This document shows, piece after piece, positions 1 through 64,000 of a DNA stretch of 64,000 bases. Location of the stretch: contig OZ024740.1 in assembly GCA_964016885.1 (NCBI GenBank), forward strand, positions 340,194,001 to 340,258,000, written 5' to 3'. Numbering within the stretch: the first letter of the stretch is position 1; each line of letters opens with the position of its first letter. This DNA comes from Eledone cirrhosa (taxonomy: Eukaryota). The notes beneath the pieces are model-generated. The model was not told the DNA's origin, made no database searches, and saw nothing but the letters and a program-made list of their open reading frames with translations. The position numbers and the translations under genes were made by a program.

Positions 1-666
1 AGTCATAGCTGAGGGTAAGCTATGATAATTGTTACCTCAGTCATAGCTGAGGGTAAACTATGATAATTGTTACCTCAGTCATAGCTGAGGGTAAGCTATG
101 ATAATTATTGCCTCAGTCATAGCTTAGTGCAAGCTATGATAATTGTTACCTCAGTCATAGCTGAGAGTAAGCTATGATAATTGTTACCTCAGTCATAGCT
201 GAGGGTAAGCTATGATAATTGTTACCTCAGTCATAGCTGAGGGTAAGCTATGATAATTGTTACCTCAGTCATAGCTTAGTGCAAGCTATGATAATTGTTA
301 CCTCAGTCATAGCTGAGGGTAAGCTATGATAATTGTTACCTCAGTCATAGCTTAGTGCAAGCTATGATAATTGTTACCTCAGTCATAGCTGAGGGTAAGC
401 TATGATAATCATTGCCTCAGTCATAGCTTAGTGCAAGCTATGATAATTGTTACCCCAGTCATAGCTGAGGGTAAGCTATGATAATCATTGCCTCAGTCAT
501 AGCTTAGTGCAAGCTATGATAATTGTTACCCCAGTCATAGCTGAGGGTAAGCTATGATAATCATTGCCTCAGTCATAGCTTAGGTAAGCTATGATAATTG
601 TTACCTCAGTCGTAGCTGAGGGTAAGCTATGATAATTGTTACCTCAGTCATAGCTGAGGGTAAGCT
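1..666. repeat. 38-bp tandem minisatellite (about 17.5 copies, truncated by window start)
   Basis: Unit AGTCATAGCTGAGGGTAAGCTATGATAATTGTTACCTC recurs at 1, 39, 77, 115, etc.; variant unit with TTAGTGCAAG core; one 37-bp unit at 571. Confidence 0.97.
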
Positions 667-1395
667 GAGGTATTCAGGGTATATAAAAGGAGAGGGTTCA
701 TTTGGTATATCACTAAGGTCCTGGAGAATCATGGATGAACCTGGAGATATATGATGCGCCCAACTCTGTAAAATAGCCCCTCAGCCCATTTGAATAGAAA
801 GGAGTTCTCTCTCTAGTGTGGGGACAAAAGCCATCTTATTTCACCTCTTAGAGAAAGCTATGATAGTGTAGTGACCTACATTCTGAGGGCTCATGGATAC
901 ATTCTCCATACGTTGTTTGGCTCAGTTCAGTCAATCGCTACCAGCGTAGGGAGATGTATCTCGACTTCCGCCCAGAGGGAAAAATTCCCGCTTCTTTTCA
1001 AAAAACTCTCTCTTGCATCTCGACACCAGGAGGTAAACATCTCTTGATTTTGCTCAACAAACTTTCCAAAATGTAGCTACCAGAATTCTCCGAGCCGTGG
1101 CTTCTAACTTCTGCCACTGGTCTGCGTATTCCTTTTACAGCATCTTAATTTGTTTTATTTCATTTCTTATGACATGTCCTCACAGCTAACTCAACTTCTC
1201 GTCTTTGTAAATAAATTATATATCAAAAAACGTTGTAATGCCTTATGATGATATTTTCCACAACATTACTTTCAACTGCTTCAACGATGACTTCAATGAT
1301 ACAATATACAAGCAAATATTAACATTCATAACACAACATATATCCATATATCTCTCTCTCTTATTAACTATCCTCTTAAACCATTTCTAAATTGG

Positions 1396-2187
1396 GGATC
1401 CTGCATCTAATAGAATGGTAGAGCGTTTTCATCGCCAGTTAAAAGCCGCATTGCATGCCTATCTGGATACTCTACATTGGAGCGACTACCTCCCCATAGT
1501 ATTACTCGGTATCCGCACTTCAATTAAAGAGGACCTTGGATTCTCTCCAGCCGAACTTTTGTATGGCACTACTCTATCTTTGCTAGGGCAGATGCTTGCC
1601 CCAGTCGACCTTTCTACTCAGGATCCTACACTATGTGACTCATTTGCGTTTGTATTTTCAAGTTCTGCCTCCTATGAACACTAAGCAACAAGCCATTAAA
1701 TCTTTGGTTCCGAGGGACATTGCCTCGTGGACCCATGTTTTTGTCAGAAATAACGCAGTGAGAAGTCCTCTCCATCCACCTTATTCTAGACCCTATCGCG
1801 TACTTGCACGTACAAACAAACATCTCACCATTGACTTTAATGAACATAAAGACACAGTCTCTATTGACAGACTAAAGCTGGCCTACACAGATGCTCTCAC
1901 ACCAGAGCCTCATACTCCCCCCGCCTCCTACAATTTGTCAATATAAACACCACCGCAAACACCACAATCACATACAAACACTCCTTTACCTTCAACATAC
2001 ATCACGACAACTCATAGTGGTCGTCATGTCCATTGGCCCAAGAAACTTTGTAAAACAATTTTCATATGAACTATTCTTTTTTCTCTTTTTTCTTCATTTT
2101 TGTATTTGCTTTGCATGACTTATGTTACCTTTGCAGACATTTTCTCCTCATTTTGATAGACTGCTTTCCAGTCTAAGCAGAGGGTGA
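1396..2187 (+). mobile_element. Gypsy/Ty3 LTR retrotransposon relic: integrase C-terminal fragment (frameshifted) and 3' UTR
   Basis: ORFs 1415-1684 (MVERFHRQLKAAL...LPIVLLGIRT...FSPAELLYG) and 1596-1946 (HVFVR...PLHPPYSRPYRVL...VSIDRLK) match Gypsy integrase core end and GPY/F module; purine-rich PPT-like AGAGGGTGA just before 2188. Confidence 0.85.
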
Positions 2188-2472
2188 TGTAGTGGAACTA
2201 TGTTGTACCTTGCAATAGCAACATTTTCATATGCAATAAGGTTAAATTGACCAATGGTAAATTGCGTATGAATACATGTTCACTCTCTCTCTCACACTGG
2301 TGGAGAACCACAGTACAGGGAAGACCAGGAGATGGCTACTGACGCGTGAAGAATTATTATAAAATGACTCCTACATTCCTTTCAACAATAAAAATTATAT
2401 TTATAGAGGATTGAGCGTTAAAGAGATATTTATTTATATCCTGGAAGTCAGAAGCATGTTATTACCAATACA
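2188..2472 (+). mobile_element. Probable 3' LTR of the Gypsy relic
   Basis: Starts TGTAGTGG right after a purine tract, ends CCAATACA (7/8 inverted match), contains AATAAA near 2387. Confidence 0.6.
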
Positions 2473-3283
2473 GCTACCAACTCATCAACTAAGGTTTGTA
2501 AAAACAAGACCCTTAGAAGATTATAACTTGCAGTTATAAAAATATATAGATAATATTTAACTCCTCATCCTATCTATAATAGTTTTTGCCAAGAAGGTTG
2601 CAGCACCCTTTGTGGTGTATGACCGATTGACGGAGTGTTGAATTAATATTTCCTTTCATTTTGATTCTATATTTCTGTGTGAAATATTTATGTATTTAAA
2701 TATTGTATAAATTAATTATTTACTGTTCATCCAGCGATGACTTCTGAGTATTGTGTTTTAATCTGGCATTCTAACATTTTTGTATAATAAAAGTTAAATA
2801 ATGTTGTTATAATATTATATTTATTTGAACTTAAACTACTTATGTTATAAACAGTATTTTAAAATGTCCCCTTTGTTAGTTGTTCTATTATGGTAGGAAT
2901 ATAAAAAACTGAACAAAACAGGGTGAAAGTATATATACTTTCAAAACATTGTCACGGGGTTAACAGGATGGAAATGGTTGGGTACTACATTTGAATGTAA
3001 ATGCTTGCAAGCTATAAATTCTAATTCAGTAATTCTACACTTGCTTTATAATATAAGTGGTCAACTGTCCGAGTCATTTGAACAACATATTAAATGACTC
3101 ATAATATTTATTCTAGCTGTCTGTGCTCTGAGTTCAAATTACACCAAGGTCAACTTTATTTTTCATTCTTTTGGAGTTAATAAATACAGTACTAATCCAG
3201 AGTGGTCGGTTGGCTGAATAGTTGAAGCATCTGACATGATGCTTTACAGTATCATTTTTGATCCTTTGCATACTGAGTTTTCC

Positions 3284-3592
3284 TGTGACATCACTGATGC
3301 CAAGCTGTATCAGCCATTGTACAACATCAGTGAAAGGGAGAGGGGATGATTTGCCTGCATTGACAACTGGTGGTCTTCCACTAGGAAGTTCCCCCACTGT
3401 GGTACAAGCCTGGGCAAGATGTTTTTTGTGGAAGACCAGTAGTTGCCCATGCATACCAGTCTCCCCTATCCACACCACCAATGTTGTCCAAAGGAAAGGC
3501 AATGGCCAATACAACTTAGCATCAGTAACATCACAACTCATTTCTACAGCTGAGTGGACTGGAGCAACGTGAAATAAAGTGTCTTACTCAAG
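3284..3592. mobile_element. Two SINE-body fragments in opposite orientation
   Basis: 3284-3380 is an imperfect reverse complement of about 3430-3535; 3536-3592 matches the SINE core seen at 27890-27945 and 56065-56120. Confidence 0.6.
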
Positions 3593-3719
3593 TAAAGTGC
3601 CTTACAAAATATGTAGTTATAATAAATATTAATAAAATAGCTAGCGTTTTAATTTAGGGACCATTTATAACATACGCTATGGGCCTTGCACCAGCTTAAT
3701 CCAGGCTTGGGTTGGTTGA

Positions 3720-4375
3720 GCTGAGGTTGTGAGATAGAGGTGTTGAGGTGATATGAAGTTGGGAAAGAAGTGTTGTGAGATAGATGTGAAGTTGTGAGCT
3801 AGAGCTGATGTGATATTGAGAAATAAGTGTTGTGAGATAGATGTGAGGTTGGGGGATTTAGGAGAGATGGTAAGATATAGATGATACTGGAGGCAAATTG
3901 GCAGAATCATTAAGGCGTCAAATTAAATTCTTCTGTACTTATTCTGACTCACAACACTGAGTTCAAATCTTGCCTAGGTTCACTTTGCTGTTCAACCTTT
4001 TGGGGGTCAATAAATAAAGTACCAGTCCAAGGGTGGAGGATTGATGGGATTATTAAAGAGCTGGGGGGGATGCTTTGTGGTATCTGATCCAACTATGTGC
4101 ATTTTTAGTTCCAGTCCCACTTCCTTCTGTAAGGTGTTGTGACCAGCAGATAGTATCAGCAATTGAAAGACCAATGGAAACATTGTTCCCTTGGTCTGGT
4201 CTGATAATCAGTTCCTTTTCTATTTTGGATGGCAGGGGTTAGGGGTAGAAATATTGTAAAATAGAGGTGTGGCAGTGAGATAGATGTGACTGGAATTATA
4301 GGTGAGTTTGTGAGATAAAAGTGACAATGTGAAATAGAGATGAATTTGAGATAAAGGGAAAGTTGTGAGATTTCA
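3720..4375. repeat. Degenerate GTGAGATAGATGTG-type low-complexity repeat blocks (3720-3880, 4255-4375) flanking an old SINE
   Basis: Repeated gttgtgagatagatgtga-like words; SINE-like gagttcaaatc...ggggtcaataaataaagtaccag at about 3895-4028. Confidence 0.5.
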
Positions 4376-4441
4376 ACCATGACGCTCTTGTTTTCTATGA
4401 GTATATAAGGACTTCACTGTCTAATGTGTCTTTAGCTTATT

Positions 4442-4695
4442 TAATCCTTTCCTTACCATATTTCTAATATAATACACTACATGTGCTTTTCAAGTAATTT
4501 TGAAAATAATGAAGAATTTTGAGAGATTTAATGAAATAACTCATTATTTATTTTGTGTTTGGAGCATAACTTAAGAAATGTTCTTACATAAAATCATAGT
4601 GGAGGGTTTTGGGATAAATATAAACACTTTGAAACAAACAGCTTTGTATAATAAAACCAGTGGTCGTGTCAGGCAGTTTGGTATCAAAAGAGTGA
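4442..4695. mobile_element. TTAA-flanked MITE family B (piggyBac-type), degenerate copy
   Basis: ttaatcctttccttaccatatttctaat...ggtatcaaaagagt; similar copies near 9340, 11091, 44170, 50360, 51540, 53383, 58988, 63600. Confidence 0.6.
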
Positions 4696-4849
4696 AGATG
4701 GTACGATCTGATCTGAAAAAATGTTACTGCTATCTCAAGCAGGTAGAGAAACCACATAGAGGCAGCATTGTTGGCTGGTTTAAAATGAGGTAATAAATTG
4801 CAGTGAAGGAGTAAGCTGTGTAGTATTGGTGCTACCACAGTAGTTTATA

Positions 4850-5279
4850 TTTAAACTAGCCATATCCAGCCAGAATTCTCTCACCTCTTTCTGTTCAAAC
4901 TGGCTGTAACCGGCCACTCATACTGATGTTAAGGTATTGTTCTAAAAATATATAATATCAAATCTCATAGATTTGATATTATGTGAGATAATCATGTAAG
5001 ATAAAGCCTTTACCATGAAAATATAATTGTAAATATAGAGTAACACAAATGCTAAAGGGTTAAATTCTTAATATCCTGCAATGATTTCACATTGCAGATG
5101 TCTATAAACTGGTTTGTTAGTTCAAATGTTTATAGTATCTTTACTAGTGGACAGATCATTGTGAAACATTTGCAGTAAACTAAAGTAAAGACTTTCATTT
5201 TTAATGTTATTAGTGTTATGTACTTTTTAAGAATGTCTTGCTAACGTGATTTAATGTGGTTCAGGACATTCAGAGTTAA
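4850..5279. mobile_element. Two adjacent TTAA-type MITEs (family A partial 4850-5063; family C 5060-5279)
   Basis: First matches 38689-38908 and ends AAATGCTAAAGGG-TTAA; second matches 53795-53993 and ends CAGGACATTCAGAG-TTAA. Confidence 0.65.
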
Positions 5280-5938
5280 TCTATATATATAAAGCTGTGG
5301 TTGTCTGTCTGTCTATCGATTTTTGGCACACATCTCCTCTTAGAATCTCTGACGGAATTGCACCGAAATTGCTATACTTATACATTGAGCCCTAGCGAAG
5401 ACATCGGAAAAAAATATTTCAAATTGACCCACCTTATGTGACGAAATAGAATCTAATGTATCGATTTTTGAGCGTAAGTGACGAGTTATTTCCCTTTGTT
5501 CTGTTTACATTGAGCGTCTTACGTTCTGTTTACATTTTCTGCGTGCAAAAATTAAAAAAATTACGCTGGCTTTCTCAGCGTTTAAAATGACATTAACACA
5601 ATACACGAACAGTTGTCGAACCAGCAAAATTTTGACCTGCAAAATTCATCAGTTCGAACACTAAGCTTCCGTTTTGCTTCATTTCCATTTAAAAGCCTTT
5701 TAAAACAATATTTTTACTTGAAAACAAGTCTATTTAAAGACTACGTAAAACAAGCAAATATTTCGTAAAAAAAAGCAAAAATTATATAAGTTTATTTAAA
5801 ATATATGTATCTGTAAATTTCGTTAGGCGTGCAGACAGACAGTCGTGCAGACAGACTTTAAGCCAAAAAAGAAACTTAACATTGTAACTTTAACACAGCT
5901 ACTGAGCGACCCCGAGCAACGCCGGGCTTTACTGCTAG
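5280..5938 (+). mobile_element. Non-autonomous Helitron
   Basis: 5' TC (TCTATATATATAAAG), 3' CTAG, inserted between A and T with no TSD, subterminal GC hairpin CCCGAGCAACGCCGGG about 8 nt before CTAG. Confidence 0.85.
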
Positions 5939-7067
5939 TAACAAGATAAAACTCAGTCAATCTATTATAGTGGTACTACTATTGCTACTACAAGTAAGTT
6001 TTTGCTCAATAATTATATGTGAACATTCCAGCAGAATGACACATTAAAACTTCAACTTAACAAATTATTTTAACTCCATTGAATGCCTGACTGGTTAATA
6101 TTCGTGATGTATGCTGTGTGATGTGTGTGAGTGTGTTATGACTGACTCGTGACATAGGTGTGGAATAAGAGAATACAACATTAAATTGTATGAAAGAACA
6201 GTAACAACACAAAACAAAAAAACAAAAACTAACAAAAAAATCAACAAAAAACATTTTGTTTTGTGTTGTTATTGTTTTTGTTGATTTTTTTTTTGTTTTT
6301 TTTTTGTTTGTTTGTTTGTTTTTAGTCTGGATGAGAATGTTCCAGTTGCGGTGAGAAAATGAACAAAAAAAAAAGAGAGAGAGAGACATTTATCTTTAGC
6401 AAGTTGAATCTGTTTTAACTACTTCCTTTAACTTCATATCATAAACAAGAACAGCAAGAAATTCTCATTAACTAATCTAGACAAAATGACATTATTGAAT
6501 TAATGTCTAGAATGAGCTTTAATATGTCAATACTAGTTTGTTTGTTTGTCTCTTTGTTAGTCCGTCTTATTCTGAATTCATTGAATTGAATCTAAATGTA
6601 ACATTTTAATCTTTACTCATTAATTTATTGAAACTTGATCAAATTGTTGCTGATTTCAGTAAAAATTTTCTGTGGAAATCAAAGAAATTGATAAAAGAGA
6701 ACAAGAGATCTCTGAGTGCATATATGAGTGCATGTGAAGGCACATATCTTCGTGGTTATGGTGTTCAGTTAACTAATGTAAGGTCATGCTTTTGATTCCC
6801 ATGTTGAATCCAATTGTAAAGTTATAGTCACAAACGGTCTGTTCAAATATGATGACTATGAGGGTTAGCTGAAAAGTTCATTGGTTCATGAAATTCTTGT
6901 GTTTTTTCCAGGCAGTTATAGTATTTCAACAAAAACGAAATCAATACAATAAGTATCAGACTTGAAAAATAAATATAGGAGCTTATAAAATCAACTAAAA
7001 TTGCCTTATCGTGATGCCCCAGCATGGCCACAGACAAATGACTATAAACCAGTGAAAGAGTGCTATA

Positions 7068-7265
7068 CAAGCGTGGGTTGGAAAGTTTATAGGCTGGCTA
7101 CAAAGGAATGGTGCTAGAGCTGTAAAATCTTGCATGCATTAATTTTAACTCTTCTTGTTAATAACTCCATTGTTTCTTTCCAGGGACTATGTTGTAAAAT
7201 AAAGCTCATTTGATCATTCCATGAGAGTATCTTGGTCATCCTATGAACTTTTCAGTCGACCCTCA
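7068..7265. mobile_element. Tc1/mariner-type MITE, degenerate
   Basis: Imperfect TIRs (gggttggaaagtttataggctg / catcctatgaacttttcagtcgaccctca), TA at right flank; related terminus at about 6857. Confidence 0.5.
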
Positions 7266-7726
7266 TATGTATGTCAGGATAGAAAATTCAGAAATGCAGA
7301 GCTTTGTACACTAAACAAAGTGTCAGGCAGAAGAGTTTATGTCATTTGCTGCTGCTGCTTTCAAGTGTGAGCTGCAACTGTGCCATCAATCTTTTCACTC
7401 ACCAATAAAAGATTATAGAAACTGACGTACAACAAAAATATTTAGGTGAAGACTTGTCATACCTAAGCTATGTATTTGTAAATAAAATATCAACTTATCA
7501 CCACCATATGTCTACTTTCCACGCTGACATGGGTTGGATAGATCATTATGGTTCTTTTTCAAAGTTTCTCCCCTCTTTGATGGATCAAAAGACCATGTCT
7601 CAATTAGTGGATACTAAATATTTAATAAGATATACAAGTAATATTTAATACAATGATCTCAGTTAGATATCTATTGATATTTATAACTTATTTGGTTTTA
7701 AAGGCGTTGTCATGTTTTTTTATATG

Positions 7727-8890
7727 ACATCATCATCATCATCATCATCATCATCGTTATTTAACGTCTGCTTTCTCTGCTAGTAATGATCAGATGGGTC
7801 TACATTGACCAAGTCAGTACTCAAGCATGGTTACTGATCTCACCAACAGGCCAGGGGATCCGAATTTCACTTGTGTATGGTCTCACATTCTACTGAGTGC
7901 TCAAGAGAGGTAATCATGTCGTTGACACAACTGAAGGATCCTCCAAACCCTTTGTTTGGCAAGCTTTCTATGGCTGGATGCCCTTCCTATCCTATCACCC
8001 ACCACTATACAGCATGTACTGGGTGCATTTATTGTTTAGATCACCAACACTAGGGAGGCTATCATGTCCTTGACATGACTGAAGGGTCCTCTCAACCCTT
8101 TTTTTAGACATGGATTCTACAGTGGGATGCCCTTCCTGTTACCAACCATCTTACAAAGTGTACTGGGTGCATTTCATGGCACCAATACTAGAGAGGTTGT
8201 TGATCCTTGTCCCAATGGAAGAACCCTCTCTGCTCTGTGTGGCAGGAAGGAGTAATAGGAGAGGGGAAAGTATGAAGTTATGGTTAGTGTTGTGTGATTT
8301 GACAGGGGGGTGAGTGGGGCAGGGGATATGCAGTGGTGAGAACACTGAAATGGAGACAGAGGTGAAAGTGGGGGACCTGGATGGTTTGATCATTTGCACT
8401 AGAGTGGGGATGGCACTCACCAGTGCTGGGAAGAGGTGTAGTGATGGAGAGAATAGCTTAGGAGTGATGGTGGAGGGGGCATGCGTTGGGTACAAAGGAG
8501 TGAAGAGAGAGTTACTAGGGTGAAATAGTGAGGTATCTAAGGACTTTTGAGGGGGTAGCAGCTAAGGAGTGAATGCTGGAGGGGGTATGGATAGAGTAGG
8601 GAGGTTTAATTTTTTTTAAGGTCAGTCTTCACAATCTCATCCCAATTCTCCCTGGGTCTGCCTCATCCACGTGCCCCAGCCACTAGAGTTGCTCTGCATT
8701 TTTTTATGCATCTGTTACCTTCCATATGCATCACATGTCTACACTTATACAGTCCTCTCTGTTGCACACTACATCCAGTTCCTCGTATGCCAAGTTTTTC
8801 CCTCAGTTTGCTTATGCAATGTCACTCATGCACACTAACATTTCACATCCATCAGAGCATACTCAATTCGTTTCTTTCTAGACAATGAAA
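7727..8890 (-). mobile_element. Old RTE-clade LINE 3' end with (CAT)n tail and internally duplicated 3' UTR
   Basis: (CAT)n at 7728-7755, ggatgcccttcc motif twice, degenerate RWM/RWFGH-region DNA at 8620-8890; related copies at 31740-32040, 51180-51450, 55330-55685. Confidence 0.6.
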
Positions 8891-9722
8891 TTTGTTGCAT
8901 TATACAATAACATTTTTTTTTTAATAACTTTATGAAAATTATTTCATATTTAATGTCATATTTTAATAGTGTATTATTCTGTTATATTGTTCTCGTGACT
9001 CTCTTCATTATTGAAATCACTTCCACATATTAACCATGTTGTTTGCTACCTTGCATTATAGCAGTGATTTACAACCTGGAGTCCATGGAGCCCTGGTGAA
9101 CCACAAAGGTAACTGGAGCTTTGTGGGCTAAGTTCATAATTTCAAGTACTTTCATCATCATCATCATCTTCGTTTAACGTCCATCTTCCACGGTTAGTTA
9201 TTGAAAAGAATGTGCACACACTATTAGGTACCGATCCTTGTCTAAGTTATAATATTGTTCTCTTTCAATTGTTATTCTATTTATATAACAACGTTTGGAT
9301 GGGTTAATTGAAGCAAGGGCTTCATGAAAATATTCTTTTATCCCTTTTGTAAACATATTTCTAATGAAAAATACAAGAATTTAGAGGGATATAGTAATAT
9401 AACTATTATTATTAGGCAGGTGTTTGGGACATAACTTTAAGATTTTTACATAGAAATATGATGGAAGAAATTTTGGAAAAATATAAATACTTTAAAATAG
9501 TTTTGTATCAGAACCTGAGGTTGTTTCAGGAAGTTTGATATCAAAGAGGTTGAAACAAGACAAAATTCTGGATATCAAAATAATGTAGGGTAGGTAAAAT
9601 AAGAAGATATCTAGTATCTATAATTTGCTAAACAGTGTGCTACACAGATCCTAAATGATCTTCACACACCTCCACAAAATATACATACATCCTTATATTC
9701 AATGATCATTATAGTTACACTC

Positions 9723-9914
9723 AAAGGGTGGTGAATTGGCAGTATCGGTAGAGGGTCGGACGCCATGCTTTGATGCATAGAGTTACGGCCCTTGCCATTC
9801 TGAGTTCAAATCCCGTCGAGGTTAACTTTGCCTTTCATCCTAACGGGGGTCGATAAAATAATGTACCAGTAATACACTGGGATAATTGCTGGCCTTGTTC
9901 CTATTGTAGAAACA
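9723..9914 (+). mobile_element. tRNA-derived SINE family 1, full length with 15-bp TSD
   Basis: A-box-like TGGCAGTATCGG, B-box GAGTTCAAATCC, body GCCTTTCATCC...GGGGTCGATAAAAT; TSD ATTATAGTTACACTC at 9708-9722 and 9915-9929. Confidence 0.9.
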
Positions 9915-11090
9915 ATTATAGTTACACTCTCCCACCATTGTATAGGTAGACAGCTGCATGAACAACTTCTACAACCTTACATCAGCTATCTAGAAAACAA
10001 ATAGACTACAATAATACTTCTGACCATCAACATTTCACTTTTTACTTCTTAGCAGCAATACCAGAAAGTAACAAATACACCCAAACATCACACACAACAA
10101 CTGAAGAAGCCTTTATATGATTGTTAGACCTGCTAGAAACGACAGTCAAATTTCCCTCAAATCATTCTCTATAATTGTTAAAAGAGAAGGAACACCAAAT
10201 AATGTAATCATAGGTATCCTTGAAAAAACAAGATGGTCATAAGTGGAATGTTTCTGACCATTTGTCTGCTTGATCATTGTTGTCCAGGGGTTAAACAAGA
10301 ACAAATAACAACATATTATATACACAAAAAAGATCAAAATGTTACAACTTTTGCACAACATTTAAAGCACATGTAGAAGAAATAGTGAAGATAATAAAAA
10401 AGGGAAAGAAAACAGAAAGAAGCTAAGTGTCAACTTGGACCAAGGAAACAATGCTTCCATTGGTCCTTCTATTGCTGATTCTATTTGCTGATTCTATTCG
10501 CAACTCCTAGCAAAAGGAGATGGGATTTGAACTTAGAATGCACAGTCTCAGAGCAGATACCACAAAGTATCTCATTCAAATCTTTAATGATTCTTCCAAC
10601 CCATCACTCCTGGATTGTTACTTTATTTATCAACCTCAAAAGGATGAAAGTAGGACTTAAACCACAGTACAGAGAGTCAGAACAAATACTAAGGTGTTTA
10701 AATGGCTGCCCTAATGACTCTGGCAATCTGCAGTCTAAAAAGTATCAAAATAACACACAAATATACTTTGAGCACTCACCAGTATCACATTTGGCCAACA
10801 GATAGAAAAAACAACACTATTACTGTAGAAACAATATGGATTATCTCAATCCTACCTGAGTCCCAAATCTACACCCCTACCCCCACTCCACCCAAGAAAA
10901 TAAAACAAACTATAAGGAACAGAAAATAGAATTACCATATTTCAAATGTAATAAACAGTCTTTGTGTTTACAATGAATGTTGAAAATCTTCAAGAAATTG
11001 GAAGGATTTAGGAACATAATTGACCTTTCAATTATTAAGATGGTGGTAAGCCTATATCTTCACAAACAGTTCTTAATATAATATAAAATG

Positions 11091-11866
11091 TTAACCTTTT
11101 CATAACCATATCTCTAATGAAAGACTGCCTATGATTTTAAAATAATTTAGAAAATAATCAAGAATTTTGAGGAATTATCATATTGATTTTTGGAATATAA
11201 TTTAACAAAATTCTAACATAAAATTATAATGGAAAGGTTTTAATTAAATAGCTAGAATAAGGATAGGATAGAAAAAGTTCAGAGAGCTACATACACTGTT
11301 GACCACAAAAGGTTTCTCCTTGCATACAAAAGGACAACTGTATGATGCCTGTATGTGAAGTAGAATGCTGCATGGTAGTGAAAGATGGGCTGTGACTGTG
11401 GAGGAAGTGTGTTGACTGGAGAGAAATGAAGCAACTATGCTTCGCTGGATGTGCAATGTGTGAGAGAAAGGCAGAGCTTGGACGAGTTGAAGGAGAAGCT
11501 GGGTTTAAGAGGAATTCGAGGTGGTGTAGCGGAGAGACAACTGTGTTGGTTTGGATATGTGATGTGATGTGCATGAACAATGATTGTTGAGTGAAGAAGT
11601 GCCAGGAAATGCCAGTGGAAGGAAGCCGCAAAAGACCTGGGCAGAGCTGGTGAGAGCTAACGTCAAATCACTGAAACTCACAGAGGAGATGACAAAGGAT
11701 CACGATGTGTGGCGAGATGCTGTACTGAGAAAGGCCTGTCCAACCCATGCAAGCATGTAAAAGTGGACATAAAAACGATGATGATGATGATAAACACTTT
11801 AGAACAAACAGTTTAGTATCACAGAAACAGGGACAATTTCAATTGGTTTGATATCAAAAGGGTTAG
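11091..11866. mobile_element. TTAA MITE family B interrupted by an RTE LINE 3' fragment (+ strand, about 11250-11790)
   Basis: MITE ends at 11091 and 11862; insert shows decayed KKFREL/LYDAC/MLRWMC/WFG coding and (GAT)n tail. Confidence 0.7.
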
Positions 11867-12637
11867 TTTGAATATGAATTCTTTACAATTATAGGTGGTT
11901 TCAGGTGGTTACATTAATCCAAAAGGGTTAATGTAATCACAAGTTGCATTCAGACCACACCTTTAGACCACCTATACAATAAAGTCCAAATAGCTGAAGT
12001 GAGTAATCACCTAAACATTCTACTGACAGTTGTTGTTGTAAGCTTCAATCCACACAAACCTTATCTCTATAAACCCAGTAACCCACATAGAATAAACATT
12101 CATTGGTTTCAATGATCAGTGTTTTCATTGTTCAATCAACACTTCAGCCTGCTCATGAAATGAACATGTGTGTGACTGAGTATTACACAGACACATGTAC
12201 CCATAATATAATTTTCAGGGAGATTCAGTATGACACAGTATGGAACAAGGCTGGCTCCTTGAGTTACAGGTACAGTTCATCCAACAGGCTTCCAAACAGT
12301 TTCCATATACCCAGTTTTACTCACAAGGCATGGATCAACTCAATAATACTTACCCAATATGTCATGCGGTGGGCTTAAATTCAGGACCTAATGGTTATGA
12401 AGCAAACTTTATAACCATCTGACCATGCTGTGGCCACAATAACCTTCAAACTCCTAGACATACTTACAATATTCCAGAAACTATGACAACACCAGAAATG
12501 TCCATGACCACTCCAGAACACTGCTACAATGCCACACTAAAAACACTATTTCAGGGTCTTCAATTTGTGATCTGCAGGCTGCATGTAGCCCACAAACTAT
12601 TTTTCTATGGCCCACAGCAGAACAATTTTTGTGACTA

Positions 12638-14283
12638 CCATATATGTCGGCATACAAGGCTACCTTTTAACCCTAAAAATAGGGGGTTGTCTTACACTCC
12701 TGGTATTGTTTATGATAAGTTGTTAACATAGGAGATTTTTGACATTAGGCTAACCCCTGCCTTGATAACTATTGACACAAATATTTTTTTTTACTGAAAC
12801 AACTTAATTCACATTATTATGATAAAATAATAAAAGTGTAGTGTAACAAAAGTACTCTTAACTTATATAATATGTGGTATGATTGCACAATAATAATAAA
12901 ACCCATATTTATCAAGAGAGAAATCCAAAACCACACTGTAAACACACTGTAAACAAAACAACTGCTAACCTTGGGTCGTTCAAAGCACTTTGCCAGACAG
13001 AACACTCTGCCAGAGCATTCAGGAAAAAAGATGTTTACAGTAATAATTCAGTGTTTGCCCTTACAGCAGCTGATCATGTTATTATTACCAGGTAACAGTA
13101 AGTGTACCAGGTAGATTATGGTAGGGGAACAGCAAGTCTAGATTGTGGGAGATAATTGACAATATCTCCCCACCATTTTTTCATTAGAATTTAAGTTAAA
13201 AGAAAGTATATGCTGACTGAATTTATTTAATAAATTCAATACAATACATTTTAAAATACGATTGGTGTGGGGTCGTCTTGTATGGCAAATATAGCACAAA
13301 ATCTACATTTTAACTTGAAAATTTAGGGGTCATCTTATATGCCAAGTCGCCTTGATGCCAGCATATCATTATCATCATCATCACCGTTTTACGTCCATTC
13401 TTCCATGCTAGCATGGGTTAGACGGGTTGACCTGTTGTGGGCAGTGTCCGGTTGGCTGACCATGCCTTGCTCATATGGGAACTGATTCTGGCTTGATTTC
13501 TACAGCTGGATGCCCTTCCTAACACCAACCTCATTTACAGTGAGTGCTGGGTGCTTTTTTCTGTGGCGCCTACACCTCCACTTTACAGTGTGGGCTGGGT
13601 GCTTTTTCGCCATGGCACCTCCACGACTACTTTGCAGTGGGAGGGTGTGGGGGCATATTGTCTATATGCTTCAGCTTCGGCTTGTACCCGTGGGGGGTCA
13701 GGTCTTCTGTATTACTGCGTGACGCCAGAGGTCACGGTCATGTGTCATCACCTTTGAGAGGTGTAATTGGGTAAGGTCGGTTTTTATCACCTCATCCCAG
13801 GTCTTCTTGGGTCTCCCCACTCCACGGTTTCCATCGACTTCTAGTGCTCTGCACCTTTTTATGCAGCTGTCATCCTTCATACGCATCACATGTCCATACC
13901 AACGCAACCTCCTCTCCTGTACACAGCATTTGATTCCTCTTATGCTCAGTCTCTCTCTCAATTCGTTTGCGCTTTGCCGTTTGCGTATATTACTATTACA
14001 CATCCATCGGAGCATGCAGGCTTCTTTCTAATCTACGCAAGTCTTCCACAGACACCGCCCTGGTCTCACTACCATGTAGCATTGCTGTTCGTATACACGC
14101 ATCATACAGTCTGCCTTTCATTTTGAGGGAAAAGCCTTTTGCAGCTAGCAGTGGCAGTAGCTCCCTGAACTTCTTCCATCCCGTTCTAACCCTAGTTATT
14201 GTACTTTCCAAACACCCACCTCCACTGCTAATTCGGCCACCTAGGTAGCAGAAGCTGTCTACTATTTCTACAGAGCCCTATGG
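12638..14283. mobile_element. Tc1/mariner/pogo-type non-autonomous element whose right TIR is split by an RTE insertion
   Basis: Left TA-CCATATATGTCGGCATACAAGGC; right TIR = GCCTTGATGCCAGCATAT (ends about 13366) + ATGG-TA (14280-14285). Confidence 0.6.
13367..14279 (-). mobile_element. RTE-clade LINE, 5'-truncated young copy
   Basis: ORFs 13996-14211 and 13698-14015 (GWKKFRELLPLL, MLRWMC, RRLRWYGHV, GRPKKTW); near-identical to 26205-27135; (CAT)n tail. Confidence 0.92.
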
Positions 14284-14680
14284 TAATATTTTCCTAAAAC
14301 TTGATAATTTTCCCTGTTTTAATAATATCTATAGTACAATTTATTGTAATTTACATATGAAGTAATATAAAATGGAAAAAACGGAATTTATCAAAAATCA
14401 TAATAGAAAAAAGGGAATTTACCAAAAGTAAAAACAGAATTAAGAAAAATTTGAAACATAATTTGTTCCCCTACATTTTGTGCTAATTCATATATCCCAC
14501 TTACTATTATATGTGTATTCATTTTGATGAAAACAAAAATAGAAGCCTAGCAGTTGTATTGCAGATTAACATTATAAATGGTGGATATCACGAATGAGTG
14601 GGCATGCAAGCAAGCAGGCATTTTTTCTGTGTGTATTAGTTTCTTTTTAAAATCAAAGCCTCATATCATATGTACTATTT

Positions 14681-17472
14681 ATAATAATAATAATAATAAT
14701 AATAATGAAATTATTGTGTAAAGTGCTCAGGTGCACTACAACTCGTCAATATAGTACATAGAATAATACACAAATGCCAGGGAAGTACATGTTTGTATGT
14801 GTTAGCTGTAGTGTTGGCGGATCTCGGGAAGCATGGAGGCCTTAAAGGATGCAGTGTCTCGACAGCTAACAACTGATGCAGGTAGTTTGTTCCATGCTTC
14901 AGCAACTCTGAGCGTGAAACAATGTTTCCGAAAGTCATGGGAACTGTGCTGTTTTCTTACTTTGTGGGCATGTCCACGTGTGTTAGACACATGGAAATCG
15001 AAAAGGCACTCAGGGTTGTTGTTGGCAACATGGTTAACAATTTTGTGGGTGTTTACCAAGTCAGTTGCCAGGCGTCGGAGCTTCAATGAATCCATGCCCA
15101 GGGAAGCAAGGCGCTCAGAGTATGGTAGATGCCTGATGGAGGGTATTCGCTTGGTTGCACGTCTCTGAACAGTTTCCAGGCGGTCAATGTCCTGAGCAAG
15201 ATAGGGGTTCCAGACTGGTGATGCAAATTCTAAGTGTGGTCGCACCATAGCTGTATACAGCCTTAAATAGATATCTGGAGAGCGGCTGATAAAGGTCTTG
15301 CTGAGTGATGCTAAGACACCCTCGGCCCTCTTGACAATTTTAGAGACGTGCCTCGTCCAACGCAAATCGCTGCTGACCGTAATGCCCAGGTCACGTTCAC
15401 AGGAAGACTTCTTGATATTAGTGCTGTGGAGGGAGTATGTGGACGCTGGGTTTTTACTCCCAAAATGCATGGTGGTGCACTTGTCCACAGCTAGCTTGAG
15501 TTGCCAGTCTGAGATCCACTGTTGCATTGTGTCCAGGTCAGACTGCAAGCAAGATCTAGTGTTCAGGATCTGTCCTTTTTATCTCAAGGTACAGTTTGAT
15601 GTCGTCTGCGTACTTTAGTACTGTGGCATTCCTTAAGTTGGCATCTATGTCATTAATATATGCCACAAACAAAAGGGGGCCAAGAACAGATCCCTGAGGT
15701 ACACCAGATGACATCTCATATGGTGAGGAATGCTGTCCCAGAACCGTGACTACCTCTCTTCGACTGAGAATGAAGGACTTCAACCAGTTAAAAAGATCAT
15801 CCTTCACACCCATTGCAGAGAGTTTTGCCATAAGCCTTTTGTGCGGCACAGAATTGAAGGCCTTCGCAAAGTCAAGGTAAACAACATCCACCCATGAGCC
15901 GCCATCAGTGATCCGGGTGATGTCCTCAAGAAACTCTATAAGTTGATCACAGCAGCTGGAGTTGGGGATAAATCCAAATTGCGAGGGCCGGATAAGACTG
16001 TGAGAGCTCCAGAAGTTCCAAAGTGTTTCTCTGACACAGGATTCCATCAGTTTGGCGATGCAACTAGTAAGACTGACTGGACGATAGTTCACAGGTGATG
16101 TGCGGTCACCCTTTTTGAACAGAGGAATTACACTGGCAGTTTTCCACTGTTCTGGAGTAGCACTGTTGTTCAGACAGAATTGGAAGAAGCGTGATAACTG
16201 GTGTAGAAGGAAGTACCCACCACGTTTAAGAAGCAGGTACGTAACACCATCAAGACCAGGAGAGGCATGGTTGCGTTTATTTTTTAGGTGATGTCGCAGC
16301 ATTGCAGGTGTAAATTCCATGGTTGTAATAGAGTCCGGTGTCATAGGTGGTGGAGATGGTACACTCTGGTCTTCAATGGTGAAAATGCCTGCATAGCATT
16401 CAGCAATGAGCTCTGCGCATTCCTTGGGGTCGTCAGTAACCTGGCTTGTGTGGGGATTGCGAAGAGGACCAACTGGAGAGTGAGGCCTCTGCTTTGAGTG
16501 AACATACTTCCAGAACACCTTACTGTCAGGGCTGGTTGCTATGCGCTGCTCAAATTGAAGCACTGCCTTTTTTGTCACCTGTTTGAGGTGGTTGGACGAT
16601 CTATTTCGCCTCTTCCTATTAATGTCTGATTTGTGAAGTTTGTACTCACGTTCAGCATTGCGCCGTTCTTTTCTGGCAAGACGGACTGCTGCAGTCTCCC
16701 AAATTGCGCTTTTAGGATGTTTTTTCCGCTTACGTAGCACCGATGCTGCACATGCTGTCCATATTGAGCTCAGGATGTTCTGGAGTACAGTGTTGACATC
16801 TCCAGAGTCATAGAACTCAAGCCAGTTTGGCCGTTGCAACTCGGTGCAGTAACAGTTCCAGTCTGCTTTATTCCAGTCAAAGTGAGCAGTTTGGAGATGG
16901 TTGTGGTTCTTGAAAAAAACTTCCTGCTGTGATTGGTTCAAATCAGCACAAGGAATTGCCGACAGATTTGACCGAACGTAGACCATTACACCACCACCAC
17001 GATGATTAATACGGTCTTTACGAAACAGGTTGTAGCCAGTCATGCTGAAAACCCCATCACAGAGTAAGGGATGTGCCCAAGTTTCCGTGACTGTAATGAA
17101 GTCCGGGTTGATACTTTTGACGTAGGAGTCAAAAAGATGAATCTTATTGCATAGACTACGTGCATTCAAGGACAACAGTTTGTACTTTGATTCCAGTCTA
17201 TGATTATGTGCAGGGGATGGCAGGTTGTTCTGATTTAGTTTCCCAGAGTTTTTTCAGTTTCTTTATTGTCAGTTGTTGTGGGTACACTGTTTTCAGACCA
17301 GCTGGTGTCTCTTTTCCATGATTCGCCAGCCTTAACAAACTTCCATATCTGCCCATCATCTCGTAGGCTGAAGCTTTCATGTTCTGCCGAGCTGCGGTTT
17401 AGGGAAGCTGCAGCACGCAACTTTGGGCGGACATCAGGTGGAAGACCAGGACGTGTTCGGAAAGCAATCCGA
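14681..17472 (-). mobile_element. CR1/L2-group LINE: ORF1 C-terminus, ORF2 (partial APE + RT), 3' UTR, (ATT)n tail
   Basis: ORF 15556-17175 has LNARS, VTETW, NYRPVSLTS, YLDFAKAF, GVPQGSVLGP, YADD; ORF 14802-15548 has ERDLG, VRPHLE, QRRATK, TRGH; tail at 14681-14706. Confidence 0.93.
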
Positions 17473-18863
17473 CTTAATATATATAATATTCTGTTCTAGC
17501 TACATTGGTTTATTAATCAGTGGAGAATGTAAATAAAACCATAGTTAAATATTTTCTTCAGATCCTACCGTGGTCAACTTTTCCTTTCACCCTTCTGGGG
17601 TCAATAAAATAAAATACCAGTCATATACAAGGTCGATTTACTCAGCTTAACCCCTCCCCAGAATACTACCCTTATGCCTAAATTAGAAACCTTTAATATT
17701 TTATGTCTGTTTTCTATCTTTGCAGTACTTTTAGATAGAGAGAGCTTTATGCAAATTAATTATTTCTTATCCTATCATATATATTAAGCATAAATTAGAA
17801 TACTCAAAGTGAAGGAGCTGTTCATAAGAATGGGGAAATAGTATTTAGTACTGCTTCATACTACTAAGATAAAGTGAACTCAACTAATTAGATTGACTAA
17901 AACCTCCTCCCTCCAAAATGATGTATGACCTTGGGCCAAAGATGGAAATCAATAATGAAATTTTTAGCTTCACTGAATAAAAGATATTTTTATATAAACA
18001 TCCTCCTTCCTCAGTTTCCTAGATACATAGTTGCCTGGTAAGCAGTCAGACTATTTGCTGAATCATTGCTTTAATCAACAGTGTTCAATTTATAGATTTA
18101 AACTCAGTCAGTTGTTCTGAAATTTAAAAAAAAATGATATATCATTACTAAGAACATAAAGTTATTTTTGTATATAAGTTTCAATATGTATTATTATTTT
18201 TTTTTAATTTAACTATTATAAAACAATGAGTCAAAAACCTTGAAAAAAAGTAAAAATACAAATGAGTTAAAAACAAGAGTTGAAGGTGATGTGAGGTGGT
18301 TTGTGTGAGTAAATCTTACATCAATAAACATCTAAAACTATAAAATATTTGTGTATAATGAAGAGAAGACATGCAATGAATTTTACCTGCTCTATGAATT
18401 CTGACAATCTATCATCATTTTTACCCAATATATTAATTGGAGTAAGGAGCAGTGGACTGGTAGAATCATTGGAGCATCTGACAAAATACTTTGCAGTATT
18501 TGTTCCATCTCTCTACATTCTGAGTTCAAATCCCACCAACGTCAACTCTACCTTTCATCCTTCTAGGGATGAAAGTCAATAAAATTTTCCTAAATTAGAA
18601 GCCATATTAACTGGGATAAGCTGTCAATATTAACCACAAAATCATTTTACCCAACGTACTAACAAGGATAATTATCATCATCATCGTTCTTACATCTGCT
18701 TTTCCATGAATTGGATGGGACTTTAGAGGTTGTGGTTTACAGTTGCATACCTTTCCTGATGTAAAACCTTTTAGTCAGCACTTACAAAATGTAGAGATAC
18801 AGTGTACCTATTCTAAACACCAGTGACAACAGCAACAACAATAACAATAAAAGCAACATCAAT

Positions 18864-18907
18864 GTATATATATATAGAGAGAGAGAGATAGATAGATATA
18901 CATACAT

Positions 18908-18970
<63 letters not shown>
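18864..18970. repeat. Compound microsatellite (TA)(GA)(GATA)(CATA)(CA)(TA)n
   Basis: Direct reading; similar compound arrays at 21612-21720, 22733-22820, 23404-23442 and 54977-55018. Confidence 0.95.
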
Positions 18971-18971
<1 letters not shown>

Positions 18972-19312
18972 CACAGAAGACCCGACCCCCCGCCACAGGA
19001 ACAAGCCGAAGCTGAAGTATATAAACAATATGCCCCCACACCCTCCCACTGGAAAGTGGTCGTGGAGGTGCCACGGCAAAAAAGCACCCAGCCCACACTG
19101 TAAAGTGGAGGTGTAGGCGCCACGGAAAAAAAGCACCCAGCACTCACTGTAAATGAGGTTGGTGTTAGGAAGGGCATCCAGCTGTAGAAATCAAGCCAGA
19201 ATCAGTTCCTGTATGAGCAAGACAAGGTCAGCCGACTGGACACTGCTCACAACAGGACAACCCGTTTAACCCATGCTAGCGTGGAAGAATGGACGTAAAA
19301 CGATGATGATGA
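18971..19312 (+). mobile_element. RTE LINE 3' UTR-only fragment
   Basis: Near-identical to 26780-27105; ends GGACGTAAAACGATGATGAT. Confidence 0.9.
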
Positions 19313-19319
19313 TATATAT

Positions 19320-21606
19320 ATATGATGGCTGCAAACTCTGCCAAGAGTATTGCAATCGCTTGTCAGATTCAGATGTGTAACGCTCGGATATGGCTTTTCA
19401 AACCTGCTAGGGACTTGCACTCCTTCACACACTGACGACAACTATGGATCTCCCTGGCTTGAGGTCCTGCATCAGGTTGCCCGTTAACCCTCACAACACC
19501 ATGGAGATCATAGTTCACTGGTTCTCTTTGAACATGGCTGCAACTGTGGCTCCTGAGACAGATTTGATCAAGCAAATTTTTCCACACTCAGGGCACTTCA
19601 ATTCAATGGAGACACCGATCGTTTCGAGAGATACACCAGGGCATTTCTTATGCACATCCCATTTGATCTTCTCGTGCTCTATGCGTCTGTCCTCAAAATT
19701 ATGGAGCCCATCATTCACCATTCCATGCCAAGTTTCTCTTTCAAGAGCTTCTATCTCCCAGTCAGCCATCATCAAACCAGTTTTTTTCAATGAGTCCTTT
19801 ACACAATCCTTGAATTGGAGCCTTGGCTTGTGAGGTGGTCTCTTAGCGTCACAAAGCTCGCCATACAAGAGTTGTTTTGGGATTCAATCATCCTCCATTC
19901 TGCAGAGGTGTCCGGTCCATCGGAAACGTTGGTGGATGATACTCTCAATGCTCCGACACTCACTTCTCTCAAGGACCTCAACATCACTCACATGCATCTG
20001 CCACCTGATACCGAGCATCTTTCTGAGACACTGCTGGTGAAACCTTTCCAGTCTGTGGATATGCCATTTGTAGGCAACCCATGTCTCACATGCATACAGC
20101 AAAGCTGACAGTACACATGCAGCATACACTCTCACCTTGGTCCTTATTGTGATTCCTCGCCTGCACCAAAGACAGTTGTTGAGCCTTTCAAATGACTCAC
20201 TTGCCTTACTAACACGTAGACCAACTTCTGCATCCAGAGAGCAGGCCACACTCAGAGTACTCTCCAAATACACAAATGTGTCAGCAGCCTTCAGCTTTTG
20301 ACCATATACATATATGGAGGGTTCATTGAAAACTTTATCTGGAACAGGTTGGTACATGATGACAGTCTTCTTCAGACTGATTGTCAGTCCCAAAGCACTG
20401 CACACATTGGAAAAAGAATTCATAAGGTGTTGCATGTCACTCTGAGAGTGTGCAAAGAGATCATAATCATCTGCATATTAAAATTTTCTGATCAAGGTAC
20501 TCAGTACCTTAGTGTTTGCAGTGAGACACCTGAGGTTAAACAGCTTGCCGGAAGTGCGATACCTGAGATAGATACCGTGTGATGATCCCTGAAGGCCATG
20601 AAGAACAAAGTTGGTGCAGGTATATCACCCTGCTTGACACCATTTTCAACCGAGATTGGCTCAAACAGTTTACCTCCAGCATTCACCTATGCCTGCATGT
20701 CATCGTGGAAGAGTTTCAGAATGTTCACAAACTTTTCAGGACAGCCTAATCTCTCCAAAATAACCCACAAAGCCGAATAATGGTGTCAAATGCCTATGTC
20801 AGATCGATAAAAACTTGGTATAAGTCCATGTGCTGCTCAATGTATTTCTCTTGAAGTTGTTTGGCCGAGAAGATCATGTCAACAGTGCCTCTGCCATTCC
20901 TAAAGCCACATTGTGACTCAAGAAGTACCTCAACAACAATGTGCTGCATCAATCTGTCCAACAAAATCCTGCACAAGATCTTCCCAGCCACAGATAGCAG
21001 TGAGATACCTCTGTAGTTGCCACAGTCATCTTTGGTTCCCTTTCCTTTGTAAAGTACCACCATCAATGCATCTTTCCAGTCCTGAGGTACATCTTCTTCA
21101 TTCCAAACATTCACAAAGAGATCAGTGAGGTGGTTTAAGAAGTTATCACCAGCACACTAGAAAATCTCAGTACTCAGTCCATCCATTCCAGGTGACTTGC
21201 CGCTGTTTAATTTGGTAATGGCCTTCGCACACCTCATCAAATGAAGGGGGATCAGTCATTGCCAGCTTTGTAGGTCTGGATGGAATCTACCGGATGAACT
21301 CATCAATTTCTAATGGTCTGTTGAGAAGCTCATCAAAGTGGTCATGCCACCTGATCAGGATTTCCTTTGGATCTCTAAGTAATTCCTTGCCGTCCCTGGA
21401 GCGAAGTGGTGATATTTGTAAACCGGTTGGACCATACACCTCCCTGAGCAGACTGTATAAGATCTTTGTATCATGTCTATCTGAGGCCTTCTGGATTTCA
21501 TCAGCCTTTTGGCTCCACCAGGGATCCTGCATGGCTATCAATCGATGTTGCACACATGCCTTGATCTTCCTGAAGGTCCGGTCACTCCTGTCAGAACATG
21601 TCTCAC
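19320..21606 (-). mobile_element. RTE (BovB-like) LINE, decayed RT and C-terminal zinc-finger region
   Basis: NYRGISLLSVAGKI, ESQCGFR..RGTVDMIF, GVKQG, LLYACETW, LERFHQQCLRKMLGIRW, MYGEL, C-terminal CxxC...H motifs; multiple frameshifts. Confidence 0.9.
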
Positions 21607-21616
21607 ACAAAAATAT

Positions 21617-21697
<81 letters not shown>

Positions 21698-21824
21698 TAG
21701 ATAGATAGATATAGATATATTTATCCAGGAAGTGTAATGCAAAGTTACTGTAGGTTCACCTAGGTAACCACTCAATGTTTAGGTTCACATCAGTATCAAG
21801 GTGTAGAGCTAGACAGAATGTAAT

Positions 21825-22105
21825 ATAATAATACATGGATGAATGGTTACGCCTTCATTACGTTTATTGGTTGGTGACACATTTTGCTACTGATCAGCTC
21901 AAGGTTTGATCTGTATCGATCGGGCCCGACCCAGGAATCAAAAGCTCATCGGACCTCTATAGTAGTAATGACAGAACGATGAGCTTTTGATTCCAGAGTC
22001 GGGCCAGATCAATACAGATCGAACTTTGAGCTGTTCAGTAGTGAAACGCGCATCACCAACCAATAAACGTAATAAAGGCGTAACCATTCGTCCTTGTATC
22101 ATTAT
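21825..22105. mobile_element. Fold-back/MITE-like element with about 127-bp arms and 25-nt loop
   Basis: 21825-21951 is an imperfect reverse complement of 21977-22105. Confidence 0.85.
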
Positions 22106-22106
22106 T

Positions 22107-22477
22107 GGATTGGATTGGCAGTAGAGGGTCTGACGTCATGCTGTTCAGCATAGAGTTACGGCCCTTTACGTTCAGAGTTCAAATCCCGCCAAGGTTAACT
22201 TTACCTTTCATCCTTACGGGATCGATGGAATAAAGTACCAGTAATACACTGGGATGATGGCTGACCTTGTGCCAAAAGTAGAAACAATTATTATATTGGC
22301 AGTATCAGTAGAGGGTCTGACGCTATGCTTTCCAGCATAGAGTTACGCCCCTTTACGGTCTGAGTTCAAATCCCACCGAGGTTAACTTTACCTTTCATCC
22401 TTACGGAGTCGATAAAATAAAGTACCAGTAATAAACTAGGATAATTGCTGGCCTTGTACAAAAGTAGAAACAATTAT
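22107..22477 (+). mobile_element. Tandem head-to-tail pair of SINE family 1
   Basis: Two copies (about 22107-22290 and 22297-22477), each with B-box GAGTTCAAATCC and ending GTAGAAACAATTA. Confidence 0.88.
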
Positions 22478-22820
22478 TATATACATATATATATATAAAT
22501 ATAAATTCAGCGAGAATCGCATTTCGGCTGGTAGAAAAAGCGAAACGGAACGCAAAATCAAAGTTATGCTGGCAAGCGCTCCATAGTTAAAAAACCAGAG
22601 CTAAACAATATGTTAAAACGCCATACAAACTGAAAAAGTGGTCAAGAAGACATTAACCACCTAAGCCAAAAAACAAATCACGCTAAACAGGTCAAACAAA
22701 ATAAATGATAAAAAATAAATGATAAAAAAATGATATATATATATATACACACACACACAGATAGATAAATAAAGAAAGAGAGAGAGAGACATACATACAT
22801 ACATGCATACATACATACAT

Positions 22821-23393
22821 GGTGGCTGCCAACTCGTTTTCGAGTACGGCCACTACTTTATATCCATGTAGGAGAACCCCTACCGATGGGCTGAATGAGT
22901 GTGACTTTTCAGTCCAGCCAGCAACTTAAAAACTCTGGTACAAACACTACACTTGTGACAATTACTGACACATAGTGCTGGGCCCATGGTACCATGTGAC
23001 GACAAGTGCAGAGAGATCTCCAGATATAAAGCAATGCCTGTGCCGTGAAGCTTTTATAGTGAGCAAAGGCACTGCACAAAGCCAGTCCCACTCTCTTAAC
23101 CAAGATGATATTTACCAAAAAGAAGAACAAGTCAACATCATTGGATACCATCAGGGTTGCAGGTGTTATATCAGAGTTTTCCTTCTCCTAGAATTCTGCC
23201 TTGACAAAGGCTAAGGGGTCATCTCTCCCGGTGATTTTGGATGGCCATTGACTCTTAAGAGCTCCTTTGCCCTTTGACAGGTTTTGTTTTTAGTCTTGCA
23301 GGATGTCCAAAGTCACCCTCCTCACCAAGAAACCTTGGTGGGGTTGCCAGTTTAGTCGCCAACGACTCGACCATGAGACAGGTTGTACTGGGA
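22821..23393 (-). mobile_element. Probable RTE LINE 5' UTR fragment
   Basis: Minus strand contains TCTAGGAGAAGGAAAACTCTGA, which I recall from RTE 5' UTRs; collinear with the RTE ORF at 19320-21606; bounded by (CATA)n arrays. Confidence 0.45.
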
Positions 23394-24018
23394 TACATGT
23401 TACCATACATACATACATACATACATACATACATACATACATAAATGGGTAGATTATTGCAATTTTGGGGAAGGTCATTTTGCCAATAATACAAATATGT
23501 ATGTGGGAGTGATGTATGCTTGCATTTGTGTCTGGTTTAACATAGGCATCAAATCTACTGAATATGTATGTTTGAGTGTGTGAGTGTGCATGTGTGCGAG
23601 TGTGAATGTGTGTGAGGGTGGGGGTGGGGTCTGTGTGTGTGTGCACGTGTGTGTATTATGGAGAAAATTATGATTCACTTTTGTTATTCAGCCCAAGGTC
23701 AGCCTTCATTGAACAGACATCTAATAAAAGGCCTTCTTGATTTCTTGATATAATTATCCTGTCTTTACTCCTGACATAGTGCATCTAGTACATTAACTAG
23801 TGTATCCCTTCCTTCTTAAGATTGTAGGGTTTGATTTTGTAACTGATGTTGCTGCTATTTCCAGTAAGTCAACAAAGAATCTGTATATATGTATATAGAG
23901 AGAGAAGTAAATAAGACCTTTGTTGTTCCAATCTGTCCACAAAACACTGAGCAAACACCCTAAATGAAACATCAGCCTACATTCATGATTCCTGCTAAAC
24001 CAACTTGTGACACACCCT

Positions 24019-24179
24019 CCAAATTCAGCAAACTGAACGTGGACTGCCCACCTTCCCAAATTCGGTAAACTAAACATGGACTGCCCACCTTCCCAAATTC
24101 AATAAACTGAACATGGACTGCCCACCTTCCCAAATTTGGAAAACTGAACGTGGACTGCCCACCTTCCCAAACTCGGCAG
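24019..24179. repeat. 37-bp tandem minisatellite (about 4.3 copies)
   Basis: Unit CCAAATTCAGCAAACTGAACGTGGACTGCCCACCTTC at 24019, 24056, 24093, 24130. Confidence 0.93.
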
Positions 24180-24646
24180 CTTTCCTAAACTTAGAAAACC
24201 AAATATGAGCCACAACAGCAACTAAGAGAGTTTCTGTTCAATGATGTATATGAGAAACAATATCATCATCATTTTTATGTACATTTTGTTTTCCATACAT
24301 GCAAAGCTTATCCCACTTTCATGTGGTGTTAAGAAACTGAAAGAACAAGATTGCATACAGGACAGGATGTCAGACCCTTCTAAGGTTAACTCCAGATGTT
24401 GCTGGTAGTAATTTTTAGTTGAGTGGACTGGAGCAATGTGAAATGAAATGCCTTTCTTTTAAGATAATATGTCGCCCAATCAGTGTATAATCCATATGCA
24501 ACCGTCCCTATCATGAATAACATAGTGTGTGCACATGGGTACAGCTTTGCATGATCTTGCATTCAAATTTTGTTTTATTAAGTGAATAATGTGAGCAACC
24601 AGCCATAGTTAATATATTTACTATGGCTTTGTTCACCTTTACATGT

Positions 24647-25260
24647 CATCATCATCATCATCAACGTTTAACGTCTGTGTTCCACGCTTGCATGGGTTTG
24701 GACGGGGGTAGTCCCACTTGAGGCAAGAGTGATTGTCTTGCTCGCATAGGACTGTCTGGCAGGTTTTCTACAGTTGGATGCCCTTCCTAACACCAACCAC
24801 ATTTACAGTGTGGGGCTGGGAGGTTTTTACCGTGTTGCCTACACGGCCACATTACAGCGTGGACTGTGTGTTTTTTGTCGTGACACCTACACGATCTCAT
24901 TTGTTTCGGCCTGGATGTTGTGGCACCAACATAACTTTACATTGAAAGGGGCGGTGTGGATTGGGTGGAGGTGGTGGGACGGGGGGGGGGGGGGGGGGGG
25001 GTTGTTAGAGATGCCTACTGACTGTAGTAGATTTTACTTTGTATTTAGGTAAGGCGGGTCCTCTCTATTACTGAGTACCGCCAAAGGTCTCGGTGCAGTG
25101 ACATTGTCTTGGAGAGGTGTAAGCGTGTGAGGTTGGAATTTATCAGCTCGTCCCAGGTTTTTCTGTGTCTGCCTACTCCGTGGCTACCGTCTATCTTTAT
25201 TGCCCTGCACTTTGTTATACAGCTGTCGTCTTTCATGCGCATCACGTGACCATACCAACG
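24647..25260 (-). mobile_element. RTE LINE 3' end (sister subfamily)
   Basis: ORF 25045-25245 (MRMKDDSCITKC...GRHRKTWDE); (CAT)n tail at about 24647-24662. Confidence 0.85.
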
Positions 25261-25316
25261 GTATATGTATATATATATATATAAATGTTGTCAACAGAGG
25301 TATATATATATATATA

Positions 25317-27096
25317 GGTAATACTAGAAGGTGTCATACCAAAAGATTGGTGCAGTAGCATCATTGTCAACTGCTACAAAGGTAAAGGTGATGCACTCGA
25401 TAGAGGAAACTATAGAGGTATAAAGCTGATGGACCAGGTCATGAAAGTAACAGAAAGAGTTATAGCACAGTTGATTTGGGTTTGTACCAGGAAGAGGCAC
25501 CACTGATGCCCTCTTCCTTGTGAGGCAGTTACAGGAAAAGTATCTAGCTAAAAGTAAGCCACTCTACCTGGCATTCGTCGATCTCGAGAAAGCCTTTGAC
25601 AGAGTTCCACGTGCTGTAATCTGGTGGGCTCTTAGAAAACTAGGAGTAGATGAATGGCTTGTGAAAGCTGTACAAGCCATGTATAGGGGAGCAGTCAGCA
25701 AAGTTAGGATTAGCAATGAATATAGCGAGGAATTTAGCGTACAGGTTGGGGTCCACCAGGGCTCTGTTCTTAGCCCTCTCCTGTTCATCATAGTCCTGCA
25801 GGCAATAACAGAGGAGTTTAAGACCAGATGCCCATGGGAACTCCTGTATGCTGATGACCTCGCACTTATAGCTGAATCTATGGTAGAACTAGAGAAGAAA
25901 TTCCAAACTTGGAAGCAGGGACTAGAAAGAAAGGGTCTCAAAGTCAACATGACAAAGACTAAGGTCCTTGTAAGTAGACGAGAAAACAGAACCCAGATCC
26001 CCTCAGGGAAATGGCCTTGCTCAGTATGTAGGAAAGGTGTAGGTAGGAACTCCATTCTCTGCCCCAAATGCAAACAATGGGTACACAAGAGATGTAGCGG
26101 GATCTCAGAAAGCTTAATTAAGAATGTAGGCTTCACATGCAGCAGCTGTACTGGGACAGCAAGCAGCAAACAACCACAGGAAACAAGTACCACCAATCTC
26201 TGGGAGGGCTCTGTAGAGACAGTAGACAGCTTCTGCTACCTAGGTGATTGAATTAGCAGCGGAGGTGGGTATTCAGAAAGTACAATAACTAGGGTAAGAA
26301 TGGGATGGAAGAAGTTCAGGGAACTACTGCCACTGCTAGCTGCAAAAGGCTTCTCCCTCAAAATGAAAGGCAGACTGTATGATGCGTGTATCCGAACAGC
26401 AATGTTACATGGTAGTAAGACCTGGGCGCTGAAGGTGGAAAACTTATGTAGATTAGAGAGAAACGAAGCCTTCATGCTCCGATGGATGTGTAACAGTAAT
26501 ATACGCGAACGACAAAGCATAAATGGATTGAGAGAGAGACTGAGCATAAGAGGAATCAAATGCTGTGTGCAGGAGAGGCGGATGCGTTGGTATGGACATG
26601 TGATGCGTATGAAGGATGACAGCTGCATAAAAAGGTGCAGAGCACTAGAAGTCGATGGAAACCGTGGAGTAGGGAGACCCAAGATGACCTGGGATGAGGT
26701 GATAAAAGCCGACCTTACCCAATTACACCTCTCAAAGGCGATGACACACGACCGTGACCTCTGGCGTCACGCAGTAATACAGAGTACCCGGCCTCCCATG
26801 GGTACAAGCTGAAGCATATAGACAATATGCCCCCACACCCTCCCACTGCAAGGTGGTCGTGGAGGTGCCACGGCAAAAAAGCACCCAGCCCACACTGTAA
26901 AGTGGACGTTTAGGCGCCACGAAAAAGCACCCAGCACTCACTGTAAATGAGGTTGGTGTTAGGAAGGGCATCCAGCTGTAGAAATCAAGCCAAATCAGTT
27001 CCTGTATGAGCAAGGCATGGTCAGCTGACCAGACACTGCCCACAACAGGACAACCCGTCTAACCCATGCTAGCATGGAAGAACGGACGTAAAACGG

Positions 27097-27135
<39 letters not shown>
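25317..27135 (+). mobile_element. RTE-clade LINE, RT to 3' tail, with Cys-rich PHD-like insert
   Basis: FVDLEKAFDRV, GVHQGSVLSP, LYADD, CSVC...CPKCKQWVHKRC...CSSC, RWYGHV; (GAT)n tail at 27097-27135. Confidence 0.95.
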
Positions 27136-27136
<1 letters not shown>

Positions 27137-27750
27137 ATATAAGAGATCAAAACTCCTGGAGTTCTGTGATACCAATTATTTGACTATCTACAACACTAAC
27201 TTCAGAAAATCATCTTGCCCCTAAAAGTCAGGCAACCACTCAAGCCAGATAGATTTTATTCTTACTAGAAGTCGAAAATGACTGATGGTTGCAAACACTA
27301 TGTCCCTTTCTAGTGAGGAGTGCATCTCTCAACATAACCTAATAGTTAGCAACTTTAGAGTTAAAGCTAGACATACTAGGAGATAGATAGGACATAGAAG
27401 TTGGAGGAGCCTTTAACTGGTGACAAATTCAGTGTTACCCTGCTTGGTGCTTATGACAGTAAGGAGCAGGAGGCTTACAACATAGAACAGTGGAGGCTTC
27501 TGAGAGATAAACTGACAAATGCATGCTTTTCCTCCCTGTGGCAGAGAAAACATGTGATTATAAAAGACTGTTGAATGAGGAGAATGCATTGGAAGAAGAA
27601 TGCCCTAAGTTGACTCAACAGAAGAGCCAGCAATCTCATTTAGCAGCAATATGATAAGTAAGGATATGAAGATAAGCAAAGCAGTAGGGTCATCAGGGAA
27701 AGTTGCTGAGATGTTGAAAGCATCTGAGACAGTCAACAACTTTGAGAAAA
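27136..27750 (+). mobile_element. Highly degenerate RTE endonuclease/linker fragment
   Basis: Decayed LEFC..NTNF, QIDFIL, QH.L motifs; similar relics at 30290-31170, 41150-41860, 62900-63550. Confidence 0.55.
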
Positions 27751-27801
27751 AAGAGTCACTGTAATAAAATCTAGTTAAAAGGTATTGTTTTACATAACTT
27801 T

Positions 27802-28147
27802 GGAGGCACATGGCTTAGTGGTTAGAGCATTGGCCTTGCAATCGAAAGGTTGTGAGTTCAATTCTCAGACCGAGTGATGTGTTGTTTCCTTGAACAAGAC
27901 ACTTTATTTCACATTGCTCCAGTTTACTCAGCTGTAGAAATGAGATGATAGGGACTGGGGTGCCTATCATTCCACTGCAAAGTGGTCATGGAGGTGCCAC
28001 GGCAAAAAAGCACCCAGCACTCACTGTAAATGAGGTTGGTGTTAGGAAGGGCATCCAGCTGTAGAAATCAAGCCAAAATCAGTTCCCGTCCCACTCTTGC
28101 AAGCAGGGAAAAAGCAGACGTAAAATGAAATGATGATGATGATGATG
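27802..28147 (+). mobile_element. tRNA-derived SINE family 2 with RTE-derived 3' tail
   Basis: A-box TGGCTTAGTGG, B-box GAGTTCAATTC, core CTTGAACAAGACACTTTATTTCAC, tail matching the RTE 3' UTR, (GAT)n, TSD AACTTT. Confidence 0.9.
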
Positions 28148-29023
28148 AACTTTACACCTACACTAGATTCTTGCCTCAAGAATTTATGTAATTTTATATT
28201 TCAATTGTTAACCACTCCTTTACATGAATAGATGTCAACCAGTAAAATACTATTATTCTTATTAAGCTTAGATACAATTATTCTCATCCATAAAGACACC
28301 TACACAGTATAATTATCATGCTCTATATACTGTAGTGTAACTTGAATAACTATATACAAAACTTTATATAGAAGAGTGTTGAAGCTTGATCGTAGCATTG
28401 TAGGATATATATATAAAATAGTGTGTTATCGAAGGTTATAGAACAAGAGTATGACAAGAATTATACATAAATTAGGTTTGCTAGTGGTTGATTAGTCTGT
28501 ACCTGTGGCAGTGTGAACAGGGCATGACACTGCCTCGCTGCTACCATGACATGTTGTTTTACACAAATGAAGCAGACAGATTTTTAAACATGTTATTTTA
28601 TTTCGCCATCTTAGTTATCTTTTTTTTATAATATTAAATCCTATGATATTTTTTTTAACCCTGGCCATATCCAATCAGAATTCTCTCACCTCTTTCTGTT
28701 CAAACCGGCTGTAACCGACCACTAATACTGATATTAAAGTATTATTCTCAAAATAAATAATATCAAAATCTCATAGATTCCATATTATGTGAGATAATTA
28801 TGTGAAGTAAAGCCTTTATCATGAAAATATAATAGTAAATATAGAGTAATGTAAATGCTAAAGGGTTGGCAAACTCAAAGAAACATAGTTTATGAAATAT
28901 CAAATTGAAACATAGTTGCTATGTAAAAACACAACCTAATGGATGTATACTCTCTTTCCCTTCATCTTTAGACAACTTCAGGAGCATTTTATCCCAAATA
29001 TCTCAAATAATTAAATATTTCTA

Positions 29024-29465
29024 ATCATCATCATCATCATTTTTACATCAGTTTTTCCATGCTTGTATGGGTTAGACATGTCCTTTTGAATACAGCATCT
29101 TTCCCCTCATTGCGTTCCTTCATTATCTCCTCTGTGAGTCTTAGCAATTTGAGATCAGTTCTATCCACCTCTACCCAGGTCTTTCTTTGTCTACCTCTAC
29201 TGTGGCTTCCTTCCACTGGGATTTCCTGGCACTTCTTCACTCAGCAATCATCATCCATGTGGATCACATCTCCATACCAACGCAGTCTTCTCTCTGGCAC
29301 ACCACTTTGGATTCCTCTTAAATACAGTTTCTTCTTCAGTTCATCCAAGCTCTGCCTTTCTCTCACACTTACATAGCACATCCAACGGAGCATGGTTGTT
29401 TCATATCTCTCCAGTCTATGCATGTCCTCTGCAGTCACAGCCCATGTTTCACTCCCATGCAGCAA
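29024..29465 (-). mobile_element. Old RTE LINE 3' fragment
   Basis: MLHGSETWAV...MLRWMC...RRLRWYG; (CAT)n tail. Confidence 0.85.
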
Positions 29466-32392
29466 CCTTTTATATCAAACTGTTTTATAAATCTTTATAT
29501 ACAGTGAGCCTACATCTTTCTCAGCTTTAAATAGTGCAGTTTAATATACATGGTCAAAAATGATTTTTTTTTTATCTCCAAATATCTGTAAAACTTTTAA
29601 TGTCCTGCTCTCCATGAAACCACATCACTCAATGTAAGAAAGAAAATTGTAAATCTTACTGCTATCATTCTTTTCCTAAATTTCCTCAACCTCCAGAGAA
29701 CCTGATGTTATGCCTCCTCAAAAAAATTTACATACATCTTTTTTTCTTTTAAGATCAACAAGATCTCAGACCTCATTTGCTCAAGTGGGGTGAAGCTCAT
29801 CAGACAGGACCAAAGAAACAATGTTTCCATTGGTCTTTTCATTGCTAATACTATCTCCTGGCAGAAGGAGCAATGTGAAATAAAGTGTCTTGCTCAAAGA
29901 CAGCACAGGAATCGAACTCACAACCTCACACTTGTGAATCAAACTCTCTAATCACTAAGCCATGTGCCTTCACTTAATCAATTGGATGGCTATCTTCTGA
30001 ATGTGATTTAAGATTTCTATGTATGTGACAATAGTACAGCCCCAGATATGTAAGCAGTAAACCAATGTGGGCCTTATTTCTTCTTAATAGAAACTAAACA
30101 ATCTATATCAAATTATCTTTATATTCCAGGCATGGAAGGTATGAAATGGCTAGAGGTAGAATAGCACCATTTTAGGTTTGTACATGCATACATACATGTA
30201 TATATAATTTCAGATGTACACACACATAAAATTTGAAAAACATGGGGATATTTATTTCTTATAAATAAGCCAACACACTGATTTTATGAAATCCTCTTGC
30301 AGACTACCTCAATAAGGAATGAGAATAAAGGTGTCATTGTTGTTGACTTTAATAGACATTTTGAGCAATGCCATGATGGTTTCCCTAGCATGCATCACAA
30401 AAATAAACGTGTTTTGAGAAATAAAGAGGGATGAAGGATCCTAGGGTTCTGTATAGCTTATGAAATGACCTAACCATTAGCAACACTAACTTCAGAATAG
30501 TGGCCAGTCATCTGATCACCTACTAATCAGTCAAATAGACTACATACTGATTGTGATTATTAAGGCCTTCTCCAGAGAAGAATGCACTACCTTATATAAA
30601 CAAGTTATCAGCAACCTTATGATAAGAGCTAGACACTCAATAACACAAGACAATTTTACAAAAGAAAATATGGAAACTGAAAAAAACCTTCAACCAATTG
30701 TAGGTGCAGAGAAGAACTAGCTGGTACATATGAGGAGAGGAAGGAGATAGAGACTTACAACATAAAGAACAACAATGAGTTTTTACCATCTGCAAGCAGC
30801 AGCCCAGATCTGGTCAAATGAAAGGTGACATGATGATGGAATAGTGTCATAGATAAAGCCAACTAGTGAAGAAACAAGTCTGAAAAGACAGAAAAATATA
30901 AGATCAATAAACAATATTAAGGGGCTAGAAGAGAAACTATACCTCAGGTATATTTAGCAAGGGGTGAAGCTGAAAGTTAAAAGATTTGCACATTTTCTGC
31001 AACATGAGAATCAAAGGCCTGAAATATTCCAGACTTCAAAGCAGGGTACTAGAGAGAATCAAGAGGTTGTTTGGGAAAAGTGTATAAGTCAGTCTATGCT
31101 CTGTAGTTTAGTGGTTGCTAAAAATAAAATAGCTTGTGAGAGCCATACAAAACATGTACAGATATGCTGACAGCAATGAGTTCAAATGATAGATTTAGTA
31201 TGCTGGCTGGTGTATGTCAGAGTTGTTTTCAATGAGAAATTGGGTAGATGGAAACTATTTGAAAGCCCATCAGATGGACTGTACTCTACCTGTAATTCAG
31301 AGCTCCAGCCTTGTCACATATTATATCACAATGATTCAGCTTGGTAATTATGTTATGGGTACACGTGTCTGTGGAATACTCAACCATTTGCATGTTAATT
31401 CACAAGCTGGACGTCCTGTTAATCAATCAACTAAACTTTTATCATGGAAATGAACAGAGAATCCATCTTAAGAGATGGAATGTGTTGAGAGTTTAATGTT
31501 GCATGATCTTCACATTGCAACAAAGTTCTTATTGTTCAATAACCGAGGAATAGACATATCATGAAAAAGAGCAATAAGCAACGTCTGCATCTAAGATTAA
31601 TTAACCCTGATTCTCAGGTGTTCACTTACTTTTACTAGAGCATATATCAGAGTATCCTGTGCTACTAAACTACAATATGATATAGTAATGGATGGGGAGA
31701 GTAGAAACTACAGAATTTATATCATCAAATAATTATTCAATGAAGAAATGAGGTTGGTGATAGGAAGGATATCCATAGAAAACTTGCCCAACAAAGGGTT
31801 GAAAAGACTCTTCAGTTTTGTCAAAGACATGGCAACTTCTCTAGTGTCGGTGCAGCGACGAAATGTACCCAGTACACATTGTAGAGTGCTTAAAGTGTAT
31901 GTAAGTGAGATGCACCCCACCCAACATATCTGAGAGGTCAGTAACTCTGATTAAATGCTAACTTAGACTGTGATGATCCGTCAAACCATTGCTAGCAGTG
32001 AAATGGACATTGAATCATAATAATAATAATGATGATGATGAAAAAACAATAACAGGCAATAACTAATATTATTTTTATTAAAACGAGCACACACGCACAC
32101 GCACACATGTAGCTCTTTTAGAAAACTCTTCGAAAGAAAACTATAAAAAAAAAAGAGAAAAGAAAAGGAGGTGATGAAAACAAATTTAAAATCTTAAATT
32201 ATTATTTTTATCTCGTAAACTGGTATATTAAAAATATTCAGAAATAACTTTTGAAAAGAAAAACAATGATATGTAAATTTACAAGAAAATATATAGACCC
32301 CCCCCCCCTCGTTCCGATTGTACGGGAGATAACTCTGAGCATATTCTAGGATTATTATGAACTAATCACCGTGATTACGAACTAATCACCGT

Positions 32393-32626
32393 AATACGTT
32401 GATTAGTTCATAATTGTTTCTACTTTTGTTTCTACATCAATTATCCAGTACATTACTGGTACTTTATTTTATAGACCCCGTAAGGATGAAAGGCAAAGTT
32501 AATCCCGCCGAGGTTAACTTTGCCTTTCATCCTTACGGGGTCGATAAAATAAAGTACCAGTAATGTACTGCTTTATTGATGGCCTTGTGCCAAAAGTAGA
32601 AACAATTATGAACTAATCACCGTATT
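32393..32626. repeat. Inverted duplication of a SINE family 1 3' half plus flank
   Basis: Arms 32393-32502 and 32514-32626 around loop TCCCGCCGAGG. Confidence 0.88.
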
Positions 32627-32999
32627 TATCAAATGAGTGATTGAAGAGTCGTAATGGTTGGCGTAAAAAAAGCTGAATAAATGTTTAGAGAATTTTGAGA
32701 TGACTTTGAAATGTTTCTTGAGTTAAGAATTAAATTAAGTATAGAAGATATGATAGATATTAGCCTAGGGAACTTCAAACTTCTTGAACCAGCGACTCCA
32801 AACATATACGAAAATAGATAAATAAATCAGTTAACAGAATATAAAATAAATAGACGATAAATATTAATTAAGTATAAATAAAAAACCTGCATAAACAAGT
32901 TAAATTTTACTGTACTATATTATGTATTTTACACTGGGTAATTGCTGGCCTTGTGCCAAAAGTAGAAACAATTATATTATGTATTTTCGTTTTTTATAT

Positions 33000-33330
33000 A
33001 GTGACGTTTGGGAGAGTCGGGCCCACTAACTGCGAGGTTCGTGTCTTCGCTGGCGGCTCGCCTAACAGAGGTAACTGGTGATGCTTGTGAAGGCGCTTGG
33101 TTGCTCCAGCTTGCCTCAAAAATTATTGGAGAGGTTTCCCAATGCTCCTCGCGATATTGTTATATTTTGCTCTGTCAGCGGCTCGTTTGTTACCCCCCCC
33201 CCCTTTTCGCCTGCCTTATTTGTATGTGGTCCTAGATGTGTTTTACCTGTTTGTATGTGTGTGTTCTTTTTCTTTTTCCTTTCCTTTTTCTTTCTTTTTT
33301 ATCTTTTTATTTGTAATATTAGGATGACGG
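33000..33330 (+). mobile_element. CRE-like (restriction-like endonuclease) non-LTR retrotransposon 3' fragment
   Basis: TFGESGPLTARFVSSLAARLTEVTGDACEGAWLLQ resembles the RLE C-terminal ET.G..G...E...L.Q motif; T-rich 3' UTR. Confidence 0.5.
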
Positions 33331-33693
33331 TTATACTGACAAATAAAATATCAAAATGTCTACATAAAAATCATACACACTCACTCATATATATATACAC
33401 ATACAATGTCAGGTTTGGGCACAAAAGTTCAATCGAACAGTTGAGTAGTCCCATTGACTCCTGGAAGTCAATATTGACCACTTTGGAAAACACTGTAATA
33501 ACCTTTATGATCAAGATAGTAGCAAGCCCGAGTTATAACTCTGCTGAAAAGATATGCAATGTACAGTTTCATGACACTGGATGGCAACATCAAATATGGT
33601 GGCCTCGGTCTCCATTCTCACTGGCCTGCCACCATTTCTTTTGCCAGATACCTCTTGTCGTGTCCTCATCAACAGGGTTCTCTGTGGGTATGG

Positions 33694-33957
33694 TGTGGTG
33701 TGCGGTGGCCGGAAGCTGGGGAGTGCTCGACCGGAAGAGTGCTTGACCGGAAGGGTGCTTGACCGGAATGGGTGCTCGACCGGAAGGGCCAGCAGGTCGG
33801 CTTCTCTCTAGCGGTGATCAGAAACGTGGTGGACGCGAGTTTGGCAGCTCCCGGTATTAATGAGTTGGATCGTACGCACGTGGAAGAGGAGAAACCAGCC
33901 ATGGGATTTAGCGGCGCCTATGAAAACCAGTAAGTGAGATAATTCTTTCTAACCACA
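33694..33957 (+). repeat. 5' LTR (plus 11-nt TGTGGGTATGG extension from 33683)
   Basis: Aligns to 37637-37880; termini TGTGGT/ACCACA. Confidence 0.93.
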
Positions 33958-33969
33958 AGCTATTTCGGC
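33958..33969 (+). promoter_or_regulatory. Atypical primer-binding site complementary to tRNA-Phe nt 1-12
   Basis: AGCTATTTCGGC abuts the LTR end; reverse complement GCCGAAATAGCT equals the 5' end of metazoan tRNA-Phe(GAA). Confidence 0.8.
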
Positions 33970-34099
33970 ACTGGAAACTGAGATCTGATAAAAAAAAAAA
34001 ATAAATAAATAAAAAACTTTCTCGAAAACAAAACTACTGGAAAAACAGAGAGGAGTGTGTTGTGTTTTTTTTTTATTATGTACTGCAAGACAAATTAGG

Positions 34100-34844
34100 A
34101 TGGCGATGAGACTACAAACGAGCAAAGTGATTAGGGTATTTACCGGTGAAGGCGATGTCGCTTGGCTGCGAAAAGTCCGGCTGGTCGCAAGTTTACAGAA
34201 GATTGAAGATGTGGCTGGCCTCATGGCACTGTACCTTGAGGGGGACGCGTTGGTACTCTTCCTTGAAATGGATGAACACAGCCAAAGGGATGCGCAAAAG
34301 ATCGAGAGGCGCATGATGGAAGCGTTCGCGGAGGGACCGTTAGCCGCTTTTGCTAAGCTTGGCAAGAATTAGATGGAACGGTGAACGCGTTGACATTTTC
34401 GCACGGAAATACGGCGATTGGCCATGCTGGCATTAGGTGGAATGCGAATGCACGGTGCGGTTGGCGTTCATAAATGGATTTCCAGACGACATAGTGGTGA
34501 AACTGCAGCAAGTCCCGGGTTACAAAGAAATGGAGATGCGTGCACTGGTGGAGCAAGCCCGCATCATAGCAGAAGATGCCTAGAAGAGTGTCACAGCGAT
34601 GGCAACACAGAGGCCCAAGACAGCTAGCAGTGAAAGGGAGGCTACCACGGCACGCGGTCGCCCGCGAACGTTTAGAGGTCGCTGTTTTAGGTGTCAGGGC
34701 CCGCACATGGCGAGAGACTGTAGAGAATCAAGGCCAGAAATAATATGCTACCGGTGTATGCGACCAGGCCACATCGCTACTAAGTGCGACCAGGGAAACG
34801 ATCCAAGGGGAACTACTGTGCCGGTAGTTGCCCCTTATGAGTAG
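34100..34844 (+). pseudogene. gag: gag (frameshifted) with two zinc knuckles
   Basis: FTGEGDVAWL..., LYLEGDAL; CFRCQGPHMARDC and CYRCMRPGHIATKC. Confidence 0.85.
34793..34836 (+). promoter_or_regulatory. -1 ribosomal frameshift signal (gag-pol)
   Basis: G GGA AAC heptamer in gag frame, 5-nt spacer, hairpin AAGGGGAACTACTG-TGC-CGGTAGTTGCCCCTT; protease ORF lies in the -1 frame. Confidence 0.75.
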
Positions 34845-34855
34845 AGGCGCTGCTC

Positions 34856-37623
34856 ATGGTGGAAGTCTTCGTGAGGGGAAAGCCACAACGAGCCCTTGTG
34901 GACACGGGCTGTACGACGACACTGGTAACCGCGGGGATGGCGCAGAGGTGGAGAGGAAAGAGCAGCGTAAGGGCAGTCAACGGTAGGAAAATTGAATGCC
35001 GAGGTCGCAGCAAGGTGGAGATGGCGGTACGGGGAAAGAAAATAAGGCTTTCTGCCATCGTAGTCGACAACATGGTGGATGGGATCGGCATGGTTATGGG
35101 CATAGACGCAATTGGCCGTCTAGGTGTCACAGTGAACAACGTCAGTGTGTCGTTTGGCGGCGCCGCATCGGTATGCGACAGGAGAACCAGAAGGCCCACG
35201 AGGAGAAATACCCCGCTTACACTGTGCAGGACAAAGACTTCAAGGCCGTGTTCGATGGGCAGCGATGGGTTGTTGAGTGGTACTGGAAGGAAGAACCACC
35301 AACACTGAAGACCAAAGTGGGCTGCTATCAACACACATTGAAGGGAGACATTAGGAGCGAGAAGTAGAGAGATGGATTGAAGAGGGCATACTGCTTCCCT
35401 GGAAAGAGGAGGTGAAGTGCGGAGTATTGCCATTAATGGCAGTGGAGCAACCCACGAAGAATAAGGTGAGGCCGGTACTGGACTTTCGGGAGCTGAACGA
35501 GTACGTGTCATGCCACATGGGTGACGAGGTCACGGATGTCTGTGGGGAAACCCTGCGTGAGTGGAGACGCATGACGGGAGATTCCGCAATCGTAGATCTA
35601 AAGTCGGCATACTTGCAATTGCATATAGATGAGAAGCTCTGGCAGTATCAGCTGGTCAGGTATAAGGGCCGGACATATTGCTTGACCAGGCTCGGTTTCA
35701 GGCTGAGCTCCGCACCGAAGATCATGGCGGCGGTCCTCAACACCATTCTGGGAAAGGCCAACAAGATGAAGAGGGCCACTAATTCTTACATTGACGACAT
35801 CCTAGTAGCCGAGTCTGTAGTGTCGGCGGCGGAGGTCACGAGCCATTTACAGGGGTATGGACTGGCTGCGAAGCCGTCAGAAGCGTTGGAGGGAGGAGCC
35901 GTGCTGGGACTTAGGCTACGGTGAGACAGGACGGGCGTCTTAGTATTCCAGAAGGGAAATGAAGTTCCAGAACTGGGCCCAAGTATGAGTAGGCGGGAGA
36001 TTTTCTCGGTGTGGAAAGTTGGTAGGTTACTACCCGATTGCGGGGTGGCTCTGGACGGCATGCAGCTATGTCAAGAGATGAGCGGGAGGGGTGACAAGGA
36101 GTGATAGAGTGGGAGAGAGGACGGTAGCCATGATACAGGAGATCGTAGAGAGGGTGAAGGCCAACGACCCAGTGCGGGGACGCTGGTATGTTCCCAAATT
36201 GCAGAGCGGGACCATATGGTGCGATGCCAGCAGCATAGCGCTGGGTGTCACGTTGGAGATATAAGGTGCTGAGGTCGAGGATGCAGCCTGGCTTAGGAAG
36301 AAGGACGACTGCAACCACATCAATGTGACCGAGCTGGACGCAGTGTTGAGAGGGGTGAACTTCGCCCTGAGGTGGGGACTGCGCACCATCAAGATACGCA
36401 CCAACTCGGCTACTGTATTCGGATGAGTGACATCAGTGCTCACCAGTGAGAAGAGAGGGCGAACGAGAGGGGTGGCGGAGATGCTGATAAAGTGCCGCCT
36501 GGGAACTTTAGGAGAGCTGGCCACCGAGTTCGACCTGAGGCTGAGTGTAGTTTTCGTGCCCTCAGAGAAAAATAGGGTGGACGTCTTAACCAGGGTGAAG
36601 TAAGCCTGGATGGAAGCGCCGGAGGAGGTAGAAGAGGAGATAGCTGCTGTGTGTCAGCTGACCAAGTCGGATCTGAAATGGTTGCATGACATGCACCACA
36701 TGGGAGTGGATAGAACTCTGTTCCTAGCCAGGAGAATCGACTCGGACGTTAACAGACACAGTGTTCAAAGAGTGGTTAGAGGCTGCGTCCGATGTCAGTC
36801 CATTGATCCCGCCCCGGATGTGCACGAAACGGGAAGCCTCCTGGTGGATCGTGACTGGAAGCGATTCGCGGTGGATGTAACACACTACCGACAGGGAATG
36901 TAGCTCTCGATGGTCGACTGTGGACCGGGACGGATGGCGATATGGAGGGAGATGAAGACTGGAACAGCCGAGGAAATCATGTGGACATTGAGAGAGGTGT
37001 TCTTGGAGCGGAGCCCTGTGGACGAACTGCTGATGGACAACAGCGCAGCATTCCGCTCGGAGGCGCTGAGGGAGATGCTCGATGGATGGAAGGTGGACCG
37101 TTTCTTCAGAGCAGCATACAGGCCAAGCAGAAATGGAATCGTGGAGCGACACCACCGGACGATCAAAGCAATGGCGGAGCGGGCCCACATCTCACCAATG
37201 GAGGCAGTGTTCTGGTACAACATGTCCCCTCGGATGGGACAGGTTGAGGAATCGGTGCCACACAGAGCAGTATTCAGATACGAGTGGCGGAACCCCTGCA
37301 TGCCACCACAACGGCCAGTGGGGAGAGAGAATGCATTCGTACAGGTGGGCGAAGAAGTCTGGGTTAAGCCCCCAGATGCACGTTGCACATCTCAATGAGG
37401 AAGGGGAACGGTGACGGCCGTAAATTCGCAGAACAATGTATCCGTGGACAGAGTACCACGTCATGTCCTGGACGTCCGTAGAATCACTGTATCAACGGAC
37501 TCCGAGGAAGAGGAAACCCAAAGTGCCGCCCCAACACTGCGGAGATGGCCAAGAAGTCGCAAACCACCAACCTGGACACCAGACTTTCATATGCAGAAGG
37601 ACGAGGGGGAAATTGATCCTTGA
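34856..37623 (+). pseudogene. pol: pol: aspartic protease, RT, RNase H, integrase (disrupted)
   Basis: ALVDTGC; RPVLDFRELN, DLKSAYLQ, YIDD; WCDAS, HINVTELDAV; HDMHH..CVRC, AVDV, LMDN, NGIVER. Confidence 0.92.
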
Positions 37624-37636
37624 GATCAGGGGAGCA

Positions 37637-37880
37637 TGTGGTGTGCGGTGGCCGGAAGCTGGGGAGTGCTCGACCGGAAGAGTGCTTGACCGGAATGGGT
37701 GCTCGACTGGAAGGGCCAGCAGGTCAGCCTCTCTCTAGCGGTGATCAGGAACGTGGTGGACGCGAGTTTGGCAGCTCCCGGTGTTAATGAGTTGGATCGT
37801 ACGCATGTGGAAGAGGAGAAACCAGCCATGGGATTTAGCGGCGCCTATGAAAAGTGGTGAGATAGCTTTTTCTAACCACA
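37637..37880 (+). repeat. 3' LTR
   Basis: Follows the PPT; one fewer 16-bp internal repeat than the 5' LTR. Confidence 0.95.
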
Positions 37881-38688
37881 TTCTCACAACACAACTGAAC
37901 CTACTGTGATCAGGGAACATAAGACAACCTACGCGATATGGAACCAGCTTAGTCTCCACCCTACTGATATCCATTCCCTTCTCCTCTGTCACTGTCTAGT
38001 TCACCCTAAACAAATGGGACGCCATCCAGTGCAACATGACCTCGGGCAGTCTGGTGCACCGGCTTGAACAGCACTGTGGTGTGTTTTTGCTCAGCCTCCC
38101 AGCCCTACAGTAGTGCTTGGCTCAACATAGGACCATCACTCTTGACTGGCACTCAGCTGGGCAGCACCTGTTTGTGCATCAATGTGTGAGCCTCACAAAT
38201 GCTGCAGCAGATCTATTCTGGATTTTTTCGACCTCCACACAGTCATGCCGTTATAGTGTTGACCACCTCCCATGTCATGCTGCCCTCAACGAAATCATAA
38301 AGCCTGACCTGGATGCTACAGGCTTTCTTTCTCAGCTCGAGGGAACAGCAAAAGACCAGACAATATGACAATCTTCCTGTTCCGCAGTGGTAGGCTCCTC
38401 ATCTAGGATGACACACTCCGATACCTTCTCCAGCAGCAACCTGGTGTGTCGAGCCTGTGGCAGTGAAGACTTCCGGCGTTCTTGACCCCCGGACCACATC
38501 CCCACTCTCTGTTATCGGGGCAAAATTGGCTACCTGCAAGTGCGAGCCTCACGAGATGGAGTGGATATTCAAGCACATCGCCCTCGCCATCCTCCAGGGT
38601 AACGTCTTCTCCATTCTGTCTGGGGGACCACGAGGCAGACTAACTCTTAAACAGCAAATAGTAAATACAGATCTTACACACATATTAA

Positions 38689-38908
38689 CTCTTTAGCATT
38701 TAAACTGGCCATATCCAGCCAGAATGCTCTCACCTCCTTCTGTTCAAACCAGCTGTAACTCGCCGCTCATATTGATATTAAAGTATTGTTCTCAAAATAA
38801 ATAACAACAAACTCTCATAGATTCAATATTATGTGGGATAATTATGTAAGATAAAGTCATTACCACAAAATACAATAGTAAATATAGAGTAATGCAAATG
38901 CTAAAGGG
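38689..38908. mobile_element. piggyBac-type MITE family A
   Basis: TTAA-CTCTTTAGCATTT...AAATGCTAAAGGG-TTAA; copies at 4850, 28655, 47393. Confidence 0.85.
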
Positions 38909-39299
38909 TTAAATATGAATACCAAAAAGCTATTGGAATGGTATGTTAGCAGGCAGTCCTTCTACTTTAAATATGTTATAAAACGTCAAAATAATTGTTG
39001 TGATGTCACTATAAGTTGTGTACTACAAGTCAGTTTCCTACATGTGTTGAAAGGTCAAAATTAGCCAAGATATTATCTTTTTACTTTAATCCTTAACTGA
39101 TGTTTGTCCCTAACAAGGTTTGTCTTCGATATTTTCACTTCTTGGTTTTAATAATATTTTTATTGCTTTAATCTGCATTTGTGACTTTCCTTCTGTTTTT
39201 TTCGAATGCATTGGACCAACTAACAAAACAAGATTTTTTTTCAATAACAAGCAACAATTAAGGTTTATGAGATAAGCATCTCCTGGTGTACACAAGGTG

Positions 39300-40395
39300 C
39301 ATCATGGAGCGATGACTAATCTCTCGGAGGCTGAAGTCTCAAAAGCAATTGAAAAGCTCAAATGTGGAAAGGCCACTAGGAATGGTGAAATTCGGTCCAA
39401 GCCTTAAATAGAGAAGATATTCTCTGGCTGATTCGTGTGTGCCAATTAGCCTGGATCTCTGGAAAGACATCTAAGCAATGAAAAGCGGGAGTGATAATCC
39501 CAATTTTCAAAAGGGGAGATAAGAGGTATTGCTTCAATTATAAAGAAATCCCCTTGTTAAGTCTCCCCAGTCAAGGCTATGTTAAGTGTCTGGCAAAGAG
39601 ATATAAGGAGATTGTCGAGTCCAAGTAAGCTGATAAACAGTGTGGTTTTCACAGTGGATGTAGCACAGCCAACCAAATATTCACACTGCAGCAAGTTGAA
39701 ATCGTGGGAATACAGCCAAGAGGTGTGCGCTTGCTTTGTAGACCTCGAAAAGGCATACAACCACATTCCACGGGACCTGCTGTGGAAGGTTCTGCAGGAG
39801 TATGGGATCAATGGACAGCTTCTTGTTACTCTGATGTCTCTATATAGATGCCTTAGTATTTGTGCTTGGATAAATGGTGCTAAATTGAAACCATTCAATG
39901 TGGGCGTCAGACTCTGCAAAGAGTGTGTATTGTCACCTCTTCTGCTCATAATCTTCATGAACTGGATTGACACACGCAGCTGGGTTGGAAGAGATGTCAC
40001 AACTGGTGAGTGTAGGATCAGTCGGCTGGAATTTGTGGACGACATGATATTAGTCAACTTGTCAGAAGGTGATCTTTGACATGCACTCAATAGATTTGAT
40101 GCTGAGTGCTGCACGACTGGAAGAAAAATCAGTGGTGCGAAGGCTGAGAGACTTTTCCTCTCAAGGAAGCCTGTGCAGTGCACCCTACATGTGAGTGGAG
40201 CTCCACTGAGTGGGGAATGACCAAAAGAAAACGATCACGAATACAAGGAAGACCTGGGCAGAAGAGATGACAGCTGATCTCAAATCGCTGAAACTCAGTG
40301 GAAATGATGAAGGATTGCAACATGTGGAGAGATGCTGTGCTGAAAAAGGACCCATCCAACCCATGCAATCATGGAAAAACAGACATAAAGATGAT
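39300..40395 (+). mobile_element. Decayed RTE LINE RT fragment joined to a 3' tail
   Basis: CFVDLEKAYN, CVLSPLL, FVDD; RKTW and tail at 40240-40395. Confidence 0.8.
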
Positions 40396-41884
40396 ATATA
40401 CACTAACTAGTATATGTGTTTGCTGTCAGAAGACTTCATCAGTATCTATGTGGTAATTTGTTCTCTCTTAATGATCATAAAACACTTCTAGGACTGTTTT
40501 CTTATTCTTCCTCTCACCACTGCTATAGTACAATGTTGAACACTATTCCTAATGGCCTTAACAAATTATATACAAATTAGATGTTAAATACCTTAATCAA
40601 CTCTCCATGTATGCCTTAGTGAAGTACTGTTCAAATTTAGTGAATTGGATTCACAATGGATTTTATTAACTCCTCTGTCACTGTGGCTAAAGTGCATTCA
40701 GAGAACAGATTTGTTCTCAGTAGAGTGAATGGCTAGGGAAATTTCATTGCAGTTGTTGAGTAGAGTATTTGAACTAATTATGAATGGCTGGAAAAATCAC
40801 ATTGCAGTTGCTGAATTGTAGCCTTACTTCGTTAAGCAAATAGAAATGATTTGTGAGGATTGTGTGATACCATGGGAAATTCAAGTTATCATATCTCCAA
40901 AATTAAAGTTAAAAGCGCTGCAAGAACTTCATTAAATGTAGGAATGGAATGTGTGAAGGTTCTTGTTCAATACTATGTGTGGTGACTAAATTTAAATGGT
41001 GTTATTGAAATAACATGCAAGGTTTATGAAGTCTGCATTGAAGGTCAAAGTAGTCCTTAAAATGCTTCAATTTATGCCTGGGAAAGAATACATGTCAATG
41101 TAGATGTTGCTATTCATTTACAATCCCAAACAATGATTTTCTGAAGATGAAGATGAGCATATAATTTCAAACTGCAGGGCAATACTACAGCTACTATACT
41201 ATATGCATACACCCCACAAGCTAGACTTGCTCTCCTACAGACTACCTCAATGACAGATGACAGCGATCTTATGATCACAGCTGGTGACTTCAATGGACAT
41301 GTTGAAGATCATGAAGAATTTCTTTGCATACATGGAGGCTACGGATATGGCAGAAGAAACGAGGAGGGGCAAGGCATCTGGAATTCTGTGATGCTCTCAA
41401 CTTAATTATCTGTAACACAAACTTCAAGAAACTAGCTAACCACCAATCAAGAGAGCATACAAGGCAAATAGACTTCATCCTAAACGAGACAAGCAAATGG
41501 CTGTAAATACCAAGCCCTTCTCTGAGGAGGCATGTACTTCCCAACATAGATTAGTGTCAGTGTCCTTAGAATAAGGGCAAAGTGGACCAAAAAAACAAAA
41601 GCCAGTCTGGAGAAGGAAGACATGGAAGCTGAGAGAACCTCTATAAGTAACAAATTTAGAGAAATCTTCCTTGATACCTATAACAGTAAGGAAGATGAAT
41701 TAGGGACATATAACTTAAAGAAAATCTTCTATGGGACAACCTGCTAGAAACCACATCTGAGAAATCAGTACCCTGGGTTCAGTACTGACTCGGTCTATGG
41801 AGACCTGTCCAACTCTTGTTAGCAGGGAAAGCGAACGTTAAAAAGACGGCGATGATGATGATGTCTCTCTCTCTTTATATATAC

Positions 41885-42013
41885 ATTGTATGTATTTAAT
41901 GACTCGTACACTGTTCATTTTCCTGACATTTGCACATTATTCTATGTACTATACATGCACCTTTGATGAGTTGTAGTGCACCTGAACACTGTACACAATA
42001 ATTTCATTATTAT
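41885..42013 (+). mobile_element. CR1 LINE 3' UTR fragment
   Basis: TTGTAGTGCACCTGAACACTGTACACAATAATTTCATTATTAT matches the 3' end of the CR1 at 14700-14745; further copies at 45428-45525 and 52020-52380. Confidence 0.8.
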
Positions 42014-42091
42014 GTGTGCGCACGCGCGCAGGATATCCGCAGGTAAGGGGCCAAGGAAAACAATGCTCAATCTAGTATAAGAGAGCTTATT

Positions 42092-42323
42092 TAGTTTATA
42101 TTAAATTTCATACACTTAACAAGTATGCGCGACCTTAGCTTTCTATTCCGAGTTATGCCCACCACTGTATAGTGCATTAGTCGTTCTAAAATGTCTCCTT
42201 GTGCCTGGCGAGGGAAAGGCCAGTTTTAGAACGGCTCTTCCACTATACAGTGGTGGCCATAACTGGACCCCGAACCCTAAGGTCGCACATACATGTTAAG
42301 TGTTTGAAATTTAACATAAACTA
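42092..42323. mobile_element. MITE-like long inverted repeat
   Basis: TAGTTTATATTAAATTTCATACACTTAAC... / ...GTTAAGTGTTTGAAATTTAACATAAACTA with further paired blocks inward. Confidence 0.85.
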
Positions 42324-42620
42324 TATATATCACCAATACTGTATCGTTCTGTATATTAAATTCCAATTTGCTTGTAATCTATGAGATATCGATGGCCTTC
42401 TTGTTCTCTACTGGAGAGCTATTTTACTCCTGAGTTGACTCCCCTGACTATAATTATTTGTCACCACCATGCTTTAGCTATTTTTCACAACCTGGAATTA
42501 TTTCTCTTTATATTCTACTGGATTTGTCTTTGAATTATTAAGTATTTATATTTTATATTACAGCTGTTTTTTAATAGCCATTCCCATTTCACTGCTGACA
42601 AATTAAGCTAAAATATCACA

Positions 42621-42630
42621 ATGAACGAAG
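42621..42630 (+). CDS. POP4: POP4 coding exon 1 (MNE-)
   Basis: ATGAACGAAG|GTAAGT; acceptor TTACAG at 42563 implies an upstream non-coding exon. Confidence 0.7.
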
Positions 42631-45600
42631 GTAAGTCAGACTATTTTTTATAACAAGATTATTGTTGTTTACCAACAAGTGAACACTGAGCAAACTGATA
42701 TATGGTTAAGTGTTCCAGCCATGACCATATTGTCTTATTTTCGGACATAGTGTCATAATAATGTTGTGCCTCTGTTCTTTTAATAATTGAGGTATGGTGA
42801 GATGAGCATATTTGTAGAAGAAAAGTCTTCAATGCACAGATCTGTTATCGTTACTTTTTACTGTAATTCATTCAACGAAAATGCCACAAGTTTACATCCG
42901 GATTACCTAAGAGAAGGAACTCACCCATACAAAGGTTATTAAAAGAGAAAAAACAGAGACGCGACACGTAGTATGCGTCTTTCCTTTATTAAATTTCAGG
43001 ATGTGATTTGACTGCTATTTCTAGCAAGAAGATGACTATATACAGGCGCTCTTGTTTGAAAAAGATAGTTCTACTTCATTTTTGTCTTCTTGGCAGAGTC
43101 CTTGAATATCTTTACGAAGATCCCTATTAACTAAATATGAATATATATGTTTAAAAAGAAAAACAAAGTCACTCTGTATTGATGGTGTCTTGCTTACATC
43201 TCAGATTTTTTTGCCAACATAAGCACTAGAGTTACTCCCCTTAACACTGCCTCACCACATGTTTTAAAAAAACATTTGGTTCTTCTAAATTAACGATGCC
43301 TATCTCCATTCATGCAAAATTGATTTTGGATTAACTACTGTATATACTTGTGTATAAGTCACATCACGATTTTACATACAACGTTAACAATGTACCGTAC
43401 ATTTTGAATTGAGGTTTTGTTAGTCCAATAAATAAATTGCATGCTGGATTTTCACACGAAATTTCCATGGTAAAAGTGCGTCTTGTCCACGAGTATCTAC
43501 GATACCTGTCATTTCTCTACAATTTCTTAAATTTTAAATAAATTGGATGTTAGCTATTTCTAATAACCTGCCGTCTAGTAGCTGCCAATTGTAGATTGTG
43601 TTAAATCTTTGTCTATTCAAATGAAACTAATATTTTCACTATCTTGACAAACAAATTGGGAGCCTCTACATGGACGCTTGACCTGTTAGAAATATCAGCC
43701 AAATCCTTTTCAAATCACACTCTACAATCAGTCTTTTTTAAAAAGTCCTTGACACTATAGTCATAGATACACAGCTGGTACACTTTTGACTATAGGTCTG
43801 CTCAATCAAGAATGACCTGGTATTAAACAGCAACAACCATTTATCTATCACACTATTCCCTGATCATTTACTACATTCTACTAAATCTGTTCTCATTAAT
43901 TCCTTGCTTCTTATTTTGCTGTCCCACTAGAAAAAATACTAGCTATTCTTTCATTATTTGGTCTACTATTCCTAAATATTTGATGTGTGACATTTGTTCC
44001 TGTAACCCTTCAAATCGTATTAGTATTTTAATGATCAAAGATAAATTAGGTGTTCACACAATTATTAAACAACTGTGAATACTAAAATACGTATAAAATA
44101 ACACCCAGCTTCCATTAACATGTACAAGACATTAAAAATACTATTGATGTTTAATTCCTTAAACTCAATAACCTTTTTGTTTACCACATTTCTAATGAAA
44201 GACACTGCTTATGACTTTTAAATCATTTTGAAAATAATCAAACATTTGGAACATAACAAAGATTCTTGCATATAATTATGATGGAAAGTTTTCAGATAAA
44301 TATAGACACTTTCAAACAAACAGTTTTGCATTCTGGAACCCAGAGTGGTTTTAGCGAGATTGGTATCGAAAGGGTTAGTGAAAGATATTCACTTTTTCTT
44401 TGGTTATTCCTAGGTTAAAATATTAATTCTTGATTTCTGCTATTTACTTTAAGAAACAAAATCAGACTTCATGATATTTTAGTCAATAAGATAATAAAAG
44501 ATAATTCTCACCAACATTTTTGTTAATAATTTTATGTACAGATATTAATATATAACACTATAATATATCTATGGCTATTGTCATCTAATATTAAATTCAT
44601 CATTGTTATACCTATAGGTATTGTTACCTAAACCTGTAATTCATACAACAATTTAAATCCTGTCCATCTTTTTTAATTGTTTCTATTATTCCTTGTGTTA
44701 CAGTTCATCCCTACCTCCCTTTACCAAAAGAGGTTCTTGCCAAAGAGAGTGAACTCAACATTCTGGTAATTTCACACTTAATTTCATACTTCTCATAAAC
44801 TGTCAAGAGTTTTTTCTTGACAGTTTTTATGTGTCTAATGAAATGGAAAATTCTTTGTGTTACACCTACAAACTAACCCCCACCCTACTTGCTGTGTTAA
44901 GCTCTCTGGGAGCTATTTGTGATGTAAATTGATAAAATCAGTTTAAAATATGGTGGAGTTTGTGAAATTGGAATTTTGGTTCAAAATAAATGTGAGGATC
45001 ATTTCACTTGTCAGCAGGCAGCCCTTTATGGTCATTGTTTGAGTACTGTGCATTATTTTTTTATGTATTTCAACTGAGTATTTAATATCACTAATTGAAT
45101 TTTACATCAGCAATATGTAAGTTATTGCAGCCATGGTAGTTATTCATGAGAGGGCTCTAAGATATTGCAGCAGTGAATGATTGTTAATCAAGGTTTCCAT
45201 CATTACTTAAATAATTTTTATATAAAATTTGTCAATATTTTCTTGTCTGTTTTCATGGATATTAAAAATCTAGAGCATTCTCGTTTCTGTTGGAACTCTA
45301 CTGCTTCCTATCTCTGGCCATGTAGAACCAAAGTATTAGGTCAGATCATCATCCCTTTAGCTGCCCTCTCATTCTTCTCCAGTGCCTTAGTGAATATAAT
45401 AATTGAGTTCTAACAAAGATGATAAACTAATAATAATAATGGAAATTATTGTATACAGTGCTCAAGTGCACTAAAACTCATCAAAGGTGCATAGAATAAT
45501 GTACAAATGTCAGGAAAGTGAACAGTAACTTTGCTTTTATCTGATACCTTTAACATTTCTTGTAGTTAGTATATTCCATTGGTTTCTTTGTCACTGCATT

Positions 45601-48600
45601 AAAACAGATTTGGCTGATTTTCTAATCTACATCATCATAAATACTGGAATAATTATATCAATCACAGAAAGATTAATATCATGTATACTTGTGAATAAGA
45701 TGCTGCAATAGATAAGTCACATGTTGTTTTTTGTAAATATTGTTTGCAACTTCATTTGTGATTGTGTTTAAATAATAATTTAAAAAAACATTTTGTTGCA
45801 ATAATCATGTTAACTAGCACTTTTAATTCAACACTCCTGTATGACTGGTAATAAATGCAGTGTCTAATAGAGAACTGCATATATGTGAAACAAAAGTGAA
45901 AGACATATATATATATATATATAATTCCTGTGATTATGTATCATCATAGGCATGTTTCTTTTGAAAGAGAATTAAATCCTGCTTAAGCAGAACATCGCTA
46001 CACAGCATTGGACTTGGCAGAGTTTAATGAGAAAGGACAGCAATGTGTTCAGCTGTGGCGAAGCCACATCTAGCCAAGCTTTGTAACTGACTCTCTTGGG
46101 GACACAACAAGAAGAAGCAGTTGTTTTTTCATATGCCAGCATTAGCATATATTTCTTTACAACTGCCATACATATTCAGTTATTTGCCAGCATGCATATG
46201 TGTTAGTTTGTGTTGCAAATTTCAAGCCCAGAACAAGTTACAGTAAATACTTCACATGCAGATGTTTGTAAGGTTTTTTTAGGAAAATGGTGTGACTCGT
46301 CTTTGTAAGTGCAGTATATTTTTGTAGGCACTAGTGTTCATAGTTTGATATGAGCATTTCACTGTGACTAACACAGGTAGCTCATCATCAAATTTTTTAC
46401 AATTTTATTTCAGAATAAAAAAGATTTACAGGAAAACTTCCTTACCAAGTTTGTGCGCCGAAATACACAATATAGGAAAATAGACTTCATCACAAACGAC
46501 AAAATTTTGGTAAGATGGGAAGACCTTCAAAACCAAGAGGCAAAAAATCGTCCCACCAAATCTAAACATCAAAAGAAAACTCTGTCATCCAAACAGAAGA
46601 AGCATCTGAAAATATTTCACATTCAGCCTGATGTCCAAAAGTGAGAAATTCTTGTTATTTTCCTTTTCCTCTCTCTCTCAACAATAGACTAGGTATTGAA
46701 CTATTGACCACTGATTGCTTCAATTTGCTTGGTTGACAACATGCTTCACTCATATAACTGAATGCTTTTTCTTTTACCAGCTGAAAAGACATCCAGCCTT
46801 TAAAACAAGTCTGTGAAACATATCTTGACTAAGGTGGAAGTTCAAGTCCCATGTGTGGTGCTGTCTACTTTTTACAGTTTCCAGGAGCTTATAAGCTTAA
46901 CTTTTTCATAGTAAAAAAACTGACTTAATTTTCAAGAAATATATTTATATATATAAGTTCCTTCTTGCTAGCAGGAAAAGTGATGGTGATGAAAGAAAAT
47001 GTTAATGTCTGATTAAAAAGAAATGTTTGTGTTGTTAGTTTGATATGGGGAGGGAGAGAGAAGAATCAACCTCTACTTGACTGCTTCAGTAGGATGAAAT
47101 TGTAAAGTTGTATTTAGCAAGATTTGGACTCCAAATACAAAAAAAAACAGAACTATTACAAGGCATTTGTCTAATTCTCTAATGATTATGCCAATTTTTT
47201 TAAAATGATACTTCTACTTTATTTTATCTCGTTTTTGTCAGATTTCACAACTTTCTCCCTCTCCACAAATTATGGAAACAATATATGAAGAGATTAATTC
47301 AATTTGAAAAGTAAGTGGAATTTCTCACCAGAAAATGTTGTTTGTTTTGGAATATTAAAAAATAAATTTGTTTTTCACATTAAGTTTATTAACCCTTTAG
47401 CATTTACATTACTCTATATATACTATTGTATTTTCACGGTAAGCACTTTATTTCACATAATTATCTCACCTAATATCTAATCTATGAGATTTTGATACTG
47501 TTTATTTTGAGAACAATACCTTAACATGAGTATGAGTGACTATTTACAGCCAATTTGATCAAAAATAGGTGAGAAAATTCTGGCCGGATATGGCCAGTTT
47601 AAATGCTAAAGGGTTAACTATCACGGCTCTCTGGCAAGCGGACCCGGTTGTCAGTGGAGACTCCACCTCGACATTCTATAGAGGGCTGGTGTTAGCAGGT
47701 GCAACGACGCCCTCGGAGAAGCCCTAGGCATGGAGGAAGACGAACTGGCCAGCCTGTTCGGTAGGACATTTAGCCCGGGACCTATGGACAACTTCCAGAG
47801 GTCCCTGACCTGGCAGTGCTACCGAGGGGCTCTGCCCGTTCGAGAAAAGCTCTACAGACACGAGCGCCTGGGTAGGGACCCCTCGAAAAAGATCTGTCCC
47901 AGATGCGTGCGCGACGAGGAAACCGTCACGCATGCATTGGTATACTGCCCGGGCGTCGCCGATCTGTGGGGCTATGTCGAACGGCTGCTGTCACAGGTGG
48001 GACCTATCCGGTTGACCACCTAGTCCATTATAACAATCAAGCCACCTCCCCCCTTCAAACATGAAGCAGAGGCGGTGTTTCTGTGCGTAATAGCCATGGT
48101 GAAAGAGGTTGTATGGTGGACGTGTTTGAAAGGACTGAGGTCAGACACCTTCCTCTCTGGCCAACAACTGGTCCTTTTCTTCCGATATCATTTCAGAAGA
48201 AGGATCAGGATGGAGAGAGCGGTGGTCCACCCCAGCCAGATTTATGAAAGGTGGGTGAAAGTGGTGAGAATGACCCGTGTGAATGGGCCTTCTCTCTATA
48301 TCAGCCTGTAGGTGAACAAGATGGAAGAACAAGGGAGCACTCTCTCTCTCTTATTGTTAATCTTATATTTGTTATTTGTTTTTTTTTTACTCGTTCTTTT
48401 GTGTAAACTCCCCCCTTTGTATTTGTCACCTTCTTTTGCGCCCTCGTGGCAATAAATAGAAACATATCTAATAAAATCTAGTTTACCGGAGGTGTTTTCA
48501 TATAAATACAGGTTGGGACAAAAATCACAAAGGGAGTTCAGTATTTAATAATTTATTTTTTTTTAATTTAAAATATATCATGTACAGAATATATAGGAAA

Positions 48601-51135
48601 TAGGTGTGAAACATCACATCTCGTAAATGATATCCAAATTAATTTTATTAAAATTTCAGACCCCTTCATGATTTTAGCCTACCCTGTACATGGTAATGAA
48701 TTAATTAAACTCACTAAAATCATGACCTGACAAAATGTCATGATATGTTAACATTGCGGTGGATTGGCAGTATCGGTAGAGGGTCGGATGCCATGCTTTG
48801 CAGCACAGTTACGTCCCTTTACGTTCTGAGTTCAAATCCCGCTGAGGTTAACTTTGCCTTTCATCCTTACAGGGTCGATAAAATAAAGTACCAGTAATGC
48901 ACTGGGTAATTGCTGGCCTTGTGCCAAAAGTAGAAACAATTATTAACCATCAATAACAGACACAGGCATGTTTTATGTGGTTAATAAATTCAATTTACAT
49001 CCATGTTGTTTCAGGTTCCATCCCACAACAAGCTTAGAGCAAATGTGTCTTCTACTATATCCTCAAGTCAACCAATGCTTTGTGTGTGAATTTGGTAGAC
49101 ATAAACTGTAAAAGAAGCTTGTTTATATATATGTGCCTGTCAGTTTACTACACGAGTCTTCATATCAATAACATTTAAAGCAGCTGGTGACATTACTTTA
49201 TGCTCTATATAAATATTACGTCTCATAGCAGAGCAGTATATAACAGAAAAAAATAATGAAATTATTGTGTACAGTTCTCAGGTGCACTACAACTCATCAA
49301 AGGTGCATGTATAGTACATAGAATAATTGTTTCTACTTTTGGCACAAGGCCAGCAATCACCCAGTGCATTACTGGTACTTTATTTTATCGACCCGGTAAG
49401 GATGAAAAGCAAAATTAACCTCGGCGGGATTTGAACTCAGACCATAAAGGACCGTACTCTTTGCTGCAAAGCATGGCGTCCGACCCTCTACTGATACTGC
49501 CAATCCACCATAGAATAATGTACAAATGTTAGGAAAGTGAACAGTATATGAGTCATGATATACATGTATGCGTGTGTATAGAGGGGGATATCAGGTGTAG
49601 TGTTGGTGAATTTCAGGAAGCATGGAGGTTTTAAAGGATGCAGTGTCTCCACAGCTAACAACTGATGCAGGTAGTTTGTTCCATGCTTCAGCAACTCTGA
49701 ACGTAAAAAAATGTTTCCGAAAGTCATGGGAGCTGTGCTATTTTCTGACTTTGTTGGCATGCCCATGGTTGTTAGATACAGGGAATTCTAAAAGGTGCTC
49801 AGTGTTGTTGTTGGCAAGATGGTTAATAATTTTGTGGCCGTTTACCAAGTCAGTTGCCAGACATCGGAGCTTCAATGTATCCATGCCCAGGGAAGCAAGG
49901 TGTTCAGAGTATGGTAGATGCCTGATGGAGAGTATTCACTTCGTTTCACGTCTCTGGGAGGTCAATTTTCTGAGCAAGATAGGGGTTCCAGACTGTTGAT
50001 GCAAATTCTAAGTGTGGCCGCACCATAGCTATACAGCTTTAAATAGATAGCTGGAGAGCGGCTAACAAAGGTCTTGCTGAGTGATGCCAAGACACCCTCG
50101 GCCTTCTTGACAATTTTAGAGATGTGCTTTGTCCAACGCAAATAGCTGCTGACAGAAGACCTCTAACCTATACTTATAAATAAAGTATAGGTTAATATCA
50201 GGAAAAGTATCCAGCTGTTAAAAAAAAAATGCCTCAAAAAGTCTTGTACAACCTATGCTGGAAACGCAAGTATAAAAATGATGAAAGTTAGTTGACTATG
50301 AGAAGACTTTCCTATTTATCAAAATCTAAATATTGAAGCAATTTTTAAAATATTCAAGTTTAACCCTTTTGATACCAAACTACATAAAACTGCCACTCGT
50401 TCTATAATGCAAAACTGTTTATTTCAAAGTGTTTATCATCATCACTATTTTATGTATATATTCCATGCTTGCATGGGTTAGACAACTATCACATTCTGAG
50501 GCCTAACTGGTCATACATTTTGTTTTGGTTTCTATGGCTGGATGCCCTTCTTAGTGCCAACCACTTTATAGCTTTAAGTTATATTCCAAACACCAGCTTC
50601 ATAATGAGAAAGTTAGTTTAACTAAATCCTTCTAAATTCTTGATTATTTTAAAATTTATTTGAACATTAAAAGCAGTGTCTTTCATTAGAAATATGGTAA
50701 CAAAGTTAATTATTTTTTTCCTCTCTTGCAGTGTTAACCCAAACAATTTAATGTCAGTTAATCTGAAGGTTCTGAAAGCTGATTACCATGGATGTTTCCT
50801 CACTGTTGCGAAGTCAAAATGTCCATCTTATATTGGTACAACTGGCATTGTTATCATGGAAACCAAGAACATTTTCAAAATAATTACAAAAGACAATAAA
50901 CTTAAGTGTATGTATGGCAACATTTTTCTTTGATCACCTCTTGTTTCAGTTTTGGATCTTCCACGTCTGAATTACTTTTTCTTTCTTCTATTCTGTAGGT
51001 ATTCCTAAGAAAAATTCAATATTTTCCTTCAGTCTTGATGTCTACTGTTTCACTCTGTATGGTAACCACATGAAGGTGAAAGCCAGTGAAAGAAGTCACC
51101 GGAAGTTTAAGAATAAACCAAGTATAGATTTATGA
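42621..51135 (+). CDS. POP4: Ribonuclease P/MRP protein subunit p29 (POP4/RPP29); 6 coding exons, 681 nt, 226 aa
   Basis: join(42621-42630,44704-44765,46414-46640,47242-47310,50732-50907,50999-51135); all GT-AG with consistent phase; motifs FLPLHKLWKQY, LKADYHG, KSKCPSYIG..GI..ETK, IPK.NS.F, SERS.RKFK...IDL. Confidence 0.93.
43338..43502. mobile_element. Degenerate TA-flanked pogo/Tigger-type MITE
   Basis: TA-CTGTATATACTTGTGTATAAG ... CTTGTCCACGAGTATCTACGA-TA. Confidence 0.55.
44704..44765 (+). CDS. POP4: POP4 coding exon 2
   Basis: TTACAG acceptor, VHPYLPLPKEVLAKESELNIL, GTAATT donor. Confidence 0.75.
46414..46640 (+). CDS. POP4: POP4 coding exon 3
   Basis: NKKDLQENFLTKFVRR...KTLSSKQKKHLKIFHIQPDVQK; TTTCAG / GTGAGA. 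Confidence 0.88.
47242..47310 (+). CDS. POP4: POP4 coding exon 4
   Basis: FHNFLPLHKLWKQYMKRLIQFE; GTCAG / GTAAGT. Confidence 0.92.
47393..47613. mobile_element. piggyBac-type MITE family A, intact ends
   Basis: TTAA-CCCTTTAGCATTTA ... TAAATGCTAAAGGG-TTAA, perfect 14-bp TIR. Confidence 0.92.
47620..48465 (+). mobile_element. L1/Tx1-clade LINE 3' fragment
   Basis: W..YRGALPVREKL...CPRC...EETVTHALVYC (zf-RVT/CCHC), T-rich 3' UTR, AATAAA. Confidence 0.85.
48509..48686. mobile_element. TA-flanked Tc1/mariner-type MITE
   Basis: TA-CAGGTTGGGACAAAAATCAC ... ATGATTTTAGCCTACCCTG-TA. Confidence 0.65.
48756..48942 (+). mobile_element. SINE family 1
   Basis: Same head, B-box and tail as 9723-9914. Confidence 0.9.
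49250..50155 (-). mobile_element. CR1 LINE 3' fragment interrupted by SINE family 1 (49328-49508, - strand)
   Basis: Matches 14700-15375; SINE flanked by TSD CATAGAATAAT (49317-49327, 49509-49519). Confidence 0.9.
50732..50907 (+). CDS. POP4: POP4 coding exon 5
   Basis: LKADYHGCFLTVAKSKCPSYIGTTGIVIMETKNIFKIITKDNKLK. Confidence 0.95.
50999..51135 (+). CDS. POP4: POP4 coding exon 6 (stop TGA; AATAAA at 51139)
   Basis: CIPKKNSIFSF...LYGNHMKVKASERSHRKFKNKPSIDL*. Confidence 0.95.
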
Positions 51136-53434
51136 TGAAATAAATGATTTTAATATTGTATTCAAATTCTTTTCTCCATCATTTAACTACTGCTTTTTCA
51201 TGCAGAAGTTGGCCAGATGCCACTGACTAAGTCAGCACTAAATCAAGGGAGGACACATCTCACTATTACAAAGTGTACTAGGGGCATTGTCATAATCTTG
51301 AAACAGCTAGACCCTATATTTAACAAGTTTTCTATGACTGGATGCCCTTCCTAACACCAACCACTTTACAGATTGTACTAGATGCATTTTATTGTGCCAC
51401 CAGCAGTAGGGAGGTTGTCTTGCCCTTGACAACCCCAGAAGGATCCTCTTTGAAACAAGGGCATAAGGTGATGTTTCTCATTTAATCATCCTAGTTACTT
51501 CCCAGCTCTAGAAAGAACATCCATGATAATAGACTTCATTCATTCTTTACTATATTTCTAATAAAAGATACTGTCTATGATTTTTAAATAATCAAGAATT
51601 TAGTTGGATTTAGTAATATAACTAACTTTTTTGTTGTTAAATTGGTGTTTTGAGGATAAAGTTTCTCATTAAATAATAGGTTTTTAGATAAATATAAACA
51701 CTTTAAAACAGCTTTGTATTGTAGGTGTGGTTTCAACCGGTTTGGTATAAAAAAAGGTTGAAATTGTTGCCACTTCTCTTCCCACTAAAACATTCACATA
51801 CCTTTTATACTTTATTAATAGAAAGTAAAAAAAGACAAAGGTGTAAACACTCCTCATAACTGAATTTATATTTTACAAACTCTCCAGATTCAAATTACAG
51901 ACAAAGTTAACACTTATAATTCATATCAATTAGAAAATTATTTGAAATCTATACATACATTACTGTCACTCCCAACTCCTGAGATTTAACTGCCATCTGC
52001 AACTTTTACCATTTTACTTTTATAATAATAAAAATTATGTAGTGTTCAGGTGCATGTATAGTATATAGAATAATGTACAAATGTCAAGAAAGTGAACAGT
52101 GTGTATAGAGGGGGATATCAGATGTAGTGTTGGCGAATTTCAGGAAGCAGTGTCCTGACAGTTAACTGATGCAGGTAGTTTGTTCCATGCTTCAGCAACT
52201 TTGAGCGTGAAAAAATGTTTTCGAAAGTCATTGGAGCTGTACTGTTTTCTGATTTTGTAAGCATGTCCATGGGTGTTAGACATGTGGAATTCAAAAAAGG
52301 TGCTCATGGTTGTTTTTGGAAAGATGATCAATAATTTTGTGGGTGTCTACCAAGTCAGTTGTCAGACATTAGAGCTTTAATGTTACCTACCATCCATCAT
52401 TAACTCACTTCAACAATTACACACCCATATTTTTCAATCTCCTACCAACAACCAACATGTAGCTACCATCACTTATTTCTCTCTCCTGCCATCTTATTGC
52501 TGTTTCCTCTTCATACTTATACTGTTTCTTCCCCTGAGACTCCCAGCTCTCATCACATTTCTCTGTGCTGTCTATCACGAGCTCCCTCTCCTACCATGAC
52601 ACCCTCCTTCCTACCAACATGTAGCTATCAAAACCATCCTATCACTTTCTCCCCTTGACCACCTGGTAAACACCCTTTTTCAATTTACACTCTCAAGCAC
52701 TTTACTTTGCCTCTGTTCTTTCAGAGGCAAAGAAAGGATGACATTTTTTCCATGTAGAGGCTAGGCAATATCTCTCATGTTGGCACCACAATAAAATGCA
52801 CCCAGGAGTTGACAATGTAGGGTAGACAGGGCTCTTTACAGTCTAAATATAGTCATCACATTTTAAAATATGCCTACTGAAGCCCTTTGAACTTTTGCTA
52901 TGTATACAGTCCCCATCCCTGAGCAGTCATGAAAATCTCCCAAAAAAAAATTATTAATTAAACCTTTAATTTAAAAAATGTAAGAATTTTACAAAATTAT
53001 GGGAGCACCTTCCCAAAGAACTCAGACAAAAGTTATGACATAAAACGATTTGTGTAGAAAGTAGTTAACAGAATCCTGGGCTTGTAGGATATAGTCAAAC
53101 ATTGTTGGAACTAGGATGGCAGGATATAGTAAAACTTTGGGGCTGGAATACCAGGGTAGCAGAAGATATCCCAATATTCTAGTTCCAACAATATTTGACT
53201 GACAGGATATAGTCATTGTTGAGACTGAAGTACTAGGATGGCAGGATATAGTCAAACATCGTTGGGATGGTTGGATATAAACATTATTAGGGCTAGAATA
53301 CAGGGCCACCAAGATATAGACAAACGTTGGGATCAAAATACTGGTCTGGCAGATTCAAAGAATTAAAACAGCCAAATTTACTTTAACCCTTTTGTTACCA
53401 TATTTCCAATGAAATATACTGCCTATGCATTTCA

Positions 53435-53670
53435 GTTTTTCCTCTTCCCCCACTTATTCCTGAGAGGGTCGTAGGGGGCAGAGTCTTCAAACACTTGTGC
53501 CAGTGGGTCCTGTCAGAAACAACTGTCTCCAACTGATCCGGCTGGATCCCCAAGTGAGACCAGCCAAGCTCATGGATGTTATCCAACCATTTTGCTCTGG
53601 GTCTCCTACCAGTTGGTTTTGTCCGTAAAACCTGTCCAGCAATTCTTTCCTGAGACATACCCATAGTATC
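53435..53670 (-). mobile_element. RTE 3' fragment inserted in a family B MITE
   Basis: ORF 53395-53679 (RIAGQVL..KPTGRRPR.KWLD); GCATTTCA repeated on both sides. Confidence 0.6.
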
Positions 53671-54593
53671 GCATTTCAATTAATTTTGAAAAATTTGGAG
53701 GAATATAATAAAATTACTTTTTGATTAGTAAACTGAAAATTACCCAAGAAACATTTATATAAAATTATGATGGAATGTTTTAACTAAGACCCTGTAATGA
53801 TTTAGCAGAAAATATCTAAAAATAGGTTTGTTGATTCAAATGTTTATATCTTTACAAGTGGACAGATAATTATGAAAATTTAGAGTATTAGAGTAAAGAC
53901 TTAAATTTTTAATATGATGCAGTTATAATGTTTTGTACTTTTCAAGAATGTCTTGCTAATGTGCATTCATGTGGTTCAGGACGTTAAGAGTTAAAGTATT
54001 TGCCTTGCTCGTATAACCAATTGACAGTTTAAAACAATAAAATAAATACAAACTCTAAAGTTGGAAACTTTACACTTTATTTAATCAATAACTTTTATCT
54101 TTTTTTTTTTAATAAGACATTTGAAATAATTTAATTTAAGAGTCCATCAAAAACAAACATTGCTGACATATTGCAGGCTTTGCCACATCAAACTGGCATA
54201 ATTTTCTGGAAGAATAAGGATTTCAGTAACATTTGAACATCTGAACTGTTTCAGTGAAATATGTCAGATTAAAAGTCTGTATGGGAAGAAGCATCTGAGC
54301 GAAATACATAGAGAAGCTGCTCGATATGTCAGTATGGTCCTTTTAAAATGCCTAAGATGAGATGGTAGCTGATGAATGAGATTAACATGAACAAGAGAGT
54401 TGGTAGACACAAAAATTGTCCGTTCTGTAAATATCATTGAAGATGTTAACAGGAAGTCACCCTTCCTCTCTATAATTAACATTGAACCATACTAAAAAAA
54501 AAAAAATACTTGGAATCAGCAAATAGTTGTGTTTTGTGTTGCTTTATTATTAATATTATTATTAAATATTTGCTTTAGCTGTGTGTTAAACTG

Positions 54594-54730
54594 TTAAGGT
54601 GTCAACTTCGAATAAACTGTGGGTGAGAACTTCTTGCGTATATATTTCAGAATGTACAGAGGAATACAGCTAATCGAAGTGATCACTACAACCTTCCACA
54701 TGAAACTTCCTGTCTTTAGAAAAGACTCAT
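54594..54730 (-). CDS. ATP9B: ATP9 last coding exon
   Basis: [45 protein letters not shown]; candidate minus-strand AATAAA near 54545 and 54078. Confidence 0.95.
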
Positions 54731-54974
54731 CTAGAAAAAGGTAAAGAAATTTTATTGAAGTGTATATATGACAAAACAATGCAATAGTGGATTAATTAAG
54801 GAATGTACTAATAAATTTTAATGATTGTATGATTAAGAAGTTTGTTTCAGAACCACATGGTTTCAGATTCAGTCACACTGTATAGCACCTTGGGCAAGTG
54901 CTTTCTACTACACCCTCAAGCTAACCAATACCTTGTGAGTGAATTTGGTAGACAGAAACTATAAAAAAAAGTCC

Positions 54975-55020
<46 letters not shown>

Positions 55021-58000
55021 CATACTTCCCCTCTTCCTTTCCATACACCTCCTAACACTCCACCTTTCACCTATGTCCCTACTACACCCCACCCTTTTAT
55101 TCTAGGATATAATTACAAAAATATTCAGTATATATGTAGAAATAACATACAGGATTAAATGTACGAGTGACTTTGGAGAAATAACTATTTACATACAGAC
55201 ACACATACGTACATCCACCATCATCGTTTAACATCCATTTTTAAACACTAGCATTAATTAGGCAAGTTGTCCCATTACGAGACATCAGATCAGATGACTG
55301 TATACATATATATATATATACACACACACACAAAGGTGGTTGGTGACAGGAAGGGCACCCCCACTGTAGAAATCATGCCTAAAAGGGTTGAGAGAACCCT
55401 TTAGTTGTATAAAAAAAAAAAACATAATCTCTCTAGTGTTGGTGATCTACACGATAAACACACCCAGTACATGCTGTAAAGTGATTGATGATAGGAAGGG
55501 CATCCTTGCCAAACAAGGGATTAGGAGGACCCTTCACTTTGTGTCAAAAGACAACTTCTCTGCACTCAATATGACCATACATAAGCAGGGTACGGACCCC
55601 TCAGCCTGTCTGAGAAGGTAGTAGCCCCACTTCAGTACTGACGTGGGCTATGTAGCAAGGAAAGCAAATGTCAAATGATGATGATGACACACACACACAC
55701 TCATATATGGCATGTGTATGTGTGTGTGGCAGTTTACCATATATATCTTTACATTGTTGTTTAACGTGGCCAATAACACTTATATCCCACATAAACAATA
55801 TATTCCCAAACATAATGGTCAATGAAGGCATGTGGTATATATCCATACTAATAAATACAAGTATGCAATCATCATCATCATCATCATTTTACATCCACTT
55901 TTCCCTGCTTGCAAGGGTGGGACGGGATCTGATTCTGGTTTGATTTCTACAGCTGGATGCCCTTCCTAACACCAACCTCATTTACAGTGAGTGGCGGGTG
56001 CTTTTTTGCCGTGGCACCTCCACGACCACTTTGCAGTGGAATGATAGGGACGCCAGTCCTATCATCTCATTTCGACAGCTGAGTAAACTGGAGCAATGTG
56101 AAATAAAGTGTCTTGCTCAAGGAAACAACATCACCCGGTCTGAGAATTGAACTCACAACCTTTCGATTGCAAGGCCAATGCTCTAACCCCTAAGCCATGT
56201 GCTTCCATATGGTGATAGAAATAACATCTAGCCATAGAAAAACTGCCTCAAAAAGTCTCATCCAATCCATGTCGGTATGGAAAAGTAGAAGTAAAATTGA
56301 TAATAACGACGACTGATGACAAATAATTTCCATGTTAGTGAAGTTAACAATAAAATATTATTTAACTTACCAAAGAAGTCTTTGAAGACAAAAAGTGAAA
56401 TAACATAAATGCCAAGACTGAGAAACTCTGCCAATATCATCAACCAATGCCACATTTGAACAGTTAATGCCACCATTAGCAATTCAGTAAGGATAAGTGA
56501 TGTAAATGTTATGGCAACAACATGAATAAATTCCTCTTCAAACAGCAGTAGGGCTCCATACATGATGGTACCACCTAAAACAGAAGAACAGTTTGACAAT
56601 TAGAATTATTTTAAAGAATAGTTAATAGAATTAGAATGTCAGAGTCTTGAAGTAAGGCAGTGAATTAGTAGGGTCATTAGAGTGTCAGATTAAATGTTGT
56701 GGTTTTTATTCTGGCTCTGTGTACGCTGAATTCAAATTTCACCAAAGCAAACTTTCATCCTGTCAGAGTATATAAATAAATAAAGTCCAGGGCAGTGCAT
56801 TGACGAACCTCTTAAAATGTTAGACATGATGCCTTGCAGTTTCTCTTTCAGCTCTATACAGGAAGAAATTTCAAAAAGAAATTTGTATGAAACTAGCATA
56901 GGATAGCAGGTTTAGTGTGAGTAGGGTGAGAAAAGGAAAAGTAGGAATGCCAATCATTGGGTTTGTAATGTACAGAAATATAAATGGGTGGAAGTGTCAA
57001 AGGAAATTTCAGAAATGTCTAAGATGGTAGAGTCTGTTAGAAACTGTTGATGTAAGAAATGAAAACAGTTCATCCCAAGAGATCTAATAAAATGACCATA
57101 CAATTTAGGGATGACCCTGGTGAACAAAAGTAAAAAGCTGAGCCTTAATATAACCCATGAAGAAGTTGATCTAACTGATGTCAACTTGGTACCCCTGGCA
57201 ACCCCAGTGGTTTGCTGATACAGCAATTAATATATAGCAAATACAACACAAAAAGCATTTTAAGGCCATTTCCCTGCTAAAGCAGAGGTTAGCCTTGCAA
57301 GACTCATGACAAACTTCTCCATTTTGCTCTATCGTCTGTATTCCCCTTCACAAACATTGCTTTCATTTCCTCCTCCACCATATCTTTCTTGGTCTTCCCC
57401 TTCCTCTATTTCTTTCATCATTTATTTCCATCATTCTTCTTCAAAACTTGACCCAACCATCTCATTCTATTTCTCTTCACAACATTCATTACTAGCTCTA
57501 CTCCCATCATCCTCTACAATTTATTGTCTTCCTCTTTCTCTGAATGATTCTCCTCATCCACAGAACCAATCTCCTGTTGCTCTATGTCCATCACCCATGT
57601 CCCACTCCAATAGCTCATGCAACACATACCTTTCTTTTCAGTTTCAGGAATATACAGTTAATATCTATTAATTTGTTACCACAGCTAATTACTCTTATAT
57701 TAACAAATATAAAAGGAAAAATCTAAGACCAATAATAGATCGAAATTGAAATGTTACAAAGTCAACATATATTACAATATCAACTAATTACAAAGAGTAG
57801 GTTATAAAATTAGACTAACCTTGATAAATACTTATTAAAACCCACAGGAAAAATGTTTTGAATGATAAAGACCGGCCCTGAAATTGAAAAAGTTAAATAT
57901 CAGACTACATTATGTAAAATAGATTAGAGAGATGTTTCTGTATTGAAATAAACAATTAATGAAGTTAAATTCAGCTGATAAACAGCTGTAAAATGAATTA

Positions 58001-61000
58001 TGAGGATAGAAAGAAATCATTGACCAGTGCTTTACAGTGAAAAGTTCAAAAAGAAATATATCTTTTACTGTTTAGGAAGTGTCCACAGCCTCTGATTTTA
58101 GTGGGATTGAAAGGATTGAAAGAATAAGGTATCTTCAAATCAGAGATATAGCATGAATGATTACAAAAGTGGACACCTTTAAAGATAACCAAAGGTCAGG
58201 TGGGTGGTGTTAAACCAGGCAACAGATTAAGTTTATCTCCCTGGCAGATTACAGCAAGATTTGAACTCGGAATGCAAAAGACCAGAAGAAATACTGTAAA
58301 GCATCTTGTCTGATGCTCTATCAATTCCTCTAATCAATGGTCCAGGACTTTCATCATATTTTCTTGGTCCCAAAAGTCCATCATCGAGTTAACCCCCAGC
58401 TACTGCAGATACTCATTTTCAGCTGAGTGTACTGGAGCAACATGAAATGAAGTGTTTTGCTCAAAAACACAACACACCACCTTATCCAGGAATTGAACTC
58501 ATGACATGATCATGAGTCCAACATGTTAACCACTAGGCCATGTGTCTTCACATAGGAGGTTAGTAGTTCTAATTAAGTACTGACTTTGTAACAATCCATC
58601 CAATCCCTGCCAGCATGGAAAATAGATGTGAAATGATGATGATGACAAAAGAAAAGCAAAATGAATTAAATTACCTTTGTTAATTCTTTATATAATTCTG
58701 GATATGTCATAGCAATACCTGCTGAGACATCTTTGTCAAGCACAAGAGAAAATACTGGAAACATTGTGAACATTGTAGCGTATCTGGAAGAAGAAAAATA
58801 ATCAAAGAGAATAATCATTAGAAATATATTGAAATATGTTAACTAAGGAGGAGTTGAAGAATAGCTTCACAACAGAAAAACCTCTTGTGCACAGAAAATA
58901 TGGTTTCATAATAAATAAAATCAAACAGAAGGGGTCATTATCACTGATTTTAATGTAATCAGTGATTTGAATGAAGTTTAAACATGTTTAACCCTTTCAT
59001 TACCATATTTTAAATGAAAGACTGCCTATAATTTTTAGATAAGTTTGAAAATAATTATATTTAGAGGGGTTTAGTAATATAGCTAGCTTTCTCGTTATTA
59101 AGCTGGTGTTTAGAGTATAATTTAACAAAAGTTCTTACATAAAATTATGATAAAAGGTTTCTAAATAAATATAAGCAGTTTTGTATCATAGGACCGGGGA
59201 CAATTTCAGGTGGTTTGGTATCAAAAGGGTTGAATAAAGTAAATGGAGTTCTGTAGGTTTTGATGATGAATGTTCTATTTGTTTGATCAACAGAATGGTC
59301 AACTTGTTAAATTAATGTGCAAGTAACTGAGTAATCTACAGACATGTGAACCCCTCATATAATTCTTAGGGAGATTTAATGTGACACAGTTTGTGACAAA
59401 GCTAACTCTTTGAATTACAGGTACAGTCCTATAATTCAAAGGGTCAAGCTTTCAAATAGTTTCCATCTCCCTAGTCTCATTCACAAGGCTTGGGGTCGAC
59501 CTAAGGTTATAGTAAAATATATCTCCAAAGATGCTATGCAGTGGGATCAAACCTAAAACCCTATGATCTCTATGATTGTGAAGCAAACTTCTCAACCATT
59601 CAGCCATATTACAGTCAATAAATTAATGAATACTGGCTATTTTCAACAATTATTTATCTTGAATTGGGTAATTTATGTAGCGTTACCAGTAATTCTAATG
59701 TAGGTCAAAATATTGTATGTACAGTACTTTATAGAGTACAAGGATGAGTGGCTATATAGAAATGATTAGTTTGTATGTTTTGTTAACATAGATGAGCTGG
59801 AAATATTAACAAAATTTTCAACATTAAAAATGTAGTAATAATATACTGTCAACTCACCCAACCATGAGGAATCCAGGAAACAAAGACACAGAGGCAAAAT
59901 AAAAAACTGAACAGAAAACTGCCTGCATTGCAGTAATGATGAGCCCACGGTGGATAACAAATTGGGCCAAAGCTGCTGATCTTTTGTAGCTGAAATCATG
60001 ATAGAAACTTTATTTTTAAAAAAAGTAGCCAATTGCTTCATCACAACAGCAACAACAAAAGCATTTTAAAGCTATTTTTCCTGCTAAAGCAACCTTGCTG
60101 ACCTCATGAGAAGCTTCATACTTATCACAGGAGTATTTTTGCATCAATGTTTTACAACTTGATGCCCTTCCTGGCACCAACCTTTGTAGCTGCCACTTAT
60201 GACATGCAGGGATACAGTGTACATGTTCTAAACACACAGATTACTTTATTTATCCTTCCTCTAAACAAAAAGGACAGGCAAGAGAAGCTCCTTTAAAAAA
60301 ATGTGGAGACCACTGAAGGTGGCTTAAATTAGTCCTGGTTGGAATTATTATCGTCTCTTATTGTGAGAAACAACAAACAAGTGCTACTTCATTTAAAGAA
60401 TATGGAGGAAGTAAGCTGAAATAATAGGTAAATGTGGAGTATTAAATCATGGAAGAACTTACCTATTCCTACCATGAACCATGAGAAGATGGCCAATATA
60501 ACTGAACTGATTTATTGAAAAGTCTGCTGCAAGAGCTGCCTGTTTACCTTCCTAAAAAACAAAAACATTTAGTATTTAGAATATGTCAATTATATATTAC
60601 AATAACTTCTTAAAAGATCATACACATTCCAGGTTTTCAGATAATCTCTAGCAAGAAGAAAAATATGTTTTTAACTATTTAGAAAGGAATGACAGTATCC
60701 ATGACTCTTTTCAGGACCTTGGAAAATAGTGGAACAGAGAAAGATATCTTCAAATTGGAACTTGGATTTGAATACTTGTAACAAAGTGGAGTCCACAGAT
60801 GACCCCCAATAGAAAATGGACAAAATGCTTTGCAATATTTGTTCCTGCTATCTACATTCTAAGTTCAAATACTACCAATGGCAACTTTGCCAGTCATTGT
60901 TTTCGGGTCAATAAATAAAGTAACAGTCTAGTGTGATGGATTAAAAGAATTATCCTAATTGGGTGCTAGACCTAATATGTTGCCCAGTTTACTACCACCA

Positions 61001-64000
61001 CCACGCCCTTCAGTGCTTTTAGCAGACACCACTCAGTTGAAAACATTTGGACCAGGTCTCAAATTTAAGTATACATTCTTCCATCCCTCTTTCCAATTTT
61101 GGGAGCATTGTGCAGAGCTCTTCTCTTCTTGAGTAAACAGTAAAAAAAAAAAAAAAAGGAAAAAAACTACAAGCCATAGATCTGCACAATCAGTCCTGAC
61201 CTATGGCTATACAATAAGAATTCAGAGGAACTAAATACTGTAACTGTAGCTTATATAGCAATTCACTTGGCGCTGTGTGTGACTTCACCAAAACGGGCCA
61301 ATGACACTGACCTTCCCTCTTTCAATAAACAGTAATAAAAACTACAAACACTCTCTCACTATCTCGAGCGTGCATGGAGAGAGAGAGAGAGAAGAGATGA
61401 CTTCTACATGACTAGAACTGTTTCATTCATATGAAATCATCAGGAATATATATATCTTCTCTGAAGCACTAACAAAATATCAACATTCTATATAATTTAG
61501 TCCCAACATGAACTCATTTAGATTTACTCTCGCAAATCAGAAAAATACCCTCAAACGTTACAAGATATTACAATTACTAGAATATAGAAGAGATATTACC
61601 TTTCCAACTATACCAATTCCAGCATCAGCAGCTTGGATCATACTAACATCATTTCCACCATCACCTGGAGGAGAAAATGGTAATTTTGTCATAATTAGAA
61701 TCACTTTTAGTATATAAAAAAAGAAAGTTATTTTAAATTATTGAAAAGAAAAAGGCTGATGTTCTACTGCTTGGTGTGGTTGGTGATCAAATTGAGACAA
61801 CATAAGGTAGAAAGGACTCTTACTTATGTTGGAGGCATAAAACCTTTCTAGTGCTAGTATCATTACAACATGCACCCAGTACACTCTTTAAAATAGTTGG
61901 CATTTACAGTTGTAGAAATTGCACCAAAAAAGCAAAGAGTAAGGTGTAGTTCTCTGCCTCATAGGAGATTAGCAACTCCATATAAGAATTGATTTAGACC
62001 ATAACAACCTGCCCAACCCATGCCAGCATAGAAAACAAACATAAAATGATGATATTGAAAATGAAAATCCAAGAAAGCAATTTAGTGCTGGTCTAGAGCA
62101 CAACAAAACGTGAAATAGAAAGAGCTGACATGAGAAAGTAAAAGATGACAAAACATACCAACAGCACACACTATCTTTCCAATGTGGAGTTTCAACAATT
62201 TCACAATGTCAGCTTTCTGAGTTGGTGAACATCGACAGACCACTACGCAAGGACATTGGCAGGAAAGTTCCACAAATTCATGTTCGTAATAACGTAAGCA
62301 AACCTGGGAAGAAGATAGCACAAACTATTGGAATATTTGACTTAAAAATACAAATTATTTACTTTTAGTATAGAAATATTTACAAAATCACTCTTTAACA
62401 TTTTACATATGTTTTTTCGTGGATCTACAATACAAGATATCTGCATGGATTGTTGGGGAGTATTTAACAAGTTGATGTTTTTTTGTTACACTAACTACAG
62501 CTAATCCATCTACATACAGTCTCCCTCCAAAGAATTCATTTCATAGTTCATGGAGTCAGCAGATGTAAATCCTTAAAATGTTATAACATATTTCACAATA
62601 GATGGGGTATTTCAGAGCACTCTTCAACCATCATAAATCATACTGAATCTCTACTTTTCAGATACAACCCAACCTCAATCAGAAACTCTATACTTCTCAT
62701 TGGGTGCAAAACTTCAGGGCTGCCATCTTCACTGTTGCCGCAATGCAAGTTTGGACTGGAGAGATTGCACAGATGCTAGAGCAGAGTTATATAGATATAT
62801 ACTGTGACCAAGAGGTACAATGAAAGAAAGCCTCAAACTCATTACAGGTAGGAAACACAGGTACAAATTTTTCTGAGTATGAAAATGCAGGAGTGACTGG
62901 AGTAGACATATTATTGGTAGAGAAATGAATAAAGTAACTGCAGTCATCAGAGTATGTGAGAAATAATTAAGCTTAGACTAGTCAAAGGCAACATAATAGC
63001 AACAATGATCTCTGCATATGTGCCACAACCATGACTAACACGAGGAAAAAAAACTGTTTCTATTAGTCCTTCTTGCAGACTAGCCCAATGAATGACCATG
63101 ATTTATTTATCACAGCTGGTGACTTTAATGGAAAAATTGGGTAACAACATGATGTCTTCCAATATACTTAGAAACTATGGTTATGGTACAAGGGATAAAG
63201 AGAGATTAAAGCACTTGGAGTTCTGTAATGCAAATGATTGAACCAATTGGAACACTAACTTCAGAAAACTAGCCAGGAATCTGATAACCTACAACTTAAG
63301 CCAGAAAGACTTCATTCTCACCAGGAAACAAAACAGATCGTTATGAATACTAAATCATTCCCCAGTGAAGACTATACCAATCAACATAGACTAGTGATTA
63401 GTAATAGGAAAGAGCAGGACAGACATAGAGACAGAAGACAATCTGGAGAAGGAAGGTATGGAATTCTAAAGATCCCTCTGTCATATATAGGTTCGAAGAA
63501 ATACTACATGATGCAGATATCAAGAAAAAAGAGGGAGATAGAGAAATTTAACATTTGTCTTAAAATATTATTATTCATCTGAAGACGTTCCATCATTTCA
63601 GGTTGAATTATATTCCAAAAAAATCAATTTAATAATGAAAAAGTTAGTTATAATCCTCAATTACATGAAATTCTTAATTATTTTTTTTAAATCATAGGCA
63701 GTGTCTTTCATTAAAAGTATTGTAACAGAAGAGTTAAAGATTTACAGAACAAAGGAAATCAATTCAGATGATGATAATTCAGATTTAGCAGTTTTAAATC
63801 ACCAAGTTAGAGACCTTAACCTTTCCCTCTGAAGGTATTTAGAGTTGTGATGTAGTGAAATAGAAGCCAAACCTGGACGGAGTCTCCACTGATGATAAGA
63901 GCTGAATCATTCTTTCGTCGCAGGGCATTCAATTCAAGATGAGCTTCATCTCTTGTATCAACCCTTCTAAAGGTATGGATGTCCATATTGCGTGATACCA
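54594..64000 (-). CDS. ATP9B: Class II P4-type phospholipid-transporting ATPase (ATP9A/ATP9B-like), 3' nine exons; gene continues beyond the window
   Basis: complement join(54594-54730,56371-56574,57820-57877,58675-58783,59858-59989,60463-60551,61600-61664,62159-62303,63873->64000); motifs [51 protein letters not shown]; A vs B paralogue not resolvable for an invertebrate. Confidence 0.95.
55868..56206 (-). mobile_element. SINE family 2 with RTE tail (in ATP9 intron)
   Basis: Reverse complement of 27802-28147. Confidence 0.9.
56371..56574 (-). CDS. ATP9B: ATP9 exon
   Basis: [38 protein letters not shown]...FKDFF. Confidence 0.95.
57820..57877 (-). CDS. ATP9B: ATP9 exon
   Basis: [19 protein letters not shown]. 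Confidence 0.95.
58675..58783 (-). CDS. ATP9B: ATP9 exon
   Basis: [36 protein letters not shown]. Confidence 0.95.
58992..59229. mobile_element. piggyBac-type MITE family B
   Basis: TTAA-CCCTTTCATTACCA ... TGGTATCAAAAGGG-TTGA. Confidence 0.75.
59858..59989 (-). CDS. ATP9B: ATP9 exon
   Basis: [44 protein letters not shown]. Confidence 0.95.
60463..60551 (-). CDS. ATP9B: ATP9 exon
   Basis: [29 protein letters not shown]. Confidence 0.95.
61600..61664 (-). CDS. ATP9B: ATP9 exon
   Basis: [22 protein letters not shown]. Confidence 0.95.
62159..62303 (-). CDS. ATP9B: ATP9 exon
   Basis: [48 protein letters not shown]. Confidence 0.95.
63873..64000 (-). CDS. ATP9B: ATP9 exon (partial)
   Basis: [42 protein letters not shown] then GT donor. 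Confidence 0.92.

Follow-up and report, generated by a model that had tools for sequence, protein, structure and literature searches.

A decayed LTR retrotransposon in the genome of Eledone cirrhosa was found to carry, directly 3' of a 5' LTR ending in ...AACCACA, the 12-mer AGCTATTTCGGC, which is complementary to nucleotides 1-12 of the host tRNA-Phe(GAA). The element is 4.2 kb long and occupies positions 33683-37880 of the window, the 64,000-nt stretch of contig OZ024740.1 that was analyzed. The site is a real feature and occurs throughout the lineage of the element. We read it, with a probability of about 0.6, as a primer-binding site (PBS) on which the minus strand would be primed by a 12-nt piece of the tRNA-Phe 5' end, freed by the RNase H of the element after annealing.

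Within the window, AGCTATTTCGGC had a single match at up to one mismatch, where 0.06 were expected. The 15-nt tRNA-Phe 5' end assumed in the initial sequence-only reading was found in 247 exact copies in the host genome, versus none for a control, and most of the matches listed lay in one tandem array; ARAGORN predicted a tRNA-Phe at the match in eight of ten loci tested. The host tRNA-Phe(GAA) gene begins GCCGAAATAGCT-CAG and is preceded by A. Pairing is complete (12/12) over tRNA nucleotides 1-12 and does not extend into the leader, which would need a T after the site. It also stops before nucleotide 13: nucleotides 13-15 (CAG) would need CTG before the site, where ACA was found in 31 of 32 family representatives and ACG in one. 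Both the match to the tRNA 5' end and its termination at the LTR border, as proposed in the sequence-only reading, were hence borne out. Other host tRNA genes sampled, comprising only Thr, Ala/Val/Asp-like, Ile, and Asn genes, had at least four mismatches to the site; the Rfam tRNA search of the host sampled 16 loci, and the host tRNA set is incomplete. The duplex of site and tRNA was calculated at -18.7 kcal/mol, versus approximately 10 kcal/mol for opening nucleotides 1-12 in a fold of the unmodified tRNA, the latter figure being rough because the modelled fold is not a cloverleaf. Separately, a long tandem array of tRNA-Phe and tRNA-Asn genes, many with substitutions, was observed with a period of ~1.26 kb (G000:C4:117.36-117.54 Mb, loci L035-L050).

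The window element showed the features of an Ortervirales-like LTR retrotransposon, including paired direct LTRs with TG...CA ends, a target-site duplication (TSD), a polypurine tract, and gag-pol with reverse transcriptase (RT) and RNase H as well as a DDE integrase (Table 1). Of the 244 columns in the alignment of the two LTRs, 234 show the same base in both, and the coding region contains five frame changes and about a dozen stops relative to a homologue.

Table 1. Features of the LTR retrotransposon in the E. cirrhosa window (window coordinates).
Feature	Positions	Strand	Evidence and remarks
5' target-site duplication TTCTC	33678..33682	+	Same as 37881-37885; other copies diverge upstream of 33683
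5' LTR, 275 nt, TG...CA	33683..33957	+	Tandem ACCGGAAG repeats; donor-like AGTAAGT ~25 nt before LTR end
12-nt primer-binding site (putative)	33958..33969	+	Adjoins LTR without gap; complement of tRNA-Phe(GAA) nt 1-12
gag, broken, two Cys/His knuckles near end	34101..34840 (limits approximate)	+	tblastn with homologue P0041 from 34118; zf-CCHC in P0041
Aspartic protease region	34841..35305	+	PF13975, E 9.5e-08
Reverse transcriptase (YIDD), broken	35355..36050	+	PF00078, E 2e-04
DUF7047 then RNase H, decayed in window copy	36001..36620 (limits approximate)	+	Domain order of homologues; four acidic RNase H residues invariant in 46/46 homologues
Integrase, HHCC + DDE, broken; no GPY/F motif seen in homologues	36620..37611 (start approximate)	+	PF00665, E 0.0037
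Polypurine tract, short	37628..37636	+	AGGGGAG-CA in window; AGGGGGG-CG in many copies
3' LTR, 244 nt, without first 11 nt	37637..37880	+	LTR-LTR alignment
3' target-site duplication TTCTC	37881..37885	+	Matches 33678-33682

The LTR-LTR repeat starts at 33694, and the true 5' LTR start was placed at 33683, up to which other copies share sequence. Most other 3' LTRs begin with these 11 nt, so the window 3' LTR has a private 11-nt deletion. It is the true start that reveals the 5-bp TSD. The flank shared upstream had suggested a composite element, which was rejected once this flank was recognized as the true LTR start. The LTR border is real, since the 3' LTR also ends in ...AACCACA and is followed by TTCTC, and this agrees with the original placement of the 12-mer directly after the LTR without a TGG. 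Among six other copies with LTRs paired by coordinates, a 5-bp TSD was exact in two, agreed in four of five letters in two, was absent in one, and was unreadable in one.

Additional motifs were observed in the LTRs. The U3 region contains 16-nt tandem repeats (33709-33790) that include ACCGGAAG, which we take to be an ETS-type binding motif. A splice-donor-like G/AGTAAG lies ~22-26 nt before the LTR end in the window (33930-33939) and in L060, L064, L073, L075, L078, and L079; it is common to several otherwise unrelated host LTR groups and is possibly a U1 site. Internal deletions that kept the LTR and the site were seen in L060, L064, L054, and L002/L080, which may be non-autonomous derivatives.

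In the host genome, CA followed by the 12-mer occurred 527 times, versus once for a control. Of the first 30 such loci, 29 were element-related and fell into five LTR groups without mutual BLAST similarity. Copies picked by LTR similarity were mappable in 29 of 30 cases, where 23 had an exact site and six had one mismatch. Copies were also picked without motif selection, using the Gag of a distant relative as the query; 30 of the 150 listed were fetched, mostly from one large family, and all 30 carried the site (23 exact, six with one mismatch, and one with two). A canonical PBS starting with TGG 0-3 nt after the LTR was found in none of these 30 copies, and retention of the 12-mer at the LTR border in other genomic copies was confirmed. 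Within the window family, divergence was 1.7% in the site versus 0.9% in the next 19 nt; the site was not more conserved. A C at the seventh place of the site was not enriched in the host (17 matches versus 38 for the control), and the 15 such loci fetched included one element, whose site differs by a single-letter mutation. Most host loci in which the middle letters differ are chance matches, and they were rejected as true variants. Gag matches ~10 kb apart were also noted on one host sequence (G000:C994).

At E <= 1e-20, a minimum of 500 longer homologues of the RT were found, the named ones being from crustaceans and molluscs; a homologue was present in Argonauta, and a profile search added a sea spider and Trichuris. 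With an alignment of 46 Pol sequences, 73 metagenome loci of 27-57% identity were obtained, whereas no relative was found in IMG/VR. ARAGORN detected no tRNA in the window or in these 73 loci. The exact 12-mer lay on the coding strand in 12 of the 73, versus none for three control patterns. Relatives were considered readable if their gag start was locatable and preceded by 120 nt or more of sequence; the 35 loci that lacked one or the other were left out of the resulting count of 38. Upstream of gag, AGCTA-nnnn-G[G/T]C was found in 36 of the 38 readable Pol-picked relatives, and a TGG-starting PBS 0-3 nt after the LTR in none of these Gag-anchored sequences; the presence of a 12-mer-type site at the border in RT relatives was thus upheld. 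The near-identical L175 and L180 have CGCTATCTGTGC after CA instead, which may be a decayed CTA-type site or a switch to the 5' end of another tRNA. The site was flush with the LTR in all three relatives that had a comparable separate 3' LTR (L131, L144, and L150). Tandem or circular arrangements, with the site after both LTR copies, were observed in L122, L130, and L143.

The relatives allowed the site to be compared with tRNA-Phe variation. A total of 47 loci had the site, including 14 of the CTA type, 12 TTC, 11 CGC, four CCC, two CAC, and four others, and the 45 with enough RT-RNase H sequence formed 26 families (<75% RT-RNase H identity). Across these families, the most variable columns were those facing tRNA nucleotides 5-6, and one family each differed in the columns facing nucleotides 2, 4, and 7; columns facing nucleotides 1, 3, and 8-12 were set by the search pattern and are uninformative by themselves. 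Conservation ended at the base facing nucleotide 1, the next column being A in 14, C in eight, T in three, and G in one of the 26 families.

Scanning public contigs by pattern yielded 91 loci, with 80 of at least 127 genome-contig matches fetched. The tRNA-Phe(GAA) 5' ends found were GCCGAAATAGCT (L262), GCCTAGATAGCT (L209), GCCGCGATAGCT in five tandem copies on one contig (L226-228/242/243), and GCCGTGATAGCT (L279, L286, and archaeal genes). These ends, obtained independently of the elements from records that are unrelated to the metagenome relatives and not host-matched, are exactly complementary to four of the five main site variants; none of five tested records with such genes contained an element. 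For the CCC variant (four loci, two families) and for the rare forms of L123, L163, and L175/L180, the 91 loci included no matching tRNA. Of the 64 forms that GCCnnnATAGCT allows, seven occurred, and the chance of three of four variants (the starting form excluded) landing among six of 63 is ~0.002 by hand arithmetic that ignores base bias. Several eukaryote-like tRNA-Phe genes (L226-228, L242-243, L262, L239, L279, L286, and L209) lay on contigs of bacterial metagenome-assembled genomes or on a viral record, one set forming a 3.7-kb tandem array; these genes likely represent host contamination.

Family pairs from the same assembly shared a variant in 11 of 16 cases, versus 81 of 309 between assemblies (permutation p 0.0047). 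The 16 pairs come from four assemblies, three of which are uniform and one of which has three variants, with one of its six pairs agreeing. Two-letter switches were observed inside four well-supported clades of a 27-row tree in which seven of 24 inner branches are well supported. Ancestry explains part of the pattern, since one supported deep clade of seven families is nearly all TTC (six of seven). These observations are consistent with a site that would be either recopied from the host tRNA or kept in agreement with it by selection, and that is in part inherited by descent.

In the proposed mechanism, tRNA-Phe or one of its longer 5' fragments would be packaged, its acceptor and D stems would open, and it would anneal to the site, probably with the help of the Gag zinc knuckles. 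The site pairs with the extreme 5' end of the tRNA, and the 3' direction of the tRNA points toward the LTR. A paired 3'-OH at or just before nucleotide 12 is required, since nucleotide 13 onward is mismatched; a cut or trim at U12/C13 would supply it, by analogy with the action of the Tf1 RNase H on an RNA 5'-end duplex at the PBS. The RT would then put its first base opposite the LTR terminal A, giving a blunt CA end, and plus-strand synthesis would copy the primer to its first nucleotide and run off. Such a run-off at the primer end would explain both the end of the match at G1 and the fit of the site to the tRNA-Phe of another host. Alternatively, the primer could be 10-11 nt long, with the first one or two letters of the site forming an integrase-processed spacer.

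RNase H leaves 3'-OH ends, and these, together with the Tf1/Tj1 geometry and a length that is fixed across hosts, make an RNase H cut the preferred source of the primer end. The four catalytic residues of RNase H were invariant in 46 of 46 homologues; this conservation is necessary for primer cutting and not specific to it, as every LTR element needs an intact RNase H. According to the available text of PMC7472051, retroviruses copy the primer back into the PBS, and Ty1 and Ty3 do not. The host-linked switches of the site suggest the retroviral way of copying.

The main rival, which we rate as doubtful and still a serious contender, keeps the same site and primer and has the 3'-OH made by the host: a cellular nuclease would trim a pre-existing 5' tRNA-Phe fragment that is packaged, or would produce one of 12 nt from the start. 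All the sequence data on the site agree with this equally well, and 5' tRNA fragments are common in animals. However, the common fragments measure at least ~14-16 nt, and the ends produced by stress nucleases are cyclic phosphates, from which RT cannot extend. Additionally, a fixed 12-nt length in 26 families of different hosts is easier to account for if the element sets the cut.

It is unlikely that the site serves as an auxiliary tRNA-Phe anchor, for packaging, dimerization, or as one half of a bipartite PBS, with priming at some other place by the tRNA CCA end or a different primer. Ty1/Ty3 are known to bind tRNA in a bipartite manner, the site begins with the palindrome AGCT, and GGTGGCCGGAA near the window LTR start could pair imperfectly with the 3' strand of tRNA-Phe. 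Priming must start at the LTR edge, however, and this edge is occupied by the site with zero gap and has TGG in none of the 38 readable relatives; nor is any tRNA-like complement conserved upstream across 51 elements.

Self-priming of the Tf1 type, where the 5' end of the element's own transcript would pair with the site and the tRNA match would be incidental, is very improbable. Its geometry would be the same as that given for Tf1/Tj1 in the accessible text of PMC4600332, and weak partial complements exist, the best in the window reaching -12.2 kcal/mol. In contrast, at least three mismatches to the site complement were present within 400 nt upstream in 50 of 51 elements (four in the window copy), and in just four of 51 was the best duplex stronger than every one of 10 shuffles. 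The same site is also common to unrelated LTRs, and its variants follow tRNA-Phe sequences. At the sequence level, this alternative, which had been raised at the outset, did not displace the tRNA match. The single exception, a near-complement in L156, was rejected as a self-primer: it is not a tRNA, and its position ~330 nt upstream falls beyond the apparent LTR. Least probable of all is a chance match or a conserved protein-binding or integrase-end motif unrelated to tRNA: integrase end recognition could keep ACA-AGCTA, and TAGCTCAG at nucleotides 8-15 is common to many tRNAs, but the 12/12 match ends exactly at nucleotide 1, the other sampled host tRNA genes are as distant as noted above, and multi-letter variants coincide with other tRNA-Phe 5' ends.

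Drosophila copia and yeast Ty5 use half-tRNA priming, and the self-primer of Tf1 is 11 nt long. Surveys, as represented by the available text of PMC6317226, list whole tRNAs, half tRNAs, and self-primers as primer types. Half-tRNA priming is described in the accessible parts of PMC6317226 and PMC10886601 for the Osser, Bryco, Gymco-II, and Bianca lineages of copia and for fungal Copia and Helenus, and is reported there only in Ty1/copia. As in half-tRNA priming, the putative primer is a 5' piece of a host tRNA and not its CCA end, and the site is next to the LTR. In those elements, however, cleavage falls in the anticodon stem of the tRNA and the site is complementary to an internal part of it, as far as these source texts go, whereas here the site pairs with nucleotides 1-12 including the 5' terminus, and the tRNA is tRNA-Phe; the term Phe does not occur in the available text of PMC10886601 on anticodon-loop primers. 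The best pairing at nucleotides 1-12 also differs from a Hemivirus-type PBS (anticodon stem-loop, cut near nucleotides 39-40), and the order protease-RT-RNase H-integrase differs from that of copia, where integrase precedes RT.

With Tf1, Tj1, and sushi, the element shares the pairing of the extreme 5' end of an RNA with a short site at the LTR edge and the need for a cut (PMC4600332, available text); a role for RNase H in the Tf1-type cut is given in the title of a paper cited there. It differs from them in that the putative primer comes from a tRNA in trans, with no LTR complement and no chromodomain match. Judged from sequence, the feature is best read as a variant of tRNA-fragment priming with a Tf1-like geometry. 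No description of a PBS complementary to the first 12 nt of a tRNA was found in the literature searched, a scope outside which Repbase and subscription journals fall, and a Repbase entry may already mention such a site. Three papers contain the literal 12-mer, and by their titles they deal with tRNA or RNA methyltransferases.

The assignment to a Gypsy lineage in the sequence-only reading could not be established. Homologues have protease, RT, DUF7047, RNase H, and integrase domains, and the RT appears to be deep-branching. PF17917 and PF17919 had no match in any of three proteins, and the RT showed ~25% identity, at E 0.001 at best, to 25 host PF17917 loci. The GPY/F motif, common and not universal in Metaviridae, was absent from the last 170 aa of all five gag-pol homologues examined. 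The element resembles Ty3/Gypsy (Metaviridae) in its protease-RT-RNase H-integrase order, TG...CA LTRs, 5-bp TSD, and Gag knuckles, and differs in having no TGG-type PBS, PF17917/PF17919, or GPY/F. The same order is also found in BEL, Troyka, and retroviruses, according to the available text of PMC12440569. The nearest atlas clusters were unnamed or labelled Euglenozoa.

Among other groups, the Troyka elements (Kuafuorterviruses) are likewise described, in the text available, as a deep-branching LTR lineage, mostly of aquatic animals, with the order protease-RT-RNase H-integrase and no GPY/F. Membership was rejected on termini, TSD, and RT motif, since Troyka elements of 5-6 kb are described there with CG...CG ends, 3-bp TSDs, and I/V/LADD, whereas the present element has TG...CA, a 5-bp TSD, a YIDD-type motif, and a length of 4.2 kb. 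The best PDB matches of Pol were retroviral integrases (MMTV, E 1e-16) and RTs (foamy virus and HIV-2, ~1e-8), a rank that does not indicate kinship because the PDB is rich in retroviral chains. Odin and lokiretroviruses have a tether domain and a second RNase H in the accessible text of PMC9040795; unlike these and retroviruses, the element has no env that could be seen. The RT motifs resemble those of DIRS RT in a supplementary alignment, as compared by eye only. A DIRS type, which would have a tyrosine recombinase and no TSD-flanked LTR pair, was rejected given the DDE integrase, LTRs, and TSD. A search of the host for a tyrosine recombinase, to serve as a DIRS reference, gave no match. In the searchable supplements of PMC11673190, PMC6238403, and PMC8556966, the lineage motifs were absent, with only a DIRS row of the first matching RPVLD; a match to a MolGy/PolGy clade may still exist.

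We consider the element a candidate member of an unclassified LTR lineage marked by DUF7047. A broader proposal is tentative and would sooner fail than hold: that a fourth retroelement priming mode, equivalent to Tf1 self-priming but acting in trans, with the element's RNase H detaching the first 12 nt of the host tRNA-Phe, may be the hallmark of a large unclassified LTR lineage with a DUF7047-bearing Pol, DIRS-like RT motifs, and a retrovirus-like integrase. This lineage would occur in molluscs, crustaceans, sea spiders, and nematodes, would lie outside Ty3/Gypsy, and would have its PBS rewritten from the tRNA of each new host.

If the 12-nt primer is real, a primer of only the first 12 tRNA nucleotides would fit none of the three primer types in the available text of PMC6317226 cleanly. 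It would link tRNA priming with self-priming and suggest how either might have arisen from the other. A very short 5' tRNA fragment would also have a defined biochemical function, and the tRNA fragments that target these elements are predicted to be 5' and not 3' ones. Pipelines that seek only tRNA 3' ends, as in the methods text available for PMC13524379, would score this common invertebrate lineage as PBS-less. The site also serves to mark the lineage, and it might tag the tRNA-Phe of the host.

Other repeats were observed around the element in the window. It was inserted inside another decayed retroelement, represented by flanks at 33400-33677 and 37886-38680, and the downstream flank, when translated, gives fragments similar to a restriction-like endonuclease region that we presume to be the C-terminal one of CRE-type non-LTR elements. 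Remnants of decayed LINE RTs were also found, as was a dispersed repeat with a palindrome (arms 32435-32507 and 32509-32581), at 25475-26812, 39561-40234, and 32393-32626.
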